From the NCBI GenBank assembly GCA_965644495.1, contig CBFFSA010000019.1:175555-239554 (forward strand): DNA of 64,000 nucleotides. Reading direction: 5' to 3'. Positions within the stretch are counted from its first letter, which is position 1, and every line of letters starts with the position of its first letter. Of the stretch, positions 1 to 64,000 are shown piece after piece. The DNA comes from Perkinsela sp. CCAP 1560/9. Its lineage: Eukaryota > Protista > Euglenozoa: Kinetoplastea. The notes beneath the pieces were generated by a model that saw only the letters and a list, made by a program, of their open reading frames with translations, did not search any database and had not been told where the DNA came from. Made by a program: the position numbers and the translations under genes.

Positions 1-92
1 TTTAGTTATTGTTCCTAGAGCCACGTATTGTGCCTAGAGCCAGTTATTGTGCAGGGGGGGGGGGGGGGCACAATAACCCGGAACACGGTTTA
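1..92. mobile_element. Right end of a MITE-like element with subterminal repeats, cut by the window edge
   Basis: TTATTGT(T/G)CCTAGAGCC repeats, then a G-run and CACAATAACCCGG. The same layout recurs at ~19625-19700 (TTATTGTACCTGTAGCT x2 ... GGGGTACATTAACCCGG). Confidence 0.45.
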
Positions 93-373
93 CATGACAT
101 TTGTGAACGTTTGTAACTGCCTATTGTTCTGGAAATGTGTTGAAATGTGTTTTAGAAGTGTTGAAGCTATAAATTTTATTCAAAAATTAATAAAAAAAGT
201 AAGTGAAAAAAAATTACCAGTTTTTGAACTTTAGGGTTCATTTTTTCCGGAATACTTTCCTTTTTTGTCCCTTCGTTACAAACCGTGGTTCTTTTCAACC
301 TTCAAAAGGCACTACATCTTACCCGCTTTTTTTCTTTTCCCTTCCTTTTCCCTCTTTCCTGTATATTCCCCCT

Positions 374-1018
374 ATGTCTCCCCTCTTTATCATGGCCTCG
401 GACCCCTCCCCCCCACCGGGACATGGCTCCACACCCTCCAAGCTCGCCTCCACCACACTCCCCCCGGAGTTTCACCTCTCCCGTTTCCTCCACCCCCTCA
501 CCAACCCGCACAGCTCATGGGAGACCTCCCACGCGGCCTGTGAATGGGAGGGGGTGAAGTGTAACGACCAGAAGCAACTCGTCGCGTTGCTCTGGCAGGG
601 GAGGGGGTTGAAAGGGGGGGTGGCCTGGGAGCACCTGCGGGTACTCCCGGCTACCCTAGTGGAGATCCACCTCGGGGAGGGTCACTTGTTTGACCGGAAT
701 GAGCTGCACGGGACGGTGGACTGGGGCGCGCTTCCGCGGGCCCTGGAGAAGCTGTCGTTGTCGTACAACCAGTTTGAGGGGGGTGTGGTGTTTTCGGAGC
801 TCCCGCGGACGCTGCGGGAGTTGGATGTGGAGGCGAATCGGTTTTCGGGGGAAGTGGATTTTGAGGCGATCCCGGAGGATATGTTTGCGTGTGTGTTGTC
901 GCATAATTGGAAGCTGCGGGGGACGTTGGATTATTCGAAGTTACGAAAACGGGTTATTTTTATGGTATCGAGTACGGAGATTGAGGTAAAGGAAAGGATG
1001 ATGCAGTTTAGGTTTTAA
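374..1018 (+). CDS. Leucine-rich repeat protein (family paralogue 1)
   Basis: Cap NPHSSW...ACEWEGVKC, then LRRs such as LEKLSLSYNQFEGGV and LRELDVEANRFSGEV. First ATG after a pyrimidine tract is at 374; the track start at 203 is a GTG extension. Confidence 0.85.
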   Translation: MSPLFIMASDPSPPPGHGSTPSKLASTTLPPEFHLSRFLHPLTNPHSSWETSHAACEWEGVKCNDQKQLVALLWQGRGLKGGVAWEHLRVLPATLVEIHLGEGHLFDRNELHGTVDWGALPRALEKLSLSYNQFEGGVVFSELPRTLRELDVEANRFSGEVDFEAIPEDMFACVLSHNWKLRGTLDYSKLRKRVIFMVSSTEIEVKERMMQFRF

Positions 1019-1464
1019 TGGGAATGCGGTGTGAAGAGTTTCAAAAAAAATTGAAGAAGAGTTTCTTTGCTGTTTCCTACGCTGTGTTATGGGAAGATGA
1101 TTTACATAAAAAGCTGCTAAAATAGTGGTCGCGTATCTCCTTTTAATAGAAAGAGTAATTTTGGTATCTCATTTGGTTACGCTAATTTTGGTTGGAGCAA
1201 TTTTGTTGGAGCTCATTGGAGCAATGAGCAATTGGAGCGAATGTTCATCGTAAAAAAGATTTGTCACATGCTTTTTTCTTACCCACTTTTCTCCTTTCTA
1301 TTTTTCGCTGAAAAATATCCTAAACTTATTATTGTATTGCTTTTTTCTATTATTTACATGTATAGACGCTTATAAAAGAGTCCGGTGAAGAGCATTCCTT
1401 TCAATACGCTGTATGCACTTTTTACTTTCTGCTTTCATTACTTTTCTTCATTTTTCTTGTTTTC

Positions 1465-1746
1465 ATGACAACTGCAAAAGTATTAAAATTGTATCGCTCG
1501 TCTTTGAAAGCGGCACGCGATTTCGTAGATTACAATTTTCGTGAATATGCGCTGCGTTCCGTGCGAAACCGATACCGTAGTAACCGTTCTGTCACGAATC
1601 CGCAACAGATTGAAGACCTGATCCGTGAAGGAGAGAAAAACTTGCAAATTCTTCGCCGACAAGTTCTTATAGGAAAGCTATACGCGTCTAACTCTGTATT
1701 TCTGTCTCGCAACTCTGAAAAATCGGATTCTGAAAAAGTGACTTAG
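1465..1746 (+). CDS. ISD11: LYR-motif protein, ISD11/LYRM4 (mitochondrial Nfs1 accessory subunit)
   Basis: LKLYRSSLKAARDF-DYNFREYALR...LQILRRQVLIGKLY matches the ISD11 signature (LYR motif, YNFREY, LRRQ); 93 aa. Confidence 0.85.
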   Translation: MTTAKVLKLYRSSLKAARDFVDYNFREYALRSVRNRYRSNRSVTNPQQIEDLIREGEKNLQILRRQVLIGKLYASNSVFLSRNSEKSDSEKVT

Positions 1747-1950
1747 CCCTCATATTTGCTCCCTTTAGACAACTGTATATGGACGGAGTAGTTAGTATCT
1801 TTTGTGTACGTTCATTCTGGATGTGAAAATACATTGAATGTGTTTTTGAATTTTATGTCGTTGTAAAAACGGAAGTATTCTTTCAACTCTATCTAAAGCA
1901 TACACACAAGTACCAGATCTTTCTTCATACATTTATACACCCATATTTTC

Positions 1951-2562
1951 ATGAAATCAGAAAAGAAATGTTCTCCATCCAATTCTTTACCAAAAAAGCG
2001 ATCCGTCTCTTTCGCTACTACCATACCTCAGCGCAATGAGTACGTAACCCTTAACCCCTCCAACGTATTTGGCACTTCTCTGTTTGATTACAACATTGCT
2101 CGCAAGAAGGAAGAGGACGAAATTGTGAAACGAAGAATTTTACGTGGATCCCACAGTTTTCACACATCCTTACCCCTCGAAACTCTAAAATCGGATCCAA
2201 TCCAAAACGACGGGAGCAATAAAATAATAAAAAAAAGCAGCAAGCGTAAAAAGGGTGGGAATCCCTTTATCGATGTAAAAGATTCGAAGGCTACGAAAAC
2301 CAATGCTAAGAGAACTAAAATCCAAGACATATCGAATTGTGAAGACAAATTGATATTCCCTGCCATGCTAGAAGAAGACTCCACTCACATTCCGATCACT
2401 TCTCAGCAAGTGTTTCACCCTTTTCAGATTCCTACCGCTTTAGACACAAACTGGCTTACGGTTCTGGAGCTAAAGCGGGAACTCTCGACAAGAGCGCTTC
2501 CTGTTTTCGGGAACAAAGCTTCTCTAAGGAAAAGATTAGAAAAAGCACTTAAGGAGTCGTGA
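1951..2562 (+). CDS. Protein with C-terminal SAP DNA-binding domain
   Basis: C-terminal LTVLELKRELSTRALPVFGNKASLRKRL fits the SAP consensus; basic NLS-like stretch KKSSKRKK. Confidence 0.7.
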   Translation: MKSEKKCSPSNSLPKKRSVSFATTIPQRNEYVTLNPSNVFGTSLFDYNIARKKEEDEIVKRRILRGSHSFHTSLPLETLKSDPIQNDGSNKIIKKSSKRKKGGNPFIDVKDSKATKTNAKRTKIQDISNCEDKLIFPAMLEEDSTHIPITSQQVFHPFQIPTALDTNWLTVLELKRELSTRALPVFGNKASLRKRLEKALKES

Positions 2563-2660
2563 ATGGCAAAAAGGGGTCATTAGTCCACTCGGTCGGTCTT
2601 CAATTTGATATTTCGCTCAAATTGATAAAAATATCTTTATGAAAACGCATCTTTAAAATA

Positions 2661-3142
2661 CCGTGGAAACATTAATTAAGAGACACATTAAATAAGGGAA
2701 CACTAATTAAGGGAATAATTATTTTTTGTCGATTTTTGTCATTTTCAGACAATTAATAATTAATAATTATTTTTTCCACCCATGGCCCAGGCACCCCCAA
2801 ACCCTGCTGAGCGCGCATAGCAATATTTCAGAGTTTAGGTTAAAAAAACAAAATATGCAACCGAAACGTTCTAATACGTGAAGTATCCACTTATTAACAC
2901 ACTTTCTCGAATTTTCACTTGTTATCACACAATTCGCTTATTATCACACCGAGGTGTGATCAAAAAGGTGTGATAATGGGTGGTCCCCCCTCTACTTATC
3001 TCGTGATCTTTGGCTATTTTCAACTTGATTCCCGCAAAACAATTAAGGGAACATAAAATAAGGGAACACTAATTAAGGGAATAATTCTTTTTGAAAACCA
3101 TTTTCCCTTAATTAGTGTAATTCTTAATTAATGTTTCCACGG
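2661..3142. mobile_element. MITE (Tc1/mariner-pogo type, TA target duplication)
   Basis: TIR CCGTGGAAACATTAATTAAGA / TCTTAATTAATGTTTCCACGG, flanked by TA at 2659-60 and 3143-44; internal TAATTAAGGGAA repeats. Confidence 0.8.
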
Positions 3143-3325
3143 TATGTATTTTTAAAATAATCTTTCATCTTATTTTCTCTCACTCTCTTGATTTAATAAA
3201 AACCAGTGATTAGTTTTGTACAAACACATACACCAAAATCTCATTATCTCTTTTTTCTTTATTTCAAAGGTCCTTTTCTTTAATCCTTCTCCTCACACAA
3301 CAAACACAACCGCACCGTCCGTTTC

Positions 3326-4429
3326 ATGGCACATTTTTCAAACCTCCCTATTCCCGAAAAATCGTTTCCTGCGCAAGAGGCAAAACCTTTGCCTCCTTGT
3401 TTCACCTTTTCTTTTTGTTCTTCAACAACAACAACAGCAACGACTAAAAAACAATCTTTTAAAACGCAACCTACAAAACATATTCAGTGGTCACACAAAC
3501 TGATTGGGAGCTCGACTGAAAAATTGCTGCCATCGCCGATTCACAAATCGCGCCTCTGGTGGGCACAAAAACAAAAAATTTGCTCTCGTCCTCAATCTGC
3601 AATTATTCCTTTAGCGGGTACAAAAGGCATCGTTCTTCGCTGTCCTGTTGGGGGAAGTGTCACGCTTTCCTTTGCCGCGCTCTCCCGTGATTTTTGTGAC
3701 GAATGGATAAACGAAAGTCAACCGAATGTGAGGGGAGCGAAATCTCGGCGAACGCAAGTCGTAGAACTCGAACGAAGTCCCGTTTTAGCAAAAACACAAA
3801 AAGCCAAAGGCTTCCCGGTTTCGCCAATTTTTTCACCGGAAAAGACAAGTCCCCAACAGGATACACACAGAAAAACAAAATATAGGACTGGACGCAAAGT
3901 GCGACTTATGATTTCACCTCTTTCTTCATTTCCGTCCAACGCACCACTTGAAGCGTACAACACAGCATCCTTTTCAAAACACGGCCATCGAGAAGAAACA
4001 CAATCGAATTTTTCGTCTTCTTCGGACAGCTTTTCACCGGATGGGCGGGATTCTTTTTTTCGCCCACCTTCTTCTTTTTTTTCTTTTTCTTCTTCTTCAT
4101 GTTCTTCAGTACCTCGTTCTTTTACTCTCGCTACCTTAACGGCACAACGCCCAAGCCAAGGTTTGTCTTTTTGCCTACCCCCAGGGTCGTATTCGGTGTA
4201 TGGCATAAAATACAACGAGAGCAATCCGAGTCCAAACTCTGATTCTTCTTCTCAAGCTTTCGGTTCTCTAGAACGTTTCAAAAATAAAGAAAACTCGAAA
4301 ATGGATTTTCGGGATTTCATAAAAACTAAAAGGAGAAGAAAACAACAAAAGGAAGAAAGCAGAGATTTCTCTTTTTCTGGTGTTTATCTTCAATGGAAAC
4401 AGAAAGGTATTCGGGTGTATAATGCGTGA
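3326..4429 (+). CDS. Hypothetical Ser-rich protein
   Basis: 367-aa ORF on the same strand as the cluster, with an upstream pyrimidine tract; no recognisable domain. Confidence 0.55.
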   Translation: MAHFSNLPIPEKSFPAQEAKPLPPCFTFSFCSSTTTTATTKKQSFKTQPTKHIQWSHKLIGSSTEKLLPSPIHKSRLWWAQKQKICSRPQSAIIPLAGTKGIVLRCPVGGSVTLSFAALSRDFCDEWINESQPNVRGAKSRRTQVVELERSPVLAKTQKAKGFPVSPIFSPEKTSPQQDTHRKTKYRTGRKVRLMISPLSSFPSNAPLEAYNTASFSKHGHREETQSNFSSSSDSFSPDGRDSFFRPPSSFFSFSSSSCSSVPRSFTLATLTAQRPSQGLSFCLPPGSYSVYGIKYNESNPSPNSDSSSQAFGSLERFKNKENSKMDFRDFIKTKRRRKQQKEESRDFSFSGVYLQWKQKGIRVYNA

Positions 4430-4871
4430 GCGTTGAGTGTTTACTCTTTATAAACGCTTTATATTGGGATACACACAAGTAAACTAATGAATGATATGAA
4501 CTTACTTTTCGCATGCATCTATCTACGGAGTCAGAGTATACAGCATATTATATTTGTGAGTGGCATTTGATTGCACGTTACTCCGATGACAGTCCTGTAG
4601 ATATGCAACGTCCTGTAGCATGACAATAGTATGGCTCATTGGCTGGTAGATTTGGTGTTAGATTCTTCTATAGAGGATGTGCGGTGATCCTTTTATGCAT
4701 TTATGTATGTGCTTATGTGCTTCTTATTTATTCCCTATAGTAAATTTCTTGCGCTTTATTTTGTTGCCATTGCTCGCGCTTAAACTTATGGTTCGAATCA
4801 CTATAATCACTGTCTGAATTACTTCACAATTTTTTACGAGCACTGTAAGTAGTTCTTAGACGTGGTTATGC

Positions 4872-5750
4872 ATGTATGTTATTCTAAAACTATCTACGAT
4901 GTTTGCACCTCAAATGCAGTTAGCAGATACGCAGCAGTCGCAGAATACACGACAGAGACATGATGGAACTTCTTTGTTGTCTGTAGCACGGGGAAACCTA
5001 TCAGAAGCCACAACACCCGTTGTTTGTCTCGGTAAGGTTCGAGGATCGAGTTTACCACAGGAATATGAACTTGCACGATTGATTGCAGATGTTAGAAATT
5101 CACATTCCTCCTGGAATGTTTCAATAGCTGCGTGCAAATGGCAAGGTGTGACGTGTGATGAAGAATTACGCGTCACACAAATTTACTGGACAAAGAGACT
5201 TTGGAATGAATATTTGACTTACGTAGAAGTAAATTTAAAGCCTCTTGCAGGACCCCTTCACTGGCATTATTTGCCCCGTACACTGCTTCGTTTTTCTGTT
5301 GCGTCTAATAAGCTCATAGGAACAGTTCCGCTTGATTCGTTGCCTCCGGACCTTTTGTTCTTTTACGCATCCGACAATACGTTTACTGGTGAATTAAACT
5401 TGACAAGCTTGCCGTTAACGTTGAAGGGACTGAGTCTTAAAGCTAACATGTTTGAAGGATGTGTGGACTTTACTCAGCTACCACCGAATCTAACATTCTT
5501 GACCGTTTCTGGCAACGAACTTTCCGGAATCGTTGACTTATCTTCTTTGCCGGACACGATGTTCGAACTTGATTTGTCCAACAATCAATTCGAGGGTCCA
5601 ATAGTATTAGGAGAAATCCCTTCAAGATTAGAGATGCTAAAACTTGAGAATAATGCAAAACTTTGCGGTGAGATTGATGTGGGCTCTTTTGATGAGAAAG
5701 ACATAGTCATAGAATACAGCCAGACCAATATCAGATCTAAAATGATTTGA
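4872..5750 (+). CDS. Leucine-rich repeat protein (paralogue 2)
   Basis: GKVRGSSLPQEYELARL...SSW...ACKWQGVTC cap followed by ~6 LRRs (LxxLxLxxNxFxGxVDLxxLP). Confidence 0.9.
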   Translation: MYVILKLSTMFAPQMQLADTQQSQNTRQRHDGTSLLSVARGNLSEATTPVVCLGKVRGSSLPQEYELARLIADVRNSHSSWNVSIAACKWQGVTCDEELRVTQIYWTKRLWNEYLTYVEVNLKPLAGPLHWHYLPRTLLRFSVASNKLIGTVPLDSLPPDLLFFYASDNTFTGELNLTSLPLTLKGLSLKANMFEGCVDFTQLPPNLTFLTVSGNELSGIVDLSSLPDTMFELDLSNNQFEGPIVLGEIPSRLEMLKLENNAKLCGEIDVGSFDEKDIVIEYSQTNIRSKMI

Positions 5751-5898
5751 CTTACTTGGCGAACCGTATAAATCGCACGGAATGCCGACATATGGTAAAT
5801 TTCCCCTAAATTGGTGAAAGAGAGATGTTCAATTCAATTAAAGTCGTCATAAGCTTCACAAAATCAATTCACACGGCGCTCGGGAATGAGAAAACAGA

Positions 5899-6074
5899 CA
5901 GGGTAAAGTGGACGATGGAGATACCAGTAGTGTAGGTGCGGCTGTTTCGCACAGGATAAACGGCATCTCCACCTTTTTAGGTGCCTGTCTTCATGCTATA
6001 AGGGAGATACCGTTTTTCCTGTGGGAAACTTCCGCACCTACACTATTGGTATCTCCCTCGTCCACTTTACCCTG
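5899..6074. repeat. 176-bp foldback or MITE-like element with ~43-bp terminal inverted repeats
   Basis: CAGGGTAAAGTGGACGATGGAGATACCAGTAGTGTAGGTGCGG has a near-perfect reverse complement at 6032-6074 (2 mismatches); no clear TSD. Confidence 0.7.
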
Positions 6075-6652
6075 GGTTACAAAGTAAAAACACATTCCCT
6101 AGGACTCCTTACATCTTCCCACGCGAGGAAGTCGTCGTCGCACGGCGAAAAGACAGAGGGCTCCGCTTTCTTCTTTTTGCCTTGCGCCTCCTCCTTCCTC
6201 CAAGGTCTTGCGTACCACAAACTTCCAGTTGAAAAAAGCAATTGGGGTTTGCAAATCACTTCCGAAGAAGGTGGTCTCAAGCCGTCCAAAAAGGTACGTT
6301 TCTCTTTCTTAAAACTATCAGTTTATGGTGTTGTCCTTGATTCTTTGCGAAAAAACTATTTCCGGAAACTTTTTCGTCGGGCCAAATTTCGGGCCAAACT
6401 TATTAATATACGATAGCGAGGGAGTAGTATCTCCCTCAATAAGCAATTTATGGTTCATGCAATATTTCTTGACTCTCCCCGTCATCGGCTCTGCGTCGCT
6501 TTCCCAATCGCACGCCCTTCTTATTGATTTCGTATATCACCGGTATCGCTTTATTCATTTATCTTTCCCTAAGCACTGTACTTGTTCGCTTCCTCCTCTT
6601 CTCTTTCTGTAGTTTTTCTTTATGAATATTTGTACCTTTTCTCCTTTGCCTC

Positions 6653-8242
6653 ATGATTCTACAATCTACATCCTGTGCTGACACGTCTGCCTCACGACGT
6701 GGTAAAATAGCAAACGTTGCATTCCCCCCTGAGCTGCAAGTACTGCGGTTCCTCTCAGGTGTGACCAATCCACACAGTTCTTGGGTCCCGTCTGTCCCCC
6801 TCGAACTGTGGGGGGGCGTTGTGGTTGACGGCGACAGAAAACTTTACAGACTCGAATTTATAGACTCGCTCGACCTAGAAGGCACATTGAATTGGCAACA
6901 TTTTCCAGACATGGTTGAAAGTTGTAACTACTCGCTTACCATGTAAGCGAGTCCCCCCATACAGCTCTCTCTCTCATTTCGACCTACCTGGCATGCGACG
7001 CCCTCCAACGTGGCTAGCCGACAATGACGGTATGCTACGTCCGGACGGGTGGGTAAAGCTAAGGGACGGGAAAGAGTTCATTATTGAATTAACTTGCCCA
7101 TGGGAGGAGAATATGCAGGTCGCGCACGAACGGAAAATGCTGAAATACCACCACCTGTGGCATACGCGAAAAGAAAATCATCCCGAAACATACCTATTCG
7201 CCCTAGAGATTGGGGCTCGCGGAAGTCTCCAAGACTCGGCGAGTAAATTAGACATGCTCTTCTGCGAGGAAATAAAGCTTGCGAAGGAGTGTCGCCAACA
7301 TTTGGTGACGAGAGCATTTAGGGGGAGTTTCACTATATACCAAAATCGGGACCGCGCAAACTGGAACCCCATGGATGTTTGTATTTCGGATGAGTAAACG
7401 GGAATAGCCAAACACGTCGTATGCGTGTACGGGATCATATATTGTGCGATCCCAGGCTATTTGACTTAATCTCTACAGTATAACTGTATGAATCCTTCTT
7501 CTTTCCACACAAGTCTGACTGGTGCCGTGCAGTGGGGTTCTCTCCCTTCCTGCTTAGTCACACTTGAATTAGCAAACAACAACTTTTCTGGGCCTCTGCC
7601 TTCGGGGTCTAATCCCCTTCCAGAGCGTTTGCATACCTTTGATCTTTATTCAAATCGCTTTTCAGGTCCAGTTGATCTGGAAGCTCTGCCGCAAGAGATC
7701 AAGTTATTCTCTTTTTCCATGAATCGTATAACTGGGGAGCTTGACTTGACCCGACTGCCTCCTGTTCTTGAAACTCTTTATGCTTACGAAAACAATTTGG
7801 AAGGTGTCGCCGATCTTACATATCTTCCGAAAACAATCGAGGGTTTAGTTTTACGCGGCAATTCTTTTTCTGGAACCATCGATTTAACATGCTTGCCGGC
7901 AGGTATGTAAGAATTAGATCGCTCTCCGGGGAAGTTTCATAATTTTTCAGCACCGCGAGAACAAACAGTGGATGGAGGTTAGTTCTGGGGAGTGAGTCGC
8001 TGACTGTCAGGTGATTTCAACGCGTTTTGTGCGCGTAATAAGGAACTCCCATATTCACCGTCTAATCTCTGTAGAATATTTTCTACATGATAACGTATAT
8101 ATTCAGCCATAATGAATTTTCCGGCGTTGTTCGCTGGGCAGACCTTCCCCCCGCTCTTTACTATATTTATTTAGATGGAAACAAGATTACTGCTGCCGAT
8201 CCTAACCCTCGTCCAGATGCCATAAGAATTTCTCTATGGTAG
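6653..8242 (+). pseudogene. Disrupted LRR paralogue 3
   Basis: Cap at 6653-6929 (RRGKIA..PPELQVLRF..NPHSSW). LRRs resume at 7486 and are in frame once 6930-7485 is removed. Premature TAA at 7908-10. A last LRR (FSHNEFSGVVRWADLPPALYYIYLDGNKI) runs from 8102 to the stop at ~8242. Confidence 0.8.
6930..7480 (+). mobile_element. 5'-truncated non-LTR retrotransposon with restriction-like endonuclease (RLE) C-terminus
   Basis: RPDGW...IIELTCPWEENMQVAHERKMLKY matches the PD..ELT.PWE..A.ERK..KY RLE motif of R2-group elements (e.g. HERO clade). TSD TAACT at 6925-29 and 7481-85; 3'-UTR hairpin GGGATC..GATCCC. Confidence 0.8.
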
Positions 8243-8471
8243 CGGTTGTTTTAGTGGGGCGAAGTTCCCGTACAGCATCCATACCCTAAATCATTGGCAT
8301 GTACCGTTCCTTTTTTGTGCAACATTTAAGTTTTCACGAGATATGAAATCACGTCTTTAAACTCGTATCATTCTGTTGTAACGGGCAGATGTAAATCTAA
8401 CTTGCATCATCACATAAACTCAATCGAATTCGTTTTTCTTTCGTGCCTTCGTTCTTTCTTTCACCAAACAC

Positions 8472-10856
8472 ATGTCATATACGAATTGGCAGCGCTCCCT
8501 GCGCGAACCTATCTTCCTCCAAAACACAACAAAGAAAAACGTTTACCCCTCCAGCGACACGACGCTTCCCCCCATCGCACCCTATCCTCTATCCTTCAAA
8601 AACAAAAGTCGTGCTCCCTCTTCCTCAAAACAAAATCTTTGTCTACATGTCACAACCCGTGACATTCCTTCACACGCTACGAATCGCTCATCCGTTTCTT
8701 CCTCTCCTTCCCCACGGTCGTGTGTAAAACGTAAATCGTTCTCTCCACAACACAACCCCTCTCGAAATCGAAATTTTAGAAAGTTCGAGAGCATTCAAAA
8801 GTTGGCATCCCCCGAGACGTGCGACCATGAGATCTTGGCCCCTTCTTCTTCTTCTTCCTCCTCTTCTTTTCGGTCGAATACAAAGTTAAATGTGCGAACC
8901 TCTAAAGTCTCTTTAAAGACTTTAGAGACTTCACTTTCTTTTGTCTCTTTTTTACGTTATGGTCTAAAAGAGTATTCAAAAGGGCTGAAAATGGGAAAAA
9001 CGTTTTTGAGGAATAAAGAGACGTCTGGAGTGCACGCTTCTTGGAGCGGTTCCCATTCTTCGCAGCCTTCTTCTTCTTCTTCTTCTTGTGAAAGGGGAAA
9101 AGGGATTTCAATGCATGAAAAGGATCATGTTTTGGTTTTTTCCTATCAAGAGGTCCAAGAGGATTGTAGGATTAATAACCCTAAGGGGAGTGAAACAATT
9201 TCGTATACTCAAGAAGGGGAGAGCAAGAAGGAAAAGAGGGATTTTCAAGAATGGAAGAGCAAGAATGAAAGTGTGGATTTTCTAGAACGCAAGTTCGAAA
9301 ATGAAAATAGACATTTTCAAGAAAAAGAACATTTTAACATTCAAAACGCGGAATCTCATGCTGCAGACAATAACCCTCTACCCCCAAAGCTCTCCAAAAC
9401 CATCGCTTTATGTTCTCCACAATCCCACAACGCTACGGTTGTAAAAGACGAGGCTAATAGGCCAATTACCTGCTCTCCCTGCACGCCTTTTCATTCTGTA
9501 AAGAAGGCATCGAATGTCGTAAAAAATTCAAAACACAACTCTTCTCTCCTTTCCTTCACCTCTCACGCCCCTGATCTTTTTCAAAAAATCCATCGCCTTT
9601 TTGGTTGGGACTTGGAGGAAATTTGCACTCAACTTTTTCACCCGATTTGGGAAAACACAAAAACACCGGGAAAATCAAAAGCTCGGATTTATTACGCTGG
9701 GGCGCACTGGGTAGTAAAAACGGTGACTGAAAACGAGCAGAGCTTTCTGTGTCGCTTGTTACCACATTATGTACGTTATGTCGAGGCTCATCCGAATACA
9801 AGGCTTCCGATATTCGTTGGGCATTTTTCGGTGAGTTATGATGCAAGTCTTACGAAACATGAAAACGCAAAGTCATTTTTTGGAAGCTTATTCGATAAGA
9901 AACTGTGTTGTAATTCATCTTGTAGAACAACACGAACCGCGCATGTTGTGGTCATGCGAACGGTTTTTGAATCCAGTCTTCCGCTCTCCTGTGTGTATGA
10001 TTTAAAAGGAAGTACAACCGGTCGAAGCTATGGGGTACGGAAAGACAAAGATGTGGGGATAAAAAAAGAGAGCCACAAAAACTCTCTTTTTGTAACGGAG
10101 AATACGAGAATCGGATTATCTCCGTCTCATGCCTCTCTTTCTCTTTCTTCCGCTACAGATCTGAACGAAAAAGAATTTTTTCGTAAACCTCGAGATGCAT
10201 CAACTCTTGCAGCCCTTCCTTCTTTTTCTGCGCAATCTTTTAAAAAACCTTTCTTTCTAGACGCCCAACTTGCTTCTTCTTCTTTGCCCTCTCCTCCCAT
10301 GTTTTACGATTCCGATCTTCTACCCACCATGAAAGTTCATTTAGCTCTCGAAGACAGTGAGCTTGTGATCTCGCAAATCCAAAAGGACTGCAATTTTCTG
10401 CAATCGTTTTCGGTCATGGATTACAGTCTTCTGTTGGGCGTCAGTCGAATTTTCGATACTCATTCACATTCTTCTTCACAGAAAACAGAGACTGGACCTA
10501 AAGAGTTATCGAAAGGAGAAAATTCTGTTTTGGATAGCACAAAGCGCAGGGCTTCAACCTCCTTTCGAAATTTACGCAATGGCATGAGGGAAAGCGATGT
10601 GAATTCTGCTTTGTCTCATGCCATGATCAATGGAATTTGCTCCCCTCCACTTCGCTCCAGTGAGGGACATCTCTATTATGAGATCTACTTTTTTCGAATG
10701 ATTGATGTTTTACAACAATATACCCTTCGAAAAAAGTTGGAGCATTTCTTTAGAGGAATGTGCTATGGGTTTCATTCCATCAGTGCAGTTCCGCCGGCCG
10801 CGTACGCGAAACGTTTTCAGAAATTAATGAAGCGTACTTTTGCGTGCCAAACGTGA
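8472..10856 (+). CDS. Phosphatidylinositol phosphate kinase (PIP5K family)
   Basis: PIPK core motifs GKS, VVKTV, YDLKGST, DCNFL..SVMDYSLLLGV, IDVLQQY..KKLEHF, ISAVPP..YAKRF; long low-complexity N-terminus. Confidence 0.9.
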   Translation: MSYTNWQRSLREPIFLQNTTKKNVYPSSDTTLPPIAPYPLSFKNKSRAPSSSKQNLCLHVTTRDIPSHATNRSSVSSSPSPRSCVKRKSFSPQHNPSRNRNFRKFESIQKLASPETCDHEILAPSSSSSSSSFRSNTKLNVRTSKVSLKTLETSLSFVSFLRYGLKEYSKGLKMGKTFLRNKETSGVHASWSGSHSSQPSSSSSSCERGKGISMHEKDHVLVFSYQEVQEDCRINNPKGSETISYTQEGESKKEKRDFQEWKSKNESVDFLERKFENENRHFQEKEHFNIQNAESHAADNNPLPPKLSKTIALCSPQSHNATVVKDEANRPITCSPCTPFHSVKKASNVVKNSKHNSSLLSFTSHAPDLFQKIHRLFGWDLEEICTQLFHPIWENTKTPGKSKARIYYAGAHWVVKTVTENEQSFLCRLLPHYVRYVEAHPNTRLPIFVGHFSVSYDASLTKHENAKSFFGSLFDKKLCCNSSCRTTRTAHVVVMRTVFESSLPLSCVYDLKGSTTGRSYGVRKDKDVGIKKESHKNSLFVTENTRIGLSPSHASLSLSSATDLNEKEFFRKPRDASTLAALPSFSAQSFKKPFFLDAQLASSSLPSPPMFYDSDLLPTMKVHLALEDSELVISQIQKDCNFLQSFSVMDYSLLLGVSRIFDTHSHSSSQKTETGPKELSKGENSVLDSTKRRASTSFRNLRNGMRESDVNSALSHAMINGICSPPLRSSEGHLYYEIYFFRMIDVLQQYTLRKKLEHFFRGMCYGFHSISAVPPAAYAKRFQKLMKRTFACQT

Positions 10857-11065
10857 ATTTCACAGATAAACTGTTTATCTAATCTAGATGTATGTTCTCC
10901 AGACTGGAAAATACATGTACAACGCCGACTCTTTTTACATTTCGTATCCGCTTCTTTTCTCTTTCACTTTTGAAAACAAAATACATAACCCTTGTGGTAT
11001 TTCTGGCCTATTTCAATCTTTGTCAAACAGAATTTCGTTTTCTTATTTCTCCATTCGATAGTTAC

Positions 11066-11806
11066 ATGATGGGTTTGGCGTTTCGTTCTTTCTGTGAAGC
11101 ATTGGATGACTTAAAGCCCAATAGACTCGAAAGCCGACTAGGTAAGGTGCGAGGCCATTTACCACAAGAATACGAACTCGCACGATTTGTTGAAAATGTT
11201 GCAAACCCTAAACCTTCATGGCATTCGGCTACCCCTGCGTGTGATTGGGAAGGTGTGTACTGTGATTCGAATTTACAAGTAATGGATATTCGTTGGAGTT
11301 ATAAAAAAATTGCAGGACCATTTCAATGGGACTATCTGTGCCGCACGGTTCTTACCTTTATCTCGCGTGAAAACGATCTTTCAGGGGCTTTGGATTTCTC
11401 TAATTTGCCCTTTACAATGACGAGACTTCAATTGACAGACAACAACTTTGAGGGATGTGTGGATCTAACTCATTTGCCTTCAACTTTGACACTTTTGTTT
11501 TTGAGTCACAATCTTTTTTCTGGGGAGATTGACCTCACACGTTTACCCTCCACCATGGAACATTTGAGTGTCTCGAACAATCGTTTTACGGGCCCTCTTG
11601 ACTTACAACATTTGCCTCCATCTCTCAAGTCTCTCCAGTGTGATTTTAATGATTTCAGCGGCCGAGTAATGTTTGATTCTCTTCCTGTAGGCTTGCACCA
11701 TCTGACTTTGGGACATAATTCTAATCTTCGTGGTGATGGTTCAAAGATCCCGGTCCTCCCTATGGGTGTGGATGTGTCCAGTACAAAGATATCCATGAAA
11801 CATTAA
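11066..11806 (+). CDS. Leucine-rich repeat protein (paralogue 4)
   Basis: GKVRGHLPQEYELARF..PSW..PACDWEGVYC cap plus LRRs. Start placed at ATG 11066 by comparison with paralogues (ORF is open from 10892). Confidence 0.88.
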   Translation: MMGLAFRSFCEALDDLKPNRLESRLGKVRGHLPQEYELARFVENVANPKPSWHSATPACDWEGVYCDSNLQVMDIRWSYKKIAGPFQWDYLCRTVLTFISRENDLSGALDFSNLPFTMTRLQLTDNNFEGCVDLTHLPSTLTLLFLSHNLFSGEIDLTRLPSTMEHLSVSNNRFTGPLDLQHLPPSLKSLQCDFNDFSGRVMFDSLPVGLHHLTLGHNSNLRGDGSKIPVLPMGVDVSSTKISMKH

Positions 11807-12027
11807 CAGGTACTTAAGCGCTGAATCCAAAAAGCATACAAAAGATAACGTTACATTTGACAAGTGCTCTTTTAAGCTCTTAAAGAACTTTTTCTCCACT
11901 TGTCTTTGTAAACATTTTTATCATCTTTTACCGTAATATTCGTACATCGCAATATTTAAACATTGTAATATTTATACTTTTTTTAGCGTTTCACTTCTAT
12001 TCTCTTACTGATTTCAATTCTGCCTTC

Positions 12028-12888
12028 ATGATCTTTCCATCATGCCGGCGTTATGATGCTGTCGAGGATTCACATCCTCCTAGGCAACACAATCACATCG
12101 GTAAGATACGGGGCTCCACCTTACCACAGGAATATGACCTCTCCCGTCTACTCCAAAATTTTGAAATTCTCCATCCCTCATGGAATACGCGAACACCTGC
12201 CTGTGAGTGGCAAGGCATCACTTGTGGAAGTGACTTTCCACACTTGTGTGTAAGTAACTCACAAGTAGCACAGATTTATTGGAATGAGATGAGTCTTCGA
12301 GGGTCTCTTCAATGGGATTATCTTCCCCTCTCTGTGCATTCTTTTCACATTGGAAATAACTGGATAACCGGTTCGGTCCCTTTTCACACGCTGCCTTCTC
12401 ATTTTACCTGTCTTCAGCTTTTAAACAATCAATTTACGGGTCCTGTCGACTTTGTCCGTCTTCCACAATCGCTACGAAATCTTTGTTTAAATTCTAATTT
12501 GTTTTACGGCGAAGCGGATTTGACACACTTGCCACCCGGTTTGGTCTCTCTGCAGTTCTCTTCGAATAAATTTTCTGGTACTCTTGATCTTTGCAGTTTG
12601 CCACATGGTCTCGCTCTTCTTGAGCTACGCGACAATGCGCTTTCCGGTCCTCTTGACCTTAGACAGTTGCCCTCCTCTCTTGAAACGTTGAATTGTGAGG
12701 CCAATCGTTTCTGTGGTTTGGTGCAGTTTGATAAACTGCCTAAACAATTGCTCTCCGTATATCTCAGTGAAAACACTGAACTTTGTGGTAAAGTGGACAC
12801 TTATCCAAGTTCTGGTTTCCCGTTCGTGTCCGTCAAAAACACAAACATACGCGAGACATTCAGAAACGCGACTTTTGAATTTTTCTGA
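12028..12888 (+). CDS. Leucine-rich repeat protein (paralogue 5)
   Basis: GKIRGSTLPQEYDLSRL..PSW..PACEWQGITC cap plus ~7 LRRs. Confidence 0.9.
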   Translation: MIFPSCRRYDAVEDSHPPRQHNHIGKIRGSTLPQEYDLSRLLQNFEILHPSWNTRTPACEWQGITCGSDFPHLCVSNSQVAQIYWNEMSLRGSLQWDYLPLSVHSFHIGNNWITGSVPFHTLPSHFTCLQLLNNQFTGPVDFVRLPQSLRNLCLNSNLFYGEADLTHLPPGLVSLQFSSNKFSGTLDLCSLPHGLALLELRDNALSGPLDLRQLPSSLETLNCEANRFCGLVQFDKLPKQLLSVYLSENTELCGKVDTYPSSGFPFVSVKNTNIRETFRNATFEFF

Positions 12889-13322
12889 TTTTCTCCCTTA
12901 GTTCACTTTCCTTTCACTAATCGACTAAAAAAAGGCAGCTGTAAGTTGGTACAGTATTTCCTGTTTTGGTTGGCATGAGTTTGCATGAATTAGCACAAGG
13001 CAGGCACACTGGATGGCACCGATTAACAGCACACTCTCCCTAGTTAAAACTAGTCCATAATTTTCCTGTACCCCCGTTTAGTATGTATTATGTACAGTCG
13101 CAGCTACTGATCTTGAAAACGCAGTGGAGTGCAAGTGTTTTTCCGATCGCATGGATATATTTTCCTTGTCCACTCTTTTTTTTCGAGGCTACCATTTTTT
13201 ATTTCACTCTATGATCACGGTTTACGCCCGTGTTGTCTTCCTGTTTTACACTTCGGATGCCCCAAAATCAGATGATTTAATTTGTAATCATTGATTACAA
13301 ACGAAGCCGCTCTCTTGCAGGT

Positions 13323-14090
13323 ATGGACAATACATCGCACAGTCGCCCCAGTAAAGTACGAGGAGCTCTTTTACCCTCTGAATACGAACTTACACGCTTT
13401 GTATCAAAGATAGAAAATCCGCATATTTCTTGGAGCGCATCGACTCCTGCATGCGAGTGGAAAGGAGTCACCTGTGTTGACTCTCGTATTCAAATAGTGG
13501 ATTGGGGACGTAGCGGTCTTAAGGGGTCTCTTCTCTTCGAGTGGATGCCCCGTGCATCCCGTTTCTTTTATTTATTTAACAATCAGGTTGGAGATTTTGT
13601 TAAACTTGACTCTTTACCACCTCAACTGACGTGTCTGGATCTTGATATCAATACATTCAGTGGTTCGATCGATCTGATTCACTTACCCTCCACCTTTCGT
13701 ACTCTTTCATTGCGTAATAATGCATTTGCAGGATCTGTTGATCTTAGTCACTTGCCACCGAATCTGGAGGAATTATATCTTAGCAACAACAATTTAAGTG
13801 GTAGAGTCGATCTCGATCGTTTGCCTCTGTGCATGATCTCTCTAGATTTGTCCCATAATCGATTCACCGGTTTCCTCTCGCTGGAAAAGCTTCCTCCTTT
13901 GCTTGAGTATGCCTTCTTTGATTGCAATTGTTTTTACGGTCTTGTTCAATTTGAAACCCTTCCTGTGACTTTAGAATCTTTGAGCATCAAAAGTAACTTG
14001 GAACTTGTTGGCGAAATCAAGAGGCACTCACTTCCCGACAAATTGACAAGTATTGACATCGAAGATACCCAAATAAGTTTAATTCCCTGA
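13323..14090 (+). CDS. Leucine-rich repeat protein (paralogue 6)
   Basis: KVRGALLPSEYELTRF..NPHISW..PACEWKGVTC cap plus LRRs; CTCTCTTGCAG acceptor-like sequence immediately before the ATG. Confidence 0.9.
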   Translation: MDNTSHSRPSKVRGALLPSEYELTRFVSKIENPHISWSASTPACEWKGVTCVDSRIQIVDWGRSGLKGSLLFEWMPRASRFFYLFNNQVGDFVKLDSLPPQLTCLDLDINTFSGSIDLIHLPSTFRTLSLRNNAFAGSVDLSHLPPNLEELYLSNNNLSGRVDLDRLPLCMISLDLSHNRFTGFLSLEKLPPLLEYAFFDCNCFYGLVQFETLPVTLESLSIKSNLELVGEIKRHSLPDKLTSIDIEDTQISLIP

Positions 14091-16319
14091 ATAAACAAAA
14101 CAAAGGTCATTATTCTTTTTTTCTCCTCTTTGCTACTTTTTTCTCGTTATTTTTACCTTACCTACAATTCGGTTTAATATTCCTGTAGCCCGATAACATT
14201 CCGGAACAGGTCGTGATGTGCCCGGATTATTAATTCCGAACAAGTCTTACAAACGTACAACTCCGTGTTACACGGCTACTCATCATACACCCACCTTAAT
14301 GGGACGTATCTACGAACACGAACCACTATTTTTTATCAACAATATTTTATCAAATGCCTCCCTTCCGCTTTTCAGCAATAGGGCCCTTGAAATTGAGCCC
14401 CACCCCGATGATCTTGGAAAATACGGTTGTCATGTTCGGAAACTTTCGCTCCGACTGCGCTGGATACGCATTTGCACTTAAACCCCGCGCACACAAGGCG
14501 ATACAACCAGTACTCTGGGGGCCCTAGTAGGTGAGACCTCCGGGAAACACCCTATGGCAGCGCTATCTCTCGTTCGACAGTGGGATTAGCCCACTTAGAC
14601 GTAAAAAATAAATTTTACCCGCGATTGGCCAAATACAGTGGTCGTCACTATTCTCAGAATCCGTAATTGAACATTGACAGGATTTTTTTATTCTCATTCT
14701 CAGTTTCGCGACCATTCTCATTTTCGCGTTGATTTTGCCGTTTTTGAACGTTGACAAGAAATAGAAAAAAATCGGAAAAAAAAATCTTTTTTTTTATTTC
14801 CATCTTTTTGTTCCTTGCTTATTAACGAATCCTCTAAATTATATTTTTCCACATGGTCGTAACGAACTATAGAAAGCTTGCAATCATGAAGAAGGTTCAG
14901 GTGATGCCTGATGACACTCTCCTGGAAAAAATTACTTCTGCTCGGTCCGAGCGCAAGGTCGAAACACCTGTATCGACCTTGTTTTGATGGTTTCAAACCG
15001 AAGAGCCATCCGTATGGCGGACCCTAGGAAAAATCACACGCGAGACCGGAGTGCTACGAATTCCTTGGAAGATGTAGTAGCCAGTTGAATGCAAAATCAA
15101 CACGAGTTCACCAAGAAGTCCCGAAAGCGCTTCATCATTAGTGCTACTGGTGATCGCTCTGGGGATAGTAGTCGTTCCAACGCTCTTGATTGTTGGATAC
15201 GTCGAATACTGAAAATAGTTCTCATGTAATGTACATAGAAAACATATTTACTCAATCTATATAATGTTGCCTATTTAATAACACCCGTGCATTCCTCTCT
15301 CATTCCACAACCCTCATAACAAATTCATATCGAAAAGTTGGATCCCTATTTACTCAGCATATCCTTTCACACACCTACCTCCACACATCCTATAACTTAC
15401 GACTGGGATATCAAAAGTTTCGCGTCGCACGTCCCGCCCGCGACGTCCTCGCCCGCGACCCCGTGCTGCATACGTCGAGACGGGAGGCTGGCGTATATAA
15501 TTCACATTTGGCTCACGCCGTCCTCTCCCGTACTCGATACTACGGCGCAACATGTTTCCAAGGCCGTCATTAGGATCTCGCGCATTTCGGTAGTGTACTC
15601 CCCTTATAATTGCGGTGGTTGTAAAACTACCGCTCTACCCTCGATTATTGAAAAAAAGGTGAACAAAAACAGTGAAAATAAAAAAGTAAATATAAAGAGT
15701 AACACAGTAATAAAGTAATAATAGAAGAAAAATTTATAAAAGGGGGCCCCGGTGGTCCAAAATTGAAAACACTGGGGGGTCTAGGGGTAGCCGGGGTCTT
15801 GGCGCGTATTTTCCACCCCCCTACCCGGGGGTGACCCCCCCCGCGTATCCGCAGGACGGGCCCGCCAAGTGCGGATTTTCTCAGAAAAAACATTTTGAAA
15901 AAAAAGTCAACTTGGCGAAAAAGATAGCAAAAAAAATATTTTTCCAAAATCGTTTCCCCTATTGTATTTTTATAGTTTGGGACTTATACTAGCTTTCTGC
16001 GCAGTTGTTTTCGCAGGCTATCTCTTCTTCGAGCCGTGGTATGCCCGCGAAAATGGCCCATTTTTGATTAAAAAAGGTGAAAAGGTATTTTTCGGACCCC
16101 AAGGGGCCTTTTTGTGTTGAAAGAATGGTGTGGTTGGAGTCGCATTCTCTACCCATTACGTTTGGTGGGCTTTCATTCATACCTGCAAGTGATTTCCCAT
16201 ACGCAAATGTCGGATTTAGTGCTCTGAGAGCAAAACTAGCTAAAATTGGCCCCATTTTTATCCGACAATCGGCTATTTTTGGCTATAATGTTTCCGTTTT
16301 CTTGAGCTTTCCAGGCCAA

Positions 16320-16418
16320 ATTTTCTTTTTTAGGCTCTTCGTTAAACGCGGTGATAGTTTTCAACGCGAAGAGCGCAGCACGAGTGACTTCTAAGTTGAA
16401 AACAACCACCGCGTTTAA
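16320..16418 (+). repeat. Copy 1 of a ~100-bp self-palindromic element (inverted copy at 19077-19185)
   Basis: CTCTTCGTTAAACGCGGTG..TTTTCAACGCGAAG..GAGTGACTT..AAGTTGAA..AACCACCGCGTTTAA matches the reverse complement of 19077-19185. Confidence 0.65.
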
Positions 16419-16714
16419 TTAATTTTTATAAATGGGTCATTTAGGGGCATTTATAAAAACCCAGATTGAAGGAGGCGAGGGAGATACGAAGCAACAGGCG
16501 TGGCAGATTCCCACTGAAAAGAAATGGTATATCCCTGCACGAAGTTTGCCTCCGAGCTAGCAAGCGCAAAGGCTTTTCTCGTGCGGGGAGATACCATTTC
16601 TTTTCAGTGGGAATCTGCCACGCCTGTTGCTTCGTATCTCCCTCGCCCCTTTCAATCTGGGTTATCTACAAGCTGGTCGCCCTTCCACAACATGGCCAGC
16701 TGGCTTGTGTGCAG

Positions 16715-17490
16715 ATGGCCACTGCAGCTACATTGCATTACTGCAGTCACTTCCTCACGTGGCAGTGCACTTACTCTCGCACGTGCCACTGCAGCTACAC
16801 TACAGTCACTGACTCTCTCGCGCGCCACTGCATCTACACTGTGTTCACTGTCTCACGTGGAAGTAGGCTTACTCGCGCACGTGCCACTGCATCTACACTG
16901 CGTTCACTGCCTCACGTGGCAGTACTCTGTCACTTACCACTGTACTTACAGTGGTAGTGCACGTACTCTTGCACGTGCCACTGCAGCTGCAATGCATCAC
17001 TGCAGTCACTTCACGCGGCAGTGCAGCTGCATTGCATCAATACAGTCACTGCCTCACGTCGCAGTACACTTACTCTCTCACGTGCCACTGAAGCTACACT
17101 GCAGTCACTGACTCTCGCACGTGCCACTGCATCTACACTGCGTTCGCTTCCTCACGTGGCAGTAGACGTACTCGCGCACGTGCCACTGCAGCTACACTGC
17201 GTTCTCTGCCTTACGTGGCAGTACACTTACTCTCTCACGCGCCACTGCAGATCCACTGCATCAATACAGTCACTGCCTCACGTGGCAGTACACTTACTCT
17301 CTCAAGTGCCACTGCAGCTACACTGCATTACTGCAGGCACTTCCTCACGTGGCAGTGCACTTACTCTCGCACGTGCCACTGCAGCTACACTGCAGTCACT
17401 GCCTCTCTCACGCGCCACTGCGTCTACACTGTGTTCACTGCCTCACGTGGCAGTACACTTACTCTCTCAAGGGCACTGTATCTGCACACT
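16715..17490. repeat. Degenerate GC-rich minisatellite
   Basis: Recurring modules CACGTGCCACTGCAGCTACACTG and CTCACGTGGCAGTACACTTACTCTC; produces the repetitive Cys/His/Thr ORFs in the track. Confidence 0.8.
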
Positions 17491-17667
17491 ACCACTCGGA
17501 CCTGCTCATTATTTTTCTCTCTATATATATACAAAATGCAAACCGTGTTTTTGGTGGCCAGCTGGCCACTTTTTCGAGAAAAAAAATTCTGAAAAAAAAA
17601 ATTTGTTCTGAATATGTTTTTTGCGATCTTGAGCAAATAATTTTTCTTGCGATTTTTTTAGTAAAAT

Positions 17668-17740
17668 GTCGATGTCGGGAATCGAACCGCGGACGTCCAG
17701 CGTCAAAATGGAACCCCTTTACCAACTGGACTACTCAAAG
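17668..17740 (-). pseudogene. Degenerate tRNA-like sequence (tRNA pseudogene or SINE head)
   Basis: Minus strand has A-box TAGTCCAGTTGGTA and B-box GGTTCGATTCCC at tRNA spacing, followed by TTTT; acceptor and T stems no longer pair well. Confidence 0.55.
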
Positions 17741-19076
17741 GACGCTCCTTAATCAACCAGTTTGTCGTATCGCAGGCCTTTGCACACGCACCTTTTTTTG
17801 CCAAAGGTGTTCTAAAATTTGGGAAATAAGGTTGTTTTAGATGATTTTTAGAGTATTGAAGAGTTCATCTAATGACCTACTGCTCTGTTTCGGAATTTTG
17901 AAAAAACTCGATCTTATGCTTCTTTGATGATCTTTTTCAATTTTTGGAATTAACCTTAGTAAGCGAGTTAGATACTCCATATCTCCCTCAATATATTATT
18001 TATACTGTGCCCCCCCCACTTATAGTGCCGCGGTTTTCGACCAAACGGCACTATAAGTGGGGGGGCTAGTATGTTTCAGGTCGAGGGTGAAAATTTTCCT
18101 CCCCCCAAAAAAAAGCGCAGCGCTTCGCGGCGCAATTCTTTCTATCATGTGGTTTTGAGTGCCTAAGCGCTGTAAATGTTTGTGAAATATTAATTCGTGA
18201 ACAAATTTCGAAATGGCGAGCTGTATTCCGCATGTTTCCATAACGAAAAAGATGTTTTCACCTTTTTTGCATTAACACGACTTTTGTTGACACAACTTTT
18301 GTTGCCTCGACTTTTGTTGCGAAAACTTTTTTCCCCCCAGTAGGGGAGAAGAAAGATCAACGCACTCATGAGCCAAAAAAGGTCTTTGCCCACCAAAAAA
18401 GCGTACCCCAGTAACAAGGATTCTAGTAGTCCATCCTAGTAGTCCAACAAGGATTCTAGAGTCCAAAATGAGGGAGTTGCTATGCTCTGTCCATGGTATC
18501 ATGTTCAGGGGAACAGCAACTCCCCATTATCCCGGCGTAGTAACCACGCCTTGGCTTGCCTGGCACTACGATTGCCGAAAAAAAAAATCGGTTCATTTCG
18601 CAGCCCAGTCGCTTCCCACTTAAGGGGCCCGTTCCCACAACCGAGTGATCTCCCCGGCAGCACGGTTTTACCCATGCGTTGAGAAGGCTGGGGTGTGAGA
18701 CCAGGGTGCATTAGTAGAAAATTTTCGGAGGAAGAAATACGAAGGAGATTTTACTGTATAAGGGAGTTTGAGTGCAATAGGAAAAAAAGGGGGTTGGCTT
18801 AAATGTTTTGGTATCGACTCATACCAATTACTCTAAATTCGTTCATGATAAGATTTAAACCAGGTGACGGTTAAGTGTTTATTAGGAACCATAAGTCTGG
18901 ACATTTGGAACAGGGCCCGCGGTCGGAGTTTGGCTACTCCCCATTCCTGCTCAAGGGGTAGGAACAGGTTTCCTCGACAACACGTCGCCGTCCGGAGTCT
19001 TTCCGTCTGGAGACGCGTTGTTAAGTCCAAACCTTGTTGACGCAACCAGTGTGTATAAAACTGTTCTGTATATTAT

Positions 19077-19185
19077 GCTCTTCGTTAAACTCGGTGGTTG
19101 TCTTCAACTTAAAAGTCACTCATGCTGCGCGCTTCGCGTTGAAAACTACCACCGCGTTTAACGAAGACCCTAAAAAAGAAAAATC
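19077..19185 (-). repeat. Copy 2 (inverted) of the ~100-bp palindromic element
   Basis: Own TIR CTTCGTTAAAC..GTTTAACGAAG; reverse complement matches 16320-16418 including flanking TTTTCTTTTTTAGG. Confidence 0.65.
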
Positions 19186-19683
19186 TCCAAAAGATCATGA
19201 ATAATCTACTTTTTTTGGGGGAAAAAGCTTGACTTTTCGGCAAAAATTGCGAAATTTTACACCAAATTTGGTCCGTTTTGGATGCCTTACCAGTAGGGGC
19301 AGGAGGCAAATCTGACGAAAAAAACGTCGTAGAATAGTAGGTGAGGTCCTAAACTCTCCAAATACGGTTTAGAAGTCGATTTCGGAAAAATAAATATTTA
19401 CTTTTTTCCGGGTCAAAAGAAATTTGTTTTGGTCATCCCAAAAATTTCAGAATTTTTGACCTTTTCGGACCCCTCCAGCGCGTACCAGGGTACCCTCAGG
19501 TGGGGGGAATCGTTTTTTTAATTTATTACATTTTTACCAGCGAAGACATGAAAATAGAGGAGCCCCGGCGCCGCGAAGCGGCGCCAATTTTTTTTTGCAC
19601 TATTTTCGTTGTTTTTCGGAATTTTTATTGTACCTGTAGCTACGTATTGTACCTGTAGCTAGTTATTGTACCGGTGGGGTACA

Positions 19684-20229
19684 TTAACCCGGACGGGGGT
19701 TTAGTTGGCCTCTTCGGGCTTCACAGATTCGACAAAGATTTTTGAGATGACCGGAGATTGTACCAATTAACCCTTGTAAAGGGCTTAAATTCTCCTTTTC
19801 TGCCTCACATCCTTTGCTCACCGTGGGAATTTCTTTTTCAGCCTCCATCTTGTCAAGAGTGTGCTTCCGTTGTTTCAAGATGGAGGCTGTTCGCAGTAAA
19901 ATGTTTCCTGTGATTTGGTCATGATCATAATTTCCTTTCTCTATGAGTTCGACAACTTTTAATTTTGGTAACTCAGCCACCGTTTCTCCAATATCTTTCA
20001 ACACAGCTGAAGGATAGTCTAGATCTTGAGGCCATTTCTCTTGCATTGCAGTGAAAAAGGGAATCCTAACCTTTTTGTCTTTAATCTTCAATGTAGTGTA
20101 CTTCATAATGAGTCCCAATTCATCTTTCAAAGCCTTGGATAGCACGACATTAACTGTAGCTTCTGTGGAGGCCATGAGCAAAATAAAGGACACAGTAAGA
20201 AAGGTGTCGGTAAGCTCCATGCATATCAA
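19684..20229 (-). CDS. Hypothetical protein, opposite strand to the cluster
   Basis: 181-aa ORF with protein-like composition; 3' end runs into a MITE-like terminus; no domain recognised. Confidence 0.35.
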   Translation of the reverse strand: MICMELTDTFLTVSFILLMASTEATVNVVLSKALKDELGLIMKYTTLKIKDKKVRIPFFTAMQEKWPQDLDYPSAVLKDIGETVAELPKLKVVELIEKGNYDHDQITGNILLRTASILKQRKHTLDKMEAEKEIPTVSKGCEAEKENLSPLQGLIGTISGHLKNLCRICEARRGQLNPRPG

Positions 20230-20326
20230 TCAAAACTCATTTTTTTCCCCTTGAACGCTAACAGCTCAATGAAAATTACAATTGAAAAACTTATATTTGC
20301 CTATCTAATCTTTGCCTTCAAGTTTC

Positions 20327-21232
20327 ATGTCCCCAAGACTTCTTTCTGGGGTTGTGAAATCGAGTGACACTCAACCCCCTATAAGTTCATCTCGACGTGG
20401 CAAAGTTCGTGGCGCTATTCTCCCACAACACGTGATGATGCGTCGATTTGTTTCTGAAATGGAAATTCCGCAATTTGCTGAGCGCGACGATGTCTGCACT
20501 TGGGAAGGTGTTACTTGTAACGACCATGGTGAGGTTAAGGGGATTGATTGGTCGTATAAAATTATGTTTGGAAACCTTAAGATTATGGTAGGAAATCTTA
20601 CCTGGGAGTGTTTACCCTCGACCGTTTCAAGACTTAATTTATCGAGCAACCGTCTCTCTGGAGAGCTCCCCACACGAGTGTTACCTTCAGTCTTGGAATA
20701 TTTGAATATACAAGAGAATGGATTCCTTGGACCTTTTGACGCAACGGAACTTCCAAACAAACTAAGAAAATTTTTCTCTGCAGACACAAACTTTTCAGGG
20801 ATTCTAGACTTATCATCACTGCCTCCTGTTATAAATGCGTTTTCCGTTGTGAACAATATGTTTGCAGGACATATCGATCTCACGTGCCTTCCGTCATCTT
20901 TGCGAAGTTTGTACCTGCAAGAAAACTCTTTTAGTGGTCCCATTGATTTGACGAAGCTTCCACACAGAATGGACATCTTGTCGCTTCACCAAAACAATCT
21001 TATAGGCAATCTTGATCTGCGATGCCTTCCGACAACACTGAGGAGACTTGATCTCAATTCAAACTGCTTTTCTGGTGAGCTTTACGTGAACACACTACCC
21101 GATTCGGTGACTGAAGTAAATATTCGTGAAAATAATGGCAACCTGTTGTTACCTTCACCATTGCCGAGCAATATTAAAATGGGGGTCATTTCGAATAAAA
21201 TAGTTTGCAATCCAGAATGGAGCTCTAATTAG
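20327..21232 (+). CDS. Leucine-rich repeat protein (paralogue 7)
   Basis: RRGKVRGAILPQ...VCTWEGVTC cap plus ~8 LRRs; first ATG at 20327. Confidence 0.9.
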   Translation: MSPRLLSGVVKSSDTQPPISSSRRGKVRGAILPQHVMMRRFVSEMEIPQFAERDDVCTWEGVTCNDHGEVKGIDWSYKIMFGNLKIMVGNLTWECLPSTVSRLNLSSNRLSGELPTRVLPSVLEYLNIQENGFLGPFDATELPNKLRKFFSADTNFSGILDLSSLPPVINAFSVVNNMFAGHIDLTCLPSSLRSLYLQENSFSGPIDLTKLPHRMDILSLHQNNLIGNLDLRCLPTTLRRLDLNSNCFSGELYVNTLPDSVTEVNIRENNGNLLLPSPLPSNIKMGVISNKIVCNPEWSSN

Positions 21233-21284
21233 TGGTCATCTTCATGTTTTTTGTTATTGATTTTATCTACACTCAAAACAATTA

Positions 21285-21989
21285 CTCCCTCTCTCATTAA
21301 TTTTTATAAATGGATTTCGTGTTATAAAAATTTAGTTTGTGCGGGATCATTAATTTTTATAAATCAGAAATTAATCGAACGCTATTTCTTAATTTTTTTC
21401 TAAGCCAAAGAATTTTTTCTTTTATTCTACTTAAGATGGATTATTTTGTGAACGTGGATGGACGCCCTTCGAAGAAATTTCTTACAGAAAAGCGCAAATG
21501 GTTGATTTATATGCTGCAGGCAGATGGTGAGAAAAAACAAACTTTATTTAGCAATTTATGGGAAGACTATCTCCGTTTAACACGTGCTTGACTCACAGCT
21601 TCAGATAGGTATTGATATTCGTTTATAGTACATTACCTCTATGTGATTTCTTTTGCTTATTTGACTCTCAGCTTCAGATATTGATTCATGAAAAATGCTC
21701 ATGTAGGGGAAAAGACAATCTTTTTGGGGGGGATTTTCTTCCTGAGATGAAGATACTGATTTTTGTAAAACGCGATTCACTGAAAAAAATCAGCATGGGG
21801 AAGCATGGTCGGGACCTACTCGCGGTCTTCCCTGGCACTACCATCTTACAGATCGTACTAACGCCGACCTGTTTTTGGAATAGCGGTCATTTATACGGGA
21901 TTATTAATTTTTATAATTACATATAACAAAGTAGTATAACTCACTTTTTGTTATAATTTATAATTTATAAAAATTAATGAGAGGGAGAG
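21285..21989. mobile_element. Non-autonomous Tc1/mariner-type element (Stowaway-like TIR, TA TSD)
   Basis: CTCCCTCTCTCATTAATTTTTATAAA / TTTATAAAAATTAATGAGAGGGAGAG; TA at 21283-84 and 21990-91. Confidence 0.8.
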
Positions 21990-22846
21990 TATTTGTGTAA
22001 GAAAAAACGGGAAATTTTAGTGAATTTTTTATTGTGCAACATTTTTAGAAATGGAAATTTTACTTTTGTTTTTTTGATCCAAATTCTAAACAAGAATTTT
22101 TTAGCCAACTTTGAGTAACAATGAGGGTGAAATAGAGGCCCTTGTCATTGGACACTATGCAGTTGTCCACTGCCATCCAGTGCCATCCAGTGCCATCCAA
22201 AACAGAGATATGAGCGAGGACCGAAGACCTTTTTTTTGATTTGGAGGACCCAAGAACTTTCCATTTCCGCCGGATGTTGTAGGACAAGTGATGGCCATGA
22301 TATGAAAAAGCGTCTAATGTCGGATTCAATTGTACTCATTTTTCAAAAACACGTCTTTTTCTTTGCTTTTGCAAAATAGAATATTTTCTCGGTCTCTTCT
22401 TGTGCGTCCTCTGTCATGTACATGTGCGGACCTGAGTTGAATTTTAAAGTGAAAGCATGATGGGACACACCAAAAACTTTTGAAGATTTTTTGCTTTGTG
22501 ACCGAAAAGAATGTCCTTACGATCACGAGGGTTGGAAAGTTCGTGACTCTGTTTCTAGTATTTGTTGGAGGCGATGTAAGCACGTAAGTTTTAGAAAAAG
22601 ATTGTCTCGACTACTGTGCCCCCCTAGTTATCTGTAACACGTCACCCCCCTAGTTATCTATCACTTTTTGGAACTTCGATTTTTTTTTTCGTCGACCTCA
22701 TAAAATGAAACTTACATTTTTTCTTTTTGTGTTTCAAGCCAATGGTCGTGCGTGGTGCTATTATAAACCGTTTCTGTAATTCCATGTTCTGACTTTTTTT
22801 GTGACAGACACCCTCCCTAGGTATCTGTCGCACACTGATCCGCCTA

Positions 22847-25303
22847 CCGTTACCCCCCCCTTACTTAGCCCCCACTTTTTGGCCCAAAACCCATACTTTG
22901 TGGTGAAGTAAGGGGGGGTGGGGGGGGGGGAAGTAAGGGGGGTGGTGAAGTAAGGGGGTGGTGAAGTAAGGGGGGTGGTGAAGTAAGGGGGGATTATTAA
23001 GTTGTCAAGTTCCTCCAGTAAAATCCTTATCGCCCGTCATGCTCACTTCAGGGTTGAACGAAACTTTCTGTTTCACGCTTGCCATAGTTCGGAAAGATCA
23101 TTGACTTTATAAAATGAATTAAAAGATCATTGACTTCTACAGAAAGTAACTAACATCATGAAAATACGCTACGCCCAAATTTAGTTTCTAATGTGCCGGC
23201 TTAAATATATAAAATAATGACAGAAAATATGATACCTATAGAGGCTTTGCAAGGCACTAAGTAGAACCACAGAAAAACTTAGATACGACGAATATTAAAA
23301 ACGGTGCTGTGGACGTAAAACGCTGGGGAAGGTGAGGTGCGCTAAGCCCCAACACTGCCGAAAATATATGCAGTGGCCCTGACCTGCGGCCATCGTTAGT
23401 GCTTTGCGCAGAAATTGTCACTCTCTTCCCCCTTTTCTTCAATTGCACACATGTGATGAAATTTCGTTAAACACCCAGGTTCACTACACTCGCGTAGAGT
23501 TAAATTCACTCGCGTGCAATAATAACACTCCTGTACTGGGGTTGCGTTAAGCGCTGAGTTCCTGTTACGCGCTGACTCTATCGCGGACTTCATGGCTTTC
23601 GCTGCGATTGTGGGACTAATTCGATTTTTTATAGGAACGCGCGTTGGCAGACGAGGGACCTGATTTGGTTCAAGAGATTCCTCGACAATGCTCAGTTGTG
23701 ATACGCGTGAAGCGATGGCTGATGCATCCACCATCGATTCCGTGATAACGCTTGAGGAGAGTCTGAGCTCGGCTCTGGATTCTATGGGAATCTGTGCGAG
23801 ATTTTTGGTAAGTGCTGGAACAAGCAACTTATTAAATTCGATTTCGTATTCTTCTGAATTCACTTTTGCCAGAGCCTGGGTGGCAAATTTTGTTATAAGA
23901 CTTCGCGTCGGCCGGACAATTTCATGATGCGTCGACGCACGCCATGAGGCAAAACACTCCTTGTAGTACTTTTTAAAAGGCTGGTTGATGGCCATATCCA
24001 TGAGCTGTCCTTTGGAAGTGCAACCTCCTGGAACGAATTGAACATCGATTTTTCTCTCACGAAAGAACAATAATAATTCCGCTGTCCGATGAGCAGCGTA
24101 CAGATCCAAAATAATAAGTGTCTTCCGCGGACGATACTTCATTCTGTCAAAGAATTCCGCTTCAGCCCATTTTTTAAATGACTCTCCTGTGTTCCACCCG
24201 CTTGTCGTTGTTGCCGTACAATTGTACTTTTCTGCCGCCCGTAGCACCTCTTTGGAAACCTTCCCAGAATCTGAATGGGCTTCCCAAATTAAGTGCGGAG
24301 GAAACACCTTATGCTCCCACGTGCTTTCTGCATGTTGGTTCGTAACAGAGCGGCCCCAAAACCACGCAGTCAGTGTCTTCTTCTCCTTCCCTGTAGTTAA
24401 AACCTTTACACGCTTTGTCCCTTTAGTGTCGTATGTGATTTCATTGACGGGCTCCCACACAACACAGGTCTCAGACCACAATTTCGCAGAGCTATCATAT
24501 TCAAAAAGGCTTCTATACGCTCGTCCATGTCTTTTGGGACCATTTGGGTTGCTCCATTGACTCTTCGTCGCGAAATATTGGCGAAGGTGCAAAAACGAAT
24601 CCAAAATTTTTCTTTTCCTTTGTCGGTAAGGGAACAGAAGTGCTCTGAAATTACAGCAAAGTACCCCAACATTGTCGGTTTCGTGACTGCCGAAAGAGAC
24701 TCGCGTAGCAAAAGCAGTTGCGTCAACCCTTTTTCATATAATTCTTTATTTGCTCGGGGGGGATGATACTGAAACAATTTCCCGAAGCCAAGTTGAGTAA
24801 ATTTATGCCAATCTTCTTTTTTCCGATAAACTCTATGAACCGTGCTTACCTCGACCTTGTAATCTCGGGCGGCCACGCTTACAGACTTGCCGGCATCTAT
24901 ACTAGCACATAGGTTGTTTTTTTGCTGTATGGTAAGATCCACCCGAACCTTCCGCGGCTGCTCAGCAAGCTGGTTAGATGCATTCAATATTAATGTGGTG
25001 GATGGCGTAGCTGAAGTATCATCGGGGAAGGGCAGTACGGCAACAGTTTCGTGTGGCAACGGTGAGGATAGAGTCACTTGGCTCGCGTTAAAGAATAGAA
25101 GTGGTGGGGCCATCGTGTATTGAATAAATATTGAAATCAATGAAAATTTACAGTTTCTGACCTGGGTTAACTATCATCACAGAGTAGGAATCGGGGGAAA
25201 ATTCTGGCACCCCCCTTACTTCACCACATACGGAGTGGCTAAATGTGGTGAAGTAAGGGGGGAGGTGAAGTAAGGGGGGAGGTGAAGTAAAGGGGGGTAA
25301 CGG
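22847..25303 (-). mobile_element. Inner nested element: pogo-like (Tc1/mariner superfamily) DNA transposon
   Basis: TIR CCGTTACCCCCCCCCTTACTT / AAGTAAAGGGGGGTAACGG; TA TSD at 22845-46 and 25304-05; GGTGAAGTAAGGGGG subterminal repeats; encodes a transposase. Confidence 0.85.
23396..25113 (-). pseudogene. Frameshifted pogo/DDE_1 transposase with C-terminal Cys/His zinc finger
   Basis: N-terminal HTH (LTIQQKNNLC..GKSVSVAARDYKVEVSTVHRV) in ORF 24406-25140. DDE_1 motifs ILDLYAAH and FVPGGCTS..QLMD..INQPFK in ORF 23396-24604. Frameshift near 24475, where the first catalytic D(ET) reads SET. Confidence 0.85.
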
Positions 25304-25920
25304 TAGTTATCTGTCACACCCCTACCCCCCCTAGTTATCTGTCACCTTTTCGCGAAAAGTAGTGACAGATAAGTAGGGGGGGTACAGTACTTCCTTACTT
25401 TCATTCAGATGTGCGCAAACCGTCCCACAAATTTTAGTTTTGGGTACTTGTAGTACACAAGTACATAAAAATTAGTCATCCAGTGCCATCCGCTGCCATC
25501 CAGTGCCATCCAAATCTTCATAGTGTCCATTTATACCCATGATGATCGGGATACCGAACACCATGATCCTCTGTACAAAACTTTGTGCAATAAAAATATT
25601 CGTGACTTTTTATTACGCAACAATTTCAAATGTTGCACAACGTCAGGGCACCAAATCCGACATTTTCGTGTGCGCACATAAGATGTGCACATAATCCTAC
25701 AGAACATAACCGGTGTTGAATGCGATCCTATCCGCACTACTCTTGCGACAGCTAAGGACCCCTTTGGGTCCGCAAATTACTTTTACGCATTTTTTATTCA
25801 TACAGGGTGATCAGCTAACTCTGGCGGGGGTCTAAGATTTGTGAACGTGTTTAACAATTTGCGATTTTTTTTGCTTCATTTCCTTTGCTCATTTATGCCA
25901 CAAAGACAGGTGCATTCACG

Positions 25921-28116
25921 TTTTTCGTAAACCCCATCGTCTTTGGTAAGACCATCGTTTTTAGTAATTATCGTTTTTGGTAAGACTATTGCTTTTGGTA
26001 AGACCATCGCTTTGGTAAAACCATCGTCTTTTGCAGGAATATCATCTTTTGTAAGACCATCGCTTTTGGTAGGACCATCACTTTTTATAAGAGCATCCTT
26101 TTTGGTACGCCCATCGTTTTTGGTAAGACCATCGTTTTTGGTAAGACCTTTTTTGGTAAGACCATCGTTTTTGGTAAGACCATCGTTTTTTGTAAGACCA
26201 TCGCTTTTGGTAAACCATCGTTTTTGGTAAGATCATCGCTTTTGGTAAGACCATTGTTTTTGGTAAGACCATCGTTTTTCGTAAGCCCATCGTTTTTTGC
26301 AAGACCATCGTTTTTGGTAACACCATCGTTTTTTGTAAGACCATCGTTTTTGGTAAACCATCGTTTTTGGTAAGACCATCGTTTTTGGCAAGACCATCGG
26401 TTTTGGTAAGACCATCGTTTTTGGTAAACCATAGTTTTTGATAAGACCATCGTTTTTGGTAAGATCATCGCTTTTGGTAAGACCATTGTTTTTGGTAAGA
26501 CCATCGTTTTTCGTAAGCCCATCGTTTTTTGCAAGACCATCGTTTTTGGTAACACCATCGTTTTTTGTAAGACCATCGTTTTTGGTAAACCATCGTTTTT
26601 GGTAAGACCATCGTTTTTGGCAAGACCATCGGTTTTGGTAAGACCATCGTTTTTGGTAAACCATAGTTTTTGATAAGACCATCGTTTTTGGTAAACCATG
26701 GTTTTTGATAAGACCATCGTTTTTGGTAAGACCATTTTTTTTTGGTAAGACCATCGTTCTTGGTAACACCATCGTTTTTTGTAAGACCATCGTTTTTTGT
26801 AAGACCATCGTTTTTGGTAAGACCTTCGTTTTTAGTAAGCATCGTTTTTGTTAAGACCATTCCTTTTGGTAACACCATCGTTTTTGGTAAGATCATCGCT
26901 TTTGGTAAACCATCGTTTTAGGTAGGATTATCGGTTTTGGTAAGACCATCGTTTTTGGTAAGACCATCGTTTTTCGTAAGCCCATCGTTTTTTGCAAGAC
27001 CATCGTTTTTGGTAACACCATCGTTTTTTGTAAGACCATCGTTTTTGGTAACACCATCGTTTTTTGTAAGACCATCGCTTTTGGTAAACCATCGTTTTTG
27101 GTAAGATCATCGCTTTTGGTAAGACCATCGTTTTTGGTAAGACCATCGTTTTTCGTAGGCCCATCGTTTTTTGCAAGACCATCGTTTTTGGTAACACCAT
27201 CGTTTTTTGTAAGACCATCGTTTTTTGCAAGACCATCGTTTTTGGTAACACCATCGTTTTTAGTAAGCATCGTTTTTGGTAACACCATCGTTTTTTGTAA
27301 GACCATCGTTTTTGGTAAACCATCGTTTTTGGTAAGACCATCGTTTTTGGTAACACCATCGGTTTTGGTAAGACCATCGTTTTTGGTAAACCATAGTTTT
27401 TGGTAAGACCATCGTTTTTGGTAAACCATCGTTTTTGATAAGGCCATCGTTTTTGGTAAGACCATCGTTTTTGGTAAGACCATCGTTTTTGGTAAGACCA
27501 TCGTTCTTGGTAACACCATCGTTTTTTGTAAGACCATCGTTTTTTGTAAGACCATCGTTTTTGGTAAGACCATCGTTTTTAGTAAGCATCGTTTTTGGTA
27601 AGACCATCGTTTTTAGTAAGGATCGTTTTTGTTAAGACCATTCCTTTTGGTAACACCATCGTTTTTGGTAAGACCATCGTTTTTGGTAAGACCATCGTTT
27701 TTGGTAAGATCATCGGTTTTGGTAACACCATCGTTTTTGGTAAGACCATCGTTTTTTGTAAGACCATCGTTTTTGGTAAGACCATCGTTTTAATAAGCAT
27801 CGTTTTTGGTAAGACCATCGTTTTTGGTAAACCATCGTTTTTCGTAAGCCCATCATTTTTGGTAACATCATCGTTTTTTGTAAAACCATCGTTTTTGGTA
27901 AACCATCGTTTTTGGTAAGACCATCGTTTTTGGTAAGACCATCGTTTTTGGTAAACCATCGTTTTTTGCAAGACCATCGTTTTTGGTAACACCATCGTTT
28001 TTGGTAAGCCCATCGTTTTTGGTAAAACCAACGCTTTTTATAAGACCATCGTTTTTGGTAAGACCATTGCTGTTGAGAAGCCATCGTTTTTCGTAACATC
28101 ATCTTTTTTGGTAGGC
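25921..28116. repeat. 18-bp satellite (GGTAAGACCATCGTTTTT)n, ~120 monomers
   Basis: Directly visible tandem 17-18-mers, degenerate at both edges; 232-bp higher-order duplication (26231 vs 26463). Confidence 0.95.
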
Positions 28117-28141
28117 CGCTGTGAGCACACAATCGACGGAA

Positions 28142-28204
28142 GCGTCCATACCCAAGTGGTTAAGGGGCCTGACTTGAAATCAGGTGTGTTCTCACGCGCA
28201 GGTT
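28142..28204 (+). pseudogene. Truncated tRNA-Ser(UGA), first array unit
   Basis: Identical to the tRNA up to GCAGGTT, then replaced by short duplications (TGTGTTCTCACGCGCAGG) and a deletion. Confidence 0.9.
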
Positions 28205-29450
28205 GACGCGTAGGATGTGTTCTCACGCGCAGGATGAAAGTCACGCTCAGGAAAAGTGTACCGCTTTTTAGAGCATCCTATCTCAAAATTCAAAATGACG
28301 TCAGATTTACCTCTTTCCGCCTGCACGGTGAAGGGGCGTTTTCAAAAATCTCTGGACGCGACGTTTGCATGACTTCCGTGCATGGCGTGCGTCGATTGCG
28401 AAACGCCAAACCAGCAAGCTATATCTCCTGAGTGGTCGTGCTTCGAGCGATATTTTCTGTAGAGATAGAGTTTTTCCGTTAGTCAGTATGATTGCGAAAC
28501 AAAACGTGGGTTTCGCCAGACCAGTTTTTGTCCGTTCTTCCCTGAATCAAATCTTCAAATTTTTTAACCCTTTCTACTTGATGAGTGTTCTGAGCGCTCT
28601 TATTTTGCTCCGATGTTTGCTTTGGGCACTCTTTTTACATGATTTCACTGATACTATAAGACTTCCCCTCTTCTAACGCAAGAATTTGTTGTCATCGGAC
28701 ATTCTTTTAGTCAAATCAATGCTTGATTGCACAAGCTTCCTGCATCTCAAGGGGGGGTTGTATTTCTCTATACCTCTTTCACTTTTCACCTGCTCTTCCA
28801 AGCAACAGGGTCACAGGGCGCGCGCGTATTGTAATAGTGTGGTGGAAAAACGTCGGTTTCACACGAAACTCGCATCCACCGTGCGACCCCATTCCGTGGA
28901 GAACGATCTTTGTTTTCTTCGATCGCACTGATTCCGTTAGATGCACAGAGCGTGATTTCACGTGAATCGAACAATTCCGCGAGATGTTTTACTTGGGGCA
29001 AAGCAGGGCAGCACATGAACAATGAAAACAGGACGCGCAATGGCGCGGAACACCTTCCACGTGACACCTTCCGAAACGCGTTCTGCACAATCCAGGTATA
29101 AAACAACGAATTTCTTCGCCCGGCCGTTGCAAAGACCCACCCCTTACCGATAGATTTCGTAGCTCTGCTCTAAACGTGAACGCATCGTGCTCAACCTCTC
29201 TTCCCGACTGTGTCATCGCAAAAATTGTATGTGTCACTTCTGGGCCGTTCGCATGGGCATGTGTTGGGCACACTCAAACCCCCATTGCATTCATCAATGC
29301 GACCTACGGTTGTGAATGTCGCCTTGCTTGGGGGGGGGGCTGTAAGGATCGTTAAGCGAGCGAAATCGGGGAGTTTCCATTATGACATGAATTAGCAAGG
29401 TAAAGTGCACCGCTATGGACACACAAAATTCGAGACACACCACGACGGAA

Positions 29451-29531
29451 GCGTCCATACCCAAGTGGTTAAGGGGCCTGACTTGAAATCAGGTGTGTTC
29501 TCACGCGCAGGTTCGAACCCTGCTGGGCGCG
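29451..29531 (+). tRNA. tRNA-Ser, anticodon TGA
   Basis: Acceptor GCGTCCA/TGGGCGC with G discriminator; anticodon arm CCTGA-CTTGAAA-TCAGG; long variable arm GTG-TTCT-CAC; T-arm GCAGG-TTCGAAC-CCTGC; followed by TTTTT terminator. Confidence 0.95.
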
Positions 29532-30936
29532 TTTTTGCGATTCTCTTCGTTCACAATCGTGTGGCCGCTTTTGGGCGCGCGCGAGAGATGCAACGTGAAT
29601 CGCAGAAGCAATGGTACATTTTAGGGTATTTTCTTTGCTGAAATGAAGTCTTTTTGGCCTGTGTAGCAGATGACGTTTTGGCGGCAGAGACGGTGAATGG
29701 GTAGATGGCCGTGCGCGTGTCAAATGTAAAAGCCCGAAAAGTGTACCGCTTTTTAGCGCATCATATCTTAAAATTCAAAATGACGTCAGATTTACCTCTT
29801 TCCGCCTGCACGGTGAAGGGGGGTTTTCAGATATCTCTGGACGCGACGTTTGCATGACTTCCGTGCATGGCGTGCGTCGATTGCGAAACGCCGAACCAGC
29901 AAGCTACACCTCCTGAGTGGTCGTGCTTCGCGCGATATTTTCTGTAGAGATAGAGTTTTTCCGTTAGTCAGTATGATTGCGAAACAAAACGTGGGTTTCG
30001 CCAGTCCACTTTTTGTCCGTTCTTCCCTGAATCAAATCTTAAACAATTTTAACCCTTTCTAATTGATGAGTGTTCTGATCGCTCGTGCTTTGCTCTGATA
30101 TTTGCTTTGGGCACTCTTTTCACATGATTTCACTGATACTATAAGACTTCCCCTCTTCTAACGCAAGAATTTGTTGTCATCGGACATTCTTTTAGTCAAA
30201 TCAATGCTTGATTGCACAAGCTTCCTGCATCTCAAGGGGGGGGTTGTATTTCTCTATACCTCTTTCACTTTTCACCTGCTCTTCCAAGCAACAGGGTCAC
30301 AGGGCGCGCGCGTATTGTAATAGTGTGGTGGAAAAACGTCGGTTTCACACGAAACTCGCATCCACCGTGCGACCCCATTCCGTGGAGAACGATCTTTGTT
30401 TTCTTCGATCGCACTGATTCCGTTAGATGCACAGAGCGTGATTTCACGTGAATCGAACAATTCCGCGAGATGTTTTACTTGGGGCAAAGCATGGCAGCAC
30501 ATGAACAATGAAAACAGGACGCGCAATGGCGCGGAACACCTTCCACGTGACACCTTCCGAAACGCGTTCTGCACAATCCAGGTATAAAACAACGAATTTC
30601 TTCGCCCGGCCGTTGCAAAGACCCACCCCTTACCGATAGATTTCGTAGCTCTGCTCTAAACGTGAACGCATCGTGCTCAACCTCTCTTCCCGACTATGTC
30701 ATCGCAAAAATTGTATGTGTCACTTCTGGGCCGTTCGCATGGGCATGTGTTGGGCACACTCAAACCCCCATTGCATTCATCAATGCGACCTACGGTTGTG
30801 AATGTCGCCTTGCTTGGGGGGGGGGCTGTAAGGATCGTTAAGCGAGCGAAATCGGGGAGTTTCCATTATGACATGAATTAGCAAGGTAAAGTGCACCGCT
30901 ATGGACACACAAAATTCGAGACACACCACGACGGAA

Positions 30937-31017
30937 GCGTCCATACCCAAGTGGTTAAGGGGCCTGACTTGAAATCAGGTGTGTTCTCACGCGCAGGTTC
31001 GAACCCTGCTGGGCGCG
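30937..31017 (+). tRNA. tRNA-Ser(TGA)
   Basis: Same sequence as the 29451 copy. Confidence 0.95.
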
Positions 31018-32426
31018 TTTTTGCGATTCTCTTCGTTCACAATCGTGTGGCCGCTTTTGGGCGCGCGCGAGAGACGCAACGTGAATCGCAGAAGCAATGG
31101 TACATTTTAGGGTATTTTCTTTGCTGAAATGAAGTCTTTTTGGCCTGTGTAGCAGATGACGTTTTGGCGGCAGAGACGGTGAATGGGTAGATGGCCGTGC
31201 GCGTGTCAAATGTAAAAGCCCGAAAAGTGTACCGCTTTTTAGCGCATCATATCTTAAAATTCAAAATGACGTCAGATTTACCTCTTTCCGCCTGCACGGT
31301 GAAGGGGGGTTTTCAGATATCTCTGGACGCGACGTTTGCATGACTTCCGTGCATGGCGTGCGTCGATTGCGAAACGCCGAACCAGCAAGCTACACCTCCT
31401 GAGTGGTCGTGCTTCGCGCGATATTTTCTGTAGAGATAGAGTTTTTCCGTTAGTCAGTATGATTGCGAAACAAAACGTGGGTTTCGCCAGTCCACTTTTT
31501 GTCCGTTCTTCCCTGAATCAAATCTTAAACAATTTTAACCCTTTCTAATTGATGAGTGTTCTGATCGCTCGTGCTTTGCTCTGATATTTGCTTTGGGCAC
31601 TCTTTTCACATGATTTCACTGATACTATAAGACTTCCCCTCTTCTAACGCAAGAATTTGTTGTCATCGGACATTCTTTTGGTCAAATCAATGCTTGATTG
31701 CACAAGCTTCCTGCATCTCAAGGGGGGGTTGTATTTCTCTATACCTCTTTCACTTTTCACCTGCTCTTCCAAGCAACAGGGTCACAGGGCGCGCGCGTAT
31801 TGTAATAGTGTGGTGGAAAAACGTCGGTTTCACACGAAACTCGCATCCACCGTGCGACCCCATTCCGTGGAGAACGATCTTTGTTTTCTTCGATCGCACT
31901 GATTCCGTTAGATGCACAGAGCGTGATTTCACGTGAATCGAACAATTCCGCGAGATGTTTTACTTGGGGCAAAGCATGGAAGCACATGAACAATGAAAAC
32001 AGGACGCGCAATGGCGCGGAACACCTTCCACGTGACACCTTCCGAAACGCGTTCTGCACAACCCAGGTATAAAACAACGAATTTCTTCGCCCGGCCGTTG
32101 CAAAGACCCACCCCTTACCGATAGATTTCGTAGCTCTGCTCTAAACGTGAACGCATCGTGCTCAACCTCTCTTCCCGACTATGTCATCGCAAAAATTGTA
32201 TGTGTCACTTCTGGGCCGTTCGCATGGGCATGTGTTGGGCACACTCAAACCCCCATTGCATTCATCAATGCGACCTACGGTTGTGAATGTCGCCTTGCTT
32301 GGGGGGGGGGGGGGGATGTAAGGATCGTTAAGCGAGCGAAATCGGGGAGTTTCCATTATGACATGAATTAGCAAGGTAAAGTGCACCGCTATGGACACAC
32401 AAAATTCGAGACACACCACGACGGAA

Positions 32427-32507
32427 GCGTCCATACCCAAGTGGTTAAGGGGCCTGACTTGAAATCAGGTGTGTTCTCACGCGCAGGTTCGAACCCTGCT
32501 GGGCGCG
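32427..32507 (+). tRNA. tRNA-Ser(TGA)
   Basis: Same sequence as the 29451 copy. Confidence 0.95.
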
Positions 32508-33914
32508 TTTTTGCGATTCTCTTCGTTCACAATCGTGTGGCCGCTTTTGGGCGCGCGCGAGAGACGCAACGTGAATCGCAGAAGCAATGGTACATTTTAG
32601 GGTATTTTCTTTGCTGAAATGAAGTCTTTTTGGCCTGTGTAGCAGATGACGTTTTGGCGGCAGAGACGGTGAATGGGTAGATGGCCGTGCGCGTGTCAAA
32701 TGTAAAAGCCCGAAAAGTGTACCGCTTTTTAGCGCATCATATCTTAAAATTCAAAATGACGTCAGATTTACCTCTTTCCGCCTGCACGGTGAAGGGGGGT
32801 TTTCAGATATCTCTGGACGCGACGTTTGCATGACTTCCGTGCATGGCGTGCGTCGATTGCGAAACGCCGAACCAGCAAGCTACACCTCCTGAGTGGTCGT
32901 GCTTCGCGCGATATTTTCTGTAGAGATAGAGTTTTTCCGTTAGTCAGTATGATTGCGAAACAAAACGTGGGTTTCGCCAGTCCACTTTTTGTCCGTTCTT
33001 CCCTGAATCAAATCTTAAACAATTTTAACCCTTTCTAATTGATGAGTGTTCTGATCGCTCGTGCTTTGCTCTGATATTTGCTTTGGGCACTCTTTTCCCA
33101 TGATTTCACTGATACTATAAGACTTCCCCTCTTCTAACGCAAGAATTTGTTGTCATCGGACATTCTTTTAGTCAAATCAATGCTTGATTGCACAAGCTTC
33201 CTGCATCTCAAGGGGGGGGTTGTATTTCTCTATACCTCTTTCACTTTTCACCTGCTCTTCCAAGCAACAGGGTCACAGGGCGCGCGCGTATTGTAATAGT
33301 GTGGTGGAAAAACGTCGGTTTCACACGAAACTCGCATCCACCGTGCGACCCCATTCCGTGGAGAACGATCTTTGTTTTCTTCGATCGCACTGATTCCGTT
33401 AGATGCACAGAGCGTGATTTCACGTGAATCGAACAATTCCGCGAGATGTTTTACTTGGGGCAAAGCATGGCAGCACATGAACAATGAAAACAGGACGCGC
33501 AATGGCGCGGAACACCTTCCACGTGACACCTTCCGAAACGCGTTCTGCACAATCCAGGTATAAAACAACGAATTTCTTCGCCCGGCCGTTGCAAAGACCC
33601 ACCCCTTACCGATAGATTTCGTAGCTCTGCTCTAAACGTGAACGCATCGTGCTCAACCTCTCTTCCCGACTATGTCATCGCAAAAATTGTATGTGTCACT
33701 TCTGGGCCGTTCGCATGGGCATGTGTTGGGCACACTCAAACCCCCATTGCATTCATCAATGCGACCTACGGTTGTGAATGTCGCCTTGCTTGGGGGGGGG
33801 GGGATGTAAGGATCGTTAAGCGAGCGAAATCGGGGAGTTTCCATTATGACATGAATTAGCAAGGTAAAGTGCACCGCTATGGACACACAAAATTCGAGAC
33901 ACACCACGACGGAA

Positions 33915-33995
33915 GCGTCCATACCCAAGTGGTTAAGGGGCCTGACTTGAAATCAGGTGTGTTCTCACGCGCAGGTTCGAACCCTGCTGGGCGCG
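33915..33995 (+). tRNA. tRNA-Ser(TGA)
   Basis: Same sequence as the 29451 copy. Confidence 0.95.
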
Positions 33996-35404
33996 TTTTT
34001 GCGATTCTCTTCGTTCACAATCGTGTAGCCGCTTTTGGGCGCGCGCGAGAGACGCAACGTGAATCGCAGAAGCAATGGTACATTTTAGGGTATTTTCTTT
34101 GCTGAAATGAAGTCTTTTTGGCCTGTGTAGCAGATGACGTTTTGGCGGCAGAGACGGTGAATGGGTAGATGGCCGTGCGCGTGTCAAATGTAAAAGCCCG
34201 AAAAGTGTACCGCTTTTTAGCGCATCATATCTTAAAATTCAAAATGACGTCAGATTTACCTCTTTCCGCCTGCACGGTGAAGGGGGGTTTTCAGATATCT
34301 CTGGACGCGACGTTTGCATGACTTCCGTGCATGGCGTGCGTCGATTGCGAAACGCCGAACCAGCAAGCTACACCTCCTGAGTGGTCGTGCTTCGCGCGAT
34401 ATTTTCTGTAGAGATAGAGTTTTTCCGTTAGTCAGTATGATTGCGAAACAAAACGTGGGTTTCGCCAGTCCACTTTTTGTCCGTTCTTCCCTGAATCAAA
34501 TCTTAAACAATTTTAACCCTTTCTAATTGATGAGTGTTCTGATCGCTCGTGCTTTGCTCTGATATTTGCTTTGGGCACTCTTTTCCCATGATTTCACTGA
34601 TACTATAAGACTTCCCCTCTTCTAACGCAAGAATTTGTTGTCATCGGACATTCTTTTAGTCAAATCAATGCTTGATTGCACAAGCTTCCTGCATCTCAAG
34701 GGGGGGGGTTGTATTTCTCTATACCTCTTTCACTTTTCACCTGCTCTTCCAAGCAACAGGGTCACAGGGCGCGCGCGTATTGTAATAGTGTGGTGGAAAA
34801 ACGTCGGTTTCACACGAAACTCGCATCCACCGTGCGACCCCATTCCGTGGAGAACGATCTTTGTTTTCTTCGATCGCACTGATTCCGTTAGATGCACAGA
34901 GCGTGATTTCACGTGAATCGAACAATTCCGCGAGATGTTTTACTTGGGGCAAAGCATGGCAGCACATGAACAATGAAAACAGGACGCGCAATGGCGCGGA
35001 ACACCTTCCACGTGACACCTTCCGAAACGCGTTCTGCACAATCCAGGTATAAAACAACGAATTTCTTCGCCCGGCCGTTGCAAAGACCCACCCCTTACCG
35101 ATAGATTTCGTAGCTCTGCTCTAAACGTGAACGCATCGTGCTCAACCTCTCTTCCCGACTATGTCATCGCAAAAATTGTATGTGTCACTTCTGGGCCGTT
35201 CGCATGGGCATGTGTTGGGCACACTCAAACCCCCATTGCATTCATCAATGCGACCTACGGTTGTGAATGTCGCCTTGCTTGGGGGGGGGGGGGATGTAAG
35301 GATCGTTAAGCGAGCGAAATCGGGGAGTTTCCATTATGACATGAATTAGCAAGGTAAAGTGCACCGCTATGGACACACAAAATTCGAGACACACCACGAC
35401 GGAA

Positions 35405-35485
35405 GCGTCCATACCCAAGTGGTTAAGGGGCCTGACTTGAAATCAGGTGTGTTCTCACGCGCAGGTTCGAACCCTGCTGGGCGCG
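35405..35485 (+). tRNA. tRNA-Ser(TGA)
   Basis: Same sequence as the 29451 copy. Confidence 0.95.
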
Positions 35486-36898
35486 TTTTTGCGATTCTCT
35501 TCGTTCACAATCGTGTAGCCGCTTTTGGGCGCGCGCGAGAGACGCAACGTGAATCGCAGAAGCAATGGTACATTTTAGGGTATTTTCTTTGCTGAAATGA
35601 AGTCTTTTTGGCCTGTGTAGCAGATGACGTTTTGGCGGCAGAGACGGTGAATGGGTAGATGGCCGTGCGCGTGTCAAATGTAAAAGCCCGAAAAGTGTAC
35701 CGCTTTTTAGCGCATCATATCTTAAAATTCAAAATGACGTCAGATTTACCTCTTTCCGCCTGCACGGTGAAGGGGGGTTTTCAGATATCTCTGGACGCGA
35801 CGTTTGCATGACTTCCGTGCATGGCGTGCGTCGATTGCGAAACGCCGAACCAGCAAGCTACACCTCCTGAGTGGTCGTGCTTCGCGCGATATTTTCTGTA
35901 GAGATAGAGTTTTTCCGTTAGTCAGTATGATTGCGAAACAAAACGTGGGTTTCGCCAGTCCACTTTTTGTCCGTTCTTCCCTGAATCAAATCTTAAACAA
36001 TTTTAACCCTTTCTAATTGATGAGTGTTCTGATCGCTCGTGCTTTGCTCTGATATTTGCTTTGGGCACTCTTTTCCCATGATTTCACTGATACTATAAGA
36101 CTTCCCCTCTTCTAACGCAAGAATTTGTTGTCATCGGACATTCTTTTAGTCAAATCAATGCTTGATTGCACAAGCTTCCTGCATCTCAAGGGGGGGGGGT
36201 TGTATTTCTCTATACCTCTTTCACTTTTCACCTGCTCTTCCAAGCAACAGGGTCACAGGGCGCGCGCGTATTGTAATAGTGTGGTGGAAAAACGTCGGTT
36301 TCACACGAAACTCGCATCCACCGTGCGACCCCATTCCGTGGAGAACGATCTTTGTTTTCTTCGATCGCACTGATTCCGTTAGATGCACAGAGCGTGATTT
36401 CACGTGAATCGAACAATTCCGCGAGATGTTTTACTTGGGGCAAAGCATGGCAGCACATGAACAATGAAAACAGGACGCGCAATGGCGCGGAACACCTTCC
36501 ACGTGACACCTTCCGAAACGCGTTCTGCACAATCCAGGTATAAAACAACGAATTTCTTCGCCCGGCCGTTGCAAAGACCCACCCCTTACCGATAGATTTC
36601 GTAGCTCTGCTCTAAACGTGAACGCATCGTGCTCAACCTCTCTTCCCGACTATGTCATCGCAAAAATTGTATGTGTCACTTCTGGGCCGTTCGCATGGGC
36701 ATGTGTTGGGCACACTCAAACCCCCATTGCATTCATCAATGCGACCTACGGTTGTGAATGTCGCCTTGCTTGGGGGGGGGGGGGGGGCTGTAAGGATCGT
36801 TAAGCGAGCGAAATCGGGGAGTTTCCATTATGACATGAATTAGCAAGGTAAAGTGCACCGCTATGGACACACAAAATTCGAGACACACCACGACGGAA

Positions 36899-36979
36899 GC
36901 GTCCATACCCAAGTGGTTAAGGGGCCTGACTTGAAATCAGGTGTGTTCTCACGCGCAGGTTCGAACCCTGCTGGGCGCG
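36899..36979 (+). tRNA. tRNA-Ser(TGA)
   Basis: Same sequence as the 29451 copy. Confidence 0.95.
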
Positions 36980-38384
36980 TTTTTGCGATTCTCTTCGTTC
37001 ACAATCGTGTGGCCGCTTTTGGGCGCGCGCGAGAGACGCAACGTGAATCGCAGAAGCAATGGTACATTTTAGGGTATTTTCTTTGCTGAAATGAAGTCTT
37101 TTTGGCCTGTGTAGCAGATGACGTTTTGGCGGCAGAGACGGTGAATGGGTAGATGGCCGTGCGCGTGTCAAATGTAAAAGCCCGAAAAGTGTACCGCTTT
37201 TTAGCGCATCATATCTTAAAATTCAAAATGACGTCAGATTTACCTCTTTCCGCCTGCACGGTGAAGGGGGGTTTTCAGATATCTCTGGACGCGACGTTTG
37301 CATGACTTCCGTGCATGGCGTGCGTCGATTGCGAAACGCCGAACCAGCAAGCTACACCTCCTGAGTGGTCGTGCTTCGCGCGATATTTTCTGTAGAGATA
37401 GAGTTTTTCCGTTAGTCAGTATGATTGCGAAACAAAACGTGGGTTTCGCCAGTCCACTTTTTGTCCGTTCTTCCCTGAATCAAATCTTAAACAATTTTAA
37501 CCCTTTCTAATTGATGAGCGTTCTGATCGCTCGTGCTTTGCTCTGATATTTGCTTTGGGCACTCTTTTCACATGATTTCACTGATACTATAAGACTTCCC
37601 CTCTTCTAACGCAAGAATTTGTTGTCATCGGACATTCTTTTAGTCAAATCAATGCTTGATTGCACAAGCTTCCTGCATCTCAAGGGGGGGTTGTATTTCT
37701 CTATACCTCTTTCACTTTTCACCTGCTCTTCCAAGCAACAGGGTCACAGGGCGCGCGCGTATTGTAATAGTGTGGTGGAAAAACGTCGGTTTCACACGAA
37801 ACTCGCATCCACCGTGCGACCCCATTCCGTGGAGAACGATCTTTGTTTTCTTCGATCGCACTGATTCCGTTAGATGCACAGAGCGTGATTTCACGTGAAT
37901 CGAACAATTCCGCGAGATGTTTTACTTGGGGCAAAGCATGGCAGCACATGAACAATGAAAACAGGACGCGCAATGGCGCGGAACACCTTCCACGTGACAC
38001 CTTCCGAAACGCGTTCTGCACAATCCAGGTATAAAACAACGAATTTCTTCGCCCGGCCGTTGCAAAGACCCACCCCTTACCGATAGATTTCGTAGCTCTG
38101 CTCTAAACGTGAACGCATCGTGCTCAACCTCTCTTCCCGACTATGTCATCGCAAAAATTGTATGTGTCACTTCTGGGCCGTTCGCATGGGCATGTGTTGG
38201 GCACACTCAAACCCCCATTGCATTCATCAATGCGACCTACGGTTGTGAATGTCGCCTTGCTTGGGGGGGGGGGCTGTAAGGATCGTTAAGCGAGCGAAAT
38301 CGGGGAGTTTCCATTATGACATGAATTAGCAAGGTAAAGTGCACCGCTATGGACACACAAAATTCGAGACACACCACGACGGAA

Positions 38385-38465
38385 GCGTCCATACCCAAGT
38401 GGTTAAGGGGCCTGACTTGAAATCAGGTGTGTTCTCACGCGCAGGTTCGAACCCTGCTGGGCGCG
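38385..38465 (+). tRNA. tRNA-Ser(TGA)
   Basis: Same sequence as the 29451 copy. Confidence 0.95.
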
Positions 38466-39871
38466 TTTTTGCGATTCTCTTCGTTCACAATCGTGTGGCC
38501 GCTTTTGGGCGCGCGCGAGAGACGCAACGTGAATCGCAGAAGCAATGGTACATTTTAGGGTATTTTCTTTGCTGAAATGAAGTCTTTTTGGCCTGTGTAG
38601 CAGATGACGTTTTGGCGGCAGAGACGGTGAATGGGTAGATGGCCGTGCGCGTGTCAAATGTAAAAGCCCGAAAAGTGTACCGCTTTTTAGCGCATCATAT
38701 CTTAAAATTCAAAATGACGTCAGATTTACCTCTTTCCGCCTGCACGGTGAAGGGGGGTTTTCAGATATCTCTGGACGCGACGTTTGCATGACTTCCGTGC
38801 ATGGCGTGCGTCGATTGCGAAACGCCGAACCAGCAAGCTACACCTCCTGAGTGGTCGTGCTTCGCGCGATATTTTCTGTAGAGATAGAGTTTTTCCGTTA
38901 GTCAGTATGATTGCGAAACAAAACGTGGGTTTCGCCAGTCCACTTTTTGTCCGTTCTTCCCTGAATCAAATCTTAAACAATTTTAACCCTTTCTAATTGA
39001 TGAGCGTTCTGATCGCTCGTGCTTTGCTCTGATATTTGCTTTGGGCACTCTTTTCACATGATTTCACTGATACTATAAGACTTCCCCTCTTCTAACGCAA
39101 GAATTTGTTGTCATCGGACATTCTTTTAGTCAAATCAATGCTTGATTGCACAAGCTTCCTGCATCTCAAGGGGGGGTTGTATTTCTCTATACCTCTTTCA
39201 CTTTTCACCTGCTCTTCCAAGCAACAGGGTCACAGGGCGCGCGCGTATTGTAATAGTGTGGTGGAAAAACGTCGGTTTCACACGAAACTCGCATCCACCG
39301 TGCGACCCCATTCCGTGGAGAACGATCTTTGTTTTCTTCGATCGCACTGATTCCGTTAGATGCACAGAGCGTGATTTCACGTGAATCGAACAATTCCGCG
39401 AGATGTTTTACTTGGGGCAAAGCATGGCAGCACATGAACAATGAAAACAGGACGCGCAATGGCGCGGAACACCTTCCACATGACACCTTCCGAAACGCGT
39501 TCTGCACAATCCAGGTATAAAACAACGAATTTCTTCGCCCGGCCGTTGCAAAGACCCACCCCTTACCGATAGATTTCGTAGCTCTGCTCTAAACGTGAAC
39601 GCATCGTGCTCAACCTCTCTTCCCGACTATGTCATCGCAAAAATTGTATGTGTCACTTCTGGGCCGTTCGCATGGGCATGTGTTGGGCACACTCAAACCC
39701 CCATTGCATTCATCAATGCGACCTACGGTTGTGAATGTCGCCTTGCTTGGGGGGGGGGGGCTGTAAGGATCGTTAAGCGAGCGAAATCGGGGAGTTTCCA
39801 TTATGACATGAATTAGCAAGGTAAAGTGCACCGCTATGGACACACAAAATTCGAGACACACCACGACGGAA

Positions 39872-39952
39872 GCGTCCATACCCAAGTGGTTAAGGGGCCT
39901 GACTTGAAATCAGGTGTGTTCTCACGCGCAGGTTCGAACCCTGCTGGGCGCG
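39872..39952 (+). tRNA. tRNA-Ser(TGA)
   Basis: Same sequence as the 29451 copy. Confidence 0.95.
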
Positions 39953-41325
39953 TTTTTGCGATTCTCTTCGTTCACAATCGTGTGGCCGCTTTTGGGCGCG
40001 CGCGAGAGACGCAACGTGAATCGCAGAAGCAATGGTACATTTTAGGGTATTTTCTTTGCTGAAATGAAGTCTTTTTGGCCTGTGTAGCAGATGACGTTTT
40101 GGCGGCAGAGACGGTGAATGGGTAGATGGCCGTGCGCGTGTCAAATGTAAAAGCCCGAAAAGTGTACCGCTTTTTAGCGCATCATATCTTAAAATTCAAA
40201 ATGACGTCAGATTTACCTCTTTCCGCCTGCACGGTGAAGGGGGGTTTTCAGATATCTCTGGACGCGACGTTTGCATGACTTCCGTGCATGGCGTGCGTCG
40301 ATTGCGAAACGCCGAACCAGCAAGCTACACCTCCTGAGTGGTCGTGCTTCGCGCGATATTTTCTGTAGAGATAGAGTTTTTCCGTTAGTCAGTATGATTG
40401 CGAAACAAAACGTGGGTTTCGCCAGTCCACTTTTTGTCCGTTCTTCCCTGAATCAAATCTTAAACAATTTTAACCCTTTCTAATTGATGAGTGTTCTGAT
40501 CGCTCGTGCTTTGCTCTGATATTTGCTTTGGGCACTCTTTTCCCATGATTTCACTGATACTATAAGACTTCCCCTCTTCTAACGCAAGAATTTGTTGTCA
40601 TCGGACATTCTTTTAGTCAAATCAATGCTTGATTGCACAAGCTTCCTGCATCTCAAGGGGGGGTTGTATTTCTCTATACCTCTTTCACTTTTCACCTGCT
40701 CTTCCAAGCAACAGGGTCACAGGGCGCGCGCGTATTGTAATAGTGTGGTGGAATTCCGTGGAGAACGATCTTTGTTTTCTTCGATCGCACTGATTCCGTT
40801 AGATGCACAGAGCGTGATTTCACGTGAATCGAAACAATTCGCGAGATTGTTTTACTTGGGGCAAAGCAGGGCAGCACATGAACAATGAAAACAGGACGCG
40901 CAATGGCGCGGAACACCCTTCCACGTGACACCTTCCGAAACGCGTTCTGCACAATCAGGTATAAAACAACGAATTTCTTCGCCCGGCCGTTGCAAAGACC
41001 CACCCCTTACCGATAGATTTTCGTAGCTCTGCTCTAAACGTGAAACGCATCGTGCTCAACCTCTCCTTCCCGACTATGTCATCGCAAAAATTGTATGTGT
41101 CACTTCTGGGCCGTTCGCATGGGCATGTGTTGGGCACACTCAAACCCCCATTGCATTCATCAATGCGACCTACGGTTGTGGAAATGTCGCCTTGCTTGGG
41201 GGGGGGGGGGGGGGCTGTAAGGATCGTTAAGCGAGCGAAATCGGGGAGTTTTCCATTATGACATGAATTAGCAAGGTAAAGTGCACGCTATGGACACACA
41301 AAATTCGAGACACACCACGACGGAA

Positions 41326-41406
41326 GCGTCCATACCCAAGTGGTTAAGGGGCCTGACTTGAAATCAGGTGTGTTCTCACGCGCAGGTTCGAACCGTGCTG
41401 GGCGCG
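41326..41406 (+). tRNA. tRNA-Ser(TGA), T-stem variant (C62G)
   Basis: TTCGAACCGTGC instead of TTCGAACCCTGC, giving a G52:G62 mismatch. Confidence 0.85.
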
Positions 41407-42815
41407 TTTTTGCGATTCTCTTCGTTCACAATCGTGTGGCCGCTTTTGGGCGCGCGCGAGAGACGCAACGTGAATCGCAGAAGCAATGGTACATTTTAGG
41501 GTATTTCTTTGCTGAAATGAAGTCTTTTTGGCCTGTGTAGCAGATGACGTTTTGGCGGCAGAGACGGTGAATGGGTAGATGGCCGTGCGCGTGTCAAATG
41601 TAAAAGCCCGAAAAGTGTACCGCTTTTTAGCGCATCATATCTTAAAATTCAAAATGACGTCAGATTTACCTCTTTCCGCCTGCACGGTGAAGGGGGGTTT
41701 TCAGATATCTCTGGACGCGACGTTTGCATGACTTCCGTGCATGGCGTGCGTCGATTGCGAACGCCGAACCAGCAAGCTACACCTCCTGAGTGGTCGTGCT
41801 TCGCGCGATATTTTCTGTAGAGATAGAGTTTTTCCGTTAGTCAGTATGATTGCGAAACAAAACGTGGGTTTCGCCAGTCCACTTTTTGTCCGTTCTTCCC
41901 TGAATCAAATCTTAAACAATTTTAACCCTTTCTAATTGATGAGCGTTTCTGATCGCTCGTGCTTTGCTCTGATATTTGCTTTGGGGCACTCTTTTCACAT
42001 GATTTCACTGATACTATAAGACTTCCCCTCTTCTAACGCAAGAATTTGTTGTCATCGGACATTCTTTTAGTCAAATCAATGCTTGATTGCACAAGCTTCC
42101 TGCATCTCAAGGGGGGGGGTTGTATTTCTCTACACCTCTTTCACTTTTCACCTGCTCTTCCAAGCAACAGGGTCACAGGGCGCGCGCGTATTGTAATAGT
42201 GTGGTGGAAAAACGTCGGTTTCACACGAAACTCGCATCCACCGTGCGACCCCATTCCGTGGAGAACGATCTTTGTTTTCTTCGATCGCACTGATTCCGTT
42301 AGATGCACAGAGCGTGATTTCACGTGAATCGAACAATTCCGCGAGATGTTTTACTTGGGCAAAGCAGGGCAGCACATGAACAATGAAAACAGGACGCGCA
42401 ATGGCGCGGAACACCTTCCACGTGACACCTTCCGAAACGCGTTCTGCACAATCCAGGTATAAAACAACGAATTTCTTCGCCCGGCCGTTGCAAAGACCCA
42501 CCCCTTACCGATAGATTTCGTAGCTCTGCTCTAAACGTGAACGCATCGTGCTCAACCTCTCTTCCCGACTATGTCATCGCAAAAATTGTATGTGTCACTT
42601 CTGGGCCGTTCGCATGGGCATGTGTTGGGCACACTCAAACCCCCATTGCATTCATCAATGCGACCTACGGTTGTGAATGTCGCCTTGCTTGGGGGGGGGG
42701 GGGGCTGTAAGGATCGTTAAGCGAGCGAAATCGGGGAGTTTCCATTATGACATGAATTAGCAAGGTAAAGTGCACCGCTATGGACACACAAAATTCGAGA
42801 CACACCACGACGGAA

Positions 42816-42896
42816 GCGTCCATACCCAAGTGGTTAAGGGGCCTGACTTGAAATCAGGTGTGTTCTCACGCGCAGGTTCGAACCGTGCTGGGCGCG
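42816..42896 (+). tRNA. tRNA-Ser(TGA), T-stem variant (C62G)
   Basis: Same variant as 41326. Confidence 0.85.
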
Positions 42897-44307
42897 TTTT
42901 TGCGATTCTCTTCGTTCACAATCGTGTGGCCGCTTTTGGGCGCGCGCGAGAGACGCAACGTGAATCGCAGAAGCAATGGTACATTTTAGGGTATTTTCTT
43001 TGCTGAAATGAAGTCTTTTTGGCCTGTGTAGCAGATGACGTTTTGGCGGCAGAGACGGTGAATGGGTAGATGGCCGTGCGCGTGTCAAATGTAAAAGCCC
43101 GAAAAGTGTACCGCTTTTTAGCGCATCATATCTTAAAATTCAAAATGACGTCAGATTTACCTCTTTCCGCCTGCACGGTGAAGGGGGGTTTTCAGATATC
43201 TCTGGACGCGACGTTTGCATGACTTCCGTGCATGGCGTGCGTCGATTGCGAAACGCCGAACCAGCAAGCTACACCTCCTGAGTGGTCGTGCTTCGCGCGA
43301 TATTTTCTGTAGAGATAGAGTTTTTCCGTTAGTCAGTATGATTGCGAAACAAAACGTGGGTTTCGCCAGTCCACTTTTTGTCCGTTCTTCCCTGAATCAA
43401 ATCTTAAACAATTTTAACCCTTTCTAATTGATGAGCGTTCTGATCGCTCGTGCTTTGCTCTGATATTTGCTTTGGGCACTCTTTTCACATGATTTCACTG
43501 ATACTATAAGACTTCCCCTCTTCTAACGCAAGAATTTGTTGTCATCGGACATTCTTTTAGTCAAATCAATGCTTGATTGCACAAGCTTCCTGCATCTCAA
43601 GGGGGGGGGTTGTATTTCTCTACACCTCTTTCACTTTTCACCTGCTCTTCCAAGCAACAGGGTCACAGGGCGCGCGCGTATTGTAATAGTGTGGTGGAAA
43701 AACGTCGGTTTCACACGAAACTCGCATCCACCGTGCGACCCCATTCCGTGGAGAACGATCTTTGTTTTCTTCGATCGCACTGATTCCGTTAGATGCACAG
43801 AGCGTGATTTCACGTGAATCGAACAATTCCGCGAGATGTTTTACTTGGGGCAAAGCAGGGCAGCACATGAACAATGAAAACAGGACGCGCAATGGCGCGG
43901 AACACCTTCCACGTGACACCTTCCGAAACGCGTTCTGCACAATCCAGGTATAAAACAACGAATTTCTTCGCCCGGCCGTTGCAAAGACCCACCCCTTACC
44001 GATAGATTTCGTAGCTCTGCTCTAAACGTGAACGCATCGTGCTCAACCTCTCTTCCCGACTATGTCATCGCAAAAATTGTATGTGTCACTTCTGGGCCGT
44101 TCGCATGGGCATGTGTTGGGCACACTCAAACCCCCATTGCATTCATCAATGCGACCTACGGTTGTGAATGTCGCCTTGCTTGGGGGGGGGGGGGGGCTGT
44201 AAGGATCGTTAAGCGAGCGAAATCGGGGAGTTTCCATTATGACATGAATTAGCAAGGTAAAGTGCACCGCTATGGACACACAAAATTCGAGACACACCAC
44301 GACGGAA

Positions 44308-44388
44308 GCGTCCATACCCAAGTGGTTAAGGGGCCTGACTTGAAATCAGGTGTGTTCTCACGCGCAGGTTCGAACCGTGCTGGGCGCG
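44308..44388 (+). tRNA. tRNA-Ser(TGA), T-stem variant (C62G)
   Basis: Same variant as 41326. Confidence 0.85.
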
Positions 44389-45799
44389 TTTTTGCGATTC
44401 TCTTCGTTCACAATCGTGTGGCCGCTTTTGGGCGCGCGCGAGAGACGCAACGTGAATCGCAGAAGCAATGGTACATTTTAGGGTATTTTCTTTGCTGAAA
44501 TGAAGTCTTTTTGGCCTGTGTAGCAGATGACGTTTTGGCGGCAGAGACGGTGAATGGGTAGATGGCCGTGCGAGTGTCAAATGTAAAAGCCCGAAAAGTG
44601 TACCGCTTTTTAGCGCATCATATCTTAAAATTCAAAATGACGTCAGATTTACCTCTTTCCGCCTGCACGGTGAAGGGGGGTTTTCAGATATCTCTGGACG
44701 CGACGTTTGCATGACTTCCGTGCATGGCGTGCGTCGATTGCGAAACGCCGAACCAGCAAGCTACACCTCCTGAGTGGTCGTGCTTCGCGCGATATTTTCT
44801 GTAGAGATAGAGTTTTTCCGTTAGTCAGTATGATTGCGAAACAAAACGTGGGTTTCGCCAGTCCACTTTTTGTCCGTTCTTCCCTGAATCAAATCTTAAA
44901 CAATTTTAACCCTTTCTAATTGATGAGCGTTCTGATCGCTCGTGCTTTGCTCTGATATTTGCTTTGGGCACTCTTTTCACATGATTTCACTGATACTATA
45001 AGACTTCCCCTCTTCTAACGCAAGAATTTGTTGTCATCGGACATTCTTTTAGTCAAATCAATGCTTGATTGCACAAGCTTCCTGCATCTCAAGGGGGGGG
45101 GTTGTATTTCTCTACACCTCTTTCACTTTTCACCTGCTCTTCCAAGCAACAGGGTCACAGGGCGCGCGCGTATTGTAATAGTGTGGTGGAAAAACGTCGG
45201 TTTCACACGAAACTCGCATCCACCGTGCGACCCCATTCCGTGGAGAACGATCTTTGTTTTCTTCGATCGCACTGATTCCGTTAGATGCACAGAGCGTGAT
45301 TTCACGTGAATCGAACAATTCCGCGAGATGTTTTACTTGGGGCAAAGCAGGGCAGCACATGAACAATGAAAACAGGACGCGCAATGGCGCGGAACACCTT
45401 CCACGTGACACCTTCCGAAACGCGTTCTGCACAATCCAGGTATAAAACAACGAATTTCTTCGCCCGGCCGTTGCAAAGACCCACCCCTTACCGATAGATT
45501 TCGTAGCTCTGCTCTAAACGTGAACGCATCGTGCTCAACCTCTCTTCCCGACTATGTCATCGCAAAAATTGTATGTGTCACTTCTGGGCCGTTCGCATGG
45601 GCATGTGTTGGGCACACTCAAACCCCCATTGCATTCATCAATGCGACCTACGGTTGTGAATGTCGCCTTGCTTGGGGGGGGGGGGGGGCTGTAAGGATCG
45701 TTAAGCGAGCGAAATCGGGGAGTTTCCATTATGACATGAATTAGCAAGGTAAAGTGCACCGCTATGGACACACAAAATTCGAGACACACCACGACGGAA

Positions 45800-45880
45800 G
45801 CGTCCATACCCAAGTGGTTAAGGGGCCTGACTTGAAATCAGGTGTGTTCTCACGCGCAGGTTCGAACCGTGCTGGGCGCG
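45800..45880 (+). tRNA. tRNA-Ser(TGA), T-stem variant (C62G)
   Basis: Same variant as 41326. Confidence 0.85.
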
Positions 45881-47291
45881 TTTTTGCGATTCTCTTCGTT
45901 CACAATCGTGTGGCCGCTTTTGGGCGCGCGCGAGAGACGCAACGTGAATCGCAGAAGCAATGGTACATTTTAGGGTATTTTCTTTGCTGAAATGAAGTCT
46001 TTTTGGCCTGTGTAGCAGATGACGTTTTGGCGGCAGAGACGGTGAATGGGTAGATGGCCGTGCGAGTGTCAAATGTAAAAGCCCGAAAAGTGTACCGCTT
46101 TTTAGCGCATCATATCTTAAAATTCAAAATGACGTCAGATTTACCTCTTTCCGCCTGCACGGTGAAGGGGGGTTTTCAGATATCTCTGGACGCGACGTTT
46201 GCATGACTTCCGTGCATGGCGTGCGTCGATTGCGAAACGCCGAACCAGCAAGCTACACCTCCTGAGTGGTCGTGCTTCGCGCGATATTTTCTGTAGAGAT
46301 AGAGTTTTTCCGTTAGTCAGTATGATTGCGAAACAAAACGTGGGTTTCGCCAGTCCACTTTTTGTCCGTTCTTCCCTGAATCAAATCTTAAACAATTTTA
46401 ACCCTTTCTAATTGATGAGCGTTCTGATCGCTCGTGCTTTGCTCTGATATTTGCTTTGGGCACTCTTTTCACATGATTTCACTGATACTATAAGACTTCC
46501 CCTCTTCTAACGCAAGAATTTGTTGTCATCGGACATTCTTTTAGTCAAATCAATGCTTGATTGCACAAGCTTCCTGCATCTCAAGGGGGGGGGTTGTATT
46601 TCTCTACACCTCTTTCACTTTTCACCTGCTCTTCCAAGCAACAGGGTCACAGGGCGCGCGCGTATTGTAATAGTGTGGTGGAAAAACGTCGGTTTCACAC
46701 GAAACTCGCATCCACCGTGCGACCCCATTCCGTGGAGAACGATCTTTGTTTTCTTCGATCGCACTGATTCCGTTAGATGCACAGAGCGTGATTTCACGTG
46801 AATCGAACAATTCCGCGAGATGTTTTACTTGGGGCAAAGCAGGGCAGCACATGAACAATGAAAACAGGACGCGCAATGGCGCGGAACACCTTCCACGTGA
46901 CACCTTCCGAAACGCGTTCTGCACAATCCAGGTATAAAACAACGAATTTCTTCGCCCGGCCGTTGCAAAGACCCACCCCTTACCGATAGATTTCGTAGCT
47001 CTGCTCTAAACGTGAACGCATCGTGCTCAACCTCTCTTCCCGACTATGTCATCGCAAAAATTGTATGTGTCACTTCTGGGCCGTTCGCATGGGCATGTGT
47101 TGGGCACACTCAAACCCCCATTGCATTCATCAATGCGACCTACGGTTGTGAATGTCGCCTTGCTTGGGGGGGGGGGGGGGCTGTAAGGATCGTTAAGCGA
47201 GCGAAATCGGGGAGTTTCCATTATGACATGAATTAGCAAGGTAAAGTGCACCGCTATGGACACACAAAATTCGAGACACACCACGACGGAA

Positions 47292-47372
47292 GCGTCCATA
47301 CCCAAGTGGTTAAGGGGCCTGACTTGAAATCAGGTGTGTTCTCACGCGCAGGTTCGAACCGTGCTGGGCGCG
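47292..47372 (+). tRNA. tRNA-Ser(TGA), T-stem variant (C62G)
   Basis: Same variant as 41326. Confidence 0.85.
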
Positions 47373-48782
47373 TTTTTGCGATTCTCTTCGTTCACAATCG
47401 TGTGGCCGCTTTTGGGCGCGCGCGAGAGACGCAACGTGAATCGCAGAAGCAATGGTACATTTTAGGGTATTTTCTTTGCTGAAATGAAGTCTTTTTGGCC
47501 TGTGTAGCAGATGACGTTTTGGCGGCAGAGACGGTGAATGGGTAGATGGCCGTGCGAGTGTCAAATGTAAAAGCCCGAAAAGTGTACCGCTTTTTAGCGC
47601 ATCATATCTTAAAATTCAAAATGACGTCAGATTTACCTCTTTCCGCCTGCACGGTGAAGGGGGGTTTTCAGATATCTCTGGACGCGACGTTTGCATGACT
47701 TCCGTGCATGGCGTGCGTCGATTGCGAAACGCCGAACCAGCAAGCTACACCTCCTGAGTGGTCGTGCTTCGCGCGATATTTTCTGTAGAGATAGAGTTTT
47801 TCCGTTAGTCAGTATGATTGCGAAACAAAACGTGGGTTTCGCCAGTCCACTTTTTGTCCGTTCTTCCCTGAATCAAATCTTAAACAATTTTAACCCTTTC
47901 TAATTGATGAGCGTTCTGATCGCTCGTGCTTTGCTCTGATATTTGCTTTGGGCACTCTTTTCACATGATTTCACTGATACTATAAGACTTCCCCTCTTCT
48001 AACGCAAGAATTTGTTGTCATCGGACATTCTTTTAGTCAAATCAATGCTTGATTGCACAAGCTTCCTGCATCTCAAGGGGGGGGGTTGTATTTCTCTACA
48101 CCTCTTTCACTTTTCACCTGCTCTTCCAAGCAACAGGGTCACAGGGCGCGCGCGTATTGTAATAGTGTGGTGGAAAAACGTCGGTTTCACACGAAACTCG
48201 CATCCACCGTGCGACCCCATTCCGTGGAGAACGATCTTTGTTTTCTTCGATCGCACTGATTCCGTTAGATGCACAGAGCGTGATTTCACGTGAATCGAAC
48301 AATTCCGCGAGATGTTTTACTTGGGGCAAAGCAGGGCAGCACATGAACAATGAAAACAGGACGCGCAATGGCGCGGAACACCTTCCACGTGACACCTTCC
48401 GAAACGCGTTCTGCACAATCCAGGTATAAAACAACGAATTTCTTCGCCCGGCCGTTGCAAAGACCCACCCCTTACCGATAGATTTCGTAGCTCTGCTCTA
48501 AACGTGAACGCATCGTGCTCAACCTCTCTTCCCGACTATGTCATCGCAAAAATTGTATGTGTCACTTCTGGGCCGTTCGCATGGGCATGTGTTGGGCACA
48601 CTCAAACCCCCATTGCATTCATCAATGCGACCTACGGTTGTGAATGTCGCCTTGCTTGGGGGGGGGGGGGGCTGTAAGGATCGTTAAGCGAGCGAAATCG
48701 GGGAGTTTCCATTATGACATGAATTAGCAAGGTAAAGTGCACCGCTATGGACACACAAAATTCGAGACACACCACGACGGAA

Positions 48783-48863
48783 GCGTCCATACCCAAGTGG
48801 TTAAGGGGCCTGACTTGAAATCAGGTGTGTTCTCACGCGCAGGTTCGAACCGTGCTGGGCGCG
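48783..48863 (+). tRNA. tRNA-Ser(TGA), T-stem variant (C62G)
   Basis: Same variant as 41326. Confidence 0.85.
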
Positions 48864-50273
48864 TTTTTGCGATTCTCTTCGTTCACAATCGTGTGGCCGC
48901 TTTTGGGCGCGCGCGAGAGACGCAACGTGAATCGCAGAAGCAATGGTACATTTTAGGGTATTTTCTTTGCTGAAATGAAGTCTTTTTGGCCTGTGTAGCA
49001 GATGACGTTTTGGCGGCAGAGACGGTGAATGGGTAGATGGCCGTGCGAGTGTCAAATGTAAAAGCCCGAAAAGTGTACCGCTTTTTAGCGCATCATATCT
49101 TAAAATTCAAAATGACGTCAGATTTACCTCTTTCCGCCTGCACGGTGAAGGGGGGTTTTCAGATATCTCTGGACGCGACGTTTGCATGACTTCCGTGCAT
49201 GGCGTGCGTCGATTGCGAAACGCCGAACCAGCAAGCTACACCTCCTGAGTGGTCGTGCTTCGCGCGATATTTTCTGTAGAGATAGAGTTTTTCCGTTAGT
49301 CAGTATGATTGCGAAACAAAACGTGGGTTTCGCCAGTCCACTTTTTGTCCGTTCTTCCCTGAATCAAATCTTAAACAATTTTAACCCTTTCTAATTGATG
49401 AGCGTTCTGATCGCTCGTGCTTTGCTCTGATATTTGCTTTGGGCACTCTTTTCACATGATTTCACTGATACTATAAGACTTCCCCTCTTCTAACGCAAGA
49501 ATTTGTTGTCATCGGACATTCTTTTAGTCAAATCAATGCTTGATTGCACAAGCTTCCTGCATCTCAAGGGGGGGGGTTGTATTTCTCTACACCTCTTTCA
49601 CTTTTCACCTGCTCTTCCAAGCAACAGGGTCACAGGGCGCGCGCGTATTGTAATAGTGTGGTGGAAAAACGTCGGTTTCACACGAAACTCGCATCCACCG
49701 TGCGACCCCATTCCGTGGAGAACGATCTTTGTTTTCTTCGATCGCACTGATTCCGTTAGATGCACAGAGCGTGATTTCACGTGAATCGAACAATTCCGCG
49801 AGATGTTTTACTTGGGGCAAAGCAGGGCAGCACATGAACAATGAAAACAGGACGCGCAATGGCGCGGAACACCTTCCACGTGACACCTTCCGAAACGCGT
49901 TCTGCACAATCCAGGTATAAAACAACGAATTTCTTCGCCCGGCCGTTGCAAAGACCCACCCCTTACCGATAGATTTCGTAGCTCTGCTCTAAACGTGAAC
50001 GCATCGTGCTCAACCTCTCTTCCCGACTATGTCATCGCAAAAATTGTATGTGTCACTTCTGGGCCGTTCGCATGGGCATGTGTTGGGCACACTCAAACCC
50101 CCATTGCATTCATCAATGCGACCTACGGTTGTGAATGTCGCCTTGCTTGGGGGGGGGGGGGGCTGTAAGGATCGTTAAGCGAGCGAAATCGGGGAGTTTC
50201 CATTATGACATGAATTAGCAAGGTAAAGTGCACCGCTATGGACACACAAAATTCGAGACACACCACGACGGAA

Positions 50274-50354
50274 GCGTCCATACCCAAGTGGTTAAGGGGC
50301 CTGACTTGAAATCAGGTGTGTTCTCACGCGCAGGTTCGAACCGTGCTGGGCGCG
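50274..50354 (+). tRNA. tRNA-Ser(TGA), T-stem variant (C62G)
   Basis: Same variant as 41326. Confidence 0.85.
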
Positions 50355-51764
50355 TTTTTGCGATTCTCTTCGTTCACAATCGTGTGGCCGCTTTTGGGCG
50401 CGCGCGAGAGACGCAACGTGAATCGCAGAAGCAATGGTACATTTTAGGGTATTTTCTTTGCTGAAATGAAGTCTTTTTGGCCTGTGTAGCAGATGACGTT
50501 TTGGCGGCAGAGACGGTGAATGGGTAGATGGCCGTGCGAGTGTCAAATGTAAAAGCCCGAAAAGTGTACCGCTTTTTAGCGCATCATATCTTAAAATTCA
50601 AAATGACGTCAGATTTACCTCTTTCCGCCTGCACGGTGAAGGGGGGTTTTCAGATATCTCTGGACGCGACGTTTGCATGACTTCCGTGCATGGCGTGCGT
50701 CGATTGCGAAACGCCGAACCAGCAAGCTACACCTCCTGAGTGGTCGTGCTTCGCGCGATATTTTCTGTAGAGATAGAGTTTTTCCGTTAGTCAGTATGAT
50801 TGCGAAACAAAACGTGGGTTTCGCCAGTCCACTTTTTGTCCGTTCTTCCCTGAATCAAATCTTAAACAATTTTAACCCTTTCTAATTGATGAGCGTTCTG
50901 ATCGCTCGTGCTTTGCTCTGATATTTGCTTTGGGCACTCTTTTCACATGATTTCACTGATACTATAAGACTTCCCCTCTTCTAACGCAAGAATTTGTTGT
51001 CATCGGACATTCTTTTAGTCAAATCAATGCTTGATTGCACAAGCTTCCTGCATCTCAAGGGGGGGGGTTGTATTTCTCTACACCTCTTTCACTTTTCACC
51101 TGCTCTTCCAAGCAACAGGGTCACAGGGCGCGCGCGTATTGTAATAGTGTGGTGGAAAAACGTCGGTTTCACACGAAACTCGCATCCACCGTGCGACCCC
51201 ATTCCGTGGAGAACGATCTTTGTTTTCTTCGATCGCACTGATTCCGTTAGATGCACAGAGCGTGATTTCACGTGAATCGAACAATTCCGCGAGATGTTTT
51301 ACTTGGGGCAAAGCAGGGCAGCACATGAACAATGAAAACAGGACGCGCAATGGCGCGGAACACCTTCCACGTGACACCTTCCGAAACGCGTTCTGCACAA
51401 TCCAGGTATAAAACAACGAATTTCTTCGCCCGGCCGTTGCAAAGACCCACCCCTTACCGATAGATTTCGTAGCTCTGCTCTAAACGTGAACGCATCGTGC
51501 TCAACCTCTCTTCCCGACTATGTCATCGCAAAAATTGTATGTGTCACTTCTGGGCCGTTCGCATGGGCATGTGTTGGGCACACTCAAACCCCCATTGCAT
51601 TCATCAATGCGACCTACGGTTGTGAATGTCGCCTTGCTTGGGGGGGGGGGGGGCTGTAAGGATCGTTAAGCGAGCGAAATCGGGGAGTTTCCATTATGAC
51701 ATGAATTAGCAAGGTAAAGTGCACCGCTATGGACACACAAAATTCGAGACACACCACGACGGAA

Positions 51765-51845
51765 GCGTCCATACCCAAGTGGTTAAGGGGCCTGACTTGA
51801 AATCAGGTGTGTTCTCACGCGCAGGTTCGAACCGTGCTGGGCGCG
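51765..51845 (+). tRNA. tRNA-Ser(TGA), T-stem variant (C62G)
   Basis: Same variant as 41326. Confidence 0.85.
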
Positions 51846-53253
51846 TTTTTGCGATTCTCTTCGTTCACAATCGTGTGGCCGCTTTTGGGCGCGCGCGAGA
51901 GACGCAACGTGAATCGCAGAAGCAATGGTACATTTTAGGGTATTTTCTTTGCTGAAATGAAGTCTTTTTGGCCTGTGTAGCAGATGACGTTTTGGCGGCA
52001 GAGACGGTGAATGGGTAGATGGCCGTGCGAGTGTCAAATGTAAAAGCCCGAAAAGTGTACCGCTTTTTAGCGCATCATATCTTAAAATTCAAAATGACGT
52101 CAGATTTACCTCTTTCCGCCTGCACGGTGAAGGGGGGTTTTCAGATATCTCTGGACGCGACGTTTGCATGACTTCCGTGCATGGCGTGCGTCGATTGCGA
52201 AACGCCGAACCAGCAAGCTACACCTCCTGAGTGGTCGTGCTTCGCGCGATATTTTCTGTAGAGATAGAGTTTTTCCGTTAGTCAGTATGATTGCGAAACA
52301 AAACGTGGGTTTCGCCAGTCCACTTTTTGTCCGTTCTTCCCTGAATCAAATCTTAAACAATTTTAACCCTTTCTAATTGATGAGCGTTCTGATCGCTCGT
52401 GCTTTGCTCTGATATTTGCTTTGGGCACTCTTTTCACATGATTTCACTGATACTATAAGACTTCCCCTCTTCTAACGCAAGAATTTGTTGTCATCGGACA
52501 TTCTTTTAGTCAAATCAATGCTTGATTGCACAAGCTTCCTGCATCTCAAGGGGGGGGGTTGTATTTCTCTACACCTCTTTCACTTTTCACCTGCTCTTCC
52601 AAGCAACAGGGTCACAGGGCGCGCGCGTATTGTAATAGTGTGGTGGAAAAACGTCGGTTTCACACGAAACTCGCATCCACCGTGCGACCCCATTCCGTGG
52701 AGAACGATCTTTGTTTTCTTCGATCGCACTGATTCCGTTAGATGCACAGAGCGTGATTTCACGTGAATCGAACAATTCCGCGAGATGTTTTACTTGGGGC
52801 AAAGCAGGGCAGCACATGAACAATGAAAACAGGACGCGCAATGGCGCGGAACACCTTCCACGTGACACCTTCCGAAACGCGTTCTGCACAATCCAGGTAT
52901 AAAACAACGAATTTCTTCGCCCGGCCGTTGCAAAGACCCACCCCTTACCGATAGATTTCGTAGCTCTGCTCTAAACGTGAACGCATCGTGCTCAACCTCT
53001 CTTCCCGACTATGTCATCGCAAAAATTGTATGTGTCACTTCTGGGCCGTTCGCATGGGCATGTGTTGGGCACACTCAAACCCCCATTGCATTCATCAATG
53101 CGACCTACGGTTGTGAATGTCGCCTTGCTTGGGGGGGGGGGGCTGTAAGGATCGTTAAGCGAGCGAAATCGGGGAGTTTCCATTATGACATGAATTAGCA
53201 AGGTAAAGTGCACCGCTATGGACACACAAAATTCGAGACACACCACGACGGAA

Positions 53254-53334
53254 GCGTCCATACCCAAGTGGTTAAGGGGCCTGACTTGAAATCAGGTGTG
53301 TTCTCACGCGCAGGTTCGAACCCTGCTGGGCGCG
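53254..53334 (+). tRNA. tRNA-Ser(TGA)
   Basis: Same sequence as the 29451 copy. Confidence 0.95.
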
Positions 53335-54743
53335 TTTTTGCGATTCTCTTCGTTCACAATCGTGTGGCCGCTTTTGGGCGCGCGCGAGAGACGCAACGTG
53401 AATCGCAGAAGCAATGGTACATTTTAGGGTATTTTCTTTGCTGAAATGAAGTCTTTTTGGCCTGTGTAGCAGATGACGTTTTGGCGGCAGAGACGGTGAA
53501 TGGGTAGATGGCCGTGCGCGTGTCAAATGTAAAAGCCCGAAAAGTGTACCGCTTTTTAGCGCATCATATCTTAAAATTCAAAATGACGTCAGATTTACCT
53601 CTTTCCGCCTGCACGGTGAAGGGGGGTTTTCAGATATCTCTGGACGCGACGTTTGCATGACTTCCGTGCATGGCGTGCGTCGATTGCGAAACGCCGAACC
53701 AGCAAGCTACACCTCCTGAGTGGTCGTGCTTCGCGCGATATTTTCTGTAGAGATAGAGTTTTTCCGTTAGTCAGTATGATTGCGAAACAAAACGTGGGTT
53801 TCGCCAGTCCACTTTTTGTCCGTTCTTCCCTGAATCAAATCTTAAACAATTTTAACCCTTTCTAATTGATGAGCGTTCTGATCGCTCGTGCTTTGCTCTG
53901 ATATTTGCTTTGGGCACTCTTTTCACATGATTTCACTGATACTATAAGACTTCCCCTCTTCTAACGCAAGAATTTGTTGTCATCGGACATTCTTTTAGTC
54001 AAATCAATGCTTGATTGCACAAGCTTCCTGCATCTCAAGGGGGGGGTTGTATTTCTCTACACCTCTTTCACTTTTCACCTGCTCTTCCAAGCAACAGGGT
54101 CACAGGGCGCGCGCGTATTGTAATAGTGTGGTGGAAAAACGTCGGTTTCACACGAAACTCGCATCCACCGTGCGACCCCATTCCGTGGAGAACGATCTTT
54201 GTTTTCTTCGATCGCACTGATTCCGTTAGATGCACAGAGCGTGATTTCACGTGAATCGAACAATTCCGCGAGATGTTTTACTTGGGGCAAAGCAGGGCAG
54301 CACATGAACAATGAAAACAGGACGCGCAATGGCGCGGAACACCTTCCACGTGACACCTTCCGAAACGCGTTCTGCACAATCCAGGTATAAAACAACGAAT
54401 TTCTTCGCCCGGCCGTTGCAAAGACCCACCCCTTACCGATAGATTTCGTAGCTCTGCTCTAAACGTGAACGCATCGTGCTCAACCTCTCTTCCCGACTAT
54501 GTCATCGCAAAAATTGTATGTGTCACTTCTGGGCCGTTCGCATGGGCATGTGTTGGGCACACTCAAACCCCCATTGCATTCATCAATGCGACCTACGGTT
54601 GTGAATGTCGCCTTGCTTGGGGGGGGGGGGGGCTGTAAGGATCGTTAAGCGAGCGAAATCGGGGAGTTTCCATTATGACATGAATTAGCAAGGTAAACTG
54701 CACCGCTATGGACACACAAAATTCGAGACACACCACGACGGAA

Positions 54744-54824
54744 GCGTCCATACCCAAGTGGTTAAGGGGCCTGACTTGAAATCAGGTGTGTTCTCAGGCG
54801 CAGGTTCGAACCCTGCTGGGCGCG
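54744..54824 (+). tRNA. tRNA-Ser(TGA), variable-arm variant
   Basis: TTCTCAGGCG instead of TTCTCACGCG; one variable-arm pair lost. Confidence 0.85.
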
Positions 54825-55620
54825 TTTTTGCGATTCTCTTCGTTCACAATCGTGTGGCCGCTTTTGGGCGCGCGCGAGAGACGCAACGTGAATCGCAGAA
54901 GCAATGGTACATTTTAGGGTATTTTCTTTGCTGAAATGAAGTCTTTTTGGCCTGTGTAGCAGATGACGTTTTGGCGGCAGAGACGGTGAATGGGTAGATG
55001 GCCGTGCGCGTGTCAAATGTAAAAGCCCGAAAAGTGTACCGCTTTTTAGCGCATCATATCTTAAAATTCAAAATGACGTCAGATTTACCTCTTTCCGCCT
55101 GCACGGTGAAGGGGGGTTTTCAGATATCTCTGGACGCGACGTTTGCATGACTTCCGTGCATGGCGTGCGTCGATTGCGAAACGCCGAACCAGCAAGCTAC
55201 ACCTCCTGAGTGGTCGTGCTTCGCGCGATATTTTCTGTAGAGATAGAGTTTTTCCGTTAGTCAGTATGATTGCGAAACAAAACGTGGGTTTCGCCAGTCC
55301 ACTTTTTGTCCGTTCTTCCCTGAATCAAATCTTAAACAATTTTAACCCTTTCTAATTGATGAGCGTTCTGATCGCTCGTGCTTTGCTCTGATATTTGCTT
55401 TGGGCACTCTTTTCACATGATTTCACTGATACTATAAGACTTCCCCTCTTCTAACGCAAGAATTTGTTGTCATCGGACATTCTTTTAGTCAAATCAATGC
55501 TTGATTGCACAAGCTTCCTGCATCTCAAGGGGGGGGGTTGTATTTCTCTACACCTCTTTCACTTTTCACCTGCTCTTCCAAGCAACAGGGTCACAGGGCG
55601 CGCGCGTATTGTAATAGTGT

Positions 55621-57117
55621 CTTGTTGACTCTTACCGCTATCTGGGAAACATTCAGGATTCAGGCGTTTCTTCGCCAGTAAAAGACCGCTTAAGGCTCAC
55701 CTGGGCCGCATTTCGGAAGCTCAAGGGCATTTGGGACTCGCCACTGAGTGCATCAACAAAACTGCGTTTGTTTGATTGCCTCGTTTACCCAATCATGACC
55801 TTTGGTGCCGCTTCGCTTTCCATATCCAACAAAATGCTTCGGCAAACAGAAGTTGAGCTCAATATGATGCGAAGATTTTGCTGTAATTGTGCTAAATTGG
55901 ACGAGTTTGGACACTGCTACCCTATCGAGTCACTTTATTGCGGCACTCCTCGTTTCTCCACCGTACATCGCGTTAGTCGGGCTAAAATTGTTGGTCACAT
56001 TCTAAGGCACTCATTCATGTTTCGAGATCTTATCCAGTGGAAATGCAGCGATAGGAAACGAAATCTCTCACCAAGCGAAGCTTGCTTTCACGATCTGGAC
56101 ATTACCGAAGAACAAGCCCTCGTATACGCTCAGGATCGAGATCACTGGAAAAAGTTATGTGAAGATTTAAAGGTAGCACTCGAACCGCTTCCGGATTACG
56201 AAAGACTCTCTTCTCCTAGATGGAAAAGTAAACATGCCCACGCCTTGAAGCAAGATACGCCTTACGATTTGCAATTTGTCGAAGAAAGTTCTGATCCTTT
56301 TCCATTAAAAGATGATGAGGTTCACTTCTATATTGATGGTTCAGTCCGTGCCTTGCGGGTGACAAACGAGATCAGAGCAGGTGCTGGAATTGTTGTGCTT
56401 CAACGATGGACAACCGATAAATGTTTTTCCTTAACATTAGATGTTGATAGTGCCGAGCAAGCTGAGGCTGAATCTTTTCGAGAGGCGCTTAAAAGAATAC
56501 CGGACGGAGCAAAAGATATCGTAGTACACACAGATTCGTTCTATGTGTGGAACTTCTTTCATCACGTTCGCATCCGGAGACGGGTAATAGGGTATGACCG
56601 CGTCGTCAACAGAAACATTCTACAAGATATAGATCATCAGGTGCGGAAACTAAAATCTCAGAATGTTAATTTGTATGTGTGCAAAGTTAAATCTCATAAT
56701 GGGAACGAATATAACGACAAAGCTGATGTCTTGGCTCTTTCGGCGTCACGAAGGCCGTTAAAATCACAAGAGGCAAAGAGGTTGAAGACGACAAAAGCTC
56801 CTTCTTCTTCTTCTTCTGACCCAATATCCTCGCCAGAAGCGACACTCATATTGCGCCCAAGAAGGAATGTTGACACTATTTCATCCAAACGCAAGAATAA
56901 CACTACTGCAAGTGGGGCTCTATCCAAAAAGGGTAGCTCACTGTCTGGAGAGCCTGGAGTGAAACCGTCTGAAAAAACGAATGCTATGATCCTGAGTAGG
57001 CCTGATGTCGGTAAAGAAAAAAGTTGCAAGGGAAATAGGGAGTCTGATAAGATCGTGGAAACAAAGGGAAAGAAGTCTCCCAAGAGAAAGAAGGCTTCAC
57101 GAAAATTAGAACAGTAG
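55621..57117 (+). CDS. Partial LINE polyprotein: RT domain 7 and thumb, RNase H, basic tail
   Basis: Frame open from the first inserted base: VDSYRYLG...RLTWAAFRKLKGIWDSPLSASTKLRLFDCLVYPIMTFGA. RNase H motifs FYIDGS, GAGIV, AEAES, HTDS, KVKSHNGNEYNDKADVLA. Confidence 0.88.
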   Translation, partial: LVDSYRYLGNIQDSGVSSPVKDRLRLTWAAFRKLKGIWDSPLSASTKLRLFDCLVYPIMTFGAASLSISNKMLRQTEVELNMMRRFCCNCAKLDEFGHCYPIESLYCGTPRFSTVHRVSRAKIVGHILRHSFMFRDLIQWKCSDRKRNLSPSEACFHDLDITEEQALVYAQDRDHWKKLCEDLKVALEPLPDYERLSSPRWKSKHAHALKQDTPYDLQFVEESSDPFPLKDDEVHFYIDGSVRALRVTNEIRAGAGIVVLQRWTTDKCFSLTLDVDSAEQAEAESFREALKRIPDGAKDIVVHTDSFYVWNFFHHVRIRRRVIGYDRVVNRNILQDIDHQVRKLKSQNVNLYVCKVKSHNGNEYNDKADVLALSASRRPLKSQEAKRLKTTKAPSSSSSDPISSPEATLILRPRRNVDTISSKRKNNTTASGALSKKGSSLSGEPGVKPSEKTNAMILSRPDVGKEKSCKGNRESDKIVETKGKKSPKRKKASRKLEQ

Positions 57118-57168
57118 TATCTTTAATCGGTTTTTAACCGATCTATTAGGATAGGATAGGATAGGAGG
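55621..57168 (+). mobile_element. 5'-truncated non-LTR retrotransposon (RTE-like RT C-terminus plus RNase H)
   Basis: 13-bp TSD ATTGTAATAGTGT (55608-20, 57169-81); 3' hairpin ATCGGTT-TTT-AACCGAT; (ATAGG)n tail. Confidence 0.92.
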
Positions 57169-57796
57169 ATTGTAATAGTGTGGTGGAAAAACGTCGGTTT
57201 CACACGAAACTCGCATCCACCGTGCGACCCCATTCCGTGGAGAACGATCTTTGTTTTCTTCGATCGCACTGATTCCGTTAGATGCACAGAGCGTGATTTC
57301 ACGTGAATCGAACAATTCCGCGAGATGTTTTACTTGGGGCAAAGCAGGGCAGCACATGAACAATGAAAACAGGACGCGCAATGGCGCGGAACACCTTCCA
57401 CGTGACACCTTCCGAAACGCGTTCTGCACAATCCAGGTATAAAACAACGAATTTCTTCGCCCGGCCGTTGCAAAGACCCACCCCTTACCGATAGATTTCG
57501 TAGCTCTGCTCTAAACGTGAACGCATCGTGCTCAACCTCTCTTCCCGACTATGTCATCGCAAAAATTGTATGTGTCACTTCTGGGCCGTTCGCATGGGCA
57601 TGTGTTGGGCACACTCAAACCCCCATTGCATTCATCAATGCGACCTACGGTTGTGAATGTCGCCTTGCTTGGGGGGGGGGGGGGGCTGTAAGGATCGTTA
57701 AGCGAGCGAAATCGGGGAGTTTCCATTATGACATGAATTAGCAAGGTAAAGTGCACCGCTATGGACACACAAAATTCGAGACACACCACGACGGAA

Positions 57797-57877
57797 GCGT
57801 CCATACCCAAGTGGTTAAGGGGCCTGACTTGAAATCAGGTGTGTTCTCACGCGCAGGTTCGAACCCTGCTGGGCGCG
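57797..57877 (+). tRNA. tRNA-Ser(TGA)
   Basis: Same sequence as the 29451 copy. Confidence 0.95.
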
Positions 57878-59288
57878 TTTTTGCGATTCTCTTCGTTCAC
57901 AATCGTGTGGCCGCTTTTGGGCGCGCGCGAGAGACGCAACGTGAATCGCAGAAGCAGTGGTACATTTTAGGGTATTTTCTTTGCTGAAATGAAGTCTTTT
58001 TGGCCTGTGTAGCAGATGACGTTTTGGCGGCAGAGACGGTGAATGGGTAGATGGCCGTGCGCGTGTCAAATGTAAAAGCCCGAAAAGTGTACCGCTTTTT
58101 AGCGCATCATATCTTAAAATTCAAAATGACGTCAGATTTACCTCTTTCCGCCTGCACGGTGAAGGGGGGTTTTCAGATATCTCTGGACGCGACGTTTGCA
58201 TGACTTCCGTGCATGGCGTGCGTCGATTGCGAAACGCCGAACCAGCAAGCTACACCTCCTGAGTGGTCGTGCTTCGCGCGATATTTTCTGTAGAGATAGA
58301 GTTTTTCCGTTAGTCAGTATGATTGCGAAACAAAACGTGGGTTTCGCCAGTCCACTTTTTGTCCGTTCTTCCCTGAATCAAATCTTAAACAATTTTAACC
58401 CTTTCTAATTGATGAGCGTTCTGATCGCTCGTGCTTTGCTCTGATATTTGCTTTGGGCACTCTTTTCACATGATTTCACTGATACTATAAGACTTCCCCT
58501 CTTCTAACGCAAGAATTTGTTGTCATCGGACATTCTTTTAGTCAAATCAATGCTTGATTGCACAAGCTTCCTGCATCTCAAGGGGGGGGTTGTATTTCTC
58601 TACACCTCTTTCACTTTTCACCTGCTCTTCCAAGCAACAGGGTCACAGGGCGCGCGCGTATTGTAATAGTGTGGTGGAAAAACGTCGGTTTCACACGAAA
58701 CTCGCATCCACCGTGCGACCCCATTCCGTGGAGAACGATCTTTGTTTTCTTCGATCGCACTGATTCCGTTAGATGCACAGAGCGTGATTTCACGTGAATC
58801 GAACAATTCCGCGAGATGTTTTACTTGGGGCAAAGCAGGGCAGCACATGAACAATGAAAACAGGACGCGCAATGGCGCGGAACACCTTCCACGTGACACC
58901 TTCCGAAACGCGTTCTGCACAATCCAGGTATAAAACAACGAATTTCTTCGCCCGGCCGTTGCAAAGACCCACCCCTTACCGATAGATTTCGTAGCTCTGC
59001 TCTAAACGTGAACGCATCGTGCTCAACCTCTCTTCCCGACTATGTCATCGCAAAAATTGTATGTGTCACTTCTGGGCCGTTCGCATGGGCATGTGTTGGG
59101 CACACTCAAACCCCCATTGCATTCATCAATGCGACCTACGGTTGTGAATGTCGCCTTGCTTGGGGGGGGGGGGGGGGCTGTAAGGATCGTTAAGCGAGCG
59201 AAATCGGGGAGTTTCCATTATGACATGAATTAGCAAGGTAAAGTGCACCGCTATGGACACACAAAATTCGAGACACACCACGACGGAA

Positions 59289-59369
59289 GCGTCCATACCC
59301 AAGTGGTTAAGGGGCCTGACTTGAAATCAGGTGTGTTCTCACGCGCAGGTTCGAACCCTGCTGGGCGCG
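59289..59369 (+). tRNA. tRNA-Ser(TGA)
   Basis: Same sequence as the 29451 copy. Confidence 0.95.
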
Positions 59370-60776
59370 TTTTTGCGATTCTCTTCGTTCACAATCGTGT
59401 GGCCGCTTTTGGGCGCGCGCGAGAGACGCAACGTGAATCGCAGAAGCAATGGTACATTTTAGGGTATTTTCTTTGCTGAAATGAAGTCTTTTTGGCCTGT
59501 GTAGCAGATGACGTTTTGGCGGCAGAGACGGTGAATGGGTAGATGGCCGTGCGCGTGTCAAATGTAAAAGCCCGAAAAGTGTACCGCTTTTTAGCGCATC
59601 ATATCTTAAAATTCAAAATGACGTCAGATTTACCTCTTTCCGCCTGCACGGTGAAGGGGGGTTTTCAGATATCTCTGGACGCGACGTTTGCATGACTTCC
59701 GTGCATGGCGTGCGTCGATTGCGAAACGCCGAACCAGCAAGCTACACCTCCTGAGTGGTCGTGCTTCGCGCGATATTTTCTGTAGAGATAGAGTTTTTCC
59801 GTTAGTCAGTATGATTGCGAAACAAAACGTGGGTTTCGCCAGTCCACTTTTTGTCCGTTCTTCCCTGAATCAAATCTTAAACAATTTTAACCCTTTCTAA
59901 TTGATGAGCGTTCTGATCGCTCGTGCTTTGCTCTGATATTTGCTTTGGGCACTCTTTTCACATGATTTCACTGATACTATAAGACTTCCCCTCTTCTAAC
60001 GCAAGAATTTGTTGTCATCGGACATTCTTTTAGTCAAATCAATGCTTGATTGCACAAGCTTCCTGCATCTCAAGGGGGGGGGTTGTATTTCTCTACACCT
60101 CTTTCACTTTTCACCTGCTCTTCCAAGCAACAGGGTCACAGGGCGCGCGCGTATTGTAATAGTGTGGTGGAAAAACGTCGGTTTCACACGAAACTCGCAT
60201 CCACCGTGCGACCCCATTCCGTGGAGAACGATCTTTGTTTTCTTCGATCGCACTGATTCCGTTAGATGCACAGAGCGTGATTTCACGTGAATCGAACAAT
60301 TCCGCGAGATGTTTTACTTGGGGCAAAGCAGGGCAGCACATGAACAATGAAAACAGGACGCGCAATGGCGCGGAACACCTTCCACGTGACACCTTCCGAA
60401 ACGCGTTCTGCACAATCCAGGTATAAAACAACGAATTTCTTCGCCCGGCCGTTGCAAAGACCCACCCCTTACCGATAGATTTCGTAGCTCTGCTCTAAAC
60501 GTGAACGCATCGTGCTCAACCTCTCTTCCCGACTATGTCATCGCAAAAATTGTATGTGTCACTTCTGGGCCGTTCGCATGGGCATGTGTTGGGCACACTC
60601 AAACCCCCATTGCATTCATCAATGCGACCTACGGTTGTGAATGTCGCCTTGCTTGGGGGGGGGGGCTGTAAGGATCGTTAAGCGAGCGAAATCGGGGAGT
60701 TTCCATTATGACATGAATTAGCAAGGTAAAGTGCACCGCTATGGACACACAAAATTCGAGACACACCACGACGGAA

Positions 60777-60857
60777 GCGTCCATACCCAAGTGGTTAAGG
60801 GGCCTGACTTGAAATCAGGTGTGTTCTCACGCGCAGGTTCGAACCCTGCTGGGCGCG
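60777..60857 (+). tRNA. tRNA-Ser(TGA)
   Basis: Same sequence as the 29451 copy. Confidence 0.95.
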
Positions 60858-61924
60858 TTTTTGCGATTCTCTTCGTTCACAATCGTGTGGCCGCTTTTGG
60901 GCGCGCGCGAGAGACGCAACGTGAATCGCAGAAGCAATGGTACATTTTAGGGTATTTTCTTTGCTGAAATGAAGTCTTTTTGGCCTGTGTAGCAGATGAC
61001 GTTTTGGCGGCAGAGACGGTGAATGGGTAGATGGCCGTGCGCGTGTCAAATGTAAAAGCCATAAAAGTGTACCGCTTTTTAGCGCATCATATCTTAAAAT
61101 TCAAAATGACGTCAGATTTACCTCTTTCCGCCTGCACGGTGAAGGGGGGTTTTCAGATATCTCTGGACGCGACGTTTGCATGACTTCCGTGCATGGCGTG
61201 CGTCGATTGCGAAACGCCGAACCAGCAAGCTACACCTCCTGAGTGGTCGTGCTTCGCGCGATATTTTCTGTAGAGATAGAGTTTTTCCGTTAGTCAGTAT
61301 GATTGCGAAACAAAACGTGGGTTTCGCCAGTCCACTTTTTGTCCGTTCTTCCCTGAATCAAATCTTAAACAATTTTAACCCTTTCTAATTGATGAGTGTT
61401 CTGATCGCTCGTGCTTTGCTCTGATATTTGCTTTGGGCACTCTTTTCACATGATTTCACTGATACTATAAGACTTCCCCTCTTCTAACGCAAGAATTTGT
61501 TGTCATCGGACATTCTTTTAGTCAAATCAATGCTTGATTGCACAAGCTTCCTGCATCTCAAGGGGGGGGGTTGTATTTCTCTACACCTCTTTCACTTTTC
61601 ACCTGCTCTTCCAAGCAACAGGGTCACAGGGCGCGCGCGTATTGTAATAGTGTGGCGGAAAAACGTCGGTTTCACACGAAACTCGCATCCACCGTGCGAC
61701 CCCATTCCGTGGAGAACGATCTTTGTTTTCTTCGATCGCACTGATTCCGTTAGATGCACAGAGCGTGATTTCACGTGAATCGAACAATTCCGCGAGATAT
61801 TTTACTTGGGGCAAAGTAGGGCAGCACATGAACAATGAAAACAGGACGCGCAATGGCGCGGAAGACCTTCCACGTGACACCTTCCGAAACGCGTTCTGCA
61901 CAATCCAGGTATAAAACAACGAAT

Positions 61925-63627
61925 AGAAACGAAGAAAGAGGAAGAAAGAGGAAGAAAGAGGAAGAAAGAGGGAGAAAGAGGAAGAAAGAGGAAGAAAGAG
62001 GAAGAAAGAGGAAGAAAGAGGAAGAAAGAGGAAGAAAGAGGAAGAAAGAGGAAGAAAGAGGAAGAAAGAGGAAGAAAGAGGAAGAAAGAGGAAGAAAGAG
62101 GAAGAAAGAGGAAGAAAGAGGAAGAAAGAGGAAGAAAGAGGAAGAAAGAGGAAGAAAGAGGAAGAAAGAGGAAGAAAGAGGAAGAAAGAGGAAGAAAGAG
62201 GAAGAAAGAGGAAGAAAGAGGAAGAAAGAGGAAGAAAGAGGAAGAAAGAGGAAGAAAGAGGAAGAAAGAGGAAGAAAGAGGAAGAAAGAGGAAGAAAGAG
62301 GAAGAAAGAGGAAGAAAGAGGAAGAAAGAGGAAGAAAGAGGAAGAAAGAGGAAGAAAGAGGAAGAAAGAGGAAGAAAGAGGAAGAAAGAGGAAGAAAGAG
62401 GAAGAAAGAGGAAGAAAGAGGAAGAAAGAGGAAGAAAGAGGAAGAAAGAGGAAGAAAGAGGAAGAAAGAGGAAGAAAGAGGAAGAAAGAGGAAGAAAGAG
62501 GAAGAAAGAGGAAGAAAGAGGAAGAAAGAGGAAGAAAGAGGAAGAAAGAGGAAGAAAGAGGAAGAAAGAGGAAGAAAGAGGAAGAAAGAGGAAGAAAGAG
62601 GAAGAAAGAGGAAGAAAGAGGAAGAAAGAGGAAGAAAGAGGAAGAAAGAGGAAGAAAGAGGAAGAAAGAGGAAGAAAGAGGAAGAAAGAGGAAGAAAGAG
62701 GAAGAAAGAGGAAGAAAGAGGAAGAAAGAGGAAGAAAGAGGAAGAAAGAGGAAGAAAGAGGAAGAAAGAGGAAGAAAGAGGAAGAAAGAGGAAGAAAGAG
62801 GAAGAAAGAGGAAGAAAGAGGAAGAAAGAGGAAGAAAGAGGAAGAAAGAGGAAGAAAGAGGAAGAAAGAGGAAGAAAGAGGAAGAAAGAGGAAGAAAGAG
62901 GAAGAAAGAGGAAGAAAGAGGAAGAAAGAGGAAGAAAGAGGAAGAAAGAGGAAGAAAGAGGAAGAAAGAGGAAGAAAGAGGAAGAAAGAGGAAGAAAGAG
63001 GAAGAAAGAGGAAGAAAGAGGAAGAAAGAGGAAGAAAGAGGAAGAAAGAGGAAGAAAGAGGAAGAAAGAGGAAGAAAGAGGAAGAAAGAGGAAGAAAGAG
63101 GAAGAAAGAGGAAGAAAGAGGAAGAAAGAGGAAGAAAGAGGAAGAAAGAGGAAGAAAGAGGAAGAAAGAGGAAGAAAGAGGAAGAAAGAGGAAGAAAGAG
63201 GAAGAAAGAGGAAGAAAGAGGAAGAAAGAGGAAGAAAGAGGAAGAAAGAGGAAGAAAGAGGAAGAAAGAGGAAGAAAGAGGAAGAAAGAGGAAGAAAGAG
63301 GAAGAAAGAGGAAGAAAGAGGAAGAAAGAGGAAGAAAGAGGAAGAAAGAGGAAGAAAGAGAGGAAGAAAGAGGAAGAAAGAGGAAGAAAGAGGAAGAAAG
63401 AGGAAGAAAGAGGAAGAAAGAGGAAGAAAGAGGAAGAAAGAGGAAGAAAGAGGAAGAAAGAGGAAGAAAGAGGAAGAAAGAGGAAGAAAGAGGAAGAAAG
63501 AGGAAGAAAGAGGAAGAAAGAGGAAGAAAGAGGAAGAAAGAGGAAGAAAGAGGAAGAAAGAGGAAGAAAGAGGAAGAAAGAGGAAGAAAGAGGAAGAAAG
63601 AGGAAGAAAGAGGAAGAAAGAGGAAGA
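61925..63627 (+). repeat. (GAAGAAAGAG)n, ~170 copies; candidate telomeric tract
   Basis: Almost perfect purine-only decamer; variants only at the proximal edge (AGAAAC at 61925, GGAGAAAGAG at 61971) plus one AG slip at 63361. Confidence 0.95.
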
Positions 63628-63772
63628 TACCGATGACGATGAATTAACCCGCATACTTGCTATTTTGTTAGCAGACTGCTCACTAAAACAAGCAGTAAGC
63701 CTAGCAGTTAATATCACTGGCCACAGTAAAAATAAAATATATGCAATGGCACTTGCGCTACAAAAATCATGA
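63626..63772 (+). CDS. rsmI: 3' fragment of a bacterial-type 16S rRNA C1402 2'-O-methyltransferase
   Basis: RILAILLADCSLKQAVSLAVNITGHSKNKIYAMAL resembles the RsmI C-terminal helical domain (L..LL.E..LK.AA.LAA.ITG..KN.LY..AL). Recognised by eye. Confidence 0.65.
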   Translation, partial: DTDDDELTRILAILLADCSLKQAVSLAVNITGHSKNKIYAMALALQKS

Positions 63773-63917
63773 ACGCCTGCTTTGCAATAATTGGTCATTT
63801 TTGTGACGGATATCATGAATCATCAATGACAATAGGCAATGGAAATAGCATAATGGCCCATTGTATATAAACTCAAAAACAACTGCAAAATACAACTTAT
63901 TGAAAGAGAGTAATGTT

Positions 63918-64000
63918 ATGGCAAATAGTGCAAGCAATTCGATCATCGTACGTTTAGAGTTAGCCAATCGTACCAATTCACTATCACAGGTAACCCAAGC
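63918..64000 (+). CDS. 5' start of a bacterial ACT-domain protein (malic-enzyme-like N-terminus)
   Basis: GAAAGAGAG RBS-like motif, then MANSASNSIIVRLELANRTNSLSQVTQA, similar to the S.SI..RLE..NR.G.L..VT.A ACT start of bacterial NAD-malic enzymes; runs off the window. Confidence 0.5.
   Translation, partial: MANSASNSIIVRLELANRTNSLSQVTQ

Follow-up and report, generated by a model that had tools for sequence, protein, structure and literature searches.

Organization of the right end of contig C19

Does the purine-only decamer array near the right end of contig CBFFSA010000019.1 (C19) of Perkinsela sp. represent a telomere, although the telomeres of kinetoplastids and other euglenozoans, such as Trypanosoma and Leishmania, consist of (TTAGGG)n? 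The window analyzed here is a stretch of 64,000 nucleotides covering positions 175555-239554 of this contig. Because C19 is 239,554 bp long, the final base of the window is also the final base of the contig. Unless stated otherwise, positions given below refer to the window.

The region preceding the decamer (29451-61924, + strand) is a subtelomeric tandem array with 21 copies of tRNA-Ser(TGA), which was delineated by means of ARAGORN, Rfam and the spacing of the units. The units have a size of ~1.49 kb, except for one that is enlarged to 3,053 bp. The last unit (60777-61924, + strand), consisting of a tRNA (60777-60857) and a spacer of 1,067 bp, is truncated. Its local alignment with the preceding unit showed 1141 identities in 1148 positions and stopped at 61924, 340 bp ahead of the next expected tRNA. 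Past this position, the internal units continue with TTCTTCGCC..., whereas the last unit continues with the irregular hexamer AGAAAC (61925-61930, + strand, identified by direct reading) and then with the decamer. The initial annotation of this DNA had described a tRNA unit broken off ~340 bp before its tRNA, and the alignment bears this out.

The decamer array, (GAAGAAAGAG)n, spans positions 61931-63627 on the + strand and comprises ~169.5 units, as determined with TRF and a unit-by-unit walk. TRF reported it as a single array with a period of 10, 169.5 copies, 99% matches and a score of 3369. In the walk through the 1,697 bp (~1.7 kb), we counted 168 perfect GAAGAAAGAG units, a single substituted unit (GGAGAAAGAG, unit 5, 61971-61980) and a single indel, a 2-bp AG insertion at 63361-63362. 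The base content is 1017 A and 680 G without any C or T, and the purine strand, which is located on the + strand, runs 5′→3′ toward the contig end. This agrees with the initial description of 1.7 kb of near-perfect decamer with the G-containing strand directed outward. The further statement that variants are confined to the proximal edge holds only in part: the substituted unit 5 is indeed proximal, but the AG insertion follows only after 84% of the array length, and the variants of the other 13 arrays considered below are either distal or scattered over the array.

The bacterial tail of C19

The array is followed by a foreign tail of 373 bp (63628-64000, + strand), which was recognized as a bacterial, chimeric contig end by an NCBIfam profile and by nucleotide identity. 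It comprises the 3′ end of rsmI with the stop codon at 63770-63772, a spacer, and a second ORF starting at 63918. The encoded C-terminal 47 residues of the rRNA methyltransferase RsmI matched NCBIfam model NF011570 (E 2.3e-4, profile positions 246-286 of 287). At the nucleotide level, 372 of the 373 positions are identical to the Gammaproteobacteria MAG OZ220716.1, with the match located at ~1.77 Mb and hence in the interior of a 2.45-Mb chromosome. Within the Perkinsela sp. assembly, the tail sequence is single-copy. Because of this degree of identity, we attribute the tail to the chromosome interior of a co-occurring bacterium. As there is no sequence past a chromosome end that could contradict an extension, one chimeric read can lengthen a contig at such a position. 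Based on these comparisons, we read the tail not as chromosomal DNA but as an artefact that arose through a chimeric read or through joining in the assembly, in which case the array would effectively be terminal; the read support for the join was not examined. The decamer motif can be used by curators to trim chimeric tails such as this one.

Distribution and polarity of the decamer in the genome

The search for the decamer covered the entire 21-Mb assembly with its 110 contigs and 220 contig ends. A 30-mer composed of three units was found 1904 times in forward and 1711 times in reverse orientation, but the reversed control sequence did not occur at all, so that the abundance is not due to chance. 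Arrays were placed by boundary-pattern searches and from the contig-end sequences. In this way, 15 decamer arrays with a total length of ~45 kb were located at contig or sub-contig ends, their assembled lengths ranging from 0.19 to 9.7 kb. C-strand arrays are present at the left ends of C8, C21, C28, C44, C64, C65, C72, and C103, and purine-strand arrays at the right ends of C8, C16, C19, C23, C38, and C56. In C10, a C-strand array follows directly after a 200-N scaffold gap, at the start of a sub-contig joined by the scaffolder. Eleven of the 15 arrays reach the very first or last base of their contig (C8 right, C16, C21, C23, C28, C38, C44, C56, C65, C72, and C103), and C8 (799,619 bp; ~800 kb) is decamer-capped at both ends. 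The purine strand runs outward in 5′→3′ direction in all 15 arrays (two-sided binomial p ~6e-5), in line with the telomere-like strand polarity proposed initially.

Nearly all matches of the 30-mer are explained by the arrays that were read plus two further stretches, the C64 array and the last 2.5 kb of C38, which was not read. Interstitial copies, which occur in C1, C2, C10, C23, and C37, are short (~3-12 units), and the longest array having unique flanks on both sides measures ~125 bp. One interstitial copy is located in frame within an RT-like ORF. Neither a tRNA nor an Rfam match nor a long ORF was present in the mini-arrays of C1. With respect to competing repeats, (TTAGGG)4 had no match on either strand of the 21-Mb assembly, and the only other repeat seen at a contig start was a 12-mer, (ATCCAGGGGGGG)n, which is confined to the left end of C6 plus some scraps. 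A point against a telomeric nature of the decamer is that it caps only 15 of the 220 contig ends; the left ends of the nine largest contigs checked (C1-C7, C9, and C10) are without an array. The 205 uncapped ends are plain assembly breaks.

At the left end of C8, the normal C-strand array is met head-on by ~103 units of a purine decamer with a deviating sequence, GAAGAGGGAG, for which the telomere reading offers no explanation. The variant was found nowhere else in the genome; it could be an artefact of a fold-back read or a real second repeat.

The prevalence of plain assembly breaks among the contig ends is compatible with the view that the long-read assembly broke off at GA-rich satellites and that the arrays are such internal sequences rather than chromosome ends, and GA-rich low-complexity DNA is known to be hard for long-read platforms. 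Internal satellites, however, should meet contig ends in both polarities at equal frequency, and a ratio of 15:0 was observed. Some long arrays should also have unique sequence to their left and right, but none of this kind exceeding ~125 bp was present, and the array within C10 abuts the 200-N gap. Since the arrays meet neither of these expectations, we consider this explanation very unlikely.

When the arrays were judged by the properties of a telomeric repeat, location at physical ends was fulfilled by the 15 arrays, for which the evidence is at the assembly level only, and fixed polarity was fulfilled by all of them. The presence of one repeat common to the ends, without a competitor, was also fulfilled, with the caveat of the many ends that are not capped. 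In contrast, the property of a canonical kinetoplastid end, a terminal (TTAGGG)n, was not fulfilled.

Presence of the decamer in short-read data

Four public sequencing runs (X1-X4), all from one study, contained 70-82% of the words sampled from window positions 54000-62000, and contigs of these runs were compared with positions 60700-62000. It should be noted that the runs may include the source data of the assembly itself. In the decamer bin (61932-61975), the summed word depths in the four runs were 64,866, 10,265, 1.39 million and 1.49 million, compared to ~150-2,500 for the tRNA unit; these summed depths must not be taken as copy numbers. No systematic base differences within the decamer were listed in the run contigs. 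In contigs of X4, remnants of Illumina adapters directly adjoin the decamer, indicating that the latter is real DNA in short-read data and not a long-read miscall of TTAGGG. In X1-X3, the internal continuation TTCTTCGCCCGG appeared, as was to be expected, as a loose end at 61924. Among the pieces listed, no run contig was shown to bridge the junction 61924/61925; a further 5,181 pieces lay outside the listing. Detection by an independent sequencing chemistry, a further property expected of a genuine telomeric repeat, was thus given for four runs, albeit from a single study.

These data bear directly on the possibility that basecalling systematically turned a canonical or modified telomere, such as TTAGGG rich in base J, into the decamer. 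Nanopore sequencing is known to miscall telomere repeats systematically and in a strand-specific manner, and the variant unit GAAGAGGGAG at the left end of C8 is strand-specific as well. On the other hand, the four runs contain the decamer in unaltered form and with a very high word depth, one of them with Illumina adapters next to it, identical short copies occur interstitially in ordinary unique DNA, including the one in frame within the RT-like ORF, and the period is 10 instead of 6. A basecalling origin is therefore hardly credible.

The initial annotation had named three results that would refute a telomeric function: a mostly interstitial location of the decamer, TTAGGG at other ends, and absence of the repeat from an orthogonal sequencing platform. 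None of them occurred, as is evident from the ~45 kb in terminal arrays, the lack of (TTAGGG)4 matches in the assembly and the short-read contigs. We interpret the array as the telomere of one chromosome end in a kinetoplastid whose chromosomes end in (GAAGAAAGAG)n / (CTCTTTCTTC)n and not in (TTAGGG)n, the repeat having been added de novo and probably by telomerase; we put the probability of this reading at roughly 0.8. With regard to its parts, we hold it to be highly probable that the decamer arrays are chromosome caps, whereas the involvement of telomerase, for which no role has been demonstrated, is an inference that we favor only to a limited degree.

Junctions and subtelomeric sequences

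Junctions were read for 14 of the 15 arrays. Each of them joins the array to a different unique sequence, and the arrays begin in differing registers, usually via one irregular partial unit such as the AGAAAC of C19. No common 400-bp block that could represent a shared subtelomere was present among the 14 junctions, and no addition-site motif was seen at them. The longer flanks (~1-5 kb per end) have only scattered pieces of retroelements in common; these are assorted fragments without fixed position, order or orientation. For the ORF next to the array of C65, no homologue was found. The arrays lack a degenerate proximal zone and are 74-99% canonical over their full length, the value of 74% belonging to C72, a poorly supported contig end. 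Most variants in the arrays other than that of C19 are losses of single bases in homopolymers, which are typical of weakly supported contig ends.

Telomeres built by retrotransposons, as in the HeT-A/TART type of Drosophila, consist of element copies arranged head-to-tail and lack a short terminal repeat; the ends examined here do not conform to this type, since they carry a 10-bp repeat next to the assorted retroelement fragments. A derivation of the arrays from 5′ heads of LINEs was likewise rejected, because such an origin predicts both polarities and shared element bodies, neither of which was seen. The uniqueness of the junctions and the lack of a shared subtelomeric block instead point to a de novo and sequence-independent addition of the repeat, as in chromosome healing. 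That every end read has its own junction suggests frequent breakage and healing in this transposon-rich genome.

The telomere interpretation might be correct for the genome as a whole and nevertheless fail for C19, if this particular end were unstable, that is, a chimeric or misassembled join or a break that is healed in only part of the cells. The same contig end already bears one chimeric join, that to the bacterial tail, the junction at 61924/61925 remained without a bridge among the run-contig pieces listed, and the 21 tandem copies among which it is positioned can easily be misjoined. However, the C19 array is clean, with 168 of 170 units perfect, unlike that of C72, its polarity is correct, and its junction resembles the 13 others in that an irregular partial unit precedes a perfect array. 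For these reasons an unstable end at C19 appears quite unlikely to us, and we retain the interpretation of this array as a telomere.

Search for telomerase and proposed mechanism

According to our model, the purine strand would be the 3′-ending strand and hence the equivalent of the G-strand. At C19, the decamer would have been added directly onto a break inside the tRNA-Ser tandem array. For the arrays in general, we propose a de novo addition that is independent of the sequence at the end, followed by a maintenance process that homogenizes the arrays. Such a process is best understood as synthesis directed at the ends and guided by a template. The simplest and likeliest agent would be a telomerase with an RNA template corresponding to a permutation of CUCUUUCUUC, which is inferred. 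The register of the template cannot be deduced from the junctions without circularity, and for CT-only 12-15-mers many chance occurrences are expected in polypyrimidine tracts.

Six-frame searches of the genome for TERT gave only one weak match to Telomerase_RBD (PF12009), located at C6:535416 and having a score of 18.2 bits, and no match to TERT_C (PF21399); both searches lacked a eukaryotic positive control. The candidate at C6:535416 was rejected as TERT, as it proved to be an exportin of the Xpo1 type. A search with RVT_1 (PF00078) was overwhelmed by 1,072 retroelement candidates; 150 of these were scored, and all of them were strong matches to retroelements. Because the control genomes used in the TERT searches were those of prokaryotes, the missing match, although it counts against telomerase as the agent, does not establish that TERT is absent.

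An alternative is that the arrays are true chromosome caps that are formed independently of telomerase, either by recombination or rolling-circle replication (ALT-like) or by a reverse transcriptase borrowed from a retroelement. This idea is supported by the fact that neither TERT-specific Pfam domain was detected, whereas the divergent marker MRP was detected in the same genome, by the more than 1,000 RT-domain candidates, and by the wide range of array lengths (0.19-9.7 kb). The TERT searches are, however, of limited value for the reason given above. Moreover, the unique junctions, differing registers, irregular first units and lack of a shared subtelomere fit a primer-independent templated addition better than recombination, which depends on homology. 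We therefore regard a telomerase-independent cap as unlikely, but it is an explanation to be kept in mind. A little less likely still is the more specific case that TERT is truly absent and that the decamer is written by another enzyme, e.g., a reverse transcriptase domesticated from the retroelement population. If TERT were absent, purine-only telomeres of ~10 nt would be a convergent outcome in eukaryotic nuclei residing inside eukaryotes, namely cryptomonad nucleomorphs (GA9 and GA17) and this kinetoplastid, and tied to the loss of canonical telomerase and shelterin. We continue to favor addition by telomerase.

Affiliation of the organism and related sequence data

The window encodes a eukaryotic PIP5K. 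The sole relative of this protein obtained by word search was a 97%-identical protein from the ENA assembly ERZ24900291. In 116 kb of this assembly, sampled via six proteins, neither the decamer at the sampled contig ends nor TTAGGG×2 was found. The genome gave a match above threshold for MRP, a family of kinetoplastid guide-RNA-binding proteins, which supports the kinetoplastid affiliation, though only via this protein. The status of the organism as an endosymbiont is an inference. A scan of metagenomes for four decamer units retrieved 10 contigs, all with short repeats (~4-13 units). None of these 10 contigs had a long terminal array in telomeric polarity, and their repeats resemble GA microsatellites from eukaryotes that are not related.

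Implications of a probable purine-only telomeric strand

Features thought to be central to telomere biology are G-quadruplexes, Myb/TRF proteins that read TTAGGG and, in kinetoplastids, base J on both strands. A G-strand without T and without G-tracts cannot make use of any of them. It follows that the template of the telomerase RNA and the end-binding proteins were either retuned or that the system was replaced. A changed telomerase RNA template combined with altered end-binding proteins, as suggested in the initial annotation, remains an inference. The organism represents a natural experiment on which features of telomeres are dispensable. In addition, the motif lets curators recognize complete chromosomes in assemblies of Perkinsela sp. 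and its relatives.

Comparison with known telomere systems

To our knowledge, TTAGGG is the telomeric repeat of all euglenozoans investigated to date. The Perkinsela sp. arrays resemble the kinetoplastid (TTAGGG)n telomeres in being short terminal tandem repeats of kilobase-scale length whose G-containing strand ends 3′. They differ in the size of the unit, which is 10 nt instead of 6, and in the outward strand, which lacks T and has no G run longer than GG, so that folding into G-quadruplexes is not expected. Furthermore, the T residues of the decamer, the substrate for base J, are all located on the C-strand, unlike those of (TTAGGG)n.

Telomeres consisting only of G and A are known from cryptomonad nucleomorphs, as the initial annotation correctly stated: GA9 in Cryptomonas paramecium, GA17 in Hemiselmis andersenii, and (AG)7AAG6A in Guillardia theta (PMC3017389). 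The decamer shares with them the purine-only G-strand, and with GA9 also the unit size of 10 nt. The cryptomonad nucleomorphs are nuclei of eukaryotic endosymbionts, and a parallel would exist if Perkinsela sp. is an endosymbiont, too. However, the lineages are unrelated, the unit sequences are different, and the nucleomorphs are red-algal relict nuclei of <1 Mb, compared to a kinetoplastid genome of 21 Mb. Moreover, nucleomorph ends possess conserved rDNA subtelomeres, whereas every junction read in Perkinsela sp. is unique.

The terminal repeats of Dictyostelium discoideum, A(G)1-8, also form a purine-only telomeric strand. In that organism the repeat lacks regularity and is associated with ends derived from rDNA, whereas the Perkinsela sp. 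decamer is strictly regular. Our literature searches yielded neither a paper in which the decamer serves as a telomere nor one describing the nuclear telomeres of Perkinsela. Purine-only telomeres as such are already known; the decamer is new as a telomere motif and unusual for Euglenozoa.

De novo addition of telomeres takes place in ciliate macronuclei, during chromatin diminution in Ascaris, and at broken chromosome ends of Plasmodium and trypanosomes. As in these cases of chromosome healing, the decamer arrays are joined to arbitrary non-telomeric sequence in variable register and without subtelomeric homology. In contrast to them, this is neither the product of a programmed fragmentation nor of an experimental break, but apparently the state of every assembled end that was read.

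Variant and C-Rich Repeats at Contig Starts

At the left end of contig C8 of the 21-Mb Perkinsela assembly G000 (G000:C8:1-2463, locus L033), the opening 1,035 bp consist of a variant purine decamer, GAAGAGGGAG, which differs from the normal T-free telomeric decamer by two A-to-G changes per unit. The variant array abuts the normal C-strand telomere array head-on, and GAAGAGGGAG was found at this end only, being absent from the rest of the genome. Two readings are possible: a genuine second repeat, or a read that is fold-back or chimeric and carries a strand-specific miscall. C-rich repeats of the (CCCCCCCTGGAT)n type, with units of 12-13 nt, stand at the start of two large contigs (G000:C6:1-590 and G000:C9:1-105). 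Arrays of the exact 12-mer CCCCCCCTGGAT were essentially restricted to the left end of C6 and therefore (CCCCCCCTGGAT)n is not a general chromosome cap.

Interstitial Decamer Copies and a Scaffold Join

Decamer units were also present away from contig ends. Contig C1 carries mini-arrays of approximately 10-12 units each (G000:C1:397027-397141, 402160-402284, and ~409014; L049), which recur as part of a tandem unit of approximately 5.1 kb, with a GC hairpin alongside. This region yielded neither a tRNA nor an Rfam family, and no long open reading frame. Elsewhere on the same contig (G000:C1:3779340-3779448; L048), telomere-like stretches form an inverted pair in interstitial DNA, with a C-strand stretch of approximately 29 nt and its purine partner approximately 50 nt upstream. 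On contig C10, exactly three decamer units (G000:C10:93640-93670; L052) lie in frame within a reading frame that runs without a stop for at least 480 codons and looks like a reverse transcriptase as judged from a motif recognized by eye only, without a family scan. On the same contig, a C-strand telomere array begins immediately after a 200-N scaffold gap and gives way to unique sequence (G000:C10:58423-59968; L042). Here, a chromosome start was probably fused to a separate 58-kb piece by the scaffolder, and the join therefore looks wrong.

Open Reading Frames Next to Telomeres

An outward-pointing open frame of 373 codons on contig C65 (G000:C65:2472-3590; L038) extends to the telomere junction itself, where a stop codon straddling the boundary (T|GA) closes it; the arrangement resembles a gene severed by the break. 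Neither a homologue in a word search nor a Pfam match was found for this frame. Near several telomeres, a family of open reading frames with a weak LsmAD-like match is located immediately upstream of RVT_1 frames, namely in the subtelomeres of C38 (L045), C44 (L039), C8 (L033), C28 (L036), C56 (L046), and C21 (L035), and also in contigs of the related assembly ERZ24900291 (L077-L081). This family probably represents a retroelement ORF1. The genome harbors more than 1,000 RT-domain candidates in its 21 Mb.

tRNA-Ser Array and Bacterial Tail of the Window

Eight consecutive tRNA-Ser units of the tandem array (window positions 41326-51845) have a reduced score with the Rfam tRNA model (50.8 vs. 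61.2 bits); a variant tRNA has propagated through this block of units. The bacterial tail of the window (63628-64000) is identical at 372 of 373 nt to the Gammaproteobacteria MAG OZ220716.1, an AT-rich genome of 2.45 Mb, which probably represents a bacterium that lives alongside the sampled host or inside it.
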